This document shows positions 1 through 13,511 of a stretch of 13,511 nt of DNA, in pieces. Positions within the stretch are counted from its first letter, which is position 1, and each line of letters opens with the position of its first letter. The stretch is from Escherichia coli (GTDB lineage Bacteria > Pseudomonadota > Gammaproteobacteria > Enterobacterales > Enterobacteriaceae). The stretch lies in the NCBI RefSeq assembly GCF_003334315.1, contig NZ_QOWR01000081.1; one strand, 5' to 3'. A program made the translations under genes and the position numbers. The notes beneath the pieces are model-generated. The model saw only the letters and a program-made list of their open reading frames with translations, ran no database searches and was not told where the DNA came from.

Positions 1-76
1 CCCCGGCTGAACCCTGAACAATGCTACCGCCATACTGCGTCATGTCGCCCTGACGCGCTGCCGGTTTTCCGCTCAT
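1..76 (-). CDS. rhsA: Rhs-family protein, 5' end only (first 25 codons; gene continues beyond the window start)
   Basis: Reverse complement of 1-76 translates from ATG (76..74) as MSGKPAARQGDMTQYGGSIVQGSAG, the conserved N-terminus of E. coli Rhs core proteins. Divergent from yibF as in K-12 rhsA (symbol from synteny recollection). Confidence 0.65.
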   Translation of the reverse strand, partial: MSGKPAARQGDMTQYGGSIVQGSAG

Positions 77-304
77 CTGCTCATCCTTGTTTTATCGGGT
101 TATTTGTCTGCTTCCAGGCAAAACCCTACAGATTTATAAGAAAGCCTTAAGTGAGATATCCATCAGATAGAAACAATTAGGAAAATATTTATATCACCAT
201 GATAAATATGTGATTTATTTGGAAGTAACAAACCATCAACATTTTCTGCCCTTTTTCCCATCACCAGGCCATACTGATATTTTTCCTCGCACAAAGGACT
301 CGGC

Positions 305-913
305 ATGAAACTCGTCGGTAGCTACACCAGCCCGTTTGTACGCAAACTTTCTATTCTGTTGTTAGAAAAGGGCATAACTTTCGAATTTATTAATGAACTG
401 CCCTATAACGCGGACAACGGCGTGGCGCAATTTAACCCGTTAGGAAAAGTGCCGGTGCTGGTGACCGAAGAGGGCGAATGTTGGTTTGATTCGCCGATCA
501 TCGCTGAATATATTGAATTAATGAATGTCGCTCCGGCGATGTTGCCGCGCGATCCGCTGGAGTCGTTGCGGGTGCGCAAAATTGAGGCACTGGCGGATGG
601 CATTATGGATGCCGGGCTGGTATCGGTGCGTGAACAGGCGCGTCCAGCGGCGCAGCAGTCTGAAGATGAATTGTTACGCCAGCGGGAGAAAATCAACCGC
701 AGTCTGGATGTGCTGGAAGGATATCTGGTCGATGGCACACTCAAAACCGATACGGTCAATCTGGCGACTATCGCCATTGCCTGTGCCGTCGGATATCTCA
801 ATTTCCGCCGCGTTGCGCCAGGCTGGTGTGTCGATCGCCCACACTTAGTCAAACTGGTCGAAAACCTGTTTAGCCGCGAAAGTTTTGCTCGCACCGAACC
901 GCCAAAGGCTTGA
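305..913 (+). CDS. yibF: Glutathione S-transferase-like protein YibF
   Basis: 202-aa ORF, AAAGGA 8 nt upstream of ATG; translation ([28 protein letters not shown]...) matches GST N-terminal thioredoxin-like fold and my recollection of YibF; position upstream of selA. Confidence 0.85.
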
Positions 914-968
914 TGCGCGATATGTCCTCCTGACCCATCTCACGTTACAATCCGTGGTTATGTTAAAC

Positions 969-990
969 GCCCTTCTCCGTGTGAGAGGGC
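969..990 (+). promoter_or_regulatory. Hairpin in selA leader (8-bp stem with single bulged T/U, 5-nt loop CGTGT); candidate SECIS-like SelB-binding element or yibF terminator
   Basis: GCCC-T-TCTC / CGTGT / GAGAGGGC read directly from sequence, 21 nt upstream of the selA ATG; function inferred. Confidence 0.3.
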
Positions 991-1010
991 CTTGATCAGC
1001 CAGGTTTCCT

Positions 1011-2402
1011 ATGACAACCGAAACGCGTTCCCTCTATAGTCAACTTCCGGCTATTGATCGCTTATTGCGCGATAGCTCCTTCCTTTCTTTGCGTGATACT
1101 TATGGTCACACCCGCGTGGTGGAATTGTTGCGTCAGATGCTCGACGAAGCGCGAGAAGTGATTCGTGGCAGCCAGACGCTGCCTGCGTGGTGTGAAAACT
1201 GGGCGCAAGAAGTCGATGCCCGGTTGACGAAAGAAGCGCAGAGCGCGCTGCGTCCGGTGATCAACCTGACGGGAACCGTGCTGCATACCAACCTTGGGCG
1301 AGCTTTACAGGCGGAAGCCGCGGTGGAAGCCGTTGCGCAGGCTATGCGTTCGCCAGTGACCCTCGAGTACGATCTGGACGACGCTGGACGCGGACATCGC
1401 GATCGTGCGCTGGCGCAGTTGCTGTGCCGCATTACGGGGGCGGAAGATGCCTGTATCGTTAATAACAATGCGGCGGCGGTGTTATTGATGTTGGCGGCCA
1501 CTGCCAGCGGGAAAGAGGTGGTGGTTTCTCGCGGCGAACTGGTGGAGATTGGCGGCGCGTTTCGTATTCCCGATGTTATGCGTCAGGCAGGCTGCACCCT
1601 ACACGAAGTAGGGACCACCAACCGCACGCACGCGAATGATTATTGTCAGGCGGTGAATGAAAATACCGCACTGTTGATGAAAGTACATACCAGTAACTAC
1701 AGCATTCAGGGGTTCACCAAAGCGATAGATGAAGCGGAACTGGTGGCGCTCGGCAAAGAGCTGGATGTTCCCGTAGTGACTGATTTAGGCAGTGGCTCGC
1801 TGGTCGATCTTAGCCAGTACGGTTTGCCGAAAGAGCCAATGCCGCAGGAGTTGATTGCGGCGGGCGTCAGTCTGGTGAGTTTCTCCGGCGACAAGTTGTT
1901 AGGCGGGCCGCAGGCAGGAATTATTGTTGGTAAAAAAGAGATGATCGCCCGCCTGCAAAGCCACCCGCTGAAGCGTGCATTACGCGCGGATAAAATGACC
2001 CTCGCGGCGCTGGAAGCCACGTTGCGTCTTTATTTACACCCTGAAGCTCTGAGTGAAAAATTACCGACCCTGCGCCTGCTTACCCGCAGCGCAGAGGTCA
2101 TTCAAATCCAGGCACAACGTTTACAGGCTCCCCTTGCCGCACATTACGGCGCGGAGTTTGCGGTACAGGTTATGCCATGTCTTTCGCAGATTGGCAGTGG
2201 TTCGCTGCCGGTTGATCGCCTGCCGAGCGCGGCATTAACGTTTACACCCCATGATGGACGCGGTAGCCACCTTGAGTCATTAGCCGCCCGCTGGCGTGAA
2301 TTGCCAGTGCCGGTGATTGGTCGTATTTATGACGGACGATTGTGGCTGGATTTACGCTGCCTTGAAGATGAGCAACGGTTTTTGGAGATGTTGTTGAAAT
2401 GA
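1011..2402 (+). CDS. selA: L-seryl-tRNA(Sec) selenium transferase (selenocysteine synthase)
   Basis: 463-aa ORF, translation [22 protein letters not shown]... matches SelA as I recall it; stop overlaps selB start (ATGA). Confidence 0.93.
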
Positions 2403-4243
2403 TTATTGCGACTGCCGGACACGTTGACCACGGCAAAACAACCTTATTGCAGGCGATTACTGGCGTAAATGCTGACCGTCTGCCGGAAGAAAAAAAGCGC
2501 GGCATGACCATCGATCTCGGCTATGCCTACTGGCCGCAGCCGGATGGTCGCGTGCCTGGTTTTATCGACGTACCCGGTCATGAAAAGTTTCTTTCCAACA
2601 TGCTGGCGGGCGTTAGTGGTATCGATCACGCGCTGTTGGTGGTGGCGTGCGATGACGGCGTGATGGCACAGACCCGTGAGCATCTGGCGATTTTGCAGCT
2701 GACCGGTAACCCGATGCTGACAGTGGCGCTGACCAAAGCCGATCGCGTGGACGAAGCGCGTGTTAATGAGGTTGAACGCCAGGTAAAGGAGGTGCTGCGG
2801 GAATACGGTTTTGCTGAGGCAAAACTGTTTATCACCGCAGCAACCGAAGGTCGGGGAATTGATGCCCTGCGCGAGCATCTGCTTCAGTTGCCGGAACGCG
2901 AGCACGCCAGCCAACATAGTTTCCGCCTCGCTATTGACCGCGCATTTACCGTAAAAGGTGCCGGGCTGGTCGTCACCGGTACGGCGTTAAGCGGGGAAGT
3001 GAAGGTAGGCGATTCACTCTGGCTGACTGGTGTAAATAAACCGATGCGTGTACGTGCGCTGCATGCGCAAAACCAGCCAACAGAAACCGCCAATGCCGGG
3101 CAGCGTATCGCGCTTAACATCGCGGGTGATGCGGAAAAAGAGCAGATTAACCGTGGCGACTGGCTGCTTGCCGATGTGCCGCCAGAGCCGTTCACACGGG
3201 TGATTGTCGAGCTTCAAACCCATACACCGCTGACCCAGTGGCAGCCGCTGCATATTCACCACGCCGCCAGCCACGTTACGGGACGCGTTTCGCTGCTGGA
3301 AGATAACCTTGCCGAGCTGGTGTTCGACACGCCGCTGTGGCTGGCGGATAACGATCGCTTAGTGCTGCGCGATATCTCGGCCCGCAACACGCTGGCGGGG
3401 GCGCGTGTGGTGATGCTTAACCCGCCGCGTCGCGGTAAACGTAAGCCGGAATATCTGCAATGGCTGGCGTCTCTTGCACGGGCGCAGAGCGATGCCGATG
3501 CGTTATCTGTTCATCTGGAACGCGGCGCGGTTAACCTTGCGGATTTCGCCTGGGCGCGCCAGCTCAACGGCGAAGGGATGCGCGAATTGCTGCAACAGCC
3601 TGGCTATATTCAGGCTGGTTATAGCTTGTTGAATGCGCCGGTTGCCGCTCGCTGGCAACGGAAAATTCTCGACACATTAGCGACTTATCATGAGCAACAT
3701 CGCGATGAACCTGGGCCTGGGCGCGAACGTCTGCGACGTATGGCGTTGCCAATGGAAGATGAAGCGCTAGTACTGTTGCTGATTGAAAAGATGCGCGAAA
3801 GCGGCGACATCCTCAGTCATCACGGTTGGCTGCATCTGCCGGATCACAAAGCGGGCTTCAGCGAAGAGCAGCAGGCCATCTGGCAAAAAGCAGAGCCGCT
3901 GTTTGGTGACGAGCCGTGGTGGGTGCGTGATCTGGCAAAAGAGACGGGTACCGACGAGCAGGCAATGCGCCTGACGCTACGCCAGGCGGCGCAGCAAGGA
4001 ATAATTACCGCGATCGTCAAAGATCGTTATTACCGTAACGATCGGATTGTCGAATTTGCCAATATGATCCGCGATCTCGATCAGGAGTGTGGTTCAACCT
4101 GCGCGGCGGATTTCCGCGATCGCTTAGGCGTAGGCCGAAAGCTGGCAATTCAGATTCTGGAATATTTTGACCGCATTGGCTTTACGCGTCGTCGTGGAAA
4201 TGATCATTTATTGCGCGACGCATTATTATTTCCGGAAAAATAA
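2399..4243 (+). CDS. selB: Selenocysteine-specific translation elongation factor SelB
   Basis: 614-aa ORF with GTP-binding P-loop [11 protein letters not shown] at N-terminus, DxxG (DVPGHE) and NKxD-like (TKAD) motifs; C-terminal winged-helix extension; ends ...LLFPEK as in E. coli SelB. Confidence 0.93.
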
Positions 4244-4296
4244 GGAAATGATTAATTAATTTTTAAAATAAATTAATACAAATTTCTTATGATTTT

Positions 4297-4338
4297 AAAA
4301 AAAGCACATTGTTTAATGAATACAATGTGCTTTTTATT
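4297..4338 (+). terminator. Rho-independent terminator of selAB (A-run upstream, T-run downstream, potentially bidirectional)
   Basis: AAAAAAA-GCACATTG-(loop TTTAATGAATA)-CAATGTGC-TTTTTATT; perfect 8-bp stem at 4304-4311 / 4323-4330 followed by T-run 4331-4338. Confidence 0.6.
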
Positions 4339-4432
4339 AGATTAATTTTGATAATCAATAATAATGATCATGTTTTCGAATGAAAATCCTCAGTAAGCTG
4401 CCCACCCTTTTTTACACTTTCAGGAGTGTGTT

Positions 4433-5584
4433 ATGGCATCTTCAACTTTCTTTATTCCTTCTGTGAATGTCATCGGCGCTGATTCATTGACTGATGCAAT
4501 GAATATGATGGCAGATTATGGATTTACCCGTACCTTAATTGTCACTGACAGTATGTTAACGAAATTAGGTATGGCGGGCGATGTGCAAAAAGCACTGGAA
4601 GAACGCAATATTTTTAGCGTTATTTATGATGGCACCCAACCTAACCCCACCACGGAAAACGTCGCCGCAGGTTTGAAATTACTTAAAGAGAATAATTGCG
4701 ATAGCGTGATCTCCTTAGGCGGTGGTTCTCCACACGACTGCGCAAAAGGTATTGCGCTGGTGGCAGCCAATGGCGGCGATATTCGCGATTACGAAGGCGT
4801 TGACCGCTCTGCAAAACCGCAGCTGCCGATGATCGCCATCAATACCACGGCGGGTACGGCCTCTGAAATGACCCGTTTCTGCATCATCACTGACGAAGCG
4901 CGTCATATCAAAATGGCGATTGTTGATAAACATGTCACTCCGCTGCTTTCTGTCAATGACTCCTCTCTGATGATTGGTATGCCGAAGTCACTGACCGCCG
5001 CAACGGGTATGGATGCCTTAACGCACGCTATCGAAGCATATGTTTCTATTGCCGCCACGCCGATCACTGACGCTTGTGCACTGAAAGCCGTGACCATGAT
5101 TGCCGAAAACCTGCCGTTAGCCGTTGAAGATGGCAGTAATGCGAAAGCGCGTGAAGCAATGGCTTATGCCCAGTTCCTTGCCGGTATGGCGTTCAATAAT
5201 GCTTCTCTGGGTTATGTTCATGCGATGGCGCACCAGCTGGGCGGTTTCTACAACCTGCCACACGGTGTATGTAACGCCGTTCTGCTGCCGCATGTTCAGG
5301 TATTCAACAGCAAAGTCGCCGCTGCACGTCTGCGTGACTGTGCCGCTGCAATGGGCGTGAACGTGACAGGTAAAAACGACGCGGAAGGTGCTGAAGCCTG
5401 CATTAACGCCATCCGTGAACTGGCGAAGAAAGTGGATATCCCGGCAGGCCTACGCGACCTGAACGTGAAAGAAGAAGATTTCGCGGTTCTGGCGACTAAT
5501 GCCCTGAAAGATGCCTGTGGCTTTACTAACCCGATCCAGGCAACTCACGAAGAAATTGTGGCGATTTATCGCGCAGCGATGTAA
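4433..5584 (+). CDS. yiaY: Iron-containing (group III) alcohol dehydrogenase
   Basis: 383-aa ORF, AGGAG 7 nt upstream of ATG; translation has Fe-ADH signatures ([14 protein letters not shown]-binding glycine motif, histidine-rich metal site ...[16 protein letters not shown]...). Position between selB and aldB as in K-12. Confidence 0.9.
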
Positions 5585-5599
5585 TCATCATTTCCACAA

Positions 5600-5627
5600 C
5601 GGCTGGCAAATTGTCAGCCGCTTTTTC
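5600..5627 (+). terminator. Rho-independent terminator after yiaY
   Basis: CGGCTGGCAAATTGTCAGCCG hairpin (5600-5620) immediately followed by CTTTTTC. Confidence 0.55.
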
Positions 5628-5684
5628 AACTATCTCTGTAACCCTTGCCCGTAAATTCGTGATAGCTGTCGTAAAGCTGTTACC

Positions 5685-5707
5685 GACTGGCGAAGATTTC
5701 GCCAGTC
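5685..5707 (+). promoter_or_regulatory. Perfect 10-bp inverted repeat with 3-bp spacer (GACTGGCGAA-GAT-TTCGCCAGTC) in the aldB leader; candidate operator or 5'-UTR hairpin
   Basis: Read directly: 5685-5694 is the exact reverse complement of 5698-5707; lies 42 bp upstream of the aldB ATG; no T-run follows, so not a terminator. Confidence 0.3.
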
Positions 5708-5748
5708 ACGTCTACCCTTGTTATACCTCACACCGCAAGGAGACGATC

Positions 5749-7287
5749 ATGACCAATAATCCCCCTTCAGCACAGATTAAGCCCGGCGAGTATGGTTTCC
5801 CCCTCAAGTTAAAAGCCCGCTATGACAACTTTATTGGCGGCGAATGGGTAGCCCCTGCCGACGGCGAGTATTACCAGAATCTGACGCCGGTGACCGGGCA
5901 GCTGCTGTGCGAAGTGGCGTCTTCGGGCAAACGAGACATCGATCTGGCGCTGGATGCTGCGCACAAAGTGAAAGATAAATGGGCGCACACCTCGGTGCAG
6001 GATCGCGCGGCGATTCTGTTTAAGATTGCCGATCGAATGGAACAAAACCTTGAGCTGTTAGCGACGGCTGAAACCTGGGATAACGGCAAACCCATTCGCG
6101 AAACCAGTGCTGCCGACGTGCCGCTGGCGATTGACCATTTTCGCTATTTCGCCTCGTGTATTCGGGCGCAGGAAGGTGGGATCAGTGAAGTTGATAGCGA
6201 AACCGTGGCCTATCATTTCCATGAACCGTTAGGCGTGGTGGGGCAGATTATCCCGTGGAACTTCCCGCTGCTGATGGCGAGCTGGAAAATGGCTCCCGCG
6301 CTGGCGGCGGGCAACTGTGTGGTGCTGAAACCCGCACGTCTTACCCCGCTTTCTGTACTGCTGCTAATGGAAATTGTCGGTGATTTACTGCCGCCGGGCG
6401 TGGTGAACGTGGTCAATGGCGCAGGTGGGGTAATTGGCGAATATCTGGCGACCTCGAAACGCATCGCCAAAGTGGCGTTTACCGGCTCAACGGAAGTGGG
6501 CCAACAAATTATGCAATACGCAACGCAAAACATTATTCCGGTGACGCTGGAGTTGGGCGGTAAGTCGCCAAATATCTTCTTTGCTGATGTGATGGATGAA
6601 GAAGATGCCTTTTTCGATAAAGCGCTGGAAGGCTTTGCACTGTTTGCCTTTAACCAGGGCGAAGTTTGCACCTGTCCGAGTCGTGCTTTAGTGCAGGAAT
6701 CTATCTACGAACGCTTTATGGAACGCGCCATCCGCCGTGTCGAAAGCATTCGTAGCGGTAACCCGCTCGACAGCGTGACGCAAATGGGCGCGCAGGTTTC
6801 TCACGGGCAACTGGAAACCATCCTCAACTACATTGATATCGGTAAAAAAGAGGGCGCTGACGTGCTCACAGGCGGGCGGCGCAAGCTGCTGGAAGGTGAA
6901 CTGAAAGACGGCTACTACCTCGAACCGACGATTCTGTTTGGTCAGAACAATATGCGGGTGTTCCAGGAGGAGATTTTTGGCCCGGTGCTGGCGGTGACCA
7001 CCTTCAAAACGATGGAAGAAGCGCTGGAGCTGGCGAACGATACGCAATATGGCCTGGGCGCGGGCGTCTGGAGCCGCAACGGTAATCTGGCCTATAAGAT
7101 GGGGCGCGGCATACAGGCTGGGCGCGTGTGGACCAACTGTTATCACGCTTACCCGGCACATGCGGCGTTTGGTGGCTACAAACAATCAGGTATCGGTCGC
7201 GAAACCCACAAGATGATGCTGGAGCATTACCAGCAAACCAAGTGCCTGCTGGTGAGCTACTCGGATAAACCGTTGGGGCTGTTCTGA
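5749..7287 (+). CDS. aldB: Aldehyde dehydrogenase B (NAD(P)-dependent)
   Basis: 512-aa reading from ATG 5749 preceded by AAGGAGA (5736-5742); translation [17 protein letters not shown]... with ALDH catalytic signatures (ELGGKSP glutamate motif, catalytic Cys in GEVCTCPSR). The track ORF start at 5611 is an unsupported upstream extension that overlaps the yiaY terminator. Confidence 0.92.
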
Positions 7288-7318
7288 TATAAGAAGCTGG
7301 TCGCATTGGGTATTCATT

Positions 7319-7400
7319 GCCTGATGCGACGCTTACGCGTCTTATCATGCCTACGGGAACCTGACCGTAGGCCGGATAAGGCGTACACGCCGCATCCGGC
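7319..7400 (+). repeat. REP/BIME element (two REP palindromic units in opposite orientation) downstream of aldB
   Basis: GCCTGATGCGACGCTTACGCGTCTTATCATGCCTAC (7319-7354) and GTAGGCCGGATAAGGCGTACACGCCGCATCCGGC (7367-7400) match the enterobacterial REP consensus families as I recall them. Confidence 0.75.
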
Positions 7401-7505
7401 ATAAACAAAGCGCACGTTGTTACAATTTACGTTTTAAACCTACGTGCGCAATAACCCAGACTACGCCAACAGAAGTGCGTTTCTGGGGCGTGTTTTGTCA
7501 GGAGT

Positions 7506-7646
7506 TTAATCTCGCGTTTCGATGGTGAGCGGGCGAACCAGGCCGTAAATCACCATTGGTGATCCGAGGCCAATCAGCAATAAACGGTAGATAATTGAAG
7601 GTTTAATACGCTTAATCTGTACTGTGGATGTTTTACTGGAGTTATT
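7506..7646 (-). CDS. Hypothetical small protein (47 aa from ATG 7646..7644; 70 aa if started at 7718), one predicted transmembrane helix
   Basis: Only ORF in the AT-rich aldB-yiaW spacer; translation MNNSSKTSTVQIKRIKPSIIYRLLLIGLGSPMVIYGLVRPLTIETRD has a basic stretch followed by a about 20-aa hydrophobic segment; no clear Shine-Dalgarno; unverified. Confidence 0.15.
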   Translation of the reverse strand, partial: NNSSKTSTVQIKRIKPSIIYRLLLIGLGSPMVIYGLVRPLTIETRD

Positions 7647-7765
7647 CATTAGTTTGGCCAATAGTTCCACTATTTCAATATGATAAACCTCGTCCTGTTG
7701 AAAAACCAGACAGCACATTTAAGAAAGTATATAAAAAACAATATGTCGTTATATAAATAAGGAAA

Positions 7766-7794
7766 TTGCACTGCATCATGGCATTTCATAATAT
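7766..7794 (+). promoter_or_regulatory. Candidate sigma70 promoter for yiaWV (-35 TTGCAC, 17-bp spacer, -10 TAATAT)
   Basis: Hexamers read by eye at 7766-7771 and 7789-7794 in an AT-rich region about 40 bp upstream of the yiaW ATG; no experimental support. Confidence 0.2.
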
Positions 7795-7831
7795 GCGTTA
7801 ATTGTTCTTTTTTATATTCTTTGAGGGAAAT

Positions 7832-8155
7832 ATGTTCCTGGACTATTTTGCACTGGGAGTGCTTATTTTTGTATTTCTGGTGATCTTCTATGGGATCATT
7901 ATTTTACATGATATTCCCTACCTGATTGCCAAAAAACGTAATCATCCTCATGCCGACGCCATTCATGTTGCTGGTTGGGTGAGTCTTTTTACGTTACATG
8001 TTATCTGGCCGTTTTTGTGGATTTGGGCCACGCTTTACCGCCCGGAGCGGGGATGGGGAATGCAAAGCCATGATTCATCCGTTATGCAACTGCAACAGCG
8101 CATTGCCGGGCTGGAGAAACAGCTCGCCGACATCAAATCCTCTTCTGCCGAGTAA
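7832..8155 (+). CDS. yiaW: Small inner-membrane protein YiaW (DUF3302 family, AaeX-like partner of a membrane fusion protein)
   Basis: 107-aa reading from ATG 7832 preceded by GAGGGA; two hydrophobic helices ([40 protein letters not shown]) then a coiled C-terminal tail; the track start at 7802 lacks an RBS. Confidence 0.85.
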
Positions 8156-8160
8156 TACTT

Positions 8161-9306
8161 ATGGATTTACTGATTATTTTGACCTATGTGGCTTTTGCAT
8201 GGGCAATGTTTAAGATCTTCAAAATTCCCGTAAATAAATGGACCATTCCCACAGCGGCCCTGGGTGGAATATTTATTGTCAGCGGTCTAATTCTGTTAAT
8301 GAACTATAACCATCCGTATACCTTTAAAGCGCAAAAAGCGGTTATTTCTATTCCTGTTGTCCCACAGGTGACTGGTGTGGTGATTGAAGTGACGGATAAG
8401 AAAAATACGCTGATTAAAAAAGGTGAGGTGCTATTTCGACTGGACCCGACGCGTTATCAGGCGCGGGTGGATCGGCTGATGGCGGATATCGTTACCGCAG
8501 AACATAAACAGCGGGCGTTGGGCGCAGAGTTAGATGAGATGGCGGCGAATACTCAGCAGGCAAAGGCCACGCGGGATAAATTCGCTAAAGAGTATCAGCG
8601 TTACGCACGTGGCAGCCAGGCGAAAGTAAACCCGTTTTCAGAACGCGATATCGATGTGGCGCGGCAAAATTATCTGGCGCAGGAAGCCTCCGTGAAGTCA
8701 TCGGCGGCGGAACAAAAACAGATCCAGAGCCAGCTGGATAGCCTGGTGTTGGGTGAACATTCTCAAATCGCCAGCCTGAAAGCACAGCTCGCGGAAGCAA
8801 AATATAACCTTGAGCAGACGATAGTGCGTGCGCCGAGCGATGGTTATGTGACCCAGGTACTGATTCGTCCGGGTACCTATGCCGCGTCGCTGCCGCTACG
8901 TCCGGTGATGGTGTTTATACCCGATCAGAAACGACAAATCGTGGCGCAGTTCCGTCAGAACTCCTTGCTGCGACTGGCTCCTGGCGACGATGCGGAAGTG
9001 GTGTTTAATGCTCTGCCAGGTAAGGTATTCAGCGGTAAGCTGGCAGCCATTAGTCCAGCCGTTCCCGGCGGAGCTTATCAGTCGACCGGCACCTTACAGA
9101 CGTTAAACACAGCGCCGGGTTCAGATGGCGTTATCGCGACCATTGAACTGGATGAGCACACTGATTTGAGCGCTTTACCAGACGGTATTTACGCCCAGGT
9201 GGCGGTTTACTCTGATCATTTCAGCCATGTCTCGGTGATGCGCAAAGTGCTATTACGCATGACCAGCTGGGTGCATTACCCACACCTGCGGCAACCGTGG
9301 CGATAG
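8161..9306 (+). CDS. yiaV: HlyD-family membrane fusion protein YiaV; last about 9 codons are junction-derived, not native
   Basis: 381-aa ORF starting 5 nt after the yiaW stop; N-terminal TM helix, biotinyl/lipoyl-like beta-barrel and long coiled-coil segments typical of membrane fusion proteins; from about 9280 the same nucleotides encode the WcaK N-terminal motif in another frame. Confidence 0.85.
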
Positions 9307-9361
9307 CGCCATTCTGCGCGGGCTTTTAGATGCCATCAACACGCTCTCGCCTGAGGCTGAA

Positions 9362-10537
9362 GTGGATGTGATGAGCCGTTATCCGGTGAGTTCTTCCTGG
9401 TTGCTCAATCGCCCGGTGATGGGCGATCCGCTCTATTTGCAGATGAAAGCGCATAACAATGCGCCGGGCATGGTCGGGCGAGTGAAGAAAGTATTGCGTC
9501 GTCGCTATCAGCATCAGGTGCTGCTGTCACGCGTCACGGACAGCGGCAAGCTGCGCAATATCGCCATTGCTCAGGGCTTTACCGATTTTGTGCGTCTGTT
9601 GTCCGATTATGACGCGATTATCCAGGTGGGCGGATCGTTCTTCGTCGACCTGTATGGTGTGACGCAGTTTGAGCACGCGCTGTGCACCTTTATGGCGAAA
9701 AAACCGATTTATATGGTCGGCCATAGTGTCGGGCCGTTCCAGGCACCGGCGTTTAACCATATGGCAAACTATGTCTTTGGTCACTGCGACGCGCTGTTCC
9801 TGCGCGAGTCGGTCAGCCTTGATTTGATGAAACGCAGCGACATTGACACCTCGAAAGTGGAGAAGGGTGTCGATACCGCCTGGTTGGTCGATCACCACGA
9901 TGACAGTTTTGACGCGAGCTACGCCGTCCAGCACTGGCTGAATGTGGCGCAGCAGCAGAAAACCGTGGCGATTACCCTGCGTGAACTGGCGCCGTTTGAT
10001 AAACGCCTGGGCACCACGCAGGAAGCCTACGAAAAAGCGTTTGCGGGCGTGGTAAATCGGATCATCGCCAGCGGCTGGCAGGTGATGGCGCTCTCTACCT
10101 GTACGGGCATCGACAGCTATAACAAAGACGATCGCATGGTGGCGCTTAACCTGCGTAAACATATTCAGGACCCATCGCGCTACCACGTGGTGATGGATGA
10201 GCTTAACGATCTCGAAATGGGCAAACTGCTGGGCGCCTGTGACCTGACGGTCGGTACGCGTCTGCATTCAGCAATTATCTCCATGAACTTCGGAACACCG
10301 GCGATTGCGATTAACTACGAACACAAATCAGCGGGCATTATGCAGCAACTGGGTATGCCGGAAATGGCAGTCGATATTCGCCATCTACTGAATGGCGACC
10401 TGGAAGCGATGGCGGCAGACACCTTGGGTCAACTCTCAACGCTTGTGCCGCGCCTCAATGACGCGGTAGCGCGTGAGCGCGCGGCGGGGCTGGCGATGGT
10501 GGAATCGGTATTAACGCGCATCGGGGAGGGGAAATGA
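9362..10537 (+). CDS. wcaK: Colanic acid biosynthesis pyruvyl transferase WcaK, 5'-truncated (homology begins at 9281 with no start codon; first in-frame starts are GTG 9362 and ATG 9371)
   Basis: Frame-2 translation from 9281 reads [20 protein letters not shown]..., the conserved N-terminal motif of polysaccharide pyruvyl transferases (PF04230-type); the frame is closed by TGA at 9260-9262; stop overlaps the wcaL start (ATGA). Confidence 0.8.
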   Translation: MDVMSRYPVSSSWLLNRPVMGDPLYLQMKAHNNAPGMVGRVKKVLRRRYQHQVLLSRVTDSGKLRNIAIAQGFTDFVRLLSDYDAIIQVGGSFFVDLYGVTQFEHALCTFMAKKPIYMVGHSVGPFQAPAFNHMANYVFGHCDALFLRESVSLDLMKRSDIDTSKVEKGVDTAWLVDHHDDSFDASYAVQHWLNVAQQQKTVAITLRELAPFDKRLGTTQEAYEKAFAGVVNRIIASGWQVMALSTCTGIDSYNKDDRMVALNLRKHIQDPSRYHVVMDELNDLEMGKLLGACDLTVGTRLHSAIISMNFGTPAIAINYEHKSAGIMQQLGMPEMAVDIRHLLNGDLEAMAADTLGQLSTLVPRLNDAVARERAAGLAMVESVLTRIGEGK

Positions 10538-11760
10538 AGGTTGGTTTCTTCTTGCTGAAATTCCCGCTGTCGTCTGAAACCTTTGTGCTCAACCAGATTG
10601 TGGCCTTTATCGAAATGGGCCACGAGGTCGAAATTATCGCCCTGCAAAAGGGCGATATGACCAACACCCACGCGGCGTTCACGCAATATGACCTGGCAGC
10701 GAAAACACGCTGGTTACAGGATGAACCAGTGAGTACGGGCGCAAAGTTTCGTCATCGCGCAGTCAGCACGTTGCGCGGGTTACATCGCCCGGCAACGTGG
10801 CAGGCGCTCAATATGAAGCGTTACGGCCATGAAGCGCGCAACCTGATCCTCTCGGCCATTTGCGGCAATAACGCCCAGCCATTTAGCGCCGACGTATTTA
10901 TTGCTCACTTCGGCCCGGCGGGGGTAACTGCGGCGAAACTGCGCGAACTGGGCGTGATCCGCGGCAAAATCGCGACCGTCTTTCACGGCATTGATATCTC
11001 CAGCCGCGATGTGCTGAGCCACTACACGCCGGAGTATCAACAGCTTTTCCGTCGTGGCGATCTGATGCTGCCGATCAGTAATTTGTGGGCGAAACGATTG
11101 CAGGGAATGGGCTGCCCGGCGGCGAAAATTGCCGTTTCGCGAATGGGCGTCAACATGGACCGTTTTGCCCTGCGCCCCACCAAAGCGCCGGGTGAGACGC
11201 TGCAAATAATCTCAGTGGCCCGCCTGACGGAGAAAAAAGGTCTGCATGTAGCGATTGAAGCCTGCCGTCAGTTGAAAGAGCGCGGTGTGGCGTTTCACTA
11301 TCGCATTCTCGGCATCGGCCCGTGGGAACGCCGCCTGCGCACATTGATCGAACAGTATCAACTGGAAGGGTACGTGGAGATGCCGGGCTTTAAGCCCAGC
11401 CATGAGGTAAAAGCGATGCTCGATGAGGCGGATGTCTTTCTGCTGCCGTCGATTACCGGCGCAGATGGCGATATGGAAGGCATTCCTGTGGCACTGATGG
11501 AAGCGATGGCAGTGGGCATTCCGGTGCTTTCGACCGAGCATAGCGGTATTCCGGAACTGATAGACGCCAACGCCTCCGGCTGGCTGGTGGCGGAGAACGA
11601 CGCTCCGGCGCTGGCGGGCAAACTCAGCGAACTGCGCCATCTTGATGAGCCGACGCTGCGCCCGGTGCTACAACGCGCCCGCCAAAAAGTTGAAACCGAG
11701 TTCAATCAGCAGGTGATTAACCGCCAGCTCGCGAGCCTGCTGCAAACCCTTTGCTATTGA
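10534..11760 (+). CDS. wcaL: Colanic acid biosynthesis glycosyltransferase WcaL (GT4 family)
   Basis: 408-aa ORF; N-terminus MKVGFFLLKFPLSSETFVLNQ... and C-terminal GT-B motif region (EGIPVALMEAMAVGIPVLSTEHSGIPELI) with the E-X7-E signature typical of GT4 enzymes. Confidence 0.88.
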   Translation: MKVGFFLLKFPLSSETFVLNQIVAFIEMGHEVEIIALQKGDMTNTHAAFTQYDLAAKTRWLQDEPVSTGAKFRHRAVSTLRGLHRPATWQALNMKRYGHEARNLILSAICGNNAQPFSADVFIAHFGPAGVTAAKLRELGVIRGKIATVFHGIDISSRDVLSHYTPEYQQLFRRGDLMLPISNLWAKRLQGMGCPAAKIAVSRMGVNMDRFALRPTKAPGETLQIISVARLTEKKGLHVAIEACRQLKERGVAFHYRILGIGPWERRLRTLIEQYQLEGYVEMPGFKPSHEVKAMLDEADVFLLPSITGADGDMEGIPVALMEAMAVGIPVLSTEHSGIPELIDANASGWLVAENDAPALAGKLSELRHLDEPTLRPVLQRARQKVETEFNQQVINRQLASLLQTLCY

Positions 11761-11766
11761 GGTTGC

Positions 11767-13158
11767 ATGGATAAAAAATTTTCCCGACGTCGCTTCCTGT
11801 CGGCAGGCGCTACGCTTGCCGCCATCCCACTGCTACACAGCCCCGCTGTACGCGCGCTGGGGCGTAATGATGCCGTTGATATCCGCAACTATCTGGTCGG
11901 TAATGACTGGATCCGTGCATTTCGTCAGGCGTTTGACGATGCCGATATTATCGACGTCCCCAAAGGCGTGATTTGCGACAATATTAATACCGGCATCATC
12001 ATGCCACCGGGTAAAACGCTGCAGGTAAACGGCAGCCTGAAAGGCAATGGTCGTGGGCGTTTTGCGTTGCAGGATGGGTGTAAAGTGGTGGGGGAGGGGA
12101 GTCTCAATAATATTACTCTCGACGTGCGCGGATCTGACTGCACCATCGAAGGTCTGGCGATGAGCGGCTTTGGCCCGGTGGCGCAAATCTACATCGGCGG
12201 CAAACAAAAAAGGACGATGCGCAATCTCACCATCACGCGGATTAATATCAGCCAGGCTAACTACGGTATTTTACGCCAGGGTTTCCATAATCAACTCGAC
12301 GGCGTAAAAATCACCCACAGTAAATTTAGCTACCTGCAGGGTGATGCCATTGAATGGAACGTCGCGATTAACGACAAGAATATCCTCATTTCTGACCATG
12401 TGATTGACCACATTGATTGCACCAATGGCAAGACCAACTGGGGCATCGGTATTGGGCTTGCGGGCAGCACCTACGATAACGACTACCCGGAGCACCAGGC
12501 GGTGAAAAACTTTGTCGTCGCCAATATCACCGGCAGCCACTGCCGACAGTTGGTTCACGTCGAAAACGGTAAACACTTTATTATCCGTAATATTAAGGCA
12601 CGAAATATCACCCCGGAATACAGTAAGAAAGCCGGAATTGATAACGCTACGGTAGCAATATATGGATGTGATAATTTCGTTATCGATGGTGTGGATATGG
12701 TTAATAGCGCGGGCATGCTAATTGGCTATGGTGTTATCAAAGGGAAATATCTGTCGATACCGCAGAATTTCAGGATAAATAATGTGCGGATGGATAATCG
12801 ACAATTAACGCTAAAGCTGCGGGGAATACAGATTTCATCGGGCAATGCACCTTCGTTTGTTGCGCTTACCAACCTCGATCTGAACCATGCGTCGCTGGAG
12901 ATCCACAACAAGCCGCAACACATATTTATGCGTAATATCAAGGTGATACAGCCTGCGGCGCGCGGGCCCGCACTACAGCTCCACTTCGACTTACGCAAGG
13001 ATGTTCGCGGGAAGTTTATGGCCAAACAGGAGACGCTGCTCTCGATGTCAAATATTCATGCGGTCAATGAAAACGGCCAGCGGTCTGTGGATATTGACCG
13101 TATTGATCAGCACGTTGTCAATGTCGATGCGCTGAATTTTACCCTGCCTAAACGCTGA
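11767..13158 (+). CDS. wcaM: Colanic acid biosynthesis protein WcaM (Tat-signal, predicted right-handed beta-helix)
   Basis: 463-aa ORF, GAGG 9 nt upstream of ATG; twin-arginine signal [18 protein letters not shown]...A-VRA-LG; repeated N-I-T / V-x-N motifs consistent with a parallel beta-helix; last gene after wcaL as in the colanic acid cluster. Confidence 0.85.
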
Positions 13159-13360
13159 ATTTTTAGCCGAACCCACCTCTTCAGACGCATTCTCGGATTG
13201 TATCCAGAGATTTAGCGGTATTTACCCGATACTATGAGAAAACATAGTGGATCAAACAACGTTAATAGCTATAATTCATCAACCGTATATAGGTGGACAC
13301 GATAATGGGTGATGATGCCAACTTACTGATTTAGTGTATGATGGTGTTTTTGAGGTGCTC

Positions 13361-13420
13361 CAGTGGCTTCTGTTTCTATCAGCTGTCCCTCCTGTTCAGC
13401 TACTGACGGGGTGGTGCGTA
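13361..13420 (+). promoter_or_regulatory. JUMPstart-like sequence with degenerate ops-like core, downstream of wcaM (upstream of the next polysaccharide locus)
   Basis: Begins CAGTGGCT (13361-13368) and ends GGGGTGGTGCGT (13408-13419), resembling JUMPstart ends (CAGTGGCTCTGG...GGGGCGGTAGCGT) as recalled, but the 8-bp ops GGCGGTAG is not intact. Confidence 0.2.
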
Positions 13421-13511
13421 ACGGCAAAAGCACCGCCGGACATCAGCGCTATCTCTGCTCTCACTGCCGTAAAACATGGCAACTGCAGTTCACTTACACC
13501 GCTTCTCAACC

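Follow-up and report, generated by a model that had tools for sequence, protein, structure and literature searches.

The start of an Rhs toxin gene at the Escherichia coli rhsA site: a Tse5-like N-terminus, a layered rhs-yibF gap and two candidate control motifs

Introduction

Which gene begins at the very edge of a sequenced fragment, and what might switch it on? The question is raised by a stretch of 13,511 nucleotides of Escherichia coli DNA (hereafter the window), at whose left end an initial annotation placed the start of an Rhs gene, on the minus strand and divergent from yibF. The K-12 rhsA element is said to have been described by Feulner and colleagues, and the site has reportedly been on record since 1990. 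In the survey of Jackson et al. (2009), the yibF-yibH interval is one of the E. coli rhs loci (locus 10). The locus is already known, being the rhsA site between yibF and yibH, and our finding is correct but ordinary: this is a textbook polymorphic-toxin and recombination site, and its significance extends little beyond the right annotation. What we add (a boundary map of the gap, a reading of the N-terminus as Tse5-like and two motif candidates) is refinement rather than discovery. Taken as a whole, we are confident that the best explanation is the one that combines the identity of the gene, its Tse5-like layout, a three-layer gap, and probable control of the RcsB/BglJ and ArcA types. Of this, the identity of the gene, its continued frame in relatives, the boundaries of the island and the conservation of the motifs are shown by sequence; docking on a type VI spike, cleavage of the N-terminus, both promoters and the binding of RcsB and ArcA are inferred.

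The gene at the left edge

On the minus strand, positions 1-76 (GC 0.62) translate exactly to the Rhs N-terminus MSGKPAARQGDMTQYGGSIVQGSAG, as had been proposed; 25 codons lie inside the window and the open reading frame runs on past its left edge. These 25 residues match K-12 RhsA, RhsB and RhsC, which are the same over their first 60 residues. Many E. coli chromosomes are 100% identical to positions 1-1000 and have yibF annotated beside an Rhs gene, and part of 1-304 finds a match in a median of three places per E. coli genome. Given the identical K-12 starts, the 100% chromosome matches and this multiplicity, the Rhs start is not a chance call. The same annotation called the N-terminus invariant. 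That stands within the E. coli RhsA-D clade, but RhsD departs from it (S18P and others) and the rhsE pseudogene has no such start; the word is thus to be taken as clade-wide, in line with the clade-specific Rhs N-terminal domains of Jackson et al. (2009).

The call had been said to fall if the sequence beyond the edge did not continue as a YD-repeat frame. It does so continue in strain GE3, which is 100% identical over window positions 1-1000 and in which the frame spans 4,236 bp, or 1,411 amino acids. In a profile search, the C-terminal 1,200 residues of the GE3 protein matched RHS_repeat at least 12 times (E <= 0.001), the RHS core domain PF03527 at E 3e-15 and, at the tip, DUF4329 at E 3e-38. 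Across the records that are 100% identical, the frame continues as an Rhs protein of 1,377-1,411 residues with RHS repeats, RHS core and a variable toxin tip. The conserved N-terminus, together with a repeat core and a tip-plus-immunity layout (the last two seen in relatives), places the gene among the Rhs/YD-repeat polymorphic toxins, in the RhsA-D clade. On these comparisons, the main Rhs gene of the rhsA site, where an accessory island separates yibH from yibF, has its 5' end in positions 1-76.

Is the gene whose start we see still alive? This copy may be inactive, since the window holds 25 of its codons only and in two of the three nearest genomes the gene is an IS1-truncated pseudogene. 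The three genomes that match the window best (2017.04.03CC, L6-21 and ECZP248) are 100% identical to it over the shared 9.3 kb; in L6-21 and ECZP248 an IS1 lies inside the rhs gene beside yibF, and both copies are annotated as pseudogenes without a C-terminus. The window itself terminates in an IS1 copy and carries an abnormal join, which points to a source lineage that is IS-rich or rearranged. Promoter and start codon could then be relics of a dead gene, cut by IS1 or disrupted otherwise. Against this stand an intact rhs gene of 4,134 bp, plus yibA, in the third genome, 2017.04.03CC, a full Rhs protein annotated in most of the 100%-identical records, and the lack of any defect within the 76 bp or the leader. 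We regard a dead gene as a sizeable possibility on the lesser side of even, and we go on with the start of the main rhsA-site toxin gene.

The N-terminus and a presumed type VI link

What would these first residues do? Residues 2-29 (GKPAARxGDxxxxGGxIxxGxxxVxIG) align to the last of the three repeats found in stand-alone PAAR proteins (9rce_c, E 9e-4; 4jiv_D, E 0.011), and it is the third repeat of the spike-tip proteins VCA0105 (4jiv_D), c1882 (4jiw_D) and SalCis10 (9rce_c) with which they pair. The Pfam model PAAR_motif (PF05488) stays below threshold (E 0.13, residues 2-20 against model positions 51-69 of 70). A PAAR domain would be recognised by a significant profile match and three repeats, and here we find one repeat only; where the stand-alone proteins have three, the single repeat of the Rhs protein is a third of the canonical cone and cannot build a whole one. 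The 25-residue start is therefore, on sequence, best called PAAR-like. It opens a 47-residue N-terminal fragment, and its 25 residues lie in the part of the toxin that is presumed to dock on a spike.

From residue 48 onward (PVNPLLGAK...) the protein aligns with the shell chain of Tse5, starting at residue 1 of 8cp6_B (E 5e-16), and Pfam places a DUF6531 plug at residues 46-123 (E 3e-18). Tse5 (PA2684 of Pseudomonas aeruginosa, PDB 8cp6) is cleaved at K47|P48 (Gonzalez-Magana et al. 2023). The corresponding residues read H47|P48-VNPLLG in the E. coli protein and K47|P48-VNPMLG in Tse5, and the short-N-terminus layout of the Tse5 type, with about 47 residues, a P-V-N-P-x-L-G motif and a DUF6531 plug, is what we find. 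Both proteins would thus have a 47-residue fragment, P48-VNPxLG, a DUF6531 plug, a YD shell and a self-cleaved C-terminal toxin, the E. coli side of the comparison being read from sequence. They differ at residue 47 (Lys in Tse5, His in E. coli), and their toxin tips are unrelated. In our model the first 29 residues make up one PAAR-like repeat that would dock on the VgrG spike of a type VI secretion system (T6SS), and the conserved P48-VNPLLG motif sits where Tse5 is cleaved. After the motif, by homology, would come the DUF6531 plug, then the shell of YD repeats and last a C-terminal toxin, variable and self-cleaved, which a downstream immunity protein would neutralise.

We rejected the prePAAR/Eag class for this protein, since transmembrane segments, a long N-terminal region and an Eag gene are all lacking. 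A member of that class is Acidovorax citrulli RhsB, which is cleaved near D280 and has EagT2 as its partner.

Does the docking reading hold beyond E. coli? DNA encoding MSGKPAARQGDMT was found at 19 loci in a scan of one genome per species, in Escherichia albertii, Pseudocitrobacter, Lelliottia, Enterobacter, Trabulsiella, Yokenella and the betaproteobacterial Acidovorax/Paracidovorax; in every such locus that could be read further, the 47-residue module is followed by PVNP or PINP. A vgrG gene on the same strand ends 81 nt upstream of rhs in Pseudocitrobacter and 43 nt upstream at Lelliottia locus 2, and these VgrG genes match TIGR03361 at 546 and 86 bits, respectively. The upstream vgrG in these two genera supports, by gene order, a T6SS link.

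To our knowledge, K-12 has no T6SS. Around the rhsA site of E. coli we found no vgrG near rhs in either GE3 or K-12, so that the gene there is an orphan, whereas Tse5 depends on a specific VgrG. The peptide might accordingly be no docking module at all, and the orphan RhsA-C might act without a T6SS, in the envelope, in capsule export or as an intracellular toxin/immunity pair. Such a role would suit the sub-threshold Pfam result, an EHEC analysis that assigns no VgrG exporter to RhsA-C, and the crosslinking of RhsA to the KpsD capsule-export complex, which we take as it is cited in Jackson et al. (2009); residues 1-29 of Tse5, moreover, are not resolved in the cryo-EM map, which leaves their fold unverified. 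Yet PAAR spike-tip proteins are the sole significant matches for residues 2-29, the layout is collinear with that of a T6SS effector, Tse5, and in two other genera vgrG directly precedes rhs genes that have this N-terminus. We thus think a T6SS-free role of the peptide unlikely and keep to the spike-docking reading of the PAAR-like repeat.

The rhs-yibF gap

The neighbour of the Rhs gene is yibF, a glutathione S-transferase-like gene at 305-913 on the plus strand, with a full-length match to NCBIfam PRK10357 (E 7e-123). The two genes diverge, and the gene coordinates confirm the 228-bp gap (77-304) that had been reported between them. In comparison with the K-12 rhsA element, the window shows the same chromosomal site, the same flanking genes, the same 60 N-terminal residues and 97% identity over 1-304; the differences are a few leader substitutions and one nucleotide in the interval between Shine-Dalgarno sequence and ATG.

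Alignments divide the gap into three layers. The first, at 77-194, is the AT-rich leader and promoter region of rhs (minus strand), with a GC content of 0.34 as against 0.62 in the coding start; it is common to rhsA, rhsC and the rhs gene of E. albertii, at about 95% identity. In fact, positions 1-194 match rhsC of both K-12 and EBJ003, and a further match (H66) also covers 1-194, while the rhsB leader has only short blocks in common with that of rhsA. The second layer, at 195-267, is island DNA specific to the rhsA site, absent from rhsB, rhsC and island-free genomes, and GC stays at 0.34-0.36 across the whole of 77-267. The third, at 268-304, is 37 bp of core-genome DNA beside yibF (plus strand; GC 0.49), found in all E. 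coli. Each gene keeps its own AAGGA Shine-Dalgarno sequence: that of rhs lies at 84-88 on the minus strand, 7 nt before the ATG, and is kept upstream of the homologs in all aligned genera; that of yibF lies at 294-298 on the plus strand, within the core DNA. The gap would thus be a mosaic, of a leader carried with the rhs element, site-specific island DNA and core yibF DNA.

How widespread is this arrangement? All of 1-304 is present in about 69% of 5,426 complete E. coli genomes; in about 30% of them, ST131 included, the match starts only at 268 and there is no island. Alignment with these island-free genomes sets the island boundary at 267/268, and window position 268 is K-12 coordinate 3761992, an engineering site. 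In ST131, yibI, yibH and yibF are co-oriented, with yibF 70 bp downstream of yibH (positions 5968-6037 of the ST131 locus). The divergent rhs/yibF layout is therefore present in the window as described, but it is strain-specific, since about 30% of E. coli are island-free and have yibH and yibF on the same strand. From the boundary it also follows that the upstream control DNA of yibF beyond -37 is wholly different in island-bearing and island-free strains.

An exact 9-mer, GCCATACTG, occurs twice, at 29-37 in the rhs coding start and at 268-276 at the boundary between island and core. We considered it as an integration or deletion scar and rejected this: it is missing from the junction on the yibH side, and one such repeat is about what chance would give. 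A search of the whole window against Rfam found no family at threshold, which argues against a known riboswitch or small RNA in the leader.

Control of rhs and yibF

What might turn on the Rhs gene? On the minus strand at 178-191 lies a box, TAAATATTTTCCTA, that matches the RcsAB box at 11 of 14 positions, with its RcsB half, TTTTCCTA, facing rhs. Salscheider et al. (2014) predict BglJ-RcsB sites at rhsA and rhsB and give wwTTCykA as the core and TaAGaatatTCctA as the RcsAB box. Our box has this core in common with the BglJ-RcsB/RcsAB boxes, fits the RcsAB consensus (the rhsB copy at 12 of 14 positions), points its RcsB half toward the gene as they do and is kept upstream of its target; for rhs it is a predicted site.

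A match to the 14-mer is by itself not significant in the window, being reached in 93 of 200 shuffles. The box is, however, conserved where its surroundings are not. Its position is -109 in rhsA, rhsC and E. albertii; rhsB, Lelliottia locus 1 and Enterobacter MAG 1 have it at -95/-96. The sequence surrounding it cannot be aligned. In every pairwise local alignment of the 200-nt upstream regions it is the single best match, with a score that 0 to 9% of shuffles reach. Outside E. coli, the box-bearing copies are orphans downstream of acetolactate synthase; in the vgrG-linked rhs copies examined (Pseudocitrobacter and Lelliottia locus 2) the box is absent. We tentatively put forward, as a conjecture about which we are ourselves somewhat doubtful, that a box some 100 nt before the start codon is a dedicated switch of the orphan, vgrG-unlinked rhs genes of Escherichia, Lelliottia and Enterobacter. 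If this were true, stand-alone Rhs toxins would be expressed in step with Rcs envelope-stress signalling, or with the counter-silencing of H-NS by BglJ-RcsB, and not with the programme of a T6SS gene cluster. In either case the conserved RcsB-type box offers a testable handle on how normally silent rhs toxin genes are switched on.

It was a reasonable inference from the layout that the gap should hold both divergent promoters. A standard scan of 1-1100 for sigma-70 promoters and terminators let nothing pass in 77-304, and a relaxed promoter scan gave three candidates, whose assignments are all putative. In the rhs direction, a TATAAA at 133-138 (minus strand) would imply a transcription start near 126; it is kept in rhsC and reads TATAAC in E. 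albertii. An extended -10, TGaTATAAA, at 188-196 (minus strand) is the top-scoring candidate in that direction, occurs in rhsA only and would imply a start near 181. Both hexamers lack the conserved final T, for which reason the one at 133-138 is graded weak. If transcription did start near 126, the box would lie about 58 nt from it, as against a usual distance of 52-79 nt. The rhs promoter would probably be weak and activator-dependent, using the box at 178-191.

For yibF, the candidate is an extended -10, TGaTATTTT, at 275-283 on the plus strand, with an implied start near 290; the yibF promoter would then straddle the island boundary. A Salmonella yibF reporter begins at -31, and at the corresponding position the E. 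coli sequence has no convincing -10. The ROSE supplement has no entry for either yibF or rhs, and a minor-sigma SELEX peak lies inside rhsA, outside the gap.

The initial annotation had also pointed to a short inverted repeat, ATCAC...GTGAT, at about 196-219. The repeat is there, but at 193-197 and 210-214, with its arms 12 nt apart. The gap contains 10 inverted repeats with 5-bp arms and loops of 3-20 nt, where dinucleotide shuffles give 5.6 +/- 3.0. A perfect 8-bp pair, ATATTTAT at 185-192 and ATAAATAT at 202-209, is marginal, being reached by 7.4% of shuffles, and the whole set of AT-rich inverted repeats at 185-214 (the 8-bp and 5-bp pairs) is not kept in the rhsC and rhsB leaders. That ATCAC...GTGAT is the operator of a dimeric regulator acting on divergent rhs and yibF promoters is very improbable: it sits mid-gap, inside a locally palindromic AT-rich patch, and its arms overlap the TG of the extended -10 and a -35-like hexamer of the top rhs-direction candidate (rhsA only), but 98.8% of shuffles contain at least one such 5-bp repeat, which puts it at chance level, its arms are missing in the rhsC, rhsB and E. 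albertii leaders, their order (TCAC...GTGA) is the reverse of that in a CRP site, and we found no support for it in the literature. By eye, we rejected a CRP site on this reversed order of half-sites and a Fur site on its poor match. The inverted repeat would best be dropped, the RcsB/BglJ-type box and an ArcA-type repeat appearing to be the better regulatory candidates.

This ArcA-type direct repeat, TGTTGATGGTTTGTTA, lies at 226-241 (minus strand) in the island DNA and consists of two TGTT(A/G)A elements whose centres are 11 bp apart, which is the layout of an ArcA box. We take TGTTA to be the ArcA half-site. The pattern has one match in the window against 0.01 expected, a figure to be read with the fact that the pattern was picked after the site was seen. 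Upstream of yibF, Park et al. (2013) predicted an ArcA box (>= 15 bits) and saw no ArcA ChIP enrichment; loss of arcA raised yibF 2.2-fold in their mutant. The repeat at 226-241 fits both this prediction and the derepression, and we regard it as a candidate ArcA repressor site for yibF, which would probably be repressed by ArcA.

An abnormal join and signs of recombination

The abnormal join of the window lies at 9280/9281. There the window leaves yiaV 17 bp short of the stop codon and enters the colanic-acid gene wcaK, out of frame, at codon 8, and wcaL and wcaM follow; microhomology at the join does not exceed 2 bp, and it has no IS element. The yiaV and wcaK loci are about 1.6 Mb apart in K-12, and in K-12 coordinates the join would be a lethal 1.6-Mb deletion. 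Among the 5,426 complete E. coli genomes it occurs in none. Being both absent from these genomes and lethal as a K-12 deletion, the join is either an assembly or data artefact or a rare translocation.

At 13308-13511, just downstream of wcaM, lies the left end of an IS1 that runs off the window, and the closest genomes are IS1-rich. This IS1 end accounts for the thousands of plasmid and chromosome matches to the whole window. One match (H27) that seemed co-linear with the whole window was rejected as an artefact, in which the IS1 piece had been joined into the same place.

The description of Rhs loci as hotspots of polymorphic toxins and recombination fits the rhsA site, with its variable tips, immunity genes and orphan toxin fragments. 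Records identical over window positions 1-1000 carry tips of the RhsA, RhsB (DUF4329) or RhsC type. K-12 has the order rhsA-yibA-yibJ-yibG; in GE3, rhs is followed on its 3' side by yhhH, yibA, two orphan Rhs fragments, yibG and an Imm57 pseudogene, then by yibH-yibI-mtlA. According to Vlazny and Hill (1995), as reported in a citing paper, yibA neutralises the toxicity of RhsA-CT. At 8539-9869 of the GE3 locus, an RhsB-type tip (DUF4329) and yhhH stand directly before yibA, the immunity gene of K-12 RhsA, which is there without its toxin tip. From this arrangement, the rhsA site of GE3 is a clear case of C-terminal displacement that left an orphan immunity gene behind.

Seven loci of Acidovorax/Paracidovorax, betaproteobacterial plant pathogens, carry the 47-residue module of MSGKPAARQGDMT followed by PVNP; their upstream regions are GC-rich and have no RcsB-type box. 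These betaproteobacterial copies imply, as far as sequence can tell, that the short-N-terminus Rhs class has spread widely by horizontal transfer.

Trabulsiella odontotermitis, finally, keeps a 23-codon remnant of the rhs 5' end described here at positions 4075-4143 of its locus, with the real start 216 bp downstream, at 4291 onward. Judging by this remnant, the conserved 5' end of rhs genes, like the 3' tip, may have undergone recombination or displacement in the past.

Follow-up and report, generated by a model that had tools for sequence, protein, structure and literature searches.

The SECIS-like hairpin in the selAB leader of Escherichia coli and its counterparts in other Enterobacteriaceae

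The window, the whole stretch of 13,511 nt analysed here, is the yibF-selA-selB locus of E. coli. The 601-nt stretch at 700-1300 matched every one of 5426 complete E. coli genomes, whose annotation names yibF and selA there. In K-12, the counterparts of the three genes lie on the minus strand, and K-12 positions equal 3,762,260 minus the window position (Table 1). A published transcription start site (TSS) was converted from the selA start, NC_000913.3 3761249, using an offset between U00096.2 and version.3 of the K-12 sequence that we take to be 1977 nt; the TSS is thereby placed in the window to within ~1 nt. The selB start overlaps the selA stop by 4 nt (ATGA), so translation of the two genes is probably coupled. 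The 74 nt leading into selA (940-1013) are unchanged in 5229 of the 5426 complete genomes, K-12 among them, and the matching genomes carry no RNA feature annotation at 940-1013. The sequence 'CCAGGC' at the selA Shine-Dalgarno (SD) site is kept in most orthologous leaders.

Table 1. Features of the yibF-selA-selB locus, in window coordinates
Feature	Position	Strand	Description
yibF	305-913		ORF; stop codon 911-913; K-12 b3592
-10 hexamer TACAAT of the selAB promoter	946-951	+	downstream of yibF and upstream of the hairpin
selAB mRNA transcription start	~959-960	+	converted from Romero et al. 2014, Table S2; 5'UTR ~51-52 nt
Extended hairpin	962-996	+	weak lower stem GUUAA (962-966)/UUGAU (992-996), internal loop and apical helix; 35 nt
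SECIS-like apical hairpin	969-990	+	lower helix 969-972/987-990; bulged U973 or U974; upper helix (974)975-977/983-986; loop 978-982
Shine-Dalgarno core AGG of selA	1002-1004	+	read from the sequence; 6 nt before the AUG
selA (selenocysteine synthase), regulated gene	1011-2402	+	ORF; selA in 5426/5426 E. coli genomes; K-12 b3591
selB (Sec-specific elongation factor), proposed repressor	2399-4243	+	ORF; overlaps the selA stop at 2399-2402; K-12 b3590

Downstream of the yibF stop codon and ahead of the hairpin at 969-990 come both a conserved -10 box and a published TSS, which places the hairpin in the selAB 5'UTR. The -35 region, as read from the sequence, is poor (TGTCCT at 923-928). The TSS is listed in the dRNA-seq Table S2 of Romero et al. 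2014 (PMC4681348) as RVS_(II)-3759324, on the reverse strand of U00096.2, and is flagged there as overlapping a RegulonDB TSS. After conversion, it falls 8-9 nt after the -10 box. The accessible supplement text of a Cappable-seq TSS study (PMC4782308) has no entry for the selA locus. Measured from the converted TSS, the hairpin spans about +10 to +31 of the selAB mRNA, or -42 to -21 relative to the AUG, and so lies between the TSS and the SD. The first-pass annotation had held that a TSS downstream of 990 would speak against the element; the mapped TSS is upstream of it. The same annotation had offered a weak intrinsic terminator of yibF as an alternative, and a GC-rich 8-bp hairpin does stand 56 nt downstream of the yibF stop codon. 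However, the hairpin is followed by CUUGAUCAG, with no U-tract, which argues that it is not a terminator. A terminator scan reported nothing at 969-990, the selAB promoter separates yibF from the hairpin, and species lacking the hairpin simply have their promoter nearer selA. We regard termination of yibF transcription as a very improbable role for this sequence.

As RNA, 969-990 reads GCCC-U-UCUC / CGUGU / GAGAGGGC and folds into a helix of eight Watson-Crick pairs whose 5' arm has one unpaired U (G969 C970 C971 C972, U973 U974, C975 U976 C977; loop C978 G979 U980 G981 U982; 3' arm G983 A984 G985 A986 G987 G988 G989 C990). Either U973 or U974 can be the bulge, each pairing with A986 at a probability of ~0.5. 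Four pairs separate the bulge from the 5-nt loop CGUGU, which carries G979-U980. The helix, its bulged U four pairs below a GU loop and the distance of 21 nt to the selA start, all described in the first-pass annotation, are thus read directly from the sequence (from C990 to A1011 of the start codon, separated by 20 nt). The folding check suggested there also bore out the hairpin, which is the minimum free energy (MFE) structure of the 54-nt span 960-1013 (RNAfold) at an energy of -10.3 kcal/mol for 969-990. Five transcript contexts were folded: its pairs had probabilities of 0.9-0.99 in four of them, whereas the value in 959-1040 was ~0.5. The extended hairpin is the MFE of both 959-1000 and 962-997, and it begins 3-4 nt from the mapped 5' end. 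Its lower-stem pairs reach probabilities of 0.1-0.6 only, and conservation of this stem was not seen outside Escherichia. From the end of the apical helix to the SD core AGG there are 11 nt, and from the extended stem 5 nt.

Thermodynamic stability was discarded as evidence for the hairpin. The z-scores were close to background (-1.09, -0.03 and 0.04), and hairpins of -10 kcal/mol or lower turn up in 32% of 54-nt windows drawn at random from related loci. No Rfam covariance model matched 900-1020 at E-values up to 10. Across the whole window, the same threshold returned only REP-like naRNA4 matches near 7.3 kb.

In SECIS elements, the determinants recognized by SelB are U17, G23 and U24. The true SECIS elements of E. 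coli were taken from K-12 by way of the in-frame TGA, at codon 140 of fdhF and codon 196 of fdnG and fdoG. Their apical hairpins are GG-U-UGCA-GGUC-UGCA-CC in fdhF and GG-U-AGCA-AGUCU-UGCU-CC in fdnG, that of fdoG being identical to the latter; the selA leader hairpin is CCC-U-UCUC-CGUGU-GAGA-GGG. All of them have in common the register 'bulged U, 5 nt, GU', with an upper stem of 4 bp, or 5 bp where the loop closes, and G-U as the second and third loop nucleotides. The hairpin at 969-990 thus has the geometry recognized by SelB, a 5' bulged U, ~4 bp and a loop with G-U, and the comparison with fdhF and fdnG that the first-pass annotation had called for turned out in its favour. In contrast to the SECIS elements of fdhF, fdnG and fdoG, it is CU/GA-rich and far more stable (-10.3 versus -4.2 to -4.5 kcal/mol for the minimal SECIS helices), it lies outside any ORF, no UGA precedes its loop by 16-37 nt, and the role reported for it is to repress initiation rather than to recode.

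Consensus criteria for bacterial SECIS elements have been compiled in a 2026 review for the loop, the stem, the loop G, the UGA distance and the MFE (PMC13188914). The apical loop has 5 nt, where the consensus allows 3-9 nt, and 4 bp lie above the bulge (8 bp in total), where it allows an upper stem of 4-16 bp. The consensus G in the first two loop positions, usually followed by G or U, is present as G979 in position 2 and U980. The energy of -10.3 kcal/mol for 969-990 is below the limit of -7.5 kcal/mol. The consensus also places an in-frame Sec-UGA 16-37 nt upstream, inside a selenoprotein ORF; 941-962 contains no UGA, and the closest UGA (931-933) comes 45 nt ahead of the loop and before the TSS. 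Considering its location in a 5'UTR and the lack of a Sec-UGA at the right distance, the selA hairpin is SECIS-like and not a SECIS element.

The geometry was also searched for as a motif comprising a bulged U flanked by a lower stem of 3 bp or more and an upper stem of 4 bp, the latter closed by a loop N-G-U-N(N). Each of the true SECIS elements in fdhF, fdnG and fdoG was found exactly once in its own gene. The + strand of the 13.5-kb window contains a single match, at 970-989, with a 3-bp lower stem. With that lower stem, the motif occurs in 39 of 79 orthologous selA leaders versus eight times in 675 kb of background, a rate that is only indicative since the motif was defined after the sequences had been seen. 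Unlike the stability of the hairpin, its geometry is rare and occurs above chance.

An element of this kind is already known at this locus. According to a preprint (10.64898/2026.03.03.709296), which cites Thanbichler & Bock 2002, the 5'UTR of E. coli selAB carries a SECIS-like element near the SD; the complex of SelB, GTP and Sec-tRNA binds this element and represses selAB. A further paper (PMC8124441) also mentions a 'SelB autoregulation system of E. coli'. The statement in the first-pass annotation that SelB autoregulates the operon through a SECIS-like leader structure agrees with this literature. The original reference is Thanbichler & Bock 2002, EMBO J 21:6925 (PMID 12486013, PMC139081). 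The core stretch GCCCUUCUCCGUGUGAGAGGGC is the selA-leader hairpin sequence expected within the published element; a full-text search with the hairpin sequence retrieved no matching paper.

As far as the accessible descriptions go, the element of Thanbichler & Bock 2002 and the hairpin at 969-990 belong to the same organism, the same operon and the same region, from the selAB TSS to the SD, and both are hairpins with SECIS features. The hairpin at 969-990 is the only one with SECIS geometry in the ~51-nt 5'UTR, which makes identity with the published element near-certain: it is almost certainly the published SECIS-like operator of selAB, as the first-pass annotation had proposed for a candidate SelB site. 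The preprint (10.64898/2026.03.03.709296) gives a distance of 3 nt between the published element and the SD, whereas we measured 11 nt when counting from the apical helix and 5 nt when counting from the extended stem. The published boundaries therefore probably differ from 969-990 and 962-996, or include more pairing. The best explanation, and a highly probable one, is that 969-990 is the apical part of the published translational operator of selAB, repressed by SelB. SelB binding and repression by this hairpin would then be those already reported in the literature. The hairpin is a correct rediscovery of an element known since 2002 and is not new.

As a SelB operator, the hairpin would imitate what SelB recognizes in SECIS elements, namely a U bulge held at a constant spacing from the GU of the loop. 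It would be bound by SelB carrying GTP and selenocysteyl-tRNA(Sec), as described in the literature. The bound complex is bulky and, sitting 11 nt upstream of the SD, may hinder 30S binding and so lower translation of selA. Repression could reach selB through the ATGA overlap. Such a circuit would sense charged tRNA(Sec) and tie synthesis of the Sec machinery to the selenium supply. The thrS operator, which mimics tRNA(Thr), and the operators of ribosomal proteins follow the same logic, in which a translation factor represses through a mimic of its ligand in its own leader; the analogy with thrS has been drawn for the selAB element (preprint 10.64898/2026.03.03.709296). However, the reported active repressor of selAB is the quaternary complex with charged tRNA(Sec), so that the signal is the status of charged tRNA and selenium and not simply an excess of free protein. 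The element shows a recoding factor reusing its normal RNA target as a feedback sensor of selenium and charged-tRNA status. Since this feedback element is already in the literature, confirming it adds little, and what the present analysis adds is a comparative map.

A genome scan with SelA yielded 80 Enterobacteriaceae loci with 75-100% protein identity, of which 79 include the leader. A homologous hairpin with a CU 5' arm and a GA 3' arm is present in 70 of the 79 leaders, ending 16-28 nt before the ATG. In 65 of the 79 leaders, the best hairpin reached -12 kcal/mol or better, versus 13% of background windows. SECIS geometry was found in 40 of the 79 leaders (39 with a 3-bp lower stem), and the map thus places SelB-type geometry in about half of Enterobacteriaceae selA leaders. 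It occurs in two sequence forms, with the upper stems UCUC/GAGA and CUCC/GGAG. The Escherichia form is CCC-U-UCUC-CGUGY-GAGA-GGG. Among five aligned Escherichia leaders, the hairpin varies at two positions only, three leaders having C for U982 and one strain having A for G988; the bulge, the upper stem and the loop bases C-G-U-G are invariant. The second form, CCC-U-CUCC-CGUCG-GGAG-GGG, is found in Klebsiella, Raoultella, Enterobacter, Lelliottia, Leclercia, most Kluyvera, Trabulsiella, Yokenella and some Phytobacter; the Klebsiella-type hairpin sequence is CUCCCUCUCCCGUCGGGAGGGGGG.

The Klebsiella/Enterobacter form can close to U-CUCCC-GUC-GGGAG, a 5-bp stem with a GUC triloop, as in the SECIS elements of fdnG and fdoG. 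A continuous helix containing a U-G pair is 1-2 kcal/mol more stable than this bulged conformer, and the bulged form is obligatory only in Escherichia. For this group, leaders whose core is a close variant were chosen, yielding 33 unique ones. An identical 19-nt core including the loop CGUCG occurs in 27 of these 33 leaders, from more than 10 genera, a selection that is partly circular. In the core-selected leaders, identity is 67-68% in the flanks and 77% over the first 20 selA codons.

A plain hairpin replaces the SelB-type geometry in Citrobacter and Salmonella. In these genera and in Intestinirhabdus, the leader has a perfect stem of 7-9 bp (CCCUCUCC/GGAGAGGG) with no bulge, and the loops vary (ACGGU, GCGGU, AGCCA, CCGGC, ACAAC, GUCGU and GCACAU). 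The Salmonella-type hairpin sequence is CCCUCUCCAGCCAGGAGAGGG. As read from the sequences, what sets the Escherichia hairpin apart from that of Citrobacter is one additional U in the 5' arm together with the loss of the top G. The Klebsiella hairpin is distinguished from that of Citrobacter by a single A-to-G substitution in the 3' arm, through which a U-G pair or a bulge replaces a U-A pair. Within the 79-leader survey, the hairpin was absent from Atlantibacter, Shimwellia, Buttiauxella, Silvania and Franconibacter. Hairpin-bearing leaders have TACAAT or a near variant at -60 to -73 from the ATG; in the hairpin-less leaders, the -10 box is at -37 to -43 where recognizable (all but Franconibacter), so that the leader is shorter by roughly the length of the hairpin.

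The position of the promoter also bears on a short leaderless upstream ORF (AUG 960-962 to UGA 993-995, MLNALLRVRGP) that might modulate selA, the hairpin being incidental to it. Its AUG coincides with the mapped TSS within ~1 nt, and an ATG stands 6-9 nt after the -10 box in 35 of the 79 leaders. Nevertheless, 39 leaders have no such ATG, the peptides are not conserved, and the ATG may simply reflect a preference for C-A-U at the start site. Frame and length vary, as does the stop, which lies 15 nt upstream of selA, overlaps the selA ATG or is lost in an in-frame fusion. A conserved upstream ORF was ruled out on these varying frames and stops, and a modulating ORF with the hairpin as a bystander is hardly credible beside the SelB operator.

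Covariation was examined among 16 distinct ungapped hairpins of the Klebsiella/Citrobacter type, in which 98.4% of cells are paired. Of the eight pairs, four never vary, three vary on one side only and one is compensatory. The covariation signal in these 16 hairpins is weak, as 39-92 of 500 shuffles do as well. The conservation check that the first-pass annotation had suggested across enterobacterial leaders was therefore borne out for the stem (70/79 leaders) but not for strict covariation (one compensatory pair in eight). A covariance model (R1) built from the 16 hairpins was searched against 368 kb; its significant matches were confined to selA leaders, with a few matches, at E above 6, elsewhere. 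R1 detected neither the Escherichia form nor the true SECIS hairpins. Because the hairpin is near-palindromic, the R1 alignment mixes both strands, and it was not used for pair counts. A MAFFT alignment of the hairpins was rejected as inconsistent with the structure, the Escherichia sequences being shifted by two columns relative to the other types. The structural argument thus rests on pairing kept across differing arms, the conserved loop and the match in geometry to SECIS elements, and not on covariation statistics.

In Citrobacter and Salmonella the stem is kept without a bulge or a constant GU loop, and something besides SelB binding may therefore account for the conservation of the hairpin. 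It could be a generic structural element of the 5'UTR, acting in stabilization of the mRNA 5' end or in ribosome access, with SelB binding secondary, lineage-specific or minor. Such a role would fit the spread of the homologous CU-arm/GA-arm hairpin over most leaders, the perfect stems with variable loops in Citrobacter, Salmonella and Intestinirhabdus, and a stem kept almost wholly by sequence invariance, as well as the start of the E. coli structure, with its lower stem, so close to the mapped 5' end. A purely structural hairpin, however, would not need the loop CGUCG, which is conserved like the stem in the 27 of 33 unique core-selected leaders. The geometry also matches real SECIS hairpins in register, and SelB-dependent repression is reported in the preprint (10.64898/2026.03.03.709296). 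We consider a generic element unlikely, and repression through a SelB operator remains the preferred reading of the E. coli hairpin.

Across the family, SECIS mimicry in the selAB leader may be lineage-specific, a possibility that we put forward tentatively and to which we give somewhat less than even weight. An ancestral CU/GA hairpin would have come to carry the SelB determinants in Escherichia and in Klebsiella, Enterobacter, Kluyvera and Raoultella; they would have been lost or never gained in Citrobacter and Salmonella, and the module would be missing in the five hairpin-less genera. If so, SelB autoregulation would not be a general enterobacterial trait, and it would be switched by changes as small as the insertion of one U or a single A-to-G in the 3' arm. 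No description of this lineage pattern of SelB determinants was found in the searchable papers, and we regard it as a modest, testable lead. The natural variants among these leaders are ready for testing what SelB needs in repression as opposed to recoding.

The homologous hairpin of the selA leaders, with its pyrimidine (CU) 5' arm and purine (GA) 3' arm, is absent in leaders L064, L072, L073 (Atlantibacter), L075 (Shimwellia) and L077 (Buttiauxella). These contain another strong hairpin, ACAGGGGG...CCCCCUGU (about -15 kcal/mol), which is located ~36-60 nt upstream of selA, immediately 5' of the -10 box (TACACT or TAAACT) and overlapping part of it. This structure could be a yibF terminator or an element of the promoter region. 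In the window, the selAB -10 box is overlapped by a 5-bp hairpin, possibly a weak yibF terminator; the pairing of this hairpin is not conserved beyond Escherichia.

The GA arm may also have other partners. Immediately 3' of the -10 box, leaders L035, L040, L057, L061, L074 and L080 carry a C-rich stretch, CCCCUYCACGUCG. Pairing between this stretch and the GA arm can yield a longer alternative hairpin whose 9-nt loop holds the usual CU arm. Stretches of the CCCCCUC type were found 3' of the -10 box in many further leaders, where they could compete for the GA arm.

A short ORF traverses the SECIS-like hairpin in the window, and its AUG lies at or adjoins the mapped transcription start site. An ATG is found 6-9 nt 3' of the -10 box in 35 of the 79 orthologous leaders. 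Considering that frame, length and stop differ among them, this ORF is probably not a conserved uORF. Further downstream, the stop codon of selA overlaps the start codon of selB, which suggests that the two genes are translationally coupled.

Features detected in the window besides the SECIS-like hairpin
Feature	Position	Strand	Source or detail
5-bp hairpin UCACG...CGUGG, then UUAUGUUAAA	940-957		terminator scan
11-codon ORF MLNALLRVRGP	960-995		AUG 960-962, UGA 993-995
selA stop/selB start overlap, ATGA	2399-2402		ORF positions
Two bulged-U/GU-loop motif matches	4729-4747, 12308-12327	minus	motif scan
Three overlapping Rfam naRNA4 matches	7277-7450	both	33-40 bits
yiaV-like adaptor ORF	8161-9306		reads directly into 5'-shortened wcaK
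Junction yiaV region/wcaK	9279-9280

The two additional matches to the bulged-U/GU-loop motif, the geometry of the SECIS-like hairpin, are located within ORFs of the opposite strand and have weak stems with many A-U and G-U pairs; they most likely arose by chance. The naRNA4 matches are all below the gathering score of that family (59.5), and they look like REP/BIME-type palindromic repeats 3' of aldB.

The window also joins the yiaV region to the colanic-acid cluster. The first 35 codons of wcaK are missing, and wcaL and wcaM come next (context 8161-13158). None of the 5426 complete E. coli genomes spans 8900-9800. Past ~9280, the query matches wcaK in the genomes listed, and a second, separate place of matching was also reported. 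Given these two places, the lack of a spanning genome and the shortened wcaK, the junction is chimeric or the product of an unusual rearrangement.

Follow-up and report, generated by a model that had tools for sequence, protein, structure and literature searches.

The stop codon of selA and the start codon of selB share the tetranucleotide ATGA, read at positions 2399-2402 of the E. coli DNA stretch analyzed here (13,511 nucleotides in full, called the window below). The preliminary description of this stretch had claimed such sharing, and it was confirmed by the ends and starts of the open reading frames (ORFs) as well as by a 4-nt overlap in the RefSeq annotation. That the overlap structure and the assignment of the two genes to selA and selB are correct is close to certain. 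By analogy with gene pairs that have been tested, selB is likely to be translated by termination-reinitiation at this junction, and on balance we would also expect most selB translation to depend on the translation of selA. The feature itself is ordinary; its presence in E. coli and its conservation are both already catalogued.

Anatomy of the junction and the start of selB

The following features of the window define the junction.

1011..2402, + strand: selA coding sequence (L-seryl-tRNA(Sec) selenium transferase, 463 aa) from the ORF list, with its stop TGA at 2400-2402
2369..2371, + strand: TGA stop in the selB reading frame, from the translation of 2339-2470, which excludes starts upstream of 2399
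2384..2387, + strand: GGAG Shine-Dalgarno (SD)-like motif inside the Leu-Glu codons of selA (ttG GAG), 11 nt before the selB ATG
2399..2402, + strand: ATGA stop/start overlap, in which the selB ATG (2399-2401) shares bases with the selA TGA (2400-2402)
2399..4243, + strand: selB coding sequence (selenocysteine-specific elongation factor, 614 aa) from the ORF list, with its start ATG at 2399-2401
2417..2440, + strand: codons of the SelB P-loop GHVDHGKT (residues 7-14) from the translation, which exclude starts downstream of 2399

SelA ends in ...RFLEMLLK before its stop. In the selB frame, the translation of 2339-2470 contained no ATG, GTG or TTG between the stop at 2369-2371 and position 2399, and the first later in-frame candidate was a TTG at codon 17, past the P-loop. 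Because of the upstream in-frame stop and the position of the P-loop, ATG2399 is the sole start that gives a functional GTPase, and any alternative selB start was ruled out on the same two grounds. The TIGR00475 profile of NCBIfam aligned from SelB residue 1 at profile position 1. Chain z of PDB entry 5LZB has 614 residues and aligns 1-614 to 1-614 with SelB of the window, and the 614-residue E. coli SelB chain is also present in the cryo-EM entries 5LZC and 5LZD. The cryo-EM chains show that the field uses the ATG2399 start, which is distinct from an in vivo mapping of the N terminus.

The identity of both genes was borne out by NCBIfam equivalog matches and by the RefSeq annotation, in agreement with the preliminary description. 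SelA matched TIGR00474 with 630 bits (cutoff, 267.9) over residues 10-460, and SelB matched TIGR00475 with 916 bits (cutoff, 242) over residues 1-607. The PLP lysine K295 of SelA and its surrounding motif were invariant in an alignment of 45 SelA sequences. One E. coli record of 623 aa (P0004) is named SelA and also has the C-terminal winged-helix Pfam domains of SelB; it is probably a selA-selB fusion that arose from an internal deletion or an assembly error.

Many E. coli chromosomes matched the region 900-4400 with 100% identity; the region was present in 5426/5426 complete E. coli genomes, and the 101 nt around the junction were found with at least 95% identity in 5426/5426 of them. In an E. 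coli genome of 100% identity, RefSeq annotates yibF, selA, selB and yiaY and gives selA and selB a 4-nt overlap; the ATGA, the GGAG and the 4-nt RefSeq overlap were all kept in three more divergent E. coli genomes. The locus is the same as the selAB operon of E. coli K-12 (b3591, selA; b3590, selB), whose gene order yibF-selA-selB-yiaY-aldB and distances of 97, -4, 189 and 164 nt are those of the window (K-12 table, PMC10666635 supplement). The junction does not differ from that of K-12 in any way, and only the strain background is different.

From 1011 to 4243, no terminator-like site was listed on the + strand by a consensus scan. The same scan gave one weak promoter-like site inside selA (2033-2061, 9/12 matches), which is within chance expectation, and an internal selB promoter was rejected since this site was its sole candidate. 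The two genes are reportedly cotranscribed, the promoter lying ahead of selA.

The + strand of the window contains 74 copies of ATGA, compared to about 50 expected from base composition, and the tetranucleotide by itself is uninformative. What goes beyond chance is that it lies where two long, family-matched ORFs meet and that it is retained in orthologues.

The surroundings of the operon were inspected as well. The window was colinear with 0/5426 complete E. coli genomes, and the best single place covered 70% of it. Positions 1-9280 represent the rhs/yibF-selAB-yiaY-aldB-yiaW-yiaV region. From 9280 (9280-13158), a 5'-truncated wcaK (profile from position 36) is followed by wcaL and wcaM of the colanic acid cluster, and in complete E. 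coli genomes wcaK-wcaL-wcaM sit elsewhere. The break at 9280 falls just before the normal yiaV stop, with no IS sequence apparent in the surrounding bases, and this junction either arose by rearrangement in the source strain or is an assembly chimera. The end of the window (approximately 13306-13511) lies inside IS1: an inverted-repeat-like end, ggtgatgatgccaacttactgatttagtg, precedes the start of the transposase, of which 49 codons from GTG13363 match the IS1 zinc-binding domain and IS1 transposase models. The thousands of matches that the window gave on plasmids are probably due to this IS1 end. In some E. coli strains, unlike in the window (7250-8200), IS1 has inserted between aldB and yiaV, and part of 7250-8200 is present more than once per genome, at a median of 3 sites. 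A second ATGA overlap was present at 10534-10537 between wcaK and wcaL, with a strong SD-like sequence, GGGGAGGGG, 3 nt upstream; this pair shows how common the arrangement is.

Conservation of the overlap among orthologous loci

The SelA alignment was built from representatives of clusters at 50% identity; a plain homologue listing gave only close Enterobacteriaceae. Using this 45-sequence alignment, 80 selA loci were taken from species-representative genomes, mostly of gamma-, beta- and alphaproteobacteria, plus one Flavobacteriales bin and two Poribacteria bins. The selB start of each orthologue was defined by the P-loop glycine, which had to follow it by 6 residues, and such a start codon was available in 66/66 selB orthologues. 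In nine high-GC loci, where the open frame runs far upstream, the junction was anchored on a tblastn alignment. The loci were distributed as follows.

selB downstream on the same strand: 66/80 loci
No selB inside the fetched flank: 14/80 loci
NTGA 4-nt overlap: 47/66 loci (34 ATGA, 11 GTGA, 2 TTGA)
7-nt overlap (ATGCTGA): 1 locus
Intervening ORF of about 250-290 aa from selA to selB: 6 loci
Spacer of 10-81 nt: 9 loci (Photorhabdus among them)
Spacer of 167 or 238 nt: 2 loci
Spacer of 1.7 kb: 1 locus

Inspection of orthologous operons, which had been proposed as a check, thus upheld the arrangement, the NTGA overlap being present in 47 of the 66 loci with selB downstream of selA. The overlap was found at SelB identities down to 36% and was conserved across gamma-, beta- and alphaproteobacteria. 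When any preceding gene was considered, the selB start lay within the stop codon of that gene in 53/66 loci. About 25% of conserved co-directional gene pairs overlap at all (PMC10666635). Compared to this baseline, the 47/66 overlaps correspond to a binomial p of about 1e-14, which is only indicative, the loci being related; a hand count by genus (30/47 overlaps) gave a p of about 4e-8, to be read with the same reserve.

Published surveys place the junction within a large class. Among co-directional genes, a distance of -4 is the most frequent one, for E. coli and for 1,695 species alike (PMC10666635), which bears out the earlier remark that the arrangement is common, and 707/2,987 co-directional E. 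coli pairs lie between -8 and +6 nt (PMC10666635). The E. coli selA-selB pair is itself listed with a distance of -4 and the label 'CMPLX not' (PMC10666635 supplement). For COG1921 (SelA)@COG3276 (SelB), the median is -4, the first quartile is -4 and the third quartile is 1.9 (n = 254 gene pairs; PMC10666635 supplement).

Some loci depart from the overlap with selA. In Photorhabdus (L012 and L014; selA stop at 4390-4392), selA ends in TAA, followed by an AT-rich spacer of 51-54 nt without an SD-like motif and then by selB. In Photorhabdus the overlap has thus been lost, and therefore it is dispensable within Enterobacterales. In six alphaproteobacterial loci (Mesorhizobium and others), the inserted ORF ends in an ATGA shared with selB; in one of them (L028), the product of this ORF (4331-5176) is a Sel1-repeat protein that also matches MerG, MotX and ExoR repeats weakly.

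The origin of the overlap was then considered from the side of the SelB protein. Codon 2 of SelB is ATT or ATC in 64/66 loci, and of the 19 loci in which selB does not overlap selA at -4, 17 retain Ile2 (6 of those 17 overlap the intervening ORF). Because Ile2 is kept without the selA overlap, the TGA belongs to the conserved Met-Ile start of SelB (ATG ATY). It exists for protein reasons, and selection as a stop is therefore not required; the overlap requires no additional sequence. Moreover, the SelA tail is variable beyond its last conserved residues, D447 and R449, in the 45-sequence alignment, and this fits a model in which selA would read on until a built-in stop is supplied by the ATG ATY of SelB.

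The conserved ATY codon, including its presence in loci without a -4 overlap, and the variable SelA tail are also in favor of a rival explanation. The overlap could be a neutral by-product of the Met-Ile start of SelB, with free 30S subunits starting selB de novo at the GGAG that precedes it, independently of selA translation. The nine species with spacers of 10-81 nt point in the same direction. We nevertheless consider this explanation unlikely, and three features of the orthologous loci speak against it. In 47/59 pairs without an intervening gene (80%), selA stops at the TGA of the selB start, whereas a random frame predicts at most about one third. In addition, 13 of the overlapping loci have the weak starts GTG or TTG, and the gene inserted in alphaproteobacteria re-creates an ATGA overlap with selB.

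Proposed translational coupling and its alternatives

Coupled translation is a reasonable, if putative, interpretation of the junction, based on the behavior of the class of tested pairs and on the conservation of the overlap. In the proposed mechanism, RF2 would release SelA at the UGA while the ribosome remains on the mRNA. Pairing of the GGAG with 16S rRNA would help to retain the ribosome after SelA release, and the retained ribosome would move back by one base and reinitiate at AUG2399 with fMet-tRNA. SelB output would then be a fixed fraction of SelA output.

Several ATGA-overlap pairs are coupled by termination-reinitiation, namely, trpB-trpA as well as hyfH-hyfI, menD-menH and ydbH-ynbE (Huber et al. 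2019, 2023). The selA-selB pair resembles such pairs in being co-directional, in its 4-nt NTGA overlap, in the SD-like motif located in the upstream gene and in the conservation of the overlap. It differs from pairs of the trpB-trpA type in that SelA and SelB form no heteromeric complex. Overlaps are enriched among pairs encoding heteromeric complexes (30.4% versus 6.8%; PMC10666635), and since SelA and SelB do not belong to a common complex, the stoichiometry argument for coupling is weaker here. Among overlapping pairs that were tested, 13/14 were strictly coupled (PMC6728339). Coupling collapsed with a spacer of about 20-38 nt, and a 38-nt spacer reduced reinitiation by 80-100% in three E. 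coli pairs (PMC10666635). The literature searched (papers other than the original selAB reports) yielded no translational-coupling experiment on selAB. No selA or selB entry was present in the supplement text of Mori 2021 or Burkhardt 2017 with regard to synthesis rates or copy numbers.

We then examined the putative ribosome-binding site of selB. The predicted duplex of the GGAG with the anti-SD sequence has an energy of -6.4 kcal/mol, which places it among the best 7.7% of windows in selA. Its spacing of 11 nt is within the range of about 5-15 nt upstream of a downstream start, on the long side. TGGAGA is kept in 11/12 aligned Enterobacterales while adjacent codons vary, and Yersinia has AGGGAG at this place. 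Across the 12 enterobacterial junctions, TGATTATT was invariant, and the first base of the overlap was A or G. Over the wider set of overlapping loci, an SD-like motif upstream of selB reached the best 10% of windows in just 40%.

The conservation of the GGAG in Enterobacterales is a further point in favor of independent initiation of selB, as is RNA folding. The region 2340-2460 folds at -22.2 kcal/mol compared to a shuffle mean of -26.2 kcal/mol (z +1.19; 183/200 shuffles fold at least as well), and in the predicted centroid the GGAG is partly unpaired and the AUG is unpaired. With such an unstructured start region and a GGAG of its own, de novo initiation at selB would be physically possible. 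However, tested overlapping E. coli pairs that have SD motifs are still strictly coupled, and this adds to the evidence from orthologous loci against independent initiation.

The same folding data bear on a second rival, in which the selB ribosome-binding site would be held in a helix that is opened only by ribosomes translating selA, as in atpHA and the IF3-L35-L20 operon. Next to reinitiation, such structure unmasking is the textbook way of coupling two genes (PMC10666635). In atpHA, rplJL-rpoBC and infC-rpmI-rplT, the downstream cistron depends on upstream translation, as proposed for selB; these systems need no stop/start overlap, whereas selAB has no predicted masking structure. Indeed, folding of 2340-2460, which covers pairings over up to 120 nt, revealed no helix masking the SD motif and start codon of selB, this region folding worse than its shuffles and leaving the AUG unpaired. 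Unmasking is thus very improbable at this junction.

Least probable of all, to the point of being negligible, is recoding of the selA UGA by the selenocysteine machinery or by a near-cognate tRNA, which would extend SelA by 21 residues and modulate selB initiation: the stop is indeed a UGA within the operon for the UGA-decoding machinery, and the extended selA frame is open for 21 more codons, but no SECIS-like hairpin was found in 2400-2460 after the UGA (z -0.63; 56/200 shuffles fold at least as well), where local pairing is limited to a 5-bp stem closing a 13-nt loop, an Rfam scan of the whole window gave no match at the gathering score, and the UGA is forced by the ATG ATY of selB and is present in every overlapping orthologue, whatever the downstream sequence.

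Stop/start overlaps have been described elsewhere in selenocysteine gene clusters. In alphaproteobacteria, selC is nested in selB, and the selB stop overlaps the next ORF (PMC8124441). These overlaps were read as a means of adjusting, by reinitiation, the relative amounts of the machinery's components (PMC8124441). They resemble the selA-selB junction as stop/start overlaps within selenocysteine clusters. However, they concern the 3' end of selB and a tRNA gene, whereas the overlap of the window concerns the 5' end of selB and selA.

A leader hairpin and possible consequences of coupling

Coupling by termination-reinitiation would connect selB to events at the start of selA. One further feature is located there.

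955..1002, + strand: predicted hairpin in the selA leader (-17 kcal/mol; z -1.16, not significant alone), just before the selA ribosome-binding site

No Rfam family covered 955-1002 at the gathering score. According to a passage of a preprint citing Thanbichler and Bock 2002, the 5' untranslated region of selAB contains a SECIS-like element 3 nt from the selA SD sequence. The same passage states that SelB, together with GTP and Sec-tRNA, binds this leader element and represses selAB expression. The hairpin at 955-1002 is probably this published SECIS-like SelB-binding element, the match being one of description.

As a further step, repression of selA by SelB at the leader element would lower selB translation too. 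The ATGA overlap would then close a negative feedback, in which SelB bound to the leader hairpin lowers selA initiation and hence its own synthesis; we regard this loop as possible but rather doubtful. A selB that depends on the translation of the preceding gene would fit the near-universal overlap of its start with that gene (selA in 47/66 loci, an inserted ORF in 6).

For a specialist, the overlap will be unsurprising, and it has little significance beyond correct annotation. In this respect, it fixes the selB start; in Photobacterium profundum, the annotation missed the selB start because that start overlaps the selA stop (PMC1780047). In selenoprotein engineering or after selA deletion, polar effects on selB should be expected unless the last 15-100 nt of selA are retained. 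The overlap also predicts that SelA and SelB are made at a fixed ratio. If coupling is real, SelB autoregulation at the leader hairpin would reach selB itself, and the feedback, if true, would hold the ratio of SelB to Sec-tRNA steady.

Follow-up and report, generated by a model that had tools for sequence, protein, structure and literature searches.

The selB-yiaY intergenic region of Escherichia coli: the selAB terminator and a probable H-NS/StpA-silenced, anaerobically induced FNR-type promoter of yiaY

The window analyzed in this study is a 13,511-nucleotide stretch of the Escherichia coli chromosome in which yibF (305-913), selA (1011-2402), selB (2399-4243), yiaY (4433-5584), and aldB follow one another in this order, all on the + strand. 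yiaY is annotated as an L-threonine dehydrogenase. The selB-yiaY intergenic region (4244-4432, + strand) is 189 bp long and lies inside published H-NS ChIP-chip regions. A first-pass annotation had described it as approximately 190 bp of more than 80% A+T, which contained the selAB terminator and carried Fur-box-like hexamer repeats upstream of a gene for an iron-dependent alcohol dehydrogenase. The gap is AT-rich, but this figure was slightly too high, since 76.2% of the positions in 4244-4432 and 80.3% of those in 4244-4400 are A or T; the lowest G+C fraction of any 100 nt was 0.14. The gene that follows does belong to the iron-dependent alcohol dehydrogenase family, and the 22-mer regarded as Fur-like, GATAATCAATAATAATGATCAT, was located exactly at 4350-4371. 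The Shine-Dalgarno sequence AGGAG (4422-4426) and the yiaY ATG at 4433 (together 4422-4435, + strand) close the region.

The flanks of the gap also showed some features of their own. The 3' end of selB carries seven GATC sites within 107 bp (window 4012-4118; sites at 4012, 4022, 4040, 4066, 4073, 4079, and 4118). This group appears to be the "selB Dam site cluster" of a 2025 preprint, which reported dam-dependent RNA polymerase peaks as well as a bound protein. An IHF ChIP-chip region is located just upstream of the cluster, at about window 3492-3860. In strain 2017.15.02CC (L003 2595-3700), IS1 is found approximately 55 bp after the selB stop codon, and the gap, yiaY, aldB, and part of yiaL are missing, indicating that the locus is dispensable in that strain.

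The selAB intrinsic terminator occupies 4299-4335 on the + strand and is bidirectional in appearance. Its GC core consists of GCACATTGT (4304-4312) and ACAATGTGC (4322-4330), separated by a loop of 9 nt, and an A-run before the core pairs with a T-run after it. The hairpin had a folding energy of -19.1 kcal/mol (z = -5.4), and none of 200 shuffled sequences folded equally well. When Escherichia, Citrobacter, and Kluyvera were compared, compensatory changes were found at 6 of the 15 stem pairs; Pseudocitrobacter has an unrelated hairpin at the same position. A simple terminator scan missed the structure because its loop is 9 nt long. The stable GC-cored hairpin, the U-run, and the conserved structure agree with the earlier placement of the selAB terminator in the gap. 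In its GC core, its A-run and T-run flanks, and its compensatory conservation, the hairpin resembles other bidirectional Rho-independent terminators, and nothing about it is unusual.

Between the selB stop codon and the terminator lies a near-perfect, AT-only palindrome, ATTAATTAATTTT / AAAATAAATTAAT (4251-4277). The adjoining block AATTAATACAAAA (palindrome and block together, window 4251-4283) was nearly invariant in Escherichia, Citrobacter, and Pseudocitrobacter, where it was more conserved than most of the yiaY promoter; the Citrobacter version reads ATTAATTCA-N11-TGAATTAAT. This block could be a protein-binding site or a single-stranded part of a 3'-UTR-derived RNA.

The region downstream of the terminator was considered together with the published behavior of yiaY. 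In the ChIP-chip data of Myers et al. (2013; Table S3), H-NS-enriched regions, 2176 bp long under anaerobic and 1605 bp long under aerobic conditions, extend from the 3' part of selB across the gap into the 5' part of yiaY. Their v2 coordinates are 3755039-3757215 and 3755059-3756664, corresponding to about window 3068-5244 and 3619-5224, respectively; the coordinates of that study were converted via MG1655 v3, with exbB/metC serving to verify the v2-to-v3 offset of 1977. In K-12, yiaY was untranscribed in the wild type and in dam/dcm mutants. In Table S11 of Myers et al. (2013), where its neighbors are glpABC, ttdA, and yfiD, yiaY is listed with an O2-dependent change seen only in the hns stpA double mutant. 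Its fold change of 0.153 corresponds to approximately 6.5-fold higher expression under anaerobic conditions in the hns stpA strain and is an O2 effect, not an fnr comparison. In EPEC, overexpression of Ler, an H-NS antagonist, increased yiaY expression 5-9 fold. The locus is thus AT-rich and ChIP-enriched, silent in the wild type, and altered in expression when H-NS is removed or antagonized, as is characteristic of H-NS-silenced loci. The first-pass annotation had itself cautioned that AT-rich DNA easily looks Fur-like and might be H-NS-bound; this reservation was well founded, as the H-NS regions cover the gap and yiaY is silent in K-12 unless hns and stpA are deleted.

Evidence for oxygen control comes from a second organism as well. 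In Shigella flexneri, yiaY expression increased by 3.18 log2 units (9-fold) under anaerobic conditions and decreased by 2.73 log2 units (about 6.6-fold) in an fnr mutant, although this fnr effect could be indirect. Neither yiaY nor selB appears in the FNR peak lists of Myers et al. (2013; Tables S5 and S7) for the wild type and the hns stpA mutant, and the predicted FNR-site list of the same study does not include yiaY either. Only 63 of the 207 FNR ChIP peaks of that study coincide with an above-threshold PWM site, implying that weak sites can be occupied in vivo.

Sequence conservation pointed to FNR at the level of the site. The only long invariant block between the terminator and the ribosome-binding site was GATCAT(A/G)TTTT (4366-4376), within which the single GATC (Dam) site of the whole gap is found. 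GATCAT was invariant in all 10 aligned sequences from five genera, including Escherichia, Citrobacter, Pseudocitrobacter, and Kluyvera. This conserved element forms the 3' end of the 22-mer described above (TGATCAT) and corresponds to an FNR half-site rather than to a Fur hexamer. To score such sites, an FNR PWM was derived from the 63 ChIP-bound sites of Myers et al. (2013; Table S6), which themselves score 11.8-21.3 bits. A site of at least 11.8 bits was detected in 31 of 78 windows upstream of yiaY orthologues, compared with 19 of 5888 equal-sized control windows (0.3%) from the same loci; the E. coli gap contained none of this quality.

The positions of these boxes were similar in distant genera. 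In Proteus, Serratia, Hafnia, and Rahnella, the distance to the ATG was 75-83 nt, and the corresponding E. coli 14-mer is at -75. Boxes were found at -78 in Proteus penneri (TTGATGATGATCAA, 17.2 bits), at -77 in Proteus hauseri (TTGACAGTGATCAA, 13.4 bits), at -83 in two Rahnella species (11.9 and 13.3 bits), and at -102 in two Xenorhabdus species (15.6 and 17.2 bits); those of Serratia silvae (TTGTGATAGATCAT at -78, 9.6 bits) and Hafnia (TTGAGGAAGATCAG at -75, 9.8 bits) scored lower. Aliivibrio and Vibrio carried boxes of 11.8-17.1 bits at about -77 to -87, and Idiomarina carried TTGATTCAGATCAA (19.4 bits) at about -77; the positions in these three genera are approximate because the start codon had to be extrapolated from a protein match that started only at residue 3 or 4. 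A box was also present where selB is not the upstream neighbor, indicating that it belongs to yiaY. As judged by these PWM matches, yiaY orthologues across the Gammaproteobacteria show strong candidate FNR/Anr boxes whose distance from the start codon hardly varies. A different arrangement was observed in Pluralibacter gergoviae (L027), in which yiaY directly follows an aldehyde-dehydrogenase gene after a GC-rich spacer and has no AT-rich promoter, suggesting that the order relative to aldB has been rearranged and that yiaY is probably co-transcribed.

The positional equivalent of these strong boxes in E. coli is the degenerate FNR box ATAATAATGATCAT (4358-4371; 5.3 bits). When the sequences were anchored on the box, ATAATAATGATCAT (at -75) was in register and had kept the right half GATCAT, while the left half-site had decayed to RNAAT/RNAAC, compared with TTGAT, across the Escherichia/Citrobacter/Kluyvera clade. 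A second FNR-like 14-mer, TTGATAATCAATAA (4348-4361; 7.0 bits), has a good left half. It is specific to E. coli and is lost in a divergent E. coli allele described below, and its center lies about -51.5 from the predicted start, a non-canonical position for activation. The E. coli FNR-like 14-mers scored 5.0-7.6 bits, compared with a minimum of 11.8 bits for bound sites, and shuffles of the gap reached 7.0 bits 19% of the time; a box could therefore not be called from the E. coli sequence alone.

A putative -10 hexamer, TAAGCT (4394-4399, + strand), lies 22 nt after the box. In most of the genera compared, a TAnnnT hexamer was found 20-22 nt 3' of the box: TAAGCT in E. coli, TATGCT in Citrobacter, TAATGT and TAGTGT in Serratia, TATCGT in Hafnia, and TAAGAT and TAAGCT in Rahnella. 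The hexamers of Proteus (CATATT) and Xenorhabdus (CACATT) have the form CAnATT and start with C, not T. These positions would place the yiaY transcription start at approximately 4406 and the box center at -41.5, which is the geometry of a class II FNR promoter; a limited literature search found no mapped yiaY start. No + strand sigma-70 promoter was detected in the region by a promoter scan, which fits an activator-dependent promoter. A palindrome with 5-4-5 geometry, TTTTC-GAAT-GAAAA (4373-4386), is located downstream of the degenerate FNR box and ahead of the predicted -10 hexamer. The window strain, K-12, and E. albertii have it without mismatch; it had one mismatch in the divergent allele and no counterpart outside Escherichia (e.g., in Citrobacter).

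Several other candidates were considered and rejected. TTGATA (4348-4353)-N17-TATTTT, considered as a K-12 promoter, was not conserved: TTGATA is missing from the divergent allele, and the key second position of TATTTT is G in the window strain and in E. albertii. The box at 4348-4361 combined with GAAAAT (4382-4387) as the -10 element was specific to E. coli and out of register with the boxes of the orthologues. Sites for CRP, ArcA, and IHF, a Cra site, and an ARG box were poor matches by eye, and yiaY is absent from the supplements of an ArcA ChIP/expression study.

The terminator, the H-NS occupancy, the silence of yiaY in K-12, its anaerobic induction without H-NS, its FNR dependence in Shigella, and the FNR boxes of its orthologues are the observations from which our interpretation starts. 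We consider that the gap probably combines the selAB terminator with an H-NS/StpA-silenced, anaerobically induced yiaY promoter of the class II FNR type. An H-NS/StpA filament over this activator-dependent promoter would keep yiaY switched off in laboratory E. coli. In its ancestral form, the promoter would have comprised an FNR box (TTGAT-N4-ATCAA), a spacer of 20-22 nt, a weak TAnnnT -10 hexamer, and a leader of approximately 27 nt, an arrangement that Proteus, Xenorhabdus, Rahnella, Vibrio, and others appear to have retained. The distal half-site would have decayed in Escherichia, Citrobacter, and Kluyvera, so that the proximal GATCAT alone survives there under strict conservation. With the distal half-site decayed, FNR control in these genera is expected to be weak or conditional and visible only where H-NS silencing is relieved. 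We infer that the E. coli 14-mer ATAATAATGATCAT is a functional remnant of the ancestral box; positional orthology together with the expression data suggests that FNR acts directly in E. coli.

A serious rival, although we consider it less likely, is that yiaY has no dedicated oxygen regulator in E. coli. The gap would then be H-NS-silenced AT-rich DNA with a weak sigma-70 promoter, and the FNR and anaerobic effects would be indirect. Such a reading would agree with the lack of a reported FNR peak at yiaY even without H-NS and StpA, with the non-significant FNR score in E. coli, and with the loss of the left half-site throughout Escherichia, Citrobacter, and Kluyvera. In addition, the conserved block of this clade, GATCATATTTT, runs 5 nt past the FNR half-site and could be a core promoter element (e.g., a -35 region) or the site of another factor. 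However, the invariant GATCAT is in register with intact FNR boxes in many genera, at the same distances from the ATG and the -10 hexamer, yiaY expression in Shigella depends on FNR by about 6.5-fold, and the anaerobic induction persists in the hns stpA mutant. The small proportion of FNR peaks with an above-threshold site (63/207) also means that a low score does not preclude occupancy in vivo.

The proposed FNR-type promoter can be compared with known systems. Like the H-NS-masked FNR promoters of "category 7" in Myers et al. (2013), such as hlyE and ttdR, the yiaY region is AT-rich, lies within an extended H-NS region, is anaerobically induced only in the hns stpA mutant, and carries an FNR-type box near the predicted -41.5 position. 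Unlike these promoters, yiaY has no reported unmasked FNR peak, and its E. coli box retains one half-site (5-7.6 bits, compared with at least 11.8 bits). A similar picture was obtained with class II FNR promoters such as narG, nirB, yfiD, and focA, in which TTGAT-N4-ATCAA is centered at -41.5. The yiaY geometry, calculated from a predicted start, is alike in its box, its spacing of 20-22 nt, its weak -10 hexamer, and its lack of a recognizable -35 element, and the yiaY boxes of Proteus, Xenorhabdus, Vibrio, and Idiomarina are near consensus (about 13-21 bits). In contrast, Escherichia, Citrobacter, and Kluyvera have RNAAT/RNAAC in place of the distal TTGAT.

The Fur-like sequence was scored with a symmetrized 19-bp PWM (15.6 bits) whose training set was the top site of each of 16 canonical Fur-regulated promoter regions of K-12 (fepA-fes, fepD-entS, fepB-entC, fhuA, fur, fiu, fhuE, tonB, cirA, exbB, fecI, ryhB, sodA, sufA, fhuF, and feoA). 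The 16 training sites score 7.7-24.0 bits, most of them above 11. Two overlapping Fur-like 19-mers in 6-bp phase were found at 4338-4362, namely 4338-4356 (12.5 bits) and 4344-4362 (AATTTTGATAATCAATAAT, 13.8 bits). The pair contains one perfect 7-mer half-site, TGATAAT. As for the reported GATAAT hexamer repeats, one perfect GATAAT is present, but the next units are CAATAA and TAATGA. In dinucleotide shuffles of the same 189 bp, the probability of a maximum of at least 13.8 bits was 0.047, and that of two sites of at least 12 bits in 6-bp phase was 0.007, the latter test having been chosen after the data were seen. A 265-kb sample of K-12 sequence, chosen on purpose to be rich in Fur targets, had 25 positions that reached 13.8 bits, of which approximately 4-5 were outside known targets; with so few non-target positions, the score of the gap is not low against the genome. 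The PWM comparison proposed in the first-pass annotation thus gave a divided answer: the score is not low against K-12 sequence, but the composition-corrected p value is about 0.05, and the frame originally suggested (4350-4368), six bases downstream of the best frame, scored 5.4 bits. The Fur resemblance of the gap marginally exceeds that expected from composition alone.

Compared with the 19-bp Fur box GATAATGATAATCATTATC, in its 7-1-7 or hexamer-array form, the gap has a perfect TGATAAT half, 13 of 19 consensus matches, and two overlapping frames 6 bp apart. It differs from a genuine Fur box in that its second half is weak, it is not conserved, it lies upstream of the core promoter, and the tables consulted report no in vivo occupancy or regulation at yiaY. 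The pair is located at about -68 to -44 of the predicted promoter (-62 to -44 for the 13.8-bit site) and does not overlap the -35/-10 region. Repressing Fur boxes usually cover the -35/-10 elements.

Conservation was examined within E. coli and beyond. The gap is dimorphic in E. coli: 1336 of 5411 complete genomes (approximately 25%) were only 80-90% identical over 4150-4520, with nearly identical coding sequence on both sides (window 4244-4432 compared with L002 695-884). In the divergent allele, the changes are concentrated on either side of the terminator and in the Fur-like segment, and those in the hairpin stem are compensatory. In one representative of this allele, the word TTGATAATCAA has become TTAATAAACGG, and the best Fur score, 9.6 bits, lies elsewhere in the gap. 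E. albertii, four Citrobacter species, and Kluyvera have kept the selB-yiaY synteny, and their best Fur scores were 5.9-8.7 bits; the PWM detected no Fur site at the orthologous position in the E. albertii, Citrobacter, and Kluyvera gaps. The 13.2-bit Fur match of Pseudocitrobacter, at -143, is unrelated and in a non-orthologous position.

Published Fur data were then consulted. A Fur pan-regulon study combined ChIP-exo with RNA-seq of fur mutants in nine E. coli strains of phylogroups A, B1, B2, D, and E under iron-replete and iron-starved conditions, and reported 1322 sites and 469 target genes. Neither the ChIP-exo peak tables of the nine strains nor the 469-gene pan-regulon, all obtained in aerobic experiments, include yiaY, and none of the MG1655 ChIP-exo coordinates falls within the selB-yiaY gap. 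In the two strains inspected, W3110 and W, the only nearby Fur peak was inside selA, 2.6 kb away. The W3110 peak, which was assigned to selAB (3879776-3879788), corresponds to about window 1621-1633, where the PWM score was only 6.0 bits (GCGAATGATTATTGTCAGG at 1632); the ChIP-exo table mentions selB eight times, and no MG1655 coordinate matches the selA peak. A second study reported 596 Fur ChIP-seq sites and 560 differentially expressed genes by RNA-seq. yiaY, selB, and aldB do not occur in the available portion of its supplement; these experiments were also aerobic, and yiaY is barely expressed aerobically. The Fur ChIP and fur-mutant data that had been recommended as a check therefore offered no entry for yiaY in the tables consulted, which for the second study comprise that portion of the supplement.

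A Fur operator conferring iron control on yiaY is not supported by a marginal PWM match that is unconserved, lies upstream of the -35/-10 region, and has no ChIP or regulon entry in the tables consulted. We judge the Fur-like 19-mer to be a lineage-specific by-product of the AT-rich sequence around the word TTGATAAT, not an operator. That Fe2+-Fur binds 4338-4362 and makes yiaY iron-responsive, by repression or, in view of the upstream location within H-NS-bound DNA, by anti-silencing as for ftnA, appears very unlikely to us. The 13.8-bit site and its 12.5-bit partner do equal the weaker training sites (fepA-fes, tonB, exbB, feoA, and fur), few positions outside known targets score as high in K-12 (approximately 4-5 in 265 kb), the 6-bp-phased pair is rare in shuffles (P = 0.007), and it includes a perfect TGATAAT half-site. 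However, once composition is corrected for, the P value of the best single site is 0.047, and the phased pair was tested post hoc. Moreover, yiaY has no entry in the nine-strain ChIP-exo data, the pan-regulon, or the available part of the second supplement, the site is missing from the divergent E. coli allele and from the E. albertii, Citrobacter, and Kluyvera gaps at the orthologous position, and the pair is clear of the predicted -35/-10 region. Because the Fur experiments were aerobic, a condition in which the promoter is covered by H-NS and off, a conditional role of Fur remains conceivable.

One such role can be formulated, although its probability is even lower. At ftnA, Fur acts by an anti-silencing mechanism. 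In lineages carrying TTGATAATCAA, the Fur-like double site (-68 to -44) might be a recent conditional anti-silencer that displaces H-NS as at ftnA and enables the decayed FNR half-site. Fe2+-Fur would be more active anaerobically. If this were true, expression of yiaY, whose product is an iron-dependent enzyme, would require iron as well as anoxia, and aerobic ChIP would miss the interaction. It is likewise extremely unlikely that the gap codes for an sRNA or a cis-acting regulatory RNA instead of providing protein-binding DNA: the conserved AT-rich block directly 5' of a strong terminator has the anatomy of 3'-UTR-derived sRNAs, but an Rfam scan of 3900-4800 with permissive E-values returned sub-threshold chance matches only (best 22.7 bits against a gathering score of 55), the MG1655 annotation lists no ncRNA at this gap, and such an RNA would cover 4251-4335, leaving the Fur-like segment downstream of the terminator and outside it.

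The H-NS/StpA-silenced, FNR-type promoter is thus our preferred reading of the yiaY upstream region, and the tempting annotation of yiaY as an iron- or Fur-controlled gene is removed as unsupported. Nothing in this model challenges current understanding. It offers a testable, site-level proposal for a gene without annotated regulation, in the form of a Gammaproteobacteria-wide class II promoter of the FNR type, and the assignment of an FNR site to yiaY appears not to have been annotated previously. The locus also provides a small example of regulatory-site decay and of AT-rich, H-NS-bound DNA that mimics Fur boxes. The model may plausibly account for the silence of yiaY in K-12, its anaerobic inducibility in the absence of H-NS, and its FNR dependence in Shigella.

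Follow-up and report, generated by a model that had tools for sequence, protein, structure and literature searches.

An operator-type palindrome in the -35 region and spacer of the Escherichia coli aldB promoter

Introduction

A perfect palindrome precedes the aldB gene of Escherichia coli, which raises the question of what reads it, if anything does. We analysed a window of 13,511 nucleotides, the whole stretch of DNA presented above, which represents the yibF-selA-selB-yiaY-aldB region of E. coli. A preliminary description of the palindrome proposed that it is either the operator of a dimeric regulator or a stable hairpin in the 5'-UTR, and added that aldB is regulated by RpoS. The last point agrees with the title of the study by Xu and Johnson 1995, according to which Fis represses and Crp activates aldB, and RpoS is needed for its expression (PMID 7768815, PMC177007).

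Sequence, position and rarity of the palindrome

The palindrome GACTGGCGAA-GAT-TTCGCCAGTC occupies positions 5685-5707 of the window, which correspond to 3756553-3756575 of MG1655. Its arms, 5685-5694 and 5698-5707, are 100% complementary and are separated by a 3-nt spacer. The element lies past the yiaY terminator and ends 42 bp upstream of the aldB ATG (5749-5751), as the preliminary description had it. The accompanying statement that such palindromes are rare by chance was too strong. A perfect inverted repeat with 10-nt arms and 0-10 nt between them turned up at least once in 50 (17%) of 300 dinucleotide-preserving shuffles, and the unshuffled window has another at 4303-4331. The half-site GACTGGCGAA does not recur exactly anywhere else in the 13.5 kb window. 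As a sequence the palindrome is therefore not statistically striking, and it is its conservation, described below, that sets it apart from chance. The second repeat, with 10-nt arms and a 9-nt spacer, is located between selB and yiaY and is probably the selAB terminator.

Architecture of the aldB promoter

The palindrome is part of an ordered series of elements between the end of yiaY and the start of aldB.

5600-5628, plus strand: intrinsic terminator of yiaY, a stem-loop (5600-5620) followed by a T-run (CTTTTTC) after the yiaY stop codon, located by a terminator scan and an inverted-repeat search
5655-5676, no strand assigned: CRP-like site cGTGA-N6-TCGTA, centre 5665.5, about -59.5 from the putative transcription start
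5688-5704, no strand assigned: conserved core of the palindrome, TGGCGA-AGATT-TCGCCA, centre 5696, about -29
5711-5719, plus strand: sigma-S-type extended -10 element TCTACCCTT, with the hexamer TACCCT at 5713-5718
A5725 (±2 nt), plus strand: putative transcription start, 7 nt past the -10 hexamer
5737-5743, plus strand: Shine-Dalgarno sequence AAGGAGA, with GGAGA invariant in 12 orthologues and the two preceding A's kept in at least 90%
5749-7287, plus strand: aldB coding sequence of 512 amino acids, from the list of open reading frames and the RefSeq annotation of identical DNA

The aligned aldB upstream regions of 12 Enterobacteriaceae share four conserved blocks: the CRP-like cGTGA-N6-TCGTAAA, the palindrome, the block CTACCCTTG, and the Shine-Dalgarno sequence. 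The CRP-like site was matched by eye to the consensus TGTGA-N6-TCACA, and its GTGA and TCG.AAA are invariant in the 12 genera or species aligned. The block CTACCCTTG has the form of a sigma-S -10 element: position -13 is C, -12/-11 are TA, and -7 is T. The -10 hexamer of aldB is given as TACCCT, with no -35 element listed, in a review table that cites Xu and Johnson 1995 (PMC5650638). Because TACCCT is located at 5713-5718, transcription would start near 5725, and the palindrome would extend from about -40 to -18 with its centre at -29. The palindrome is core-promoter DNA between the CRP-like site and the -10 element, not mRNA leader, and the preliminary description was mistaken in assigning it to the aldB leader, since the published -10 hexamer places the transcription start downstream of it. 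The yiaY terminator is the upstream boundary of this promoter module.

Two further sequence features overlap the module. A direct repeat, CTGTCGTAAAG-CTGTTAC at 5666-5683, overlaps the right half of the CRP-like site and resembles a Pho box, agreeing with the consensus at about 15 of 18 positions. The likeness is probably due to chance, as the second repeat is not kept in other genera. The -10 region CGTCTACCCTTG (5709-5721) is complementary to the Shine-Dalgarno region CAAGGAGACG (5735-5745). Such pairing would mask the ribosome-binding site in transcripts that enter from upstream; mRNA from the aldB promoter would not form it.

Conservation across Enterobacteriaceae

The core is conserved across genera of Enterobacteriaceae, and TGGCGA-N5-TCGCCA occupies the same place of the promoter in Escherichia, Citrobacter, Enterobacter, Kluyvera, Leclercia, and Pluralibacter. 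Metagenome contigs were scanned, with E. coli excluded, using a pattern anchored on the -10 element and the Shine-Dalgarno/ATG and independent of the palindrome. The 60 loci obtained, together with the genome loci, provided 44 distinct sequences of a 44-nt stretch spanning the palindrome and the -10 element. The share of the majority base in these 44 sequences is 0.97 in the left core TGGCGA, 0.88 in the right core TCRCCA, 0.97 in the nine columns of the -10 block (5712-5720), and 0.68 in the centre of the palindrome. The adjoining columns reach 0.57-0.71.

The five central base pairs occur as 13 different sequences, at least four of the five are A/T in all 44 orthologues, and the distance from the palindrome to the -10 element is invariant. 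Conserved half-sites around a drifting A/T centre are the signature of a dimer that would contact two half-sites but not the narrow minor groove between them. Between the CRP-like site and the palindrome the spacing varies by 0, +1 or +2 bp, and the phasing of CRP seems less constrained than that of the palindrome. The spacing is 1-2 bp longer in loci L086, L091, L101, L115, L124, L132, L140-L142, L008, and L009.

The module is preceded by different genes (yiaY, selB, one for a ROK-family kinase, or, in some E. coli, a Fic-family gene), and the promoter module therefore travels with aldB. Where the Fic-family gene is inserted between yiaY and aldB (positions 211-1506 of locus L145), homology to the window resumes at about 5631-5636, just past the yiaY terminator. 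Sequences of the Pseudescherichia vulneris type retain the CRP-like site and the -10 element and lack the palindrome, which is thus dispensable for the basic promoter, as befits a regulatory add-on. In L005 and L105, which are of this type, a T-tract stands in its place, and the replacement in L005, TTATCCAC, resembles a DnaA box. The aldB genes of Serratia, Rahnella, Brenneria, and Acerihabitans have neither an alignable promoter nor the palindrome. Natural variants within E. coli alter outer positions of the arms, and one lineage has T in place of C at +7 (C5703). The symmetry often reaches ±9 to ±13 in the orthologues. The palindrome is an operator-type element in the -35 region and spacer of the sigma-S- and CRP-dependent aldB promoter.

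The palindrome as a candidate Fis site

Among the readings that we considered, a binding site for Fis, a published repressor of aldB, fits the palindrome best, and on the sequence comparisons we give it an even chance of being correct. The only critical base contact of Fis is to G-7/C+7, made by Arg85 (Hancock et al. 2016, PMC4784862). An A/T-rich stretch from -2 to +2 permits compression of the minor groove, a purine at -3, a pyrimidine at +3, and T at -8 are favourable, and binding is disfavoured by A at -4, T at +4, and purines at -8, above all G, or the complementary bases at +8 (PMC4784862). About 80% of half-sites in well-characterised regulatory Fis sites have a Y-R step at ±(3-4), which is frequent without being obligatory (PMC4784862).

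The E. coli site T-GGCGAAGATTTCGCC-A, centred at 5696, has all of the favourable determinants save one central G. The critical pair is present as G5689 and C5703, and the corresponding columns 13 and 27 of the alignment read G-C in 42 of the 44 orthologues, with C in column 27 in all of them. Four of the five central bases (AGATT) are A/T, the single G·C being a mild negative determinant. The unfavourable bases are absent, as the site has T-8, G-4, A-3, T+3, C+4, and A+8; at ±4 and ±8 they are absent from 43 of the 44 orthologues when only G-8/C+8 is counted at ±8. We applied these determinants as a heuristic rule rather than a calibrated model, and by this measure 39 of the 44 orthologues pass fully at the same centre, and the four critical positions are complete in 40. 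The five partial cases comprise one sequence with all four critical bases but an inhibitory C+8, and four sequences with three of the four. L017, in which the palindrome has decayed, still passes fully; with a shift of 1 bp, three of the four critical bases are also present in L005 and L105. The strict form of the rule has 1.33 matches per kb in the window.

The palindrome shares with Fis sites that overlap repressed promoters a 15-bp core with G-7/C+7, T/A at ±8, and a purine at -3 opposite a pyrimidine at +3. As in Fis repressor sites, its A/T centre drifts in sequence and it is positioned over the -35 region and spacer of a Fis-repressed promoter. It departs from the norm in having no Y-R step at ±(3-4), where the steps are G-A and T-C and a CpG is displaced one position outward to ±(5-4), and in being a perfect 10+10 palindrome in E. 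coli. Fis sites are typically degenerate, and good ones usually have A/T-rich flanks, whereas the arms of the aldB palindrome are rich in G+C and almost invariant, and its flanks are also G+C-rich. The near-invariance of GGCG/CGCC at ±4 to ±7, together with the symmetry extending to ±9 to ±13, is more than Fis alone explains. The E. coli lineage with T at +7 also speaks against Fis. The excess conservation could come from overlapping polymerase contacts, from template-switch mutation at quasi-palindromes, or from a second specific protein.

Cells contain much Fis in early exponential growth and hardly any in stationary phase. A Fis dimer on the palindrome, at about -40 to -18, would occupy the place of RNA polymerase at the -35 region and spacer and would thereby repress by occlusion. 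Fis occupancy combined with the action of sigma-S and cAMP-CRP would then confine aldB expression to the transition to stationary phase. We infer both the binding of Fis at this particular site and the occlusion from the arrangement of the promoter. The abstract of the 1995 study reportedly describes footprints in the aldB promoter region, five of Fis and one of Crp. Five footprints in an upstream region of roughly 140 bp could hardly miss the palindrome.

The sequence TGGCGATTTATCGCGCA at 5559-5575, in the 3' end of yiaY, also passes the strict Fis rule and resembles the half-sites of the palindrome (TGGCGA...TCGC). It is coding (..AIYRAA..), and its conservation may be driven by the protein.

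Alternative explanations

The palindrome might instead be the operator of a dedicated, yet-unnamed dimeric transcription factor that binds over the -35 region and represses transcription or repositions RNA polymerase, which we regard as unlikely, though worth consideration. Such a factor could be the one behind the reported induction of aldB by ethanol or aldehydes, binding TGGCGA-N5-TCGCCA. In a wider form of the proposal, TGGCGA-W5-TCGCCA would be recognized by an unlinked regulator common to Enterobacteriaceae, for example an ethanol or aldehyde sensor, acting atop Fis, CRP, and sigma-S; this we hold to be rather unlikely. Both half-sites are conserved nearly fully (0.97 and 0.88), beyond the needs of Fis recognition, the dyad is perfect over 10+10 positions in E. 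coli, and its symmetry extends outward in several lineages, as in CCGGCTGGCGA...TCGCCAGCCGG. A 17-bp dyad with two 6-bp half-sites, an uncontacted 5-bp centre, and fixed phasing to the -10 element is also what operators of helix-turn-helix repressors over the -35 region and spacer look like. Unlike those operators, the aldB palindrome has no cognate regulator gene nearby, no other copies in the loci compared, and no match to a known motif. No regulator gene travels with aldB, the neighbours being yiaY, selB, the ROK-family kinase gene, and the Fic-family gene, and a second copy of TGGCGA-N5-TCGCCA was not found in 1.1 Mb of sequence from these loci. We know of no E. coli factor with this motif. 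The right half-site tolerates a G-to-A change (TCACCA) in 17 of the 44 sequences, and the lineages that lack the palindrome retain an A/T-tract site compatible with Fis. The accessible literature names no regulator of aldB besides Fis, Crp, and RpoS, apart from a mention of CyuR in a motif scan, which leaves room for a further factor; the full-text literature searched held nothing relevant on the sequence of the palindrome or on the aldB promoter. A palindrome without any function of its own, arisen by chance or maintained by template switching in DNA whose conservation has another cause, such as polymerase contacts at -35, is improbable. It would accord with the 17% of shuffled windows that contain an equally good repeat, with the polymorphism of the outer arm positions within E. 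coli, and with the overlap of the left arm with the position of a -35-like element (GCGA at -35 to -32). It does not account for half-sites that different genera keep in constant phase with the -10 element next to columns at only 0.57-0.71, nor for the right half-site, which lies in the spacer and has no obvious reason to be conserved for polymerase contact; moreover, no -35 element is given for the aldB promoter in the review table (PMC5650638).

An RNA hairpin, formed either in an aldB leader transcribed from an upstream start or as a 3'-end insulator or stabiliser of read-through from the upstream gene, is quite improbable. The region 5675-5770 folds stably (-27.9 kcal/mol, z = -4.7), and 80% of the cells of the 11-bp stem are paired across the 44 sequences. 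Pair 10/30 covaries, being G-C in 26 sequences and A-U in 8, and cells changed on both sides number 18 against 10.7 in shuffles, a value reached in 2 of 500. Symmetric changes can also come from template-switch mutation at quasi-palindromes. The covariation score is reached by 46 of the 500 shuffles, and neither it nor the number of covarying pairs exceeds the controls. In Citrobacter-type and some Enterobacter-type loci the upstream gene runs right up to the CRP site and no other hairpin intervenes, so that a 3'-end role would be conceivable there; E. coli already has the yiaY terminator upstream. Of the two functions put forward in the preliminary description, the dimeric operator gains from the sequence conservation of both half-sites, the A/T-rich centre, and the fixed -10 distance, and the 5'-UTR hairpin loses: it precedes the start that the published -10 element implies (PMC5650638), pair 15/25 is an uncompensated C·A mismatch in mid-stem in 17 of the 44 sequences, and its outer pairs are broken without compensation in E. 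coli variants. No U-tract follows the stem on either strand (ACGTCTACCC on the plus strand, GGTAACAGC on the minus strand). Adams et al. 2021 list no 3' end at the palindrome in the portion of their Term-seq data that we consulted, which is weak evidence, and a comparison with Rfam returned only chance-level matches (E > 3). Scarcely credible is a sigma-54 promoter (GG-N10-GC) for aldB, left over from, or analogous to, the AcoR/sigma-54 control under which homologous genes for aldehyde dehydrogenases stand. AcoR is a sigma-54 activator that regulates an aldB gene in Phytobacter (PMC12648084). The sequence CTGGCGAAGATTTCGCC has the GG-N10-GC spacing of glnAp2-like -24/-12 promoters and agrees with the glnA site TTGGCACAGATTTCGCT at 13 of 17 positions; its left half is common to the rcdA-region site TTGGCGAAGAAATTGCA. 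Bonocora et al. 2015 give 135 ChIP-seq motifs, and scored with a PSSM made from these the palindrome reaches 9.6 bits, within the bottom 6% of real sites, and five places in the 13.5 kb window score higher. Neither aldB, yiaY nor nearby coordinates are among the 135 sites, and no acoR-like gene adjoins aldB in the loci examined. Unlike in sigma-54 promoters, the GC at -12 is not conserved, reading AC in many orthologues, and palindromic symmetry is irrelevant to sigma-54.

Rejected candidates

Several known types of element were compared with the palindrome and set aside. An intrinsic terminator was rejected for want of a U-tract, and the terminator scan made no call at the palindrome. A sigma-54 promoter was rejected on the background-level PSSM score and the lack of a ChIP-seq peak. 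The CyuR motif GAAwAAATTGTxGxxATTTsyCC, the source of the listing of aldB in a preprint motif scan, does not fit the palindrome when compared by eye. The AcoR site of the Phytobacter aldB gene is unrelated, and acoR does not adjoin aldB in the loci checked. A second CRP site, a LexA box, an IclR-type box, and a Pho box misfit in spacing or bases, as judged by eye against consensus sequences. With MerR-type operators the palindrome shares its location between the -35 and -10 regions and the poor -35 element. About 17 bp separate its centre from the first base of the -10 hexamer, as against about 11-12 bp in the merT, zntA, and copA promoters. A MerR-type spacer operator was rejected on this geometry and on the lack of a TTGACA-like -35 element at the left edge of the palindrome.

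Significance

The finding matters little beyond the annotation of one promoter. If the palindrome is a Fis site, it would offer a base-resolution view of how Fis shuts a promoter dependent on sigma-S and CRP while cells grow fast. The site would then probably be among the Fis footprints of 1995 and hence already known. The comparative data add the modest point that the palindrome is a conserved, phase-locked part of the aldB promoter module, whatever lies upstream. Should a dedicated regulator read it, a small new question would arise, namely how aldB senses ethanol or aldehydes.

Other features of the window

The window is chimeric at 9279/9280. Sequence of the yiaV type extends to about 9279, and wcaK (from about residue 36), wcaL, and wcaM follow from 9280. 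These three are colanic-acid genes, which are located elsewhere in E. coli. The junction is covered in none of 5426 complete E. coli genomes; it stems from misassembly or artificial joining, if not from a rare rearrangement. Within the coding region of wcaL, an inverted repeat with perfect 9-nt arms and a 5-nt spacer is located at 10635-10657.

Follow-up and report, generated by a model that had tools for sequence, protein, structure and literature searches.

An atypical BIME and a relic of the hicB antitoxin gene in the spacer downstream of aldB in Escherichia coli

The segment that follows aldB in the Escherichia coli DNA analysed here (the window, 13,511 nucleotides; all coordinates count from its start) is the 3' untranslated and intergenic region of this gene. 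Common repeats and gene debris make up this mosaic, which was not built as a stack of terminators. Four pieces follow one another: an atypical BIME (7300-7426), a junction of 11 nt (7427-7437), a relic of the antitoxin gene hicB (7438-7509), and about 30 nt that also lie 3' of hicB in strains carrying hicAB. Taken jointly, the observations are best explained by an atypical BIME joined to hicB debris, where the REP stem-loops would protect the aldB mRNA, the hairpins farther downstream would be accidental, and the REPs would edge an unstable segment; we regard this explanation as likely.

The aldB-yiaW spacer and its REP pair

The + strand of the window carries yibF, selA, selB, yiaY and aldB, followed by a 544-nt spacer (7288-7831), yiaW and yiaV. 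The aldB CDS (aldehyde dehydrogenase B) occupies 5749-7287 on the + strand, with a TGA stop at 7285-7287, according to the RefSeq annotation of identical DNA in AW1.7 and K-12 and to the K-12 alignment. Expression of aldB depends on RpoS. Aligned with K-12 MG1655, the spacer shows a single-base difference (7477, G vs A). K-12 coordinates equal 3,762,260 minus the window coordinate, and the K-12 genes are on the minus strand; the REP pair corresponds to K-12 3,754,860-3,754,941, and a small minus-strand ORF of the spacer (below) to 3,754,611-3,754,754. The RefSeq K-12 feature table lists no repeat_region feature at this spacer, and a literature search for BIME together with aldB found no relevant report. 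The spacer also contains, at 7707-7735, the constitutive sigma-70 promoter of yiaWV (CAGACA-17-TATAAA) reported by genomic SELEX (PMC3946193), and H-NS binding was reported in the aldB-yiaW spacer in the same work (PMC3946193).

Farther along the window there is an abrupt yiaV/wcaK junction at 9280-9281. The yiaV sequence matches K-12 up to 9280, a few codons short of its normal end, and continues into wcaK without the first 35 codons of that gene, then into wcaL and wcaM (colanic acid genes). In K-12 these genes lie about 1.6 Mb away. No IS or repeat was found at the junction, which is covered by 0 of the 5,426 complete E. coli genomes. The reduced genome DGF-298 was considered as the source and rejected because the whole region is deleted there. 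The junction looks like an assembly chimera or a unique rearrangement.

Two REP units lie in the first part of the spacer. The Y-type unit (GCCTGATGCGACGCTTACGCGTCTTATCATGCCTAC) is at 7319-7354 on the + strand with its CTAC foot at 7351-7354; it is extragenic, starts 31 nt past the aldB stop and is upstream of yiaW. The inverted Z-type unit (GTAGGCCGGATAAGGCGTACACGCCGCATCCGGC) is at 7367-7400 on the minus strand with its GTAG foot at 7367-7370. REPs are defined as imperfect palindromes of 30-40 nt with a conserved GTAG/CTAC tetranucleotide at the foot (PMC3333891), and, as in this definition, both units fold as hairpins with internal mismatches, CTAC ends Y, and GTAG begins the inverted Z. The units are arranged tail-to-tail around a 12-nt S-type linker (GGGAACCTGACC, 7355-7366, + strand), which makes the pair a BIME. 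The REP pattern matched the Y unit with one mismatch, at this place only, and had 0 matches in 200 shuffles. The same form of Y unit, with one position different, is found at ybaQ-copA and yaiL-fghA. The Z unit was identified by its alignment to the inverted Z units of mog-satP and yajD-tsx, both BIME-1 elements, and to BIME-2-like units.

The BIME extends beyond the two units on both sides. A partial inverted REP half (GTCGCATTGGGTA, 7300-7312, + strand) pairs with the left arm of Y (7318-7330) in a 13-bp hairpin. After Z there is a flank of BIME-1 type (ATAAACAAAGCGCACGTTGTTACAAT, 7401-7426, + strand), identical to the sequence after the inverted Z at mog-satP and yajD-tsx; we take it to be what Gilson and Bachellier called the 'B motif'. 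A 46-nt query for the flank that included just 5 REP bases matched a median of 5 places per genome, and with a 116-nt BIME query all 5,426 complete E. coli genomes gave matches, at 38-40 places or more in each. The element aligns with Y, Z and flank motifs at four other loci. Of all parts of the spacer, the BIME varies least within K-12-type strains (4 variable sites in 106 nt).

The earlier note on this DNA had placed two inverted REP units at 7319-7354 and 7367-7400 and called them a REP/BIME element. Both were found at these positions, tail-to-tail, and the assignment holds by the naRNA4 match in Rfam, by the alignments to Y and Z units elsewhere and by the number of copies per genome. In that note a lack of any match to REP families was to count against the assignment; the comparison was run, and 7319-7400 does align with REP units elsewhere. 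Three neighbouring pieces had been overlooked: the REP half at 7300-7312, the flank up to about 7426, and the hicB remnant at 7438-7509.

With respect to class, BIME-1 elements consist of z1 and y in single copy with a long conserved L linker that often has an IHF site, and BIME-2 elements are tandem copies of y and z2 with S linkers, s/l/r flanks and a strong gyrase site (PMC3333891). The aldB element shares with E. coli REPs and BIMEs in general the imperfect palindromes of 34-36 nt, the GTAG/CTAC foot, the extragenic position at the 3' end of a gene, the inverted Y and Z separated by a linker, and the high copy number. It differs from canonical BIME-1 in having a linker of 12 nt instead of the L motif of about 35 nt with its IHF site, the L motif being absent from the window, and a Y unit of the long 36-nt form, although the flank is of BIME-1 type and matches the mog-satP and yajD-tsx flanks exactly. 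From canonical BIME-2 it differs in being one Y-S-Z unit, not a tandem array, and in this BIME-1-type flank. As a single unit without an L linker and its IHF site it is neither BIME-1 nor BIME-2, and is therefore an 'atypical' chimeric BIME under the definitions of PMC3333891. The naRNA4 model (Rfam RF02564), which is derived from REP325 and is the only REP-derived family in Rfam, contains the same Z and Y units and aligned full-length three times, on both strands (39.5, 37.4 and 33.4 bits); the best of these scores is below the gathering score of 59.5, and the element is not a member of the family. According to PMC4550694, the REP325 unit is head-to-head, has a different linker and is repeated six times, whereas the aldB units are tail-to-tail. 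Judged by these comparisons, 7319-7400 is a genuine, ordinary and already known kind of E. coli REP pair, forming a single-unit atypical BIME.

The hicB relic and the downstream hairpins

Between the BIME flank and the hicB relic is a junction of 11 nt (TTACGTTTTAA, 7427-7437). Local alignment of the junction to alternative variants of the locus gave no significant match. For 7402-7441 as a whole, local alignment to these variants was no better than with shuffles; a BLAST search then showed its 5' part to be the BIME-1 flank. In E. whittamii the place of the junction is taken by 27 bases of other sequence.

In other E. coli, a hicAB type II toxin-antitoxin module lies beside aldB. BLAST of 7402-7505 found 7438-7486 (49 nt) with 100% identity in the interior of annotated hicB in such strains, and alignments extended the match over 7438-7509 on the + strand, which corresponds to the last 27 hicB codons minus 4 in the same frame with the same stop codon (TAA, 7507-7509), that is, 23 codons with an in-frame 12-nt deletion. 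The relic reads TYVRNNPDYANRSAFL-GRVLSGV* and intact hicB reads TYVRNNPDYANRSAFLAEAARRVLPGV*; BLASTP of the relic protein against HicB gave 21/27 identical residues (E = 1e-11), and tblastn supported the match. The homology to hicAB strains continues for about 30 nt past the hicB stop (7510-7540, from the alignments), where the minus strand encodes the C-terminus ..TIETRD* of an orphan ORF. Unlike the module, the window has neither hicA nor the first approximately 109 hicB codons. An in-frame TAA (7435-7437) precedes the relic, which cannot encode an antitoxin. By homology, 7438-7509 is a pseudogene relic of a deleted hicB antitoxin gene.

Two further inverted repeats had been described downstream of the REP pair and taken, with it, as one stacked structure. 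The hairpin with a U-rich tail, noted before at about 7468-7497, is present (ACGCC..CAGAA-GTGCGT-TTCTG.GGCGT and tail GTGTTTTGT, 7463-7498, + strand). It lies wholly within the hicB relic and is a candidate intrinsic terminator. The outer stem is formed by ACGCC (7463-7467) and GGCGT (7487-7491), the inner stem by CAGAA (7470-7474) and TTCTG (7481-7485), with the loop GTGCGT and the tail at 7490-7498. The fold of 7458-7500 was -15.8 kcal/mol (z = -2.6). A permissive scan with a TransTermHP-type tail score ranked it as the best site with hairpin and tail within 260 nt past the aldB stop (dG -15.0, tail score -3.80), and a consensus terminator scan called no site on the + strand between aldB and yiaW, 7463-7498 included. 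With intrinsic terminators the candidate shares a GC-containing hairpin and a U-rich tail (UGUUUUGU) within 1-2 nt; it differs from them in the internal loop and bulge of the 7463-7491 stem, and in being lineage-specific and partly degraded in O157. Most K-12-type strains carry the tail variant GTTTTGCC, not GTTTTGTC. G7472A breaks the hairpin in O157/O55 (-9.5 kcal/mol, z = 0.1, no better than shuffles). In SCPM-O-B-8794 about 7428-7619 is lost, both downstream hairpins included, and other E. coli lineages and Escherichia species are without the 7463-7498 hairpin.

The origin of this hairpin can be read from related sequences. Intact hicB ends in the ancestral hairpin, GCCCGGC-GTGTATT-GCCGGGC. 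The relic of Escherichia sp. MOD1-EC7003 is truncated in the same way but lacks the 12-nt deletion; its hairpin is intact as GCCTGGC-GTGTTTT-GCCAGGC, a compensatory C>T/G>A double change relative to intact hicB. The K-12-type relic equals the MOD1-EC7003 form minus CAGAAGCTGCCT. This 12-nt deletion removed the left arm of the ancestral hairpin, so that GGCGT now adjoins TTCTGG and forms the new ACGCC/GGCGT stem, and the ancestral loop GTGTTTT became the 'U-tract' of the new hairpin. A different deletion, of 14 nt, is found at the same place in E. whittamii. In E. albertii the sole element between the convergent aldB and sgbE is the hairpin TGCCCGGCGTGTATTGCCGGGCA, which has a 24-nt core matching the last 8 codons of E. 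coli hicB base for base; on this identity, it may be either a hicB relic kept as a terminator or a sign that the hicB end overlaps an older terminator.

The other repeat, GCGCACGT/ACGTGCGC at 7410-7417 and 7442-7449, was also found as described, perfect over 8 bp. When 7402-7831 was shuffled 500 times by mononucleotides, 24% of the shuffles contained a perfect inverted repeat of 8 bp with a loop no longer than 40 nt (mean 0.37 per shuffle), and the observed repeat is therefore no better than chance. Its left arm is within the BIME-1 flank, which occurs at other loci without hicB nearby, and its right arm is the Tyr-Val-Arg codons of the hicB remnant; with both arms explained independently, their complementarity is a matter of juxtaposition. 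The stem encloses a 24-nt loop, the minus-strand fold has z = -1.4, and TTTGTTTAT comes directly after the stem on the minus strand.

The stacked structure proposed in the earlier note does not stand in either of its downstream parts. The 8-bp repeat is at chance level and joins an unrelated BIME-1 flank and hicB codons, and the hairpin with its U-tract is a by-product of the 12-nt deletion in the hicB relic, degraded in O157/O55 and deleted in some strains. Both additional hairpins thus appear to be accidents of hicAB decay and not selected structures. That they lie in or beside the relics of a lost hicB gene is, from the alignments, a small new point.

Convergent with aldB, an orphan ORF of 47 codons lies at 7506-7649 on the minus strand. 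In RefSeq it appears as a 'hypothetical protein' of 47, 51 or 67 aa in some strains and is left unannotated in O157/O55 and K-12. It has no NCBIfam family, and a protein-homologue search matched E. coli alone. MOD1-EC7003 and E. whittamii share its C-terminus (..LVRPLTIETRD*) and a hydrophobic segment in readable form; the MOD1-EC7003 counterpart has 42 aa from a TTG start. The frame is open in 7 divergent strains, and a codon comparison of 7 strains gave 7 nonsynonymous vs 5 synonymous codon positions. Whether it is a gene at all is doubtful: it may encode a real small membrane protein or be a remnant. The small ORF ysaE has been validated, but K-12 annotates no gene in the spacer, and identity with ysaE was rejected.

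Variation of the locus across Escherichia

The K-12 arrangement is present in 3,788-3,798 of the 5,426 complete E. coli genomes (about 70%). About 508 further genomes match 7402-7505 partially, the partial matches among those listed lying inside intact hicB, and the remaining complete genomes have neither the K-12 arrangement nor a partial match. About 30% of complete E. coli genomes differ in structure from the Y REP onward, and at least four architectures start at the Y REP. After aldB, AVS0453 has Y, the L motif, Z, Z and then a GH127 gene; ECSC054 has a partial Y, hicAB, a REP and GH127; E69 has Y, L, Z, the flank and a partial Y; and 3702594 and AR Bank #0349 have a canonical terminator, a type I restriction gene and hicAB. 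The L motif (about 35 nt, ..GCAATATATTGAATTTGCA..) is thus present at this locus in AVS0453 and E69, not in the window. In ECSC054 the hairpin at 7298-7332 is kept, and the rest of Y has decayed. In the strains with the type I restriction gene, a canonical 13-bp hairpin (-21 kcal/mol) with A- and T-run flanks directly follows the aldB stop and there is no REP. This terminator faces the convergent type I restriction endonuclease gene.

The linker between Y and Z varies in length. It is shortest in E. whittamii (3 nt), measures 12 nt in K-12-type strains and 25-26 nt in SCPM and MOD1, and is longest in the L type (35 nt). The K-12-type linker equals the 26-nt linker of MOD1-EC7003 minus 14 nt. 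On its far side, the yiaWVUT block also ends in REPs. In the one IS1 insertion examined, that of KTa005, the element is in the AT-rich yiaW promoter region and not in the REPs; being outside the REPs, it is not evidence for REP targeting. IS1 insertions of some strains fall in the AT-rich part of the spacer near 7707-7735.

According to published work, BIMEs are enriched at strain-specific loops (PMC1187871), BIME linkers vary, and TnpA-REP cuts and recombines BIMEs in vitro (PMC3333891). The variation at the aldB locus fits both the enrichment at strain-specific loops and TnpA-REP recombination. The cleavage sites of TnpA-REP are CT dinucleotides in inverted REPs or linkers. The idea that this region is prone to rearrangement, put forward in the earlier note, is supported by the roughly 30% of genomes that differ from the Y REP onward and with linkers of 3-35 nt. 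At the DNA level, the REPs form the left border of a segment in which deletion, replacement and changes of size have recurred within Escherichia.

The aldB transcript end, alternative explanations and significance

The Y hairpin alone folds with -14.8 kcal/mol and the Z hairpin alone with -20.9 kcal/mol. The fold of 7296-7334, which combines the REP half at 7300-7312 with the left arm of Y, was -20.8 kcal/mol (z = -5.1), and the inter-REP hairpin at 7337-7384 was -31.1 kcal/mol (z = -6.6). The minimum-energy fold of the 3' UTR contains these two hairpins, 7298-7332 and 7337-7384, not two separate REP hairpins. The 7298-7332 hairpin has 13 bp, begins 12 nt past the aldB stop, and is conserved in almost every variant of the locus as well as in other Escherichia species. 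Some reports describe an effect on translation termination when a REP structure lies within about 15 nt of a stop codon. REPs acting as mRNA stabilisers were reportedly described by Newbury et al. in 1987, for example at malE-malF. In that kind of system, transcribed REP stem-loops 3' of a coding region are expected to block 3' exonucleases, and the same is predicted at aldB; the difference is that the aldB REPs close a monocistronic unit, whereas those of the malE-malF type lie between cistrons. Roles of REPs and BIMEs in mRNA stabilisation, in termination and in the binding of gyrase, IHF and Pol I have been described (PMC3333891, PMC2817692, PMC1187871).

During transcription of aldB, the REP region would fold into very stable stem-loops, either as separate REP hairpins or as the more stable pair 7298-7332 and 7337-7384. 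By stopping 3'-to-5' exonucleases, these stem-loops would set the mature 3' end of the aldB mRNA and protect it. RNA polymerase would probably stop further downstream of the REPs, perhaps partly at the weak hairpin and U-tract at 7463-7498, which is upstream of the reported yiaWV promoter (7707-7735), or by Rho before that promoter. Protection of the aldB 3' end by the REPs is suggested by the established behaviour of REPs elsewhere; termination at the candidate hairpin is possible and probably weak. The functional reading of the earlier note, 3'-end stabilisation and termination for aldB, is right only in part. No 3'-end mapping entries for aldB were found in the supplements searched (Adams 2021; Dar and Sorek 2018; 3'-UTR valve; TERMITe 2025; RepRanger 2025; Nanopore). 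In the strains without a BIME, the canonical terminator is directly after aldB, and the REPs are therefore not needed for aldB expression.

Several other explanations were weighed against this one. The downstream hairpins could be a selected pair of back-to-back terminators, with the BIME just a stabiliser: the 7463-7491 stem and UGUUUUGU would end aldB on the + strand, and the 7449-7410 stem and UUUGUUUAU would end the convergent ORF (7649-7506) on the minus strand. The + strand hairpin is indeed the best terminator-like site after aldB (-15.8 kcal/mol), TTTGTTTAT directly follows an 8-bp GC-rich stem on the minus strand, the ORF is open in the 7 divergent strains with its C-terminus conserved in E. 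whittamii and MOD1-EC7003, and polymorphism is somewhat lower in 7402-7509 (6 variable sites in 108 nt) than elsewhere in the spacer (22 in 182 nt). However, the minus-strand half is a chance-level 8-bp repeat whose arms are separately explained by the BIME-1 flank and hicB codons, with a 24-nt loop outside the usual terminator range and a fold at z = -1.4, and it would serve an ORF with no family, no homologues beyond E. coli and an unstable annotation. The + strand half was born from the 12-nt deletion and is broken by G7472A in O157/O55, and both hairpins are deleted in SCPM-O-B-8794. We consider a selected pair unlikely. A related reading confines selection to the + strand: the K-12-type lineage would have co-opted hicAB debris, the 12-nt deletion turning the ancestral loop into the U-tract of a new intrinsic terminator of aldB, and the ancestral hairpin CCCGGC-GTGTATT-GCCGGG would be a durable bidirectional terminator. 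This, too, seems doubtful.

A role chiefly at the level of DNA or the nucleoid is very improbable. The element would then be a gyrase, Pol I or HU site or a source of naRNA4-like RNA, and would insulate aldB from the yiaW promoter region, where H-NS binds, with respect to supercoiling. Y with a short linker and Z resembles a BIME-2 unit, and gyrase cleavage is enriched in BIME-2, with Y units preferred (PMC6379681), but BIME-2 elements are tandem arrays (PMC3333891) and there is one Y-Z unit here; the main text of PMC6379681 does not name aldB among the gyrase sites. The best sub-threshold match of the naRNA4 model is at this element, yet its 39.5 bits are below the gathering score of 59.5. 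The reported H-NS binding in the spacer (PMC3946193) is in line with such a role, and the absence of the L linker means that there is no IHF site of the BIME-1 kind. The element might also have no host function, the BIME being selfish or neutral and spread by a REP-associated transposase, the rest being pseudogene debris, and aldB ending wherever Rho or a chance structure stops transcription. The wide variation of the locus among strains and species, with the BIME wholly absent in some, the variable linker and the cleavage and recombination of BIMEs by TnpA-REP in vitro (PMC3333891) all speak for it. On the other side, the BIME is the least polymorphic stretch of the spacer in K-12-type strains (4 variable sites in 106 nt), the aldB-proximal hairpin at 7298-7332 is kept in nearly all architectures, and transcribed REP stem-loops are established exonuclease barriers; a complete lack of function is unlikely. 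The preferred explanation remains an atypical BIME whose stem-loops would protect the aldB mRNA, followed by accidental hairpins in hicB debris.

The finding has little significance beyond annotation, the BIME being a standard element of the best-studied bacterial genome. It carries a caution: a hairpin beside a repeat may have arisen by accident as a gene decayed, and the two arms of an inverted repeat may come from unrelated pieces of sequence. As a compact example of REP-bounded turnover, the locus shows the loss of hicAB, the presence or absence of the yiaWVUT island and the resizing of the Y-Z linker, and it may be a test case for REP-associated rearrangement and for the loss and replacement of terminators.

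Follow-up and report, generated by a model that had tools for sequence, protein, structure and literature searches.

A 47-codon open reading frame in the aldB-yiaW spacer of Escherichia coli is most likely a decaying in-frame remnant of a 104-residue membrane-protein gene

The sequence analysed here (the window) is a 13,511-nucleotide stretch of E. coli contig NZ_QOWR01000081.1, with the gene order yibF-selA-selB-yiaY-aldB, a 544-bp spacer (7288..7831), and yiaW-yiaV. The spacer is 99.8% identical to that of K-12 MG1655. To its left lies aldB, encoding aldehyde dehydrogenase B (5749..7287, plus strand); the longest ORF at this position spans 5611..7287, and the 1539-nt length and the end adopted for the gene agree with the PGAP and K-12 annotations. 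To its right lies yiaW, encoding a DUF3302 protein (7832..8155, plus strand). Colinearity with E. coli ends at ~9280. There, yiaV lacks its last five sense codons, the K-12 protein ending in SWVHYLYLDH and that of the window in SWVHY followed by PHLRQPWR, and the segment 9280..13308 matches, at 99.2% identity, a 5′-truncated wcaK, wcaL, wcaM, and galF of the colanic-acid cluster, which is normally ~1.6 Mb away. The ~9280 junction occurs in none of 5,426 complete E. coli genomes; it may reflect a genuine rearrangement, an assembly error, or splicing of the window. The last ~200 bases (13309..13511) lie beyond the wca/galF match, and a query covering 9000..13511 had, over part of its length, very many matches per genome and matches to many plasmids, as would fit the edge of an insertion sequence.

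On the minus strand, the spacer carries an ORF of 47 codons (7506..7649), with its ATG at 7647-7649 and its stop at 7506-7508. A previous sequence-only reading had reported this ORF with the correct length, and with a 70-residue alternative from an ATG at 7718, which we also find; its span of 7506..7646 contained a 3-nt slip. The product, MNNSSKTSTVQIKRIKPSIIYRLLLIGLGSPMVIYGLVRPLTIETRD, has the polar, basic N-terminus and the hydrophobic segment described in that reading, the best 19-residue Kyte-Doolittle mean being 1.71, at residue 19. The ORF had been presented as the only one on the minus strand of the spacer, but two more are present, of 39 (7670..7789) and 34 (7675..7779) residues. Nor does the label ‘antisense’ apply, as no gene lies opposite the ORF, which is convergent with aldB and divergent from yiaW. 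In K-12 the ORF is 100% identical and occupies 3754611..3754754 on the plus strand of NC_000913.3, a curated record in which no gene is annotated at this position. PGAP calls it as the hypothetical protein WP_001066080.1 in many E. coli genomes. RefSeq annotation is inconsistent, since most E. coli genomes carry the call and O157:H7 and O145:H28 records do not; the ORF is intact and lacks a PGAP annotation in NZ_CP017446.1 (O157:H7) and NZ_CP006027.1 (O145:H28). A full-text literature search with the accession, coordinates, and peptide of the ORF returned unrelated numeric matches only. The literature on yiaW in macrophage adaptation concerns an IS1 insertion within yiaW and not this ORF.

The 70-residue reading would start at an in-frame ATG at 7716-7718, upstream of the 47-codon start, and would add a 5′ extension covering 7650..7718 (minus strand). 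Coding is not conserved in this extension. It is disrupted in six of the nine alleles compared (O157, O145, ECCNB12-2, 2020N21-110-24, RM9975, and Ec-042-T0) by stops, an ATG-to-GTG change, or a 1-nt deletion, and on this ground the 70-residue version was rejected. In Citrobacter amalonaticus the frame is closed upstream of the ATG that it shares with E. coli.

The remainder of the spacer contains several other features. Downstream of aldB is a cluster of REP/BIME palindromic repeats (7288..7437, inverted repeats at 7338-7403) with many matches per genome. A search of the spacer against Rfam gave three sub-threshold matches to the REP-derived naRNA4 (7277-7450, 33-40 bits against a gathering score of 59.5) and nothing beyond such REP-type matches, all of which lie outside the ORF. 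Next to the repeats, at about 7438..7509 on the plus strand, is a 3′ remnant of a hicB antitoxin gene. It comprises the last ~24 codons, less 12 nt that have been deleted in frame, and its TAA (7507-7509) overlaps the stop of the 47-codon ORF. The remnant encodes a C-terminus ending in RNNPDYANRSAFLGRVLSGV, compared with RNNPDYANRSAFLAEAARRVLPGV in HicB, and is ~84% identical in nucleotide sequence to the end of intact hicB in strains with aldB-hicA-hicB; hicA and most of hicB are absent from the window. In a sensitive DNA search, ~490 E. coli genomes matched positions 7440-7540 alone, at 82-84% identity, and these genomes carry aldB-hicA-hicB-GH127-MFS(-AraC) in place of yiaWV.

Toward yiaW, a sigma-70 promoter of yiaWV (CAGACA-17-TATAAA, 7708..7736, plus strand) has been predicted in a genomic SELEX table, in which the spacer is also flagged for H-NS (PMC3946193); this site overlaps the upstream ATG of the 70-residue reading. 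Alignment of 16 yiaW upstream regions defined a block at 7729..7776 (plus strand, TATATAnAAAnnCATATGnCGTTATATAAATAAG..ATTGCA), 48 bp long and AT-rich with a TATATA...TATATA symmetry, that is almost invariant in Escherichia, Citrobacter, and Pseudocitrobacter, also in species that do not have the 104-residue gene described below. The block is probably the yiaW promoter or operator, and the LysR regulator YiaU, divergently encoded further downstream, is an obvious candidate to bind it. This region, as far as the yiaW ribosome-binding site, is flanked by an 18-nt inverted repeat (7724-7741 / 7805-7822). The locus is a rearrangement hotspot. IS1 insertions occur in the aldB-yiaW spacer of some strains, such as E. 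coli KTa005, and in E. coli 2017.02.04CC an IS1B joins the spacer (at about window position 7750) to yiaL, with yiaW through yiaM gone.

The origin of the 47-codon ORF was revealed by comparison with relatives. The peptide and the spacer served as queries against 80 loci of YiaW relatives, one genome per species. An ORF of 104 residues, with the same start, occupies the same position upstream of yiaW in E. whittamii, Escherichia sp. E1V33, and C. amalonaticus. Its last nine residues, RPLTIETRD, are those of the 47-residue ORF (RPLQVKVVD in Citrobacter). In the alignment, residues 1-38 and 39-47 of the window ORF correspond to residues 1-38 and 96-104 of the full-length protein. Identity to the E. 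whittamii protein is 89% over the retained residues, and identity to the C. amalonaticus protein is 60% over the first 38. The form found in the window and in K-12 therefore differs by a deletion of exactly 171 nt (57 codons, 39-95), in frame. When the window ORF was split so as to fit a full-length E. coli allele best, the deletion junction fell at 7536..7544 (minus strand), within imperfect 12-nt direct repeats of the full-length gene, TACGGTCTGGTT and TACAGCCTGGTC (...YGLV and ...YSLV). The codon-for-codon correspondence at both ends indicates that the 47-codon ORF (7506..7649, codons 1-38 and 96-104) is the direct descendant of the gene for the 104-residue protein. Searches returned no homologues of the short ORF other than this family.

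The sequence-only reading had treated the ORF as a possible stand-alone small-protein gene and had added the caution that AT-rich DNA yields spurious ORFs. The first proposal is not supported: the ORF arose by internal in-frame deletion, and its short form is confined to E. coli and Shigella. The caution describes a second possibility, that of a chance ORF in intergenic DNA. The GC content is indeed only 28-38% over 7550-7850, although the description of the spacer as AT-rich fails at 7500-7550, where GC is about 50%; other short ORFs occur on both strands, and a ribosome-binding site is lacking. Yet both ends of the ORF align codon for codon with those of a conserved 104-residue gene under selection in three other species and 28 E. 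coli genomes, and 60% of the first 38 residues are shared with the C. amalonaticus protein. We regard a chance origin as refuted by homology and give it a very small residual probability.

The deletion has removed the last part of helix 1, the FG..WN..HG loop, and helix 2, in which the GLWxYS motif lies. Seven of the eight invariant or nearly invariant positions of the family are thereby lost (G46, N53, G59, G88, L89, W90, and S93), and only G27 is kept. What the short ORF retains is the N-terminal tail, 22 residues of helix 1, and the charged C-terminal tail. The hydrophobic stretch read earlier as a possible transmembrane segment does resemble a real one; by descent, it is helix 1 of a true membrane protein. 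The family profile also matches truncated E. coli forms. The short ORF has sequence homology to this ~100-residue two-helix family but not its complete architecture, and is a remnant of a member.

Several observations show that the full-length gene is real and under purifying selection. Its dN/dS is 0.09-0.15 among Escherichia species and 0.11-0.25 in comparisons with Citrobacter and Franconibacter, and at 56% identity the 104 codons are free of indels. When 1.84 billion representative proteins were searched with a profile built from four orthologues, 256 representative clusters (50% identity clusters) were matched at E<=1e-3 and 66 at <=1e-10, nearly all of 95-125 residues and matched end to end. 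Members share a K/R-rich N-tail and the pattern KLxxIGL...P...G.L..FG..T..WN....HG...GLWxYSxFRP. The AlphaFold model of the full-length protein, computed with the family alignment, has a mean pLDDT of 77 and predicts helices at 17-44 and 59-95 and a β-hairpin at 50-57. Searches of Pfam, NCBIfam, PADLOC, and PDB sequences with the full-length family gave no significant match, and the gene neighbourhoods of distant members showed nothing recurrent.

A Foldseek search of AFDB50 with the full-length ancestral protein returned the orthologues first and then many ~100-residue proteins carrying the UniProt name ‘DUF3566 domain-containing’ (E 7e-6 to 1e-3, TM-score 0.74-0.85, 24-38% identity). DUF3566 is also the UniRef name of the Franconibacter orthologue. 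In Pfam hmmscan, however, the DUF3566 model (PF12089) did not match the full-length E. coli or Franconibacter proteins at E<=10, nor any of 91 family members at E<=0.1, and the precomputed Pfam columns were empty; for this ~100-residue family the UniProt label and the Pfam model disagree. We found only one DUF3566 protein that has been characterised, the two-transmembrane CofA of Corynebacterium glutamicum, whose binding site on PBP1a is the membrane helix of the latter (PMC7205459). The predicted fold suggests that the intact ancestor possibly resembles this actinobacterial PBP1a cofactor. Because a two-transmembrane fold is simple, likeness in fold is weak evidence, and because the Pfam profile matches none of the 91 members, CofA is a functional lead and not an established membership.

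The full-length gene is kept in 28 of 5,426 complete E. coli genomes, annotated as WP_001064341.1 or WP_001064340.1, with or without intact hicAB adjoining. The deleted form is present in ~3,790 of the same genomes, K-12 included. A search of 5.8 billion proteins with the peptide returned E. coli entries only, at 83-100% identity, which is much variation for one species. Conservation across species, which the earlier reading had proposed as a check, thus holds for the 104-residue homologue but not for the 47-residue form, found in E. coli and Shigella only. Comparison of loci indicates that other Escherichia lineages have lost the 104-residue gene by at least two additional routes: in Escherichia sp. 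MOD1-EC7003 the 5′ part and the start are gone, and in strains with hicAB followed by a GH127 gene only its last eight codons remain.

The arrangement of the locus in relatives bears on the age of the gene. In C. amalonaticus the order is yiaY-aldB, the 104-residue gene on the opposite strand, and yiaW-yiaV-yiaU-yiaT, and hicAB is absent. The Franconibacter orthologue sits between avtA and aldB, with no yiaW. From these two arrangements the gene is an old neighbour of aldB. As it is present in only three of the 80 yiaW-type loci and Franconibacter has it without yiaW, the stable neighbour is aldB and not yiaW. A link to yiaWV was rejected on the same two grounds. Intact hicA-hicB lies between aldB and the 104-residue gene in Escherichia sp. 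E1V33 and some E. coli, and hicB is annotated in 14 of the 28 listed E. coli genomes with the full-length gene. Together, these arrangements indicate that hicAB was inserted between aldB and the 104-residue gene in Escherichia and later mostly deleted.

This history also bears on a different origin for the ORF, as a type I toxin-like hydrophobic peptide gene or as a young de novo ORF at a recombination junction by the hicB remnant. The peptide is small and hydrophobic, lies in an intergenic region beside toxin-antitoxin debris, and its last ~10 codons at first seemed to derive from the 3′ flank of hicB, read antisense. That ‘hicB flank’ is instead the 3′ end of the 104-residue gene, which overlaps the hicB stop in the intact arrangement, and de novo formation at a recombination junction was rejected on finding this overlap. 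As for a toxin, there is no antisense RNA in Rfam, a single copy per genome, no PADLOC match, and no similarity to known toxins. Taken together, we consider an origin of either kind highly improbable.

The selective regime of the short ORF was assessed in nine divergent E. coli alleles. Segregating sites make up 15% of the ORF, 17.6% of the adjoining non-coding DNA, and 6% of yiaW. The pN/pS ratio is 0.54 in the ORF, 0.05 in yiaW, and 0.00 in the end of aldB, and two other frames of the same stretch give values equal to that of the ORF. The comparison of synonymous and non-synonymous changes for which the sequence-only reading had called yielded 11 against 12, 23 in all; at least 11 synonymous changes arose by random re-placement with P = 0.036. 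Full-length alleles have 21 synonymous and 8 non-synonymous changes, and the contrast with the short ORF is not significant (Fisher P = 0.09, or 0.20 on retained codons only). The conserved Arg of the FRP motif is replaced by Cys in four of the nine alleles, and N-terminal residues 2-5 are freely replaced. The 47-codon frame is open in all nine alleles, an outcome that scattering the same mutations at random would produce with a probability of 0.22. With respect to frame disruption, which had been named as evidence against a gene, these alleles are thus free of it, but rare frameshifted, fused, rearranged, or IS-disrupted variants appear in public data.

The full-length alleles of E. coli fall inside the range of diversity spanned by the deleted ones, lying 1.7-1.9% from the RM9975 and Ec-042-T0 alleles, while most deleted alleles differ from one another by 3.5-6%. 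These distances suggest that either the deletion has been recurrent or the flanks have been mixed by recombination. In either case, part of the polymorphism, with its synonymous bias, may have arisen in copies that were still intact. As judged from the alleles compared, the substitution pattern of the short ORF is compatible with relaxed constraint, of which it is not proof, and some residual constraint may persist.

These data can be weighed against the possibility that the truncated ORF is expressed and functions as a single-pass small membrane protein, for example by still contacting the partner of the ancestral protein through helix 1 or by newly regulating a membrane protein. Its start and stop are intact with the frame open in all nine alleles, the mild synonymous excess is concentrated in the helix, the deleted allele is the majority form in E. 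coli, and a basic N-tail followed by a 22-residue hydrophobic helix is the usual build of a small inner-membrane protein. Against this, site diversity equals that of the flanking non-coding DNA, pN/pS is no lower than in the two other frames, residues 2-5 and the conserved Arg vary freely, polymorphism carried over from intact alleles confounds the synonymous excess, and an open frame in every allele is not improbable by chance. Frameshifted variants are known, the gene has been lost outright in other lineages, and curated K-12 annotation omits the ORF. A Shine-Dalgarno sequence is also missing (ggccaaacta ATG), as the sequence-only reading had observed. However, none was found in any Escherichia allele, full-length or deleted, although one is present in C. 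amalonaticus and more distant family members; since the full-length Escherichia alleles also lack it, its absence says little about the short ORF specifically. A promoter and terminator scan of the spacer found nothing on the minus strand and no promoter-like site. On balance, we consider a functional small protein unlikely. A more specific form, in which most E. coli, K-12 among them, still produce a ‘miniaturised’ CofA-like protein as a 47-residue single-pass peptide that keeps, or dominantly interferes with, the partner contacts of helix 1, appears more doubtful still. If true, the miniaturised peptide would be a natural case in which truncation, and not de novo birth, gave rise to a small protein.

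The explanation that we favour, and consider likely, is that the 47-codon ORF is an unannotated remnant of the 104-residue membrane-protein gene, most likely a decaying pseudogene and not a dedicated small-protein gene. The ancestor would have been an enterobacterial gene, immediately downstream of aldB and convergent with it, for an inner-membrane protein of ~104 residues that began with a basic N-tail in the cytoplasm, followed by helix 1, a short loop (WN..HG), the long helix 2, and a charged tail at the C-terminus. In the lineage of most E. coli, the 171 bases of codons 39-95 were lost between the two imperfect 12-nt direct repeats, for which replication slippage or a microhomology-mediated deletion would be the simplest mechanism. 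Loss in frame joined the original start and the first 22 residues of helix 1 to the last nine codons as an open 47-codon frame. Because the short form lacks the loop, helix 2, and nearly all of the conserved positions, we infer that the ancestral function was lost. The remnant would thus be decaying slowly, open by happenstance, and probably without meaningful expression.

These findings have several consequences. For annotation, the aldB-yiaW spacer of K-12 holds an unannotated gene remnant and a hicB fragment, and the ‘hypothetical protein’ WP_001066080.1 would be better named a truncated form of the 104-residue protein. For surveys of small ORFs, the case is a caution that a convincing membrane-peptide ORF can be the in-frame stump of a larger gene, a question that comparison with near relatives quickly settles. 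As a by-product, the analysis identified a widespread ~100-residue two-helix family for which Pfam and NCBIfam have no model. The CofA lead applies to the intact gene, which is available in Citrobacter, Franconibacter, and a few E. coli strains.

The short ORF can be placed relative to known systems. It shares its locus, start, residues 1-38, and last nine residues with the full-length Escherichia protein (WP_001064341.1, WP_001064340.1), and lacks residues 39-95; further full-length relatives occur in C. amalonaticus, C. farmeri, C. telavivensis, and Franconibacter (103 residues). The full-length ancestor in turn shares with DUF3566 proteins and CofA a size of ~100 residues, two membrane helices, and a predicted fold, but it does not match the Pfam profile, and its context is aldB, yiaW, or avtA and not the gyrA-linked one of CofA. 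The 47-residue form would keep one helix only. Validated E. coli small inner-membrane proteins (<=50 residues) came to light through ribosome profiling and through comparative genomics that used ribosome-binding-site models. The short ORF resembles them in size, in its single hydrophobic helix, and in positive charges on the N-terminal side, but it has no ribosome-binding site, is not conserved beyond E. coli and Shigella, and derives from a deletion. Like the genes for type I toxins of the Hok, Ldr, Ibs, and TisB families, it is intergenic and codes for a peptide that is small and hydrophobic, but it has no sequence similarity to them, no antisense RNA, and no multiple copies, and its origin is different and traceable. 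Closest in kind are the K-12 pseudogenes ysaC and ysaD near sgbE, which, like the 47-codon ORF, are short leftovers of genes intact in relatives and lie in a variable region of the chromosome. The remnant described here differs from them in being unannotated in NC_000913.3 and, unusually, in still being an open frame from start to stop, because the deletion that produced it was in frame.

Follow-up and report, generated by a model that had tools for sequence, protein, structure and literature searches.

The yiaW-yiaV pair of Escherichia coli: a conserved module of a DUF3302 membrane protein and an EmrA-like adaptor without a linked pump gene

The window analysed here, meaning the whole stretch of 13,511 nucleotides, is E. 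coli chromosome and carries, in order, yibF, selA, selB, yiaY, aldB, a small minus-strand ORF, yiaW and yiaV. In a genome comparison, positions 7400-9280 were found to share 100% identity with many complete E. coli chromosomes. At 9280 the match to yiaV ends and that to the interior of wcaK begins, followed by wcaL and wcaM. The yiaW ATG at 7832 coincides with the RefSeq start, its coding sequence matches RefSeq yiaW of strain CP53, and yiaV begins at 8161, 5 nt past the yiaW stop. Both genes are already annotated in E. coli and are not in themselves new. The features of this region are the following.

7823-7828, plus strand: Shine-Dalgarno-like GAGGGA ahead of the yiaW ATG, read off the sequence
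7832-8155, plus strand: yiaW coding sequence, 107 aa, DUF3302 two-helix inner-membrane protein (translation, Pfam, E. coli annotation, AF2)
7937-7951, plus strand: yiaW codons 36-40 (R-N-H-P-H), the DUF3302 signature at the predicted hairpin tip (alignments, AF2)
8161-9280, plus strand: native part of the yiaV coding sequence, codons 1-373 plus 1 nt, out of 378 (100% identity to E. coli yiaV)
8164-8310, plus strand: yiaV codons 2-50, TM helix 1, a conserved loop and helix 2 (hydropathy, AF2)
8449-8814, plus strand: yiaV codons 97-218, alpha-helical hairpin, a putative docking element for an outer-membrane channel (AF2, EmrA profile alignment)
9223-9280, plus strand: yiaV codons 355-373, conserved C-terminal helix, shortened by the junction (AF2, conservation)
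9280-9281, no strand assigned: breakpoint between yiaV nt 1120 and wcaK nt 24, with one shared C (alignments)
9281-9306, plus strand: foreign tail of the yiaV ORF (PHLRQPWR, stop TAG), out-of-frame wcaK DNA (translation, wcaK alignment)

The wcaK junction that had been noticed after yiaV is confirmed at 9280/9281, within the yiaV ORF, and alignment of the window to the native sequences of yiaV and wcaK places the join out of frame. Native yiaV comprises 1137 nt and encodes 378 aa ending in ...WVHYLYLDH, and the ORF in the window encodes 381 aa with another C-terminus and a stop at 9306. The conserved last five yiaV codons are replaced by the join, and the stop at 9306 is therefore not native; with these codons go the end of the C-terminal helix and the nearly invariant terminal histidine, and the wcaK start codon is lost as well. 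The initial annotation had given the pair as 7832-9306, of which both gene starts hold, and the end coordinate is, on the alignments, a fusion artefact and not the yiaV stop, since yiaV identity ends at 9280. Because its conserved last five codons were lost to wcaK, the window copy of yiaV is probably impaired, and, truncated as it is by an unusual join, it is not to be used as a functional allele. A query across the join was compared with 5,426 complete E. coli genomes, and in none of them did any place cover at least 80% of it; the join is thus found in none of them.

Judged by their sequences, yiaW and yiaV are real genes and no chance ORFs, because their products match Pfam and MFP models and because dN/dS is 0.02-0.08 for both genes against the orthologues from Citrobacter, Pseudocitrobacter, Serratia and Trabulsiella, with dS near saturation. 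By the same comparison, both are under strong purifying selection, which can be regarded as secure. Promoter and terminator scans of 7250-9450 returned matches no more numerous than in shuffled sequence.

YiaW matches the Pfam family DUF3302 (PF11742) with an E-value of 2.7e-43, residues 3-78 corresponding to model positions 1-76 of 77, and it has no DUF1656 match in the Pfam scan and no NCBIfam family. At a threshold of E <= 1e-3, DUF3302 comprises 881 clusters at 50% identity. The AF2 model of YiaW (pLDDT 87.8) consists of helix 2-35, turn 36-40, helix 41-68 and a separate C-terminal helix 82-106, residues 36-40 being the sole non-helical stretch between the two long helices. This turn bears the DUF3302 signature R-x-H-P-H, and R36, H38 and P39, like A33, A43, S51, W59, P60 and W65, vary little or not at all in two DUF3302 alignments (A1 and A2). 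The family match and the model bear out the earlier description of YiaW as a small two-helix membrane protein. According to the positive-inside rule, the tip would be cytoplasmic and the tail periplasmic, and the conserved loops, R-x-H-P-H in YiaW and the loop of YiaV described below, would both face the cytoplasm.

YiaV matches the Pfam domains CusB_dom_1 (5.4e-15) and HlyD_D23 (1.8e-09) and 17 NCBIfam adaptor models, every one of the latter below its curated cutoff. Of the NCBIfam models, MdtN and the EmrA/EmrK subfamily score highest, with 112 bits apiece and far below their cutoffs (390.8 for the subfamily model TIGR00998), and the cutoffs were likewise not reached for TIGR01730 RND_mfp (88 against 94.9), the EmrA model NF011715 (52.5 bits against 563) and the AaeA equivalog model (63.4 bits against 400). 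The AF2 model (pLDDT 84.5, from a 59-sequence alignment) contains N-terminal TM helices 2-19 and 28-50, also apparent from hydropathy, a lipoyl domain, a long alpha-hairpin (helices 97-152, 161-193 and 201-218), a beta-barrel and a C-terminal helix 355-374, with no membrane-proximal domain. In Foldseek the model is closest to E. coli EmrA of the EmrAB-TolC complex (E 1.6e-21, TM-score 0.64-0.69; PDB 8ZAL/8ZAR), and MacA, AcrA and MexA are matched as well. Profile alignment of the YiaV family to E. coli EmrA covers residues 60-347 of the latter (E 7.9e-26), and profile positions 62-265, hairpin included, run gap-free; the hairpin therefore has the length of that in EmrA. Residues F17, K18, F20, P23, N25, K26 and W27 are invariant or nearly so, R361, R366, M367 and W370 are invariant and H378 is nearly invariant. 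The two-TM N-terminus with its loop is kept from E. coli to Bacteroidota and Campylobacterota, as is the C-terminal helix, whose conserved pattern ends in Y....H.

In TCDB, YiaV is listed as 8.A.1.1.4, 'uncharacterized' (PMC10971958). Pfam, NCBIfam, TCDB, AF2, Foldseek and the EmrA profile alignment thus agree with its previous assignment to HlyD-type adaptors, and by sequence and predicted fold YiaV is an EmrA-like HlyD/MFP-type periplasmic adaptor (TC 8.A.1). The HMM searches that the initial annotation had proposed consequently place YiaW in DUF3302 and YiaV among MFP/HlyD models, and the identity, domain architecture and predicted fold of the two proteins are secure. A role of the pair in anti-phage defence was also considered and rejected, as PADLOC returned no family for either YiaW or YiaV.

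In strain CP53, yiaV is followed by the convergent yiaU (LysR, 4-nt overlap) and then by yiaT (MipA/OmpV), and no pump gene adjoins yiaWV in this native locus. The earlier statement that no pump gene follows yiaV is therefore true of the window, and the look downstream of yiaV in a reference genome, which had been suggested along with it, likewise brought up no cognate pump gene. A LysR regulator (yiaU-like) recurs beside the pair in several loci. About 16 kb upstream of yiaWV, native genomes carry the paralogous pair yibI-yibH, whose products are 75% and 77% identical to YiaW and YiaV, share their architecture and are of corresponding size (YibI 120 aa, YibH 378 aa), again with no neighbouring pump. 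The paralogues differ in the C-terminal tail, which is longer in YibI than in YiaW, and in their flanks, which consist of mtlA on one side and, on the other, yibF in many strains and RHS remnants in CP53. E. coli K-12 thus has two copies of the module, yiaWV and yibIH, and both are still in the uncharacterised 'y-ome'.

The pair had been described as uncharacterised, in agreement with TCDB and with the literature, which treats both genes so and is sparse for DUF3302. The published phenotypes of yiaW and yibI are weak and indirect. Deletion of yiaW is cited in PMC12844161 as raising the efficiency of Ca2+-transformation, and macrophage-evolved mucoid clones acquired an IS1 insertion in yiaW that had no effect by itself (PMC5495878). 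Urine induction and a fitness phenotype are on record for yibI and not for yiaW: in UPEC, yibI is induced by urine, and the yibI mutant reached a competitive index of 0.33 and was reduced in adhesion and urine fitness (PMC5404293). The study of YiaU/LpsR lists yiaT and waa genes as targets, and yiaWV is not among the targets listed there (PMC9068703).

The systematic survey covered 173 loci, namely E. coli, 75 GTDB genome loci, 80 metagenome contigs and individual contigs of divergent members. The GTDB scan with the DUF3302 alignment returned only close relatives, mostly Enterobacterales together with Aeromonas, and the distant contexts come from the individual contigs and the metagenome scan; two more loci, L175 and L176, were added after the survey and inspected directly. 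Pairing was counted among the 158 DUF3302 genes that have 400 nt or more of sequence downstream, and a YiaV-type MFP gene was located directly 3' on the same strand, with a gap of -4 to +18 nt, in 151 of them. Of the seven exceptions, several have decayed and the others lack enough downstream sequence for a judgement; MFP fragments are present in two of the decayed copies (L144 and L146), and in another two (L109 and P0183) an in-frame fusion joins the DUF3302 protein to the MFP C-terminal helix. The pair is kept while its neighbours differ, as seen at the yiaW and yibI loci, in Erwinia, Serratia, Yersinia, Pantoea and Aeromonas, and in a 7-Mb genome. By these comparisons, yiaW-yiaV, an operon of two genes, is an ancient, obligately paired and strongly conserved unit that occurs in several phyla.

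No co-oriented linked RND, MFS, ABC or FUSC gene was found in the approximately 170 loci. The annotated co-oriented large neighbours are all unrelated to efflux and include RadD helicase, PTS IIBC, a sulfatase, ECF transporter parts and GGDEF proteins, and the sole EmrB-like gene in the survey (L060) is encoded on the opposite strand, in a separate operon that has an MFP gene of its own. The idea of a cation/proton antiporter as general hidden partner was rejected, as an HMM search detected CPA-type genes in only three of the 173 loci (L006, L089 and L164), where they flank the pair, and two of these three share 56% identity. The pairing and the lack of a linked pump are secure. Calling YiaV an 'orphan' adaptor, as the initial annotation did, is appropriate in the sense of pump-less; it is not appropriate in the sense of a remnant that lost its pump, as the pair is obligate and conserved across phyla.

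Linkage to an outer-membrane channel gene was observed in distant members of the family and is equally secure. In five distinct contexts from at least two phyla, a TolC-family (PF02321, OEP) gene forms one tight operon with the pair, at intergenic distances of 2-16 nt.

OEP-DUF3302-MFP order: L007-L010, one context (L007)
OEP-DUF3302-MFP order: L087/L088, Reichenbachiella
OEP-DUF3302-MFP order: L091
DUF3302-MFP-OEP order: L089, Sulfurovum-like
DUF3302-MFP-OEP order: L175, hydrothermal vent

The L089 contig provides an internal control, as it carries a complete FUSC-OEP-DUF1656-MFP operon and, 3 kb downstream, the DUF3302-MFP-OEP operon without a pump; the FUSC pump belongs only to the separate DUF1656 operon. 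Across both gene orders, the pair-linked OEPs are approximately 30-55% identical to each other and only 21-25% identical to the OEP of the FUSC operon on L089, and because their mutual identity exceeds their identity to the latter, sequence comparison suggests that the OEPs linked to the DUF3302 pair may form a dedicated lineage. None of the enterobacterial loci and none of the 80 metagenome loci has an adjacent OEP gene; with most loci thus lacking it, the evidence for an OEP link comes from a single divergent clade of the family.

It is plausible that the module works as follows. YiaV would oligomerise like EmrA, and its hairpins would dock a TolC-family outer-membrane channel, which in E. 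coli would be TolC, encoded elsewhere, and in some other phyla a dedicated channel from the same operon; where no OEP gene adjoins, the module would use one encoded elsewhere. The E. coli pumps AcrAB, EmrAB and MacAB use TolC. The DUF3302 protein and the TM helices of YiaV itself would supply the inner-membrane part that is otherwise the role of a pump, and the outcome would be an envelope-spanning conduit for a small substrate. Docking of an OEP by YiaV is likely, given the gene linkage and the predicted fold, and physical docking to TolC itself and a direction of transport would follow only by extension from the same evidence. The weakest part of the proposal is that the DUF3302 protein would serve as sole inner-membrane partner with no other pump. 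A two-TM protein together with two adaptor TM helices contains no recognisable energy-coupling module. The mechanism taken as a whole, that is, a pump-less, channel-docking module with DUF3302 as its dedicated inner-membrane partner, may be correct or not with about equal chances.

A more far-reaching version is speculative and rather doubtful, namely that the DUF3302 protein, a YiaV-type adaptor and a TolC-family channel constitute a previously unrecognised class of tripartite conduit. Its portal would be a ring of DUF3302 hairpins and the two TM helices of the adaptor, the invariant R-x-H-P-H tip would be a gate on the cytoplasmic side or a site for substrate or ion, and the conduit would contain no RND, ABC, MFS or PET transporter. 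If TolC docking without a canonical pump is true, it would represent a new inner-membrane solution in the tripartite efflux/secretion repertoire, and the proposal would be the first functional hypothesis for DUF3302, with its approximately 880 clusters at 50% identity. What is new here is the conserved pump-less architecture with its occasional OEP linkage, which deserves experiment.

The main rival explanation is that the pair represents an adaptor and a small accessory subunit working with an unlinked canonical pump (MFS, PET/FUSC or ABC), which YiaW would modulate in the manner of small pump-associated proteins. This is possible and would be a rare case of adaptor-pump unlinking, yet it appears on the unlikely side: it is consistent with the collinearity of the periplasmic part of YiaV with EmrA, which wraps the MFS pump EmrB, with adaptors of pump systems being the best NCBIfam matches of YiaV, and with the module having no obvious energy-coupling element, whereas the observed linkage is the reverse of the normal one, an OEP gene being linked in five contexts and a pump gene in none of approximately 170 loci. 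The L089 contig argues in the same direction, as the AaeAB-type system there keeps its linked FUSC gene and the DUF3302 operon nearby is without a pump.

An account without transport is improbable, in which the module would be a periplasm-spanning structural or sensing assembly built on an adaptor fold, for instance for envelope tethering or stress sensing. In its favour, the module has no energy module or pump, the reported deletion phenotypes of yiaW and yibI concern envelope properties, and LysR neighbours are recurrent, YiaU/LpsR controlling LPS core genes; however, the EmrA-length hairpin and the in-operon TolC-family genes point to a channel-docking conduit, and Pfam and NCBIfam scans found no sensor or signalling domain in YiaW or YiaV. 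Finally, the pair had been said to resemble AaeX-AaeA, and it might in principle be a degenerate AaeXAB-like operon minus its AaeB-type pump, as the order of a small two-TM protein followed by an adaptor mimics aaeX-aaeA and YiaV weakly matches AaeA. This derivation is essentially excluded. The AaeA match, at 63 bits, is far under the cutoff, and an hhalign profile comparison of 28 DUF3302 sequences against 20 DUF1656 sequences gave a probability of 0.5%, a value of limited sensitivity as the DUF1656 set is narrow (Sulfurovum-like, 69-90% identity). Together with the Pfam result, this indicates that YiaW is not homologous to AaeX at the sequence level, and the resemblance is positional only; moreover, the lack of a pump extends across all phyla, and strong purifying selection acts on both genes.

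Among known systems, AaeXAB is like yiaWV in having the gene of a small two-helix membrane protein directly upstream of the adaptor gene, a likeness that, by sequence, is one of gene order only, and it differs in its FUSC/PET pump gene, such an AaeB/FUSC gene being absent from the DUF3302 operons both natively and in all surveyed loci. The MdtNOP and YdhIJK systems are related to AaeXAB, and MdtN is a best NCBIfam match of YiaV (112 bits). EmrA shares with YiaV the lipoyl domain, the long alpha-hairpin, the beta-barrel and the lack of a membrane-proximal domain, but the identity between them is only approximately 20%, EmrA has one N-terminal TM helix whereas YiaV has two, and the conserved C-terminal helix of YiaV lies outside the EmrA-aligned part. 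YiaV also differs in having a DUF3302 protein as its upstream partner, with no adjacent DHA2 MFS pump gene (EmrB-like) in the native locus or in the survey. Proteins of the AcrZ type are, like YiaW, small membrane proteins encoded or acting with a tripartite efflux assembly; they bind the large pump, whereas the DUF3302 protein is obligately co-encoded with the adaptor and no pump is present. The genes normally linked in tripartite systems are those of the adaptor and the pump, with the outer-membrane factor often encoded apart, and in the loci surveyed here this linkage is inverted, the adaptor gene being found never with a pump gene, always with a DUF3302 gene and sometimes with an OEP gene.

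For the 3' flank of the yiaWV pair, comparison of the window with native yiaV and wcaK placed wcaK nt 24 directly after yiaV nt 1120, out of frame and with one C common to both genes, and the start codon of wcaK was lost through this join. None of the 5,426 complete E. coli genomes spanned it. As the two loci are ~1.6 Mb from each other on the K-12 map, a simple deletion would not be viable; the join may instead be a chimera of the assembly, a product of engineering or the outcome of a complex rearrangement. At the 3' end of the window, an IS1 end accounts for the final ~225 nt and the native wcaM-galF region is matched only up to ~13308; together these alignments indicate that an IS1 insertion is located directly downstream of wcaM. 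On the other side of the pair, the gap between aldB and yiaW contains a small ORF; the RefSeq annotation of strain CP53 has a 47-aa hypothetical protein there (9107-9250 of its native region L001).

Features of the window
7506-7718, minus strand: small ORF between aldB and yiaW
9280-9281 (and 9281-10537): yiaV-wcaK join, from sequence comparison with yiaV and wcaK
~13285-13511: end of an IS1 element, 95-97% identical to IS1A copies

For the gene neighbourhoods of DUF3302-adaptor pairs, a cation/proton antiporter gene was found directly beside the pair in three of the surveyed loci (L006, L089 and L164) and in none of the other ~170. The antiporter proteins of L089, a Sulfurovum-like contig, and L164 are 56% identical, and the linkage is probably lineage-specific. 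Several enterobacterial loci that are unrelated to one another have a LysR regulator of the yiaU-like cluster adjoining the pair, with orientation differing between them. It is possible that this regulator is dedicated to the pair; yiaWV is not among the targets in the published YiaU/LpsR regulon (PMC9068703). In locus L109 and in protein P0183, the DUF3302 protein continues in frame into the adaptor's conserved C-terminal helix (..LLRMRSWQNY..), and the entire periplasmic part of the adaptor is deleted. The product represents a decayed copy or, alternatively, a minimal variant; if functional, it would place the DUF3302 protein and the adaptor helix on one membrane side.

Features adjoining or altering the pair
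L006 8451-9635, minus strand: CPA2-type cation/proton antiporter gene
L089 9716-10933, plus strand: K+/H+ antiporter-like gene
L164 8451-9674, plus strand: K+/H+ antiporter-like gene
L001 10895-11869 (also L028, L032, L070, L073 and L083): yiaU-like LysR gene
L109 6734-7462: DUF3302-adaptor C-terminal helix fusion

Within E. coli, yiaWV appears to be variably present, judging from megablast matches in the same complete genomes: 3,835 carry a match of at least 95% identity, the best match is just 80-90% in a further 1,010, and 578 have none. The 80-90% matches may represent the paralogous pair yibI-yibH.

Paralogue of yiaW-yiaV
L002 12689-14190 (native region of strain CP53): yibI-yibH

This pair, situated in native genomes ~16 kb upstream of the yibF gene present in the window, likewise has no adjacent pump gene in CP53, and its products share the architecture of YiaW and YiaV, with protein identities of 75% and 77%, respectively.

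Follow-up and report, generated by a model that had tools for sequence, protein, structure and literature searches.

A colanic-acid and O-antigen gene block in the 3' end of yiaV of Escherichia coli, probably moved there by a single ISAs1-family element

The direct join of yiaV to a wcaK gene without its 5' end in an Escherichia coli draft contig raises the question as to how genes of the 80-min and 45-min regions of the K-12 map have come to be neighbours. A sequence-only reading of the window, by which we mean the whole stretch of DNA analysed (positions 1-13,511, the complete contig QOWR01000081.1), had called the join a synteny break of the deletion type, covering more than 1 Mb, and had left open whether it was a complex rearrangement, an excised or engineered segment or an assembly chimera.

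The yiaV-wcaK junction

The left part of the window is native chromosome. It opens in rhsA, of which the first 25 codons are called on the minus strand (1..76) where the contig stops in the repeated Rhs element, and rhsA adjoins yibF in K-12 and in strain 2018-01-1CC and is thus the native chromosomal neighbour. Next come yibF, selA, selB, yiaY, aldB and yiaW (305..8155, plus strand), all native and undisturbed. Positions 1-9280 match many complete E. coli chromosomes almost without a difference (reported as 100%); they are 99.99% identical to strain 2018-01-1CC and, by BLAST, 99.07% identical, with 85 mismatches, to MG1655. A plasmid-borne R-prime carrying the yibF-yiaV half was considered and rejected, only mislabelled chromosomal records having matched.

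The interrupted yiaV (8161..9306, plus strand) consists of 373 native codons, ending ...RMTSWVHY at position 9279, and an eight-codon foreign tail, PHLRQPWR, closed by a stop at 9304-9306, just as had been read from the letters; the tail is wcaK DNA translated out of frame. YiaV has lost its five C-terminal residues and gained eight, the native protein having 378 aa and the fused one 381 aa. In the +1 frame the WcaK N-terminus is encoded from 9281 onwards, and this frame is closed upstream by a TGA (9260-9262) and contains no ATG before 9371, its first canonical in-frame starts being GTG 9362 and ATG 9371. The 5'-truncated wcaK (codons 9-426; 9281..10537, plus strand) matched the equivalog model TIGR04006 at 864 bits (cut-off 727) over profile positions 9-426 of 426, which places the loss at exactly the first eight residues, where about ten codons had been estimated, together with the ribosome-binding site and the promoter. 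Also absent within the window is wzxC. The truncated gene is probably a pseudogene. As there is no terminator-like site between yiaV and wcaK, read-through from the yiaWV promoter is plausible, and only through such putative read-through would transcription of 'wcaKLM be possible.

The junction itself carries no IS end or scar, yiaV stopping at 9280 and wcaK resuming with codon 9 at 9281. Among 5,426 complete E. coli genomes searched with BLAST none spanned the junction; yiaV homology covered window positions 8900-9280 and wcaK homology 9280-9700, so that the breakpoint overlap amounts to one common base, the C at 9280. When the window is aligned with K-12 yiaV and a native wcaK, the two parts are seen to meet bluntly (yiaV ...CATTAC[C]TTTAT, wcaK ...GGCAA[C]CACACC, window ...CATTAC[C]CACACC).

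The break is genuine, as the same junction recurs in four or more GenBank assemblies of E. coli, in two further read sets and in one metagenome. The exact 381-aa fused YiaV is recorded under four NCBI accessions (OWD56102.1, RCQ22484.1, HAH2848947.1 and HAI0838535.1), all from E. coli. Logan contigs from SRR10357290 and SRR3824135, the product of a different assembler, carry the junction and match the window at 100% identity for 10,079 and 2,809 nt respectively, and an ENA metagenome contig holds the yiaV-wcaK and galF-IS1 junctions together with a single mismatch in 4,144 nt. Neither the accession nor the run numbers were matched in the literature searched. A resident K-12-type second wcaK was rejected as the cause of two Logan contigs ending at window position 10126, there being no 31-mer in common with K-12 wca and no SNP at 10127 in PK5, the native carrier of the allele described below.

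The foreign block and the far side of the insert

The wcaKLM genes had been taken for the resident 45-min locus, which comparison with other genomes does not bear out. The truncated wcaK product has 84.9% amino-acid identity to K-12 WcaK, and it is followed by an intact wcaL (10534..11760, plus strand; 81.3% amino-acid identity to K-12, annotated as wcaL in matching genomes) and an intact wcaM (11767..13158, plus strand; Pfam WcaM, 71.5%). The segment as a whole is 75.1% identical to K-12 and 91-92% identical to Pseudocitrobacter vendiensis. At a threshold of at least 92% the allele was found in 14 of the 5,426 complete genomes, the best at 99.2%. PK5 is a native carrier whose identity on the yiaV side is no more than 98.39%, and among the listed genomes with about 100% identity on that side none belongs to the 14 carriers. 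No exact match was on record for the full-length WcaK reconstructed from this allele. Identical WcaM proteins adjoin galF and O-antigen genes in many other contigs, and the allele is part of a mobile wca'-galF-O-antigen block also present on plasmids; judged by these identities, the block is foreign to this chromosome.

The window closes with the wcaM-galF spacer and the galF start codon (13159..13307, plus strand; ATG 13305-13307), followed by the first 204 nt of an IS1 (13308..13511, plus strand) in which the contig ends. This element begins with the left inverted repeat GGTGATGATGCC and the start of insA, gives an InsA match in Pfam and has about 98% identity with copies of the IS1A family that thousands of plasmids carry. 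The left copy of its 8-bp target duplication, CGATAATG, lies at 13300-13307, and the matching right-hand junction is found in a second contig, L042, which starts with the IS1 right end and continues with CGATAATGGTT in galF. IS1 is therefore a simple secondary insertion at the galF start codon, inside the transposed unit and with its own 8-bp duplication.

In order to follow the insert beyond the window, which comes from GCA_003334315.1, the right half was taken from ERR271230 and GCA_012531215.1. Beyond IS1 come galF, 12 O-antigen genes, a complete ISAs1-family IS, the 3' end of yiaV, yiaU and yiaT. The O-antigen cluster is of the wzx/wzy type (wzx, GT2, a Stealth-family protein, an EpsG-type wzy, GT4, gmd, fcl, gmm, manC, GT2 and manB), and NCBIfam held no serogroup-specific model for it. 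A further contig, L046, matches L042 at 100% identity for 11,354 nt; it extends from wzx to manB, through the ISAs1 element to TTTTCCCTG joined to GTGCATTACCTTTATCTCGATCATTAA, and on into yiaU, yiaT, sgbE, sgbU, sgbH, lyxK, yiaO, yiaN and yiaM. The joining of the halves rests on two complementary duplications (8 bp at IS1 and 10 bp at yiaV) and on matching flanks rather than on one isolate, and they appear to be different assemblies of one lineage. An insert of about 18.75 kb (roughly 19 kb; about 17.98 kb before the later arrival of IS1) lies in the yiaV 3' end, with the junction at 9280/9281 as its left edge, and the strain carries an O-antigen cluster off its usual chromosomal position.

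The element directly after manB is 1,323 bp long and complete, with terminal inverted repeats of about 39 nt. Its transposase scored 398 bits against NF033564 (cut-off 70) and matched Pfam DDE_Tnp_1_assoc and DDE_Tnp_1, and the DDE transposase, the inverted repeats and a fixed 10-bp duplication place it in the ISAs1 family. The inner end begins CACGG and the outer terminus, ...CCCTG, abuts the remaining yiaV.

Both edges of the insert carry the same 10 bp, GTGCATTACC, the left copy at window positions 9271..9280 (no strand assigned) and the right copy at 12828-12837 of L046, after the ISAs1 terminus, the two having been read in different assemblies. As a control we looked at simple insertions of the same ISAs1-family IS, and exactly 10-bp duplications were carried by seven of seven. 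A 10-bp repeat, judged by eye across two loci or copies, also bounds an IS-flanked glycosyltransferase block (L056/L057) and a tandem pair (L065). The empty site is seen in strain 2018-01-1CC, where yiaV-yiaU is intact, the left flank aligning to 10001-19280 (99.99%) and the right flank to 19271-27865 (99.98%), so that on this uninterrupted reference the flanks overlap by exactly the 10 bp of GTGCATTACC.

Movement of the block and the competing explanations

We consider it probable, at roughly 0.8, that the O-antigen block was moved into chromosomal yiaV as a single unit by one ISAs1-family IS acting through a surrogate end in wcaK. The ISAs1 transposase would have paired the outer end of the element with this surrogate end, about 16.7 kb past its own inner end, and the IS and the adjacent DNA would have transposed into yiaV in one step, much as ISEcp1 mobilises neighbouring genes. 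We infer a one-step event because the outer IS terminus abuts yiaV, 10-bp repeats flank the insert, ordinary insertions of the element leave the same footprint, an empty site exists and, with a complete IS at one end, the left end is free of any IS. That left terminus (9281..9283, plus strand), in wcaK codon 9, starts 5'-CAC and is native wcaK from there on. By eye it shares with the true IS end only the terminal CAC, at 5 of 25 positions overall, and end recognition would therefore be weakly specified. In two sister junctions without an IS the sequence may likewise be taken to start with CAC, at 10669 (CACGCGG) and 12409 (CACATTG). One-ended mobilisation by an ISAs1-family element was not reported in the literature searched, and we know of no such report.

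Integration of plasmid-derived DNA without a transposase is improbable. It could have proceeded by homology-facilitated illegitimate recombination, the right end anchored in a resident IS and the left joined blunt to yiaV, or through an IS1 cointegrate followed by deletion of the backbone; the 1-nt overlap at the left join, the plasmid-borne cassettes elsewhere and the IS1 to the right of the cassette in the window all fit such a route. It does not, however, predict a precise 10-bp target repeat ending at the terminus of an IS whose own footprint is 10 bp, no chromosomal DNA has been lost and the IS1 is a simple internal insertion.

A similarly small chance attaches to a composite transposon which entered yiaV with two ISAs1 copies and later lost the left one. 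The same IS does form IS-flanked glycosyltransferase units with 10-bp duplications (L056/L057), but loss flush at wcaK codon 9 would call for a precise excision unaided by any repeat, and recombination between direct IS copies would have removed the cargo too. No IS remnant lies at or near 9281, and the only other element, IS1 at 13308, is internal with its own 8-bp duplication, so that the two flanking copies of a composite transposon are not seen.

A rearrangement of the resident loci, in which the 80-min and 45-min regions would have met at a deletion-type junction of about 1.6 Mb and the chromosome might have been split into two replicons, is very improbable. Both K-12 loci are oriented as a deletion junction would require, and a similar bcsG-wcaM junction in the same orientation occurs in a second lineage. 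Against this, the wca allele is foreign and identical to plasmid-borne copies, and the interval holds essential genes, among them the operons for ribosomal proteins; the sequence-only reading was right that a simple 1-Mb deletion would not be viable. Nor has anything been deleted, as the yiaV remainder, yiaU, yiaT and the sgb/yia genes directly follow the insert, if the halves are one structure, and the 10-bp duplication flanks it. An assembly chimera or a laboratory construct, as might be suggested by a clean mid-gene join that no complete genome spans, has a negligible chance: the independent assemblies and the two Logan read sets with the same junction exclude the former, and the 85 differences from MG1655 in the flank, the presence of the junction in metagenomic as well as surveillance assemblies and the natural IS footprints make the latter unlikely.

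Related systems and other copies of the block

The single-IS unit proposed here resembles those of ISEcp1, for instance with blaCTX-M, in having one complete IS at one end and the other end in ordinary DNA with little inverted-repeat resemblance, in the IS-typical target duplication around the whole unit and in the occurrence of copies with varied distal end points. It differs in belonging to the ISAs1 family with a 10-bp duplication, rather than to IS1380 with 5 bp, in a cargo of about 16.7 kb of polysaccharide genes in place of a resistance gene, and in a transposase which is placed at the far end and read in the direction of the cargo; here, moreover, the mechanism is deduced from footprints alone. 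The ISAs1-family elements H-repeat and IS1358 lie at the edges of O-antigen clusters in Salmonella group D2 and Vibrio cholerae O139 and are suspected of having moved them. Those cases are ones of association or IS-mediated recombination, whereas here termini, duplication and empty site are visible. Plasmid-borne O-antigen clusters are likewise familiar from Shigella sonnei form I on pINV and from the Salmonella O:54 plasmid. Like these, the present cluster is complete, lies outside the galF-gnd locus, has spread horizontally and has plasmid copies; unlike them the cassette of the window is chromosomal, in yiaV, and brings part of the colanic-acid operon.

A parallel in E. coli K-12-like backgrounds is O89m of the ST10 complex, an O-antigen cluster with a wcaM remnant at a non-canonical, IS-associated site and with near-identical Citrobacter copies, in which a wzm/wzt ABC-transporter locus with IS on both sides and a truncated gnd is found between nfsB and ybdK (Harris et al. 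2018, PMC6128206). The yiaV block is also ectopic in a K-12-like E. coli, IS-associated, accompanied by a wca remnant and represented in Citrobacter, whereas it is of the wzx/wzy type, has a longer remnant ('wcaK-wcaM), carries an IS at one end only and shows a demonstrable target duplication.

Segments identical to the wca block lie beside IS26 on Citrobacter plasmids, occur twice in a Citrobacter chromosome and are joined to a large-plasmid backbone in E. coli drafts. The NDM-5 plasmid p3575-NDM-5, where the block is trimmed by IS26 at both ends, was the only match to it among the complete E. coli genomes, and pSTW0522-27-2 is another plasmid with the cassette. The copies on E. coli and Citrobacter plasmids are 99.9-100% identical and stand next to one particular O-antigen cluster, and on this likeness the block is one member of a pool of such copies, some on plasmids and others elsewhere in E. 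coli and Citrobacter. A second complete unit was not found, all plasmid copies being trimmed by IS26 or IS1, and no plasmid in PLSDB carried an intact manB-ISAs1 arrangement.

O-antigen switching is usually put down to the replacement of the galF-gnd region by a homologous one. In the present case an entire O-antigen cluster, together with a partial colanic-acid operon, seems to have entered an unrelated chromosomal gene as a single transposable unit, and the same block circulates across genera on resistance plasmids including the one with NDM-5. If the mechanism holds, the IS end, the surrogate end and the 10-bp duplication offer a testable footprint for a role of ISAs1 and H-repeat elements in O-antigen movement. 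Ectopic O-antigen loci could then mislead in-silico serotyping and synteny-based quality control, and a draft contig whose megabase "deletion junction" seems impossible could simply show the edge of a mobile insert.

More tentatively, and with the odds against it, ISAs1-family elements might be general one-ended mobilisers of surface-polysaccharide loci, one copy beside an O-antigen cluster repeatedly using pseudo-ends (minimally 5'-CA or CAC) many kb away, with varied left ends, so as to transpose the cluster entire, and seeding serotype-spreading plasmids. The left ends would be wcaK codon 9 into yiaV, wcaL into a plasmid istA and wcaM into bcsG. Were this true, serotypes would spread across E. 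coli, Citrobacter and other genera through the seeded plasmids, serotype switching by transposition instead of homologous replacement would be a regular route, and the association of H-repeat and IS1358 with O-antigen clusters would have a mechanism.

For the bcsG junction, a single old insertion beyond bcsG, common to the lineages and later cut back by separate deletions, was rejected, given that the essential glyQS lies between bcsG and yiaV on the K-12 map, and that the right junction shows no deletion. The protein predicted for the far junction of this event (451 aa, tail RENS) was not on record. In GCA_002462895.1, where the bcsG event is found, the predicted 10-nt pair is AGCGCGCCGC.

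Structure of the insertion in yiaV

The contig QOWR01000081.1 (GenBank assembly GCA_003334315.1), of which the window is the full 13,511 nt, begins as ordinary E. coli chromosome, with minus-strand rhsA (its first 25 codons) followed by yibF, selA, selB, yiaY, aldB, yiaW and yiaV (1-9280), and over this stretch it is essentially identical to many complete genomes, reaching 99.99% identity to strain 2018-01-1CC and 99.07% to K-12 MG1655. Homology switches at 9280/9281 with zero intervening bases, yiaV homology ending and wcaK homology starting at 9280 with an overlap of a single C. The fused YiaV keeps 373 of 378 native residues and gains the tail PHLRQPWR; the WcaK frame, which is the next frame, begins at residue 9 (HTCGNRGD...) and scores 864 bits against the WcaK equivalog model TIGR04006 over profile positions 9-426 of 426. 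This bears out the synteny break and the 5' truncation of wcaK described in the sequence-only reading, as well as the lack of an IS at the junction, where the left end of the insert is plain wcaK sequence. A 21-nt inverted repeat, 17/21 complementary, has its arms either side of the junction (9125-9145 in yiaV and 9292-9312 in wcaK); this level of match arose in 0 of 300 shuffles but, when real E. coli sequence was compared, in about 0.3-1% of cases, and the repeat is probably due to chance, with no apparent mechanistic role.

The last part of the window is the left end of an IS1, which starts at 13308 directly after the galF ATG and stands between galF and its upstream region. In the window the IS1 left end is preceded by ...CGATAATG, and a contig assembled from a public read set (Logan L042, ERR271230) has CGATAATGGTTAATTTG... 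after an IS1 right end at its start; the two contigs show opposite sides of a single simple IS1 insertion, flanked by the 8-bp duplication CGATAATG. The left inverted repeat of this IS1 (13300-13511 region) is an unusual variant, GGTGATGATGCC, and this end variant recurs, oppositely oriented and 67 bp further upstream (window-equivalent 13241), in the different strain behind L045 (ERR4221154). Over 11,354 nt L042 matches L046 at 100% identity; L046 belongs to a 44.8-kb contig of GCA_012531215.1 and runs through the entire O-antigen cluster to manB and then a complete 1,323-bp ISAs1-family element (NF033564, 398 bits; terminal repeats of about 39 nt). Past the IS it reads ...CATGAATTTTCCCTG/GTGCATTACCTTTATCTCGATCATTAA, the missing yiaV 3' end, and continues with yiaU, yiaT, sgbE, sgbU, sgbH, lyxK, yiaO, yiaN and yiaM. 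On the uninterrupted 2018-01-1CC chromosome the left flank from the window ends at locus position 19280 and the right flank from L046 starts at 19271, so that the flanks overlap on the empty site by exactly 10 bp (GTGCATTACC) and therefore no chromosomal DNA is missing. The insert consists of 4,027 nt, the IS1 and 13,958 nt, about 18.75 kb in total (using the canonical-copy value of 768 nt for the IS1, which is not seen whole here), and sits in yiaV between direct 10-bp repeats. These contigs establish the structure, subject to its two halves coming from different assemblies.

The junction had been read from the sequence as deletion-type, spanning over 1 Mb and not viable as a simple chromosomal deletion, hence as a complex rearrangement, an excised or engineered segment or an assembly chimera; of that account the observation itself stands and the interpretation is supported in part. 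Construction in laboratory K-12 is unlikely since the yiaV-side flank differs from MG1655 at 85 positions. What looked like an impossible megabase deletion is instead the insertion of a mobile element, after which the yiaV 3' end, yiaU and yiaT follow. A one-off chimera is excluded because the identical junction recurs in separate accessions, read-set contigs and a metagenome: the exact 381-aa fused YiaV has four NCBI protein accessions, every one from E. coli, it is also present on independently assembled contigs of SRR10357290 and SRR3824135 (no differences from the window in 10,079 and 2,809 nt), and an ENA metagenome contig (L009) has both the yiaV-wcaK and galF-IS1 junctions with 1 mismatch in 4,144 nt. 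The junction was spanned in 0 of 5,426 complete E. coli genomes. Two independent Logan contigs with the junction (L002 and L003) both end exactly at 10126 (end region 10096-10126), past which the GenBank and metagenome contigs continue; at this stop K-12 wcaK shares no 31-mer and strain PK5 has no SNP, and a second partial copy or heterogeneity may be present in the two samples.

Consequences for yiaV and wcaK

The predicted YiaV protein is changed solely at its extreme C-terminus. The 'wcaK frame is closed by a TGA at 9260-9262 and has its first ATG at 9371, as had been noted, with a GTG additionally present at 9362. It has no canonical start codon; the NCBI gene call on the GenBank contig gives 420 aa (9275-10537) from an ATT at 9275 that still lies in the last part of the fused yiaV ORF, and calls on Logan contigs give 391 aa from the GTG at 9362. 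Since a canonical start is lacking and a start at the first GTG or ATG would drop the conserved N-terminal motif, 'wcaK is probably a pseudogene. As no terminator-like site was found in the yiaV-'wcaK interval, transcription of 'wcaKLM by read-through from yiaWV is plausible.

Origin and distribution of the wca-galF-O-antigen block

The wca segment (9281-13307) has 75.1% nucleotide identity to K-12 wcaKLM, with protein identities of 85% for WcaK, 81% for WcaL and 71.5% for WcaM, and judged by sequence it is not the resident 45-min locus. Matches of at least 92% occur in just 14 complete genomes (top identity 99.2%), all holding the allele in native context, which in PK5 places it between wzxC (upstream) and an O28ac/O42 cluster (downstream). 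On the yiaV side PK5 matches the window at only 98.39%, and none of the listed genomes that are ~100% identical on that side belongs to the 14 carriers. The nearest species-representative genome to the segment, at 91-92%, is Pseudocitrobacter vendiensis, with its wcaL-wcaM-galF region 91-92% identical to the window allele versus 75% for K-12; such comparisons suggest that the wca part of the block derived from outside Escherichia. P. vendiensis CPO20170097T (NZ_CALSBS010000005.1, L069) is also the sole species-representative genome to contain an exact 40-mer of the wcaM-galF spacer.

Counting only copies 99.9-100% identical to that of the window, the segment is found beside IS26 on two plasmids of Citrobacter portucalensis, and a Citrobacter chromosome has two copies. 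Versions of the O-antigen block bounded by IS26 are carried by Citrobacter plasmids, by one 4.98-Mb chromosome at two sites and by E. coli p3575-NDM-5 (L026, L027, L048-L051, including AP022195.1 and AP022201.1; L068), the last being an NDM-5 resistance plasmid, so the O-antigen cluster travels together with resistance plasmids. The only copy of the cluster in complete E. coli genomes is the one on p3575-NDM-5, with both ends trimmed by IS26. In several E. coli drafts the segment abuts internal sequence of an IS21-type transposase gene, with a 220-440-kb plasmid backbone downstream; in at least six (starts of L011/L012/L014-L019; L032 8760-13628) the block runs from window-equivalent 10669 in wcaL and is joined inside istA, its IS21-type family assigned by eye from translated sequence. 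An IS1 after wzy leads in these drafts into a large-plasmid backbone common to Citrobacter, Enterobacter, Klebsiella and E. coli (99.8% identity). Another E. coli lineage has the same segment joined straight to bcsG, which the K-12 map places 54 kb from yiaV, in the same orientation and again with IS1 after wzy. Here (L030 9095-9106, GCA_002462895.1, NKEV01000059.1; also L044) the block runs from window-equivalent 12408/9 in wcaM and lies directly against a truncated bcsG without an intervening IS, a junction found in no complete genome. All these contexts present the segment, then galF, then one O-antigen cluster in the order wzx, GT2, Stealth-family protein, EpsG-type wzy, GT4, gmd, fcl, gmm, manC, GT2 and manB.

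Proposed mechanism of transposition

On its right the insert ends with the outer terminus of the ISAs1-family IS, and the left end has no IS but plain wcaK starting 5'-CAC; the inner end of the IS itself starts CACGG.... The same IS is dispersed through E. coli genomes at 99.9-100% identity, its simple insertions have exactly 10-bp duplications in 7/7 cases, and 10-bp repeats also bound an IS-flanked glycosyltransferase block and a tandem IS pair. Because IS copies elsewhere carry 10-bp duplications, the repeat around the yiaV insert is the footprint of this transposase. Transposition of the block into yiaV by the ISAs1-family element is the best explanation, with a probability of about 0.8. 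The most economical reading is movement as one unit, for which we infer use of a surrogate end: the transposase would synapse the outer end with a surrogate end in wcaK ~16.7 kb past the inner end, and the IS and neighbouring DNA would then move together into yiaV. Our confidence in the structure is higher than in this surrogate-end mechanism.

ISEcp1-type transposition units, in which an IS and adjacent DNA are moved as one unit via a surrogate end, are the closest mechanistic analogue; the presence of ISAs1-family elements (H-repeat, IS1358) next to O-antigen clusters is itself an old observation. In our literature search, no paper connected one-ended or unit transposition with the ISAs1 family. 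Biologically, the nearest precedent is O89m (PMC6128206), a locus that also occurs in Citrobacter: in ST10-complex E. coli this O-antigen cluster, which retains a remnant of wcaM, has moved to a site between nfsB and ybdK. The yiaV insertion would represent an unusually clean footprint of en-bloc O-antigen cluster transposition.

In CP058175.1 (about 1.563-1.571 Mb; L056/L057) two ISAs1 copies lie around three genes (946, 552 and 140 aa), at least two of them glycosyltransferase-like. The unit as a whole is bounded by the 10-bp duplication GGTGCGATGC and looks like a composite transposon of the same IS with sugar-transferase genes.

Repeated events with different surrogate ends are hinted at since two further IS-less left junctions, at 10669 (CACGCGG) and 12409 (CACATTG), are also readable as CAC starts. 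For the bcsG event, neither the far junction that the transposition model predicts nor the predicted far-junction protein was recovered from the sequence records. At window-equivalent 9687 (L006/L010 1-27, ERR15973124) the block has yet another left boundary, preceded by 27 nt (TAAATACCCCACACTTTTTTATGCTCT) at the contig start; as it starts CCTTT rather than CAC, it probably arose by a different route.

Follow-up and report, generated by a model that had tools for sequence, protein, structure and literature searches.

Tightly packed wcaK-wcaL-wcaM genes beside yiaV in an Escherichia coli draft genome: a probable inherited remnant of the colanic-acid cluster end

The genes wcaK, wcaL and wcaM stand at the end of the colanic-acid cluster, and their tight packing beside yiaV in an Escherichia coli draft genome raises the question of what such an arrangement means at this place. 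The window analysed here is the whole contig QOWR01000081.1 (13,511 nt) of draft GCA_003334315.1. A first-pass annotation of its sequence had held that the packing shows one translational and transcriptional unit, with expression of all three genes depending on whatever transcription crosses the yiaV junction. Our results suggest that the ATGA overlap and the short spacer are probably the inherited architecture of the wca/cps cluster end, of which only a remnant is present in this contig. The wcaK/wcaL overlap and the wcaL-wcaM gap are in themselves ordinary and already known, being visible in the K-12 annotation, and the noteworthy facts surround the overlap: a beheaded wcaK, an allele of Pseudocitrobacter type, and an ectopic yiaV junction capped by IS1. 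The sequence features themselves, their conservation, the truncation of wcaK, and the junctions with their recurrence in several assemblies are shown; from them we infer that the genes are co-transcribed and coupled, that transcription reads through from yiaWV and that WcaK has lost its function.

Both spacings reported by the first-pass annotation are correct in the open reading frame table and in the sequence itself: wcaK and wcaL overlap by 4 nt in an ATGA, and 6 nt lie between wcaL and the ATG of wcaM (Table 1). The gene names are right as well, with NCBIfam equivalog models matched above their curated cut-offs for WcaK (TIGR04006, 865 bits, cut-off 727), WcaL (TIGR04005, cut-off 538) and WcaM (TIGR04004, cut-off 795). 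Because the profile alignments of WcaL and WcaM have their first position at or beside residue 1 (residues 1-406 of WcaL aligned to profile positions 1-406), and that of WcaK ends at profile position 426 of 426, the starts of wcaL and wcaM and the stop of wcaK are native. The gene order and strand, with the 4-nt overlap and the short spacer, are those of the terminal genes of the wca/cps cluster.

Table 1. Positions of the genes, junctions and putative signals discussed in the text
Feature	Position	Strand	Description
yiaW (DUF3302)	7832..8155	+	5 nt upstream of yiaV
Chimeric yiaV', 381 aa	8161..9306	+	native last five residues LYLDH replaced by PHLRQPWR
yiaV/wcaK junction	9280	.	yiaV identity through 9280, wcaK identity from 9280
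5'-truncated wcaK (pyruvyl transferase)	9280..10537	+	DNA from codon 9, without ATG; profile positions 8-426 only
Predicted RNA hairpin	10521..10558	+	predicted to pair the wcaL Shine-Dalgarno and the AU of AUG with wcaL codons 4-7
wcaL Shine-Dalgarno GGGGAGGGG	10523..10531	+	inside the wcaK 3' end; anti-SD duplex -11.5 kcal/mol
ATGA	10534..10537	+	wcaL start ATG 10534-10536 over wcaK-frame stop TGA 10535-10537
wcaL, full-length GT4 glycosyltransferase, 408 aa	10534..11760	+	TIGR04005, 804 bits
wcaL stop, wcaM Shine-Dalgarno and spacer	11758..11766	+	TGA 11758-11760, GAGG 11759-11762, GGTTGC 11761-11766
wcaM, full-length, 463 aa	11767..13158	+	TIGR04004, 866 bits
galF start codon, sole galF remnant	13305..13307	+	JML285 wcaM-galF homology ends at 13307/13308
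IS1 left end, inverted repeat and insA start	13308..13511	+	runs to the contig end

The surroundings of the three genes are those of another locus. The first 9280 bases make up the yibF-selA-selB-yiaY-aldB-yiaW-yiaV locus of E. coli and match several complete genomes at 100% identity; in the yiaV part, identity to K-12 strains is also 100%. At the yiaV/wcaK joint, one nucleotide (C) is common to both sides and no IS element is found at the join; a 3-nt microhomology (ACC) was considered and rejected, since the alignment and BLAST ends share only 1 nt. The new tail of YiaV is read from wcaK DNA out of frame and stops at TAG 9304-9306, and the GC profile has no compositional break at the junction. 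From this joint the wca segment, 4,028 bp of wcaK'-wcaL-wcaM-galF(ATG), extends to IS1. Positions 13308-13511 match IS1 copies of E. coli genomes at 100% identity; they hold the inverted repeat and, after it, the start of insA, whose zinc ribbon is recognised (Zn_ribbon_InsA) in an ORF at 13363-13511. Only the first 204 nt of the element lie in the contig, which ends in repeats on both sides, rhs on the left and IS1 on the right. The native context of these genes, with wzxC upstream, galF downstream and the 20-gene run from wza to wcaM, is not found in the window, which has yiaV upstream and IS1 at the galF ATG.

The packing of the genes was compared across 75 loci containing WcaL relatives, one genome per species, with the three genes located by tblastn and 70 loci usable. 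The ATGA overlap of wcaK and wcaL is present in 67 of the 70 usable Enterobacteriaceae loci, all of different species, and the three loci without it belong to Mangrovibacter, in which a gap of +2/+3 nt separates the two genes. The wcaL-wcaM gap lies between 6 and 42 nt, most often at 11-12 nt, and a Shine-Dalgarno (SD)-like purine run precedes both the wcaL and the wcaM start in every one of the 70 loci. The 6-nt gap occurs only in the window, in E. coli JML285 and in two Pseudocitrobacter species, the gap elsewhere being 9-42 nt. This comparison indicates that the wcaK/wcaL overlap is a conserved ancestral trait of the cluster, not an accident. The distance itself falls in the class of gene spacing that is most common among bacteria. 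Neighbouring E. coli genes read in the same direction are most often -4 nt (ATGA) apart, and 707 of 2,987 such pairs are spaced by -8 to +6 nt (PMC10666635). In the same window, selA and selB also overlap by an ATGA (2399-2402).

The counterpart in E. coli K-12, wcaK-wcaL-wcaM (b2045-b2043) at the end of the colanic-acid cluster, has the same gene order, strand and 4-nt overlap, with GGGGAGG 5' of wcaL and a short wcaL-wcaM spacer containing GAGG. The spacer is 10 nt in K-12 but 6 nt here, and DNA identity is only 75%; moreover, wcaK is complete in K-12, with wzxC upstream (275-nt gap) and galF downstream, whereas in the window it is truncated, with yiaV upstream and IS1 downstream. Closer likeness is seen with Pseudocitrobacter faecalis, P. 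vendiensis and JML285-type E. coli, in which the ATGA and the 6-nt TGAGGTTGCATG junction are identical to those of the window. Their wca loci are complete and native, between wzxC and galF, whereas in the window only a 4-kb fragment is present, ectopically placed.

The first-pass statement on the expression of all three genes passed over the state of wcaK, which begins in the window at codon 9. In its frame, a stop at 9260-9262 is followed by no ATG, GTG or TTG before GTG 9362, and the in-frame candidate starts are ATT 9275, which lies in yiaV DNA, GTG 9362 and ATG 9371, the candidate restarts having weak SDs (-3.7 to -5.6 kcal/mol). The deposited annotation nevertheless presents wcaK as an intact 420-aa gene from ATT 9275, in yiaV-derived DNA. 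The wcaK start is ATG in 71 of 71 loci compared; residues 1-27 of WcaK are nearly invariant, and residues 1-8 are identical in these loci save two L3I changes. In an AF2 model of the full-length WcaK of this allele (mean pLDDT 84, pTM 0.86), residues 2-8 form the first beta-strand and residues 13-30 the next helix; a sequence search of the PDB returned no solved WcaK homologue. An intact wcaK with its ATG and N-terminus, as belongs to a wca/cps cluster, is therefore absent from the window. Because the start, the near-invariant N-terminus and the first beta-strand of the predicted fold are lost, and because the SDs of the restarts are weak, wcaK is probably dead, and the notion of all three genes as an expression unit is undercut accordingly.

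On the question of a single unit, the packing leaves no room between the genes for a terminator plus a promoter, and to this extent the first-pass reading is supported. That the packing also shows a translational unit does not follow, because wcaL and wcaM each have their own SD and could initiate independently. The SD of wcaL gives the strongest anti-SD pairing among the 13 starts scored in the window, and the GAGG of wcaM, overlapping the wcaL stop codon, pairs at -6.3 kcal/mol. The wcaK/wcaL pair also carries two marks of a translationally coupled pair, the ATGA stop/start overlap and an SD, GGGGAGGGG, inside the upstream gene at its 3' end. Of five native E. coli ATGA pairs tested, four were tightly coupled by termination-reinitiation, usually aided by an SD in the upstream gene, and the fifth, bioBF, was not coupled (PMC6728339). 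Coupling falls steeply with distance, reinitiation dropping by 5-70%, according to the pair, at +2 nt and by 80-100% at 38 nt (PMC10666635). Given the tight packing, the strong SD within wcaK and the precedent of the E. coli ATGA pairs, co-transcription together with termination-reinitiation coupling would be the expected mechanism for wcaK-wcaL-wcaM. The wcaK/wcaL pair resembles the coupled ATGA pairs hyfHI, astDB, ydbH/ynbE as well as menDH in its 4-nt overlap and in having the SD in the upstream gene, and possibly in local structure around the SD, which here is predicted only at wcaL. It differs in that coupling was measured for those pairs, while wcaK/wcaL is known by its sequence and its wcaK has no start codon.

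The structure predicted at the wcaL start would make it a possible candidate for a masking element. Its fold has a z-score of -1.78, with 12 of 200 shuffles as good in a 101-nt window, and the hairpin is pairable in 83% of cells against 41-64% in slid controls (72 sequences). Covariation in the same 72 sequences is no better than in shuffles, and we make no claim that the SD-masking hairpin is real. At the start of wcaM, the corresponding region gave no structure signal (z -0.33), and an Rfam scan of the whole window returned no family at the gathering threshold.

With regard to transcription, the wza cluster runs from wza through wcaM, 20 genes in all, and phosphorylated RcsB activates it (PMC9143390), and transcript levels of wcaD and wcaM mirror those of wza in K-12 (PMC8117528). 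Repeat-unit synthesis is completed by WcaL and WcaK, which catalyse its final two steps (PMC12826051). The contig has neither the upstream wca genes nor the cps promoter, and transcription could reach wcaKLM from just one co-directional unit upstream, the yiaW-yiaV pair. Because of this absence it is reasonable to suggest, in keeping with the first-pass view of the yiaV junction, that wcaKLM may depend on transcription entering from yiaW-yiaV, which would be the simplest origin of wcaL/wcaM RNA. Promoter and terminator consensus motifs were scanned over 7200-13511, where the counts equalled the shuffled expectation, that is, chance level, and promoters internal to coding sequence are beyond the reach of such a scan. 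With that chance-level scan, a promoter-like site was seen at 7655-7684, ahead of yiaW. On the + strand, the same scan, again at chance level, gave neither a promoter-like site within wcaK (9280-10537) nor a terminator-like site from the yiaV body to the end of wcaM. The ops/JUMPStart core GGCGGTAG has no match on the + strand of the window, and its single minus-strand match, at 24-31 in the rhs tail, is at chance level. In Rho-dependent polarity, loss of efficient wcaK translation and of RfaH-type antitermination would tend to lower downstream transcription.

According to the reading we prefer, that of an inherited cluster end, a single long transcript in the native cluster would start upstream of wza, and a ribosome ending wcaK would stop with the wcaL AUG in its decoding site, just 3' of a strong SD, and could reinitiate there. 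Such coupling would hold WcaL and WcaK in fixed proportion, and for wcaM, with its GAGG on the wcaL stop codon, reinitiation, fresh binding or the two together could provide the start. In the contig, transcription would have to enter from yiaW-yiaV, without the cps promoter, and wcaK-to-wcaL coupling would need the weak restarts inside wcaK (the ATT, GTG or ATG given above); without these, wcaL would depend on its own strong SD.

The genes might instead be expressed independently, from a promoter inside wcaK or in the 3' part of yiaV and with separate SDs for wcaL and wcaM, the overlap being nothing more than compact coding. This would agree with the strength of the wcaL SD (-11.5 kcal/mol, the strongest in the window), with the GAGG that wcaM has of its own, with the uncoupled ATGA pair bioBF (PMC6728339) and with the missing covariation in the putative masking hairpin, and the consensus scans are too insensitive for internal promoters. 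Nevertheless, the scan gave no promoter-like site on the + strand at 9280-10537, the other four of the five tested ATGA pairs are coupled (PMC6728339), and wcaM RNA follows wza in K-12 (PMC8117528). Furthermore, the ATGA has been kept in 67 of 70 species despite DNA identity of 72-77%, which fits selection on the arrangement. Independent expression appears unlikely. A weightier alternative is that wcaKLM are not meaningfully expressed at all, the transcription from yiaWV being weak or terminated by Rho in a poorly translated wcaK; the ops/RfaH signal for antitermination, natively upstream of wza, would be gone, and the packing would have no present function. A wcaK without a canonical start and without its invariant beta-strand, the weak SDs of its candidate restarts (-3.7 to -5.6 kcal/mol) and the lack of an ops element on the + strand all point in this direction, as do the absence of the rest of the pathway from the contig, the destruction of galF by IS1 and the still deeper truncations of the same DNA in other strains. 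Against it, wcaL and wcaM are intact full-length ORFs above the equivalog cut-offs, and no intrinsic terminator is predicted, in a scan that performs at chance level. However, other strains have the same DNA for these ORFs without a difference, so that there has been too little time for visible decay. We consider such silence quite possible, while leaning slightly against it.

The allele itself is uncommon in E. coli. The wca segment of the window is 99.2% identical to seven complete E. coli genomes and 92-94% identical to seven more, whereas its identity to K-12, and to the large majority of E. coli, is about 75%; identity is 92.4% to Pseudocitrobacter faecalis and 91.1% to P. vendiensis, with WcaL 97-98% identical to that of Pseudocitrobacter. 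Altogether, 14 of 5,426 complete E. coli genomes have this allele type, in its native context with galF downstream, and JML285, with a DNA identity of 99.2%, has the identical arrangement in a native wzxC-wcaK-wcaL-wcaM-galF. Neither the yiaV/wcaK junction nor the galF/IS1 junction occurs in any of the 5,426 complete genomes, and a literature search on the contig, assembly and run accessions returned nothing. Other E. coli drafts hold wcaL/wcaM DNA 100% identical to that of the window with different left ends: one such end is a fragment of an IS21-family transposase joined to wcaL at the equivalent of 10668/10669, and another is 27 nt of unassigned sequence joined to wcaK at 9686/9687. Since the left ends of identical DNA differ, the wca segment appears to have been cut or moved repeatedly.

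The zero count among complete genomes, the bare yiaV/wcaK joint with 1 nt in common and no IS, and the repeats at the contig ends (rhs left, IS1 right) might be taken as signs of a chimeric contig, with wcaKLM really lying in a normal wca cluster. Such an artefact is largely refuted and extremely improbable: the exact chimeric YiaV protein is deposited under at least four GenBank E. coli accessions, whose adjoining accession numbers are wcaK and wcaL in consecutive entries, and the joint was reassembled independently in the Logan assemblies of SRR10357290 and SRR3824135. The joint is real and clonal, rather than the product of a single faulty assembly. On chromosomes of the K-12 type, one strand carries both wcaK, at 2.12 Mb, and yiaV, at about 3.75 Mb, and the 1.63 Mb between them include essential genes. 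A simple deletion in a K-12-like chromosome was therefore rejected as the origin of the joint, since this whole interval would be removed, and the wca fragment was more probably relocated to, or inserted at, yiaV. A more specific account would take the joint as the footprint of an ectopic capture, in which a wca/O-antigen piece of Pseudocitrobacter type became fixed at yiaV in a K-12-like E. coli. One end would have been anchored in IS1 and the other joined illegitimately, with 1 nt in common, leaving wcaL and wcaM intact under the yiaWV promoter, and the three differing left-hand truncations of 100%-identical DNA elsewhere would mark repeated relocation. We regard this fuller account as speculative and doubtful; if it were true, the orphaned glycosyltransferase WcaL would be expressed together with WcaM free of Rcs control, and other envelope glycans could become their targets.

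A comparable displacement is known from O89m-type E. coli (ST10 complex), in which the O-antigen locus and a partial wcaM have moved between nfsB and ybdK, bracketed by IS elements (PMC6128206). The window resembles it in having a fragment of the wca/O-antigen region at a non-native site in a K-12-like background, with an IS1 boundary and cut wca genes, and differs in its site, in the direct join to yiaV without an IS at the left boundary and in containing no O-antigen genes in the contig. The tight spacing of wcaK-wcaL-wcaM itself adds nothing new. Of modest interest for E. coli genome dynamics are the presence in E. coli of an inter-genus wca allele, Pseudocitrobacter-like in type, and the clonal shift of a part of the surface-polysaccharide region, in association with IS1, to the yiaV locus. 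The locus also calls for caution in annotation, in that an orphaned wcaKLM, with a beheaded wcaK rescued by an ATT start, is no evidence of colanic-acid capacity. An IS1 copy downstream of yiaV in strains L6-21 and ECZP248 was considered and rejected; the annotation puts this IS1 upstream, in rhsB, and gives yiaV-yiaU-yiaT as intact in both strains.

The last three colanic-acid genes, wcaK-wcaL-wcaM, lie downstream of a joint at which wcaK codon 9 is fused straight onto yiaV, with a shared sequence of only 1 nt and no IS element at the joint. The fusion yields a YiaV chimera of 381 aa and leaves wcaK without its ATG. In the deposited gene call, wcaK (420 aa) is given an ATT start codon that is itself yiaV-derived DNA, and this call rescues wcaK despite the loss of the ATG and eight invariant residues. 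Four E. coli drafts in GenBank carry the joint, as do two Logan assemblies, but none of the complete E. coli genomes (5,426 searched) has it.

The wcaKLM segment is a Pseudocitrobacter-like allele, with 92.4% DNA identity to P. faecalis versus 75% to K-12, and only 14 complete E. coli genomes out of 5,426 have this allele at the native locus, which together point to inter-genus exchange at the wca/O-antigen region. The intergenic gap between wzxC and wcaK was 275 nt in K-12 versus 15 nt in the Pseudocitrobacter-type allele of strain JML285; judging from these lengths, K-12 has space ahead of wcaK to hold an additional element, which the Pseudocitrobacter-type allele lacks.

Other E. coli drafts carried wcaL/wcaM DNA 100% identical to that of the window behind different left junctions, formed either by a piece from within an IS21-family transposase gene fused to wcaL or by a 27-nt stretch fused to wcaK. 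In several of these drafts, the downstream O-antigen cluster was broken by IS1 after a wzy-like gene.

On the right side of the window, IS1 directly follows the galF start codon and extends to the contig end, so that galF and all downstream DNA are either replaced or outside the contig. This wcaM/galF-ATG::IS1 joint likewise had no match in any complete E. coli genome covered by the search. At its left end, the contig opens within the tail of an rhs core gene (minus strand), and both contig ends are therefore repeats. The same neighbourhood in related complete genomes (loci L001, L006 and L007) was rich in IS1; rhsB carried IS1 in strains L6-21 and ECZP248, and strain 2017.04.03CC contained IS1 within yiaV as well as IS1 adjoining a truncated yiaU.

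Coordinates of the junctions and related features (window positions or window-equivalents unless a locus is named)
Feature	Sequence	Position
rhs core gene tail	window	1-76
selA/selB overlap	window	2399-2402
yiaV-wcaK joint	window	9280 (region 9200-9400)
ATT start of deposited wcaK	window	9275-9277
wcaKLM segment	window	9280-13307
galF start codon and IS1	window	13305-13511
IS21-family fragment/wcaL	other drafts	10668/10669
27-nt stretch/wcaK	other drafts	9686/9687
Variant left junctions	draft loci L010, L011, L013-L016	first 54-140 nt
Variant left junction	draft locus L009	first 27 nt
wzxC-wcaK gap	K-12 locus L008	7406-7680
wzxC-wcaK gap	JML285 locus L002	3963-3977
Shared contig end in wcaK	Logan contigs L004, L005	10126

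The two independent Logan contigs with the yiaV-wcaK joint both end at the identical wcaK base. No exact word of at least 31 nt is shared with the K-12-type allele. These strains could possibly carry a second copy, truncated differently. Elsewhere in the window, selA/selB shows the same ATGA overlap motif as wcaK/wcaL, a second instance, in one window, of the commonest overlap class.
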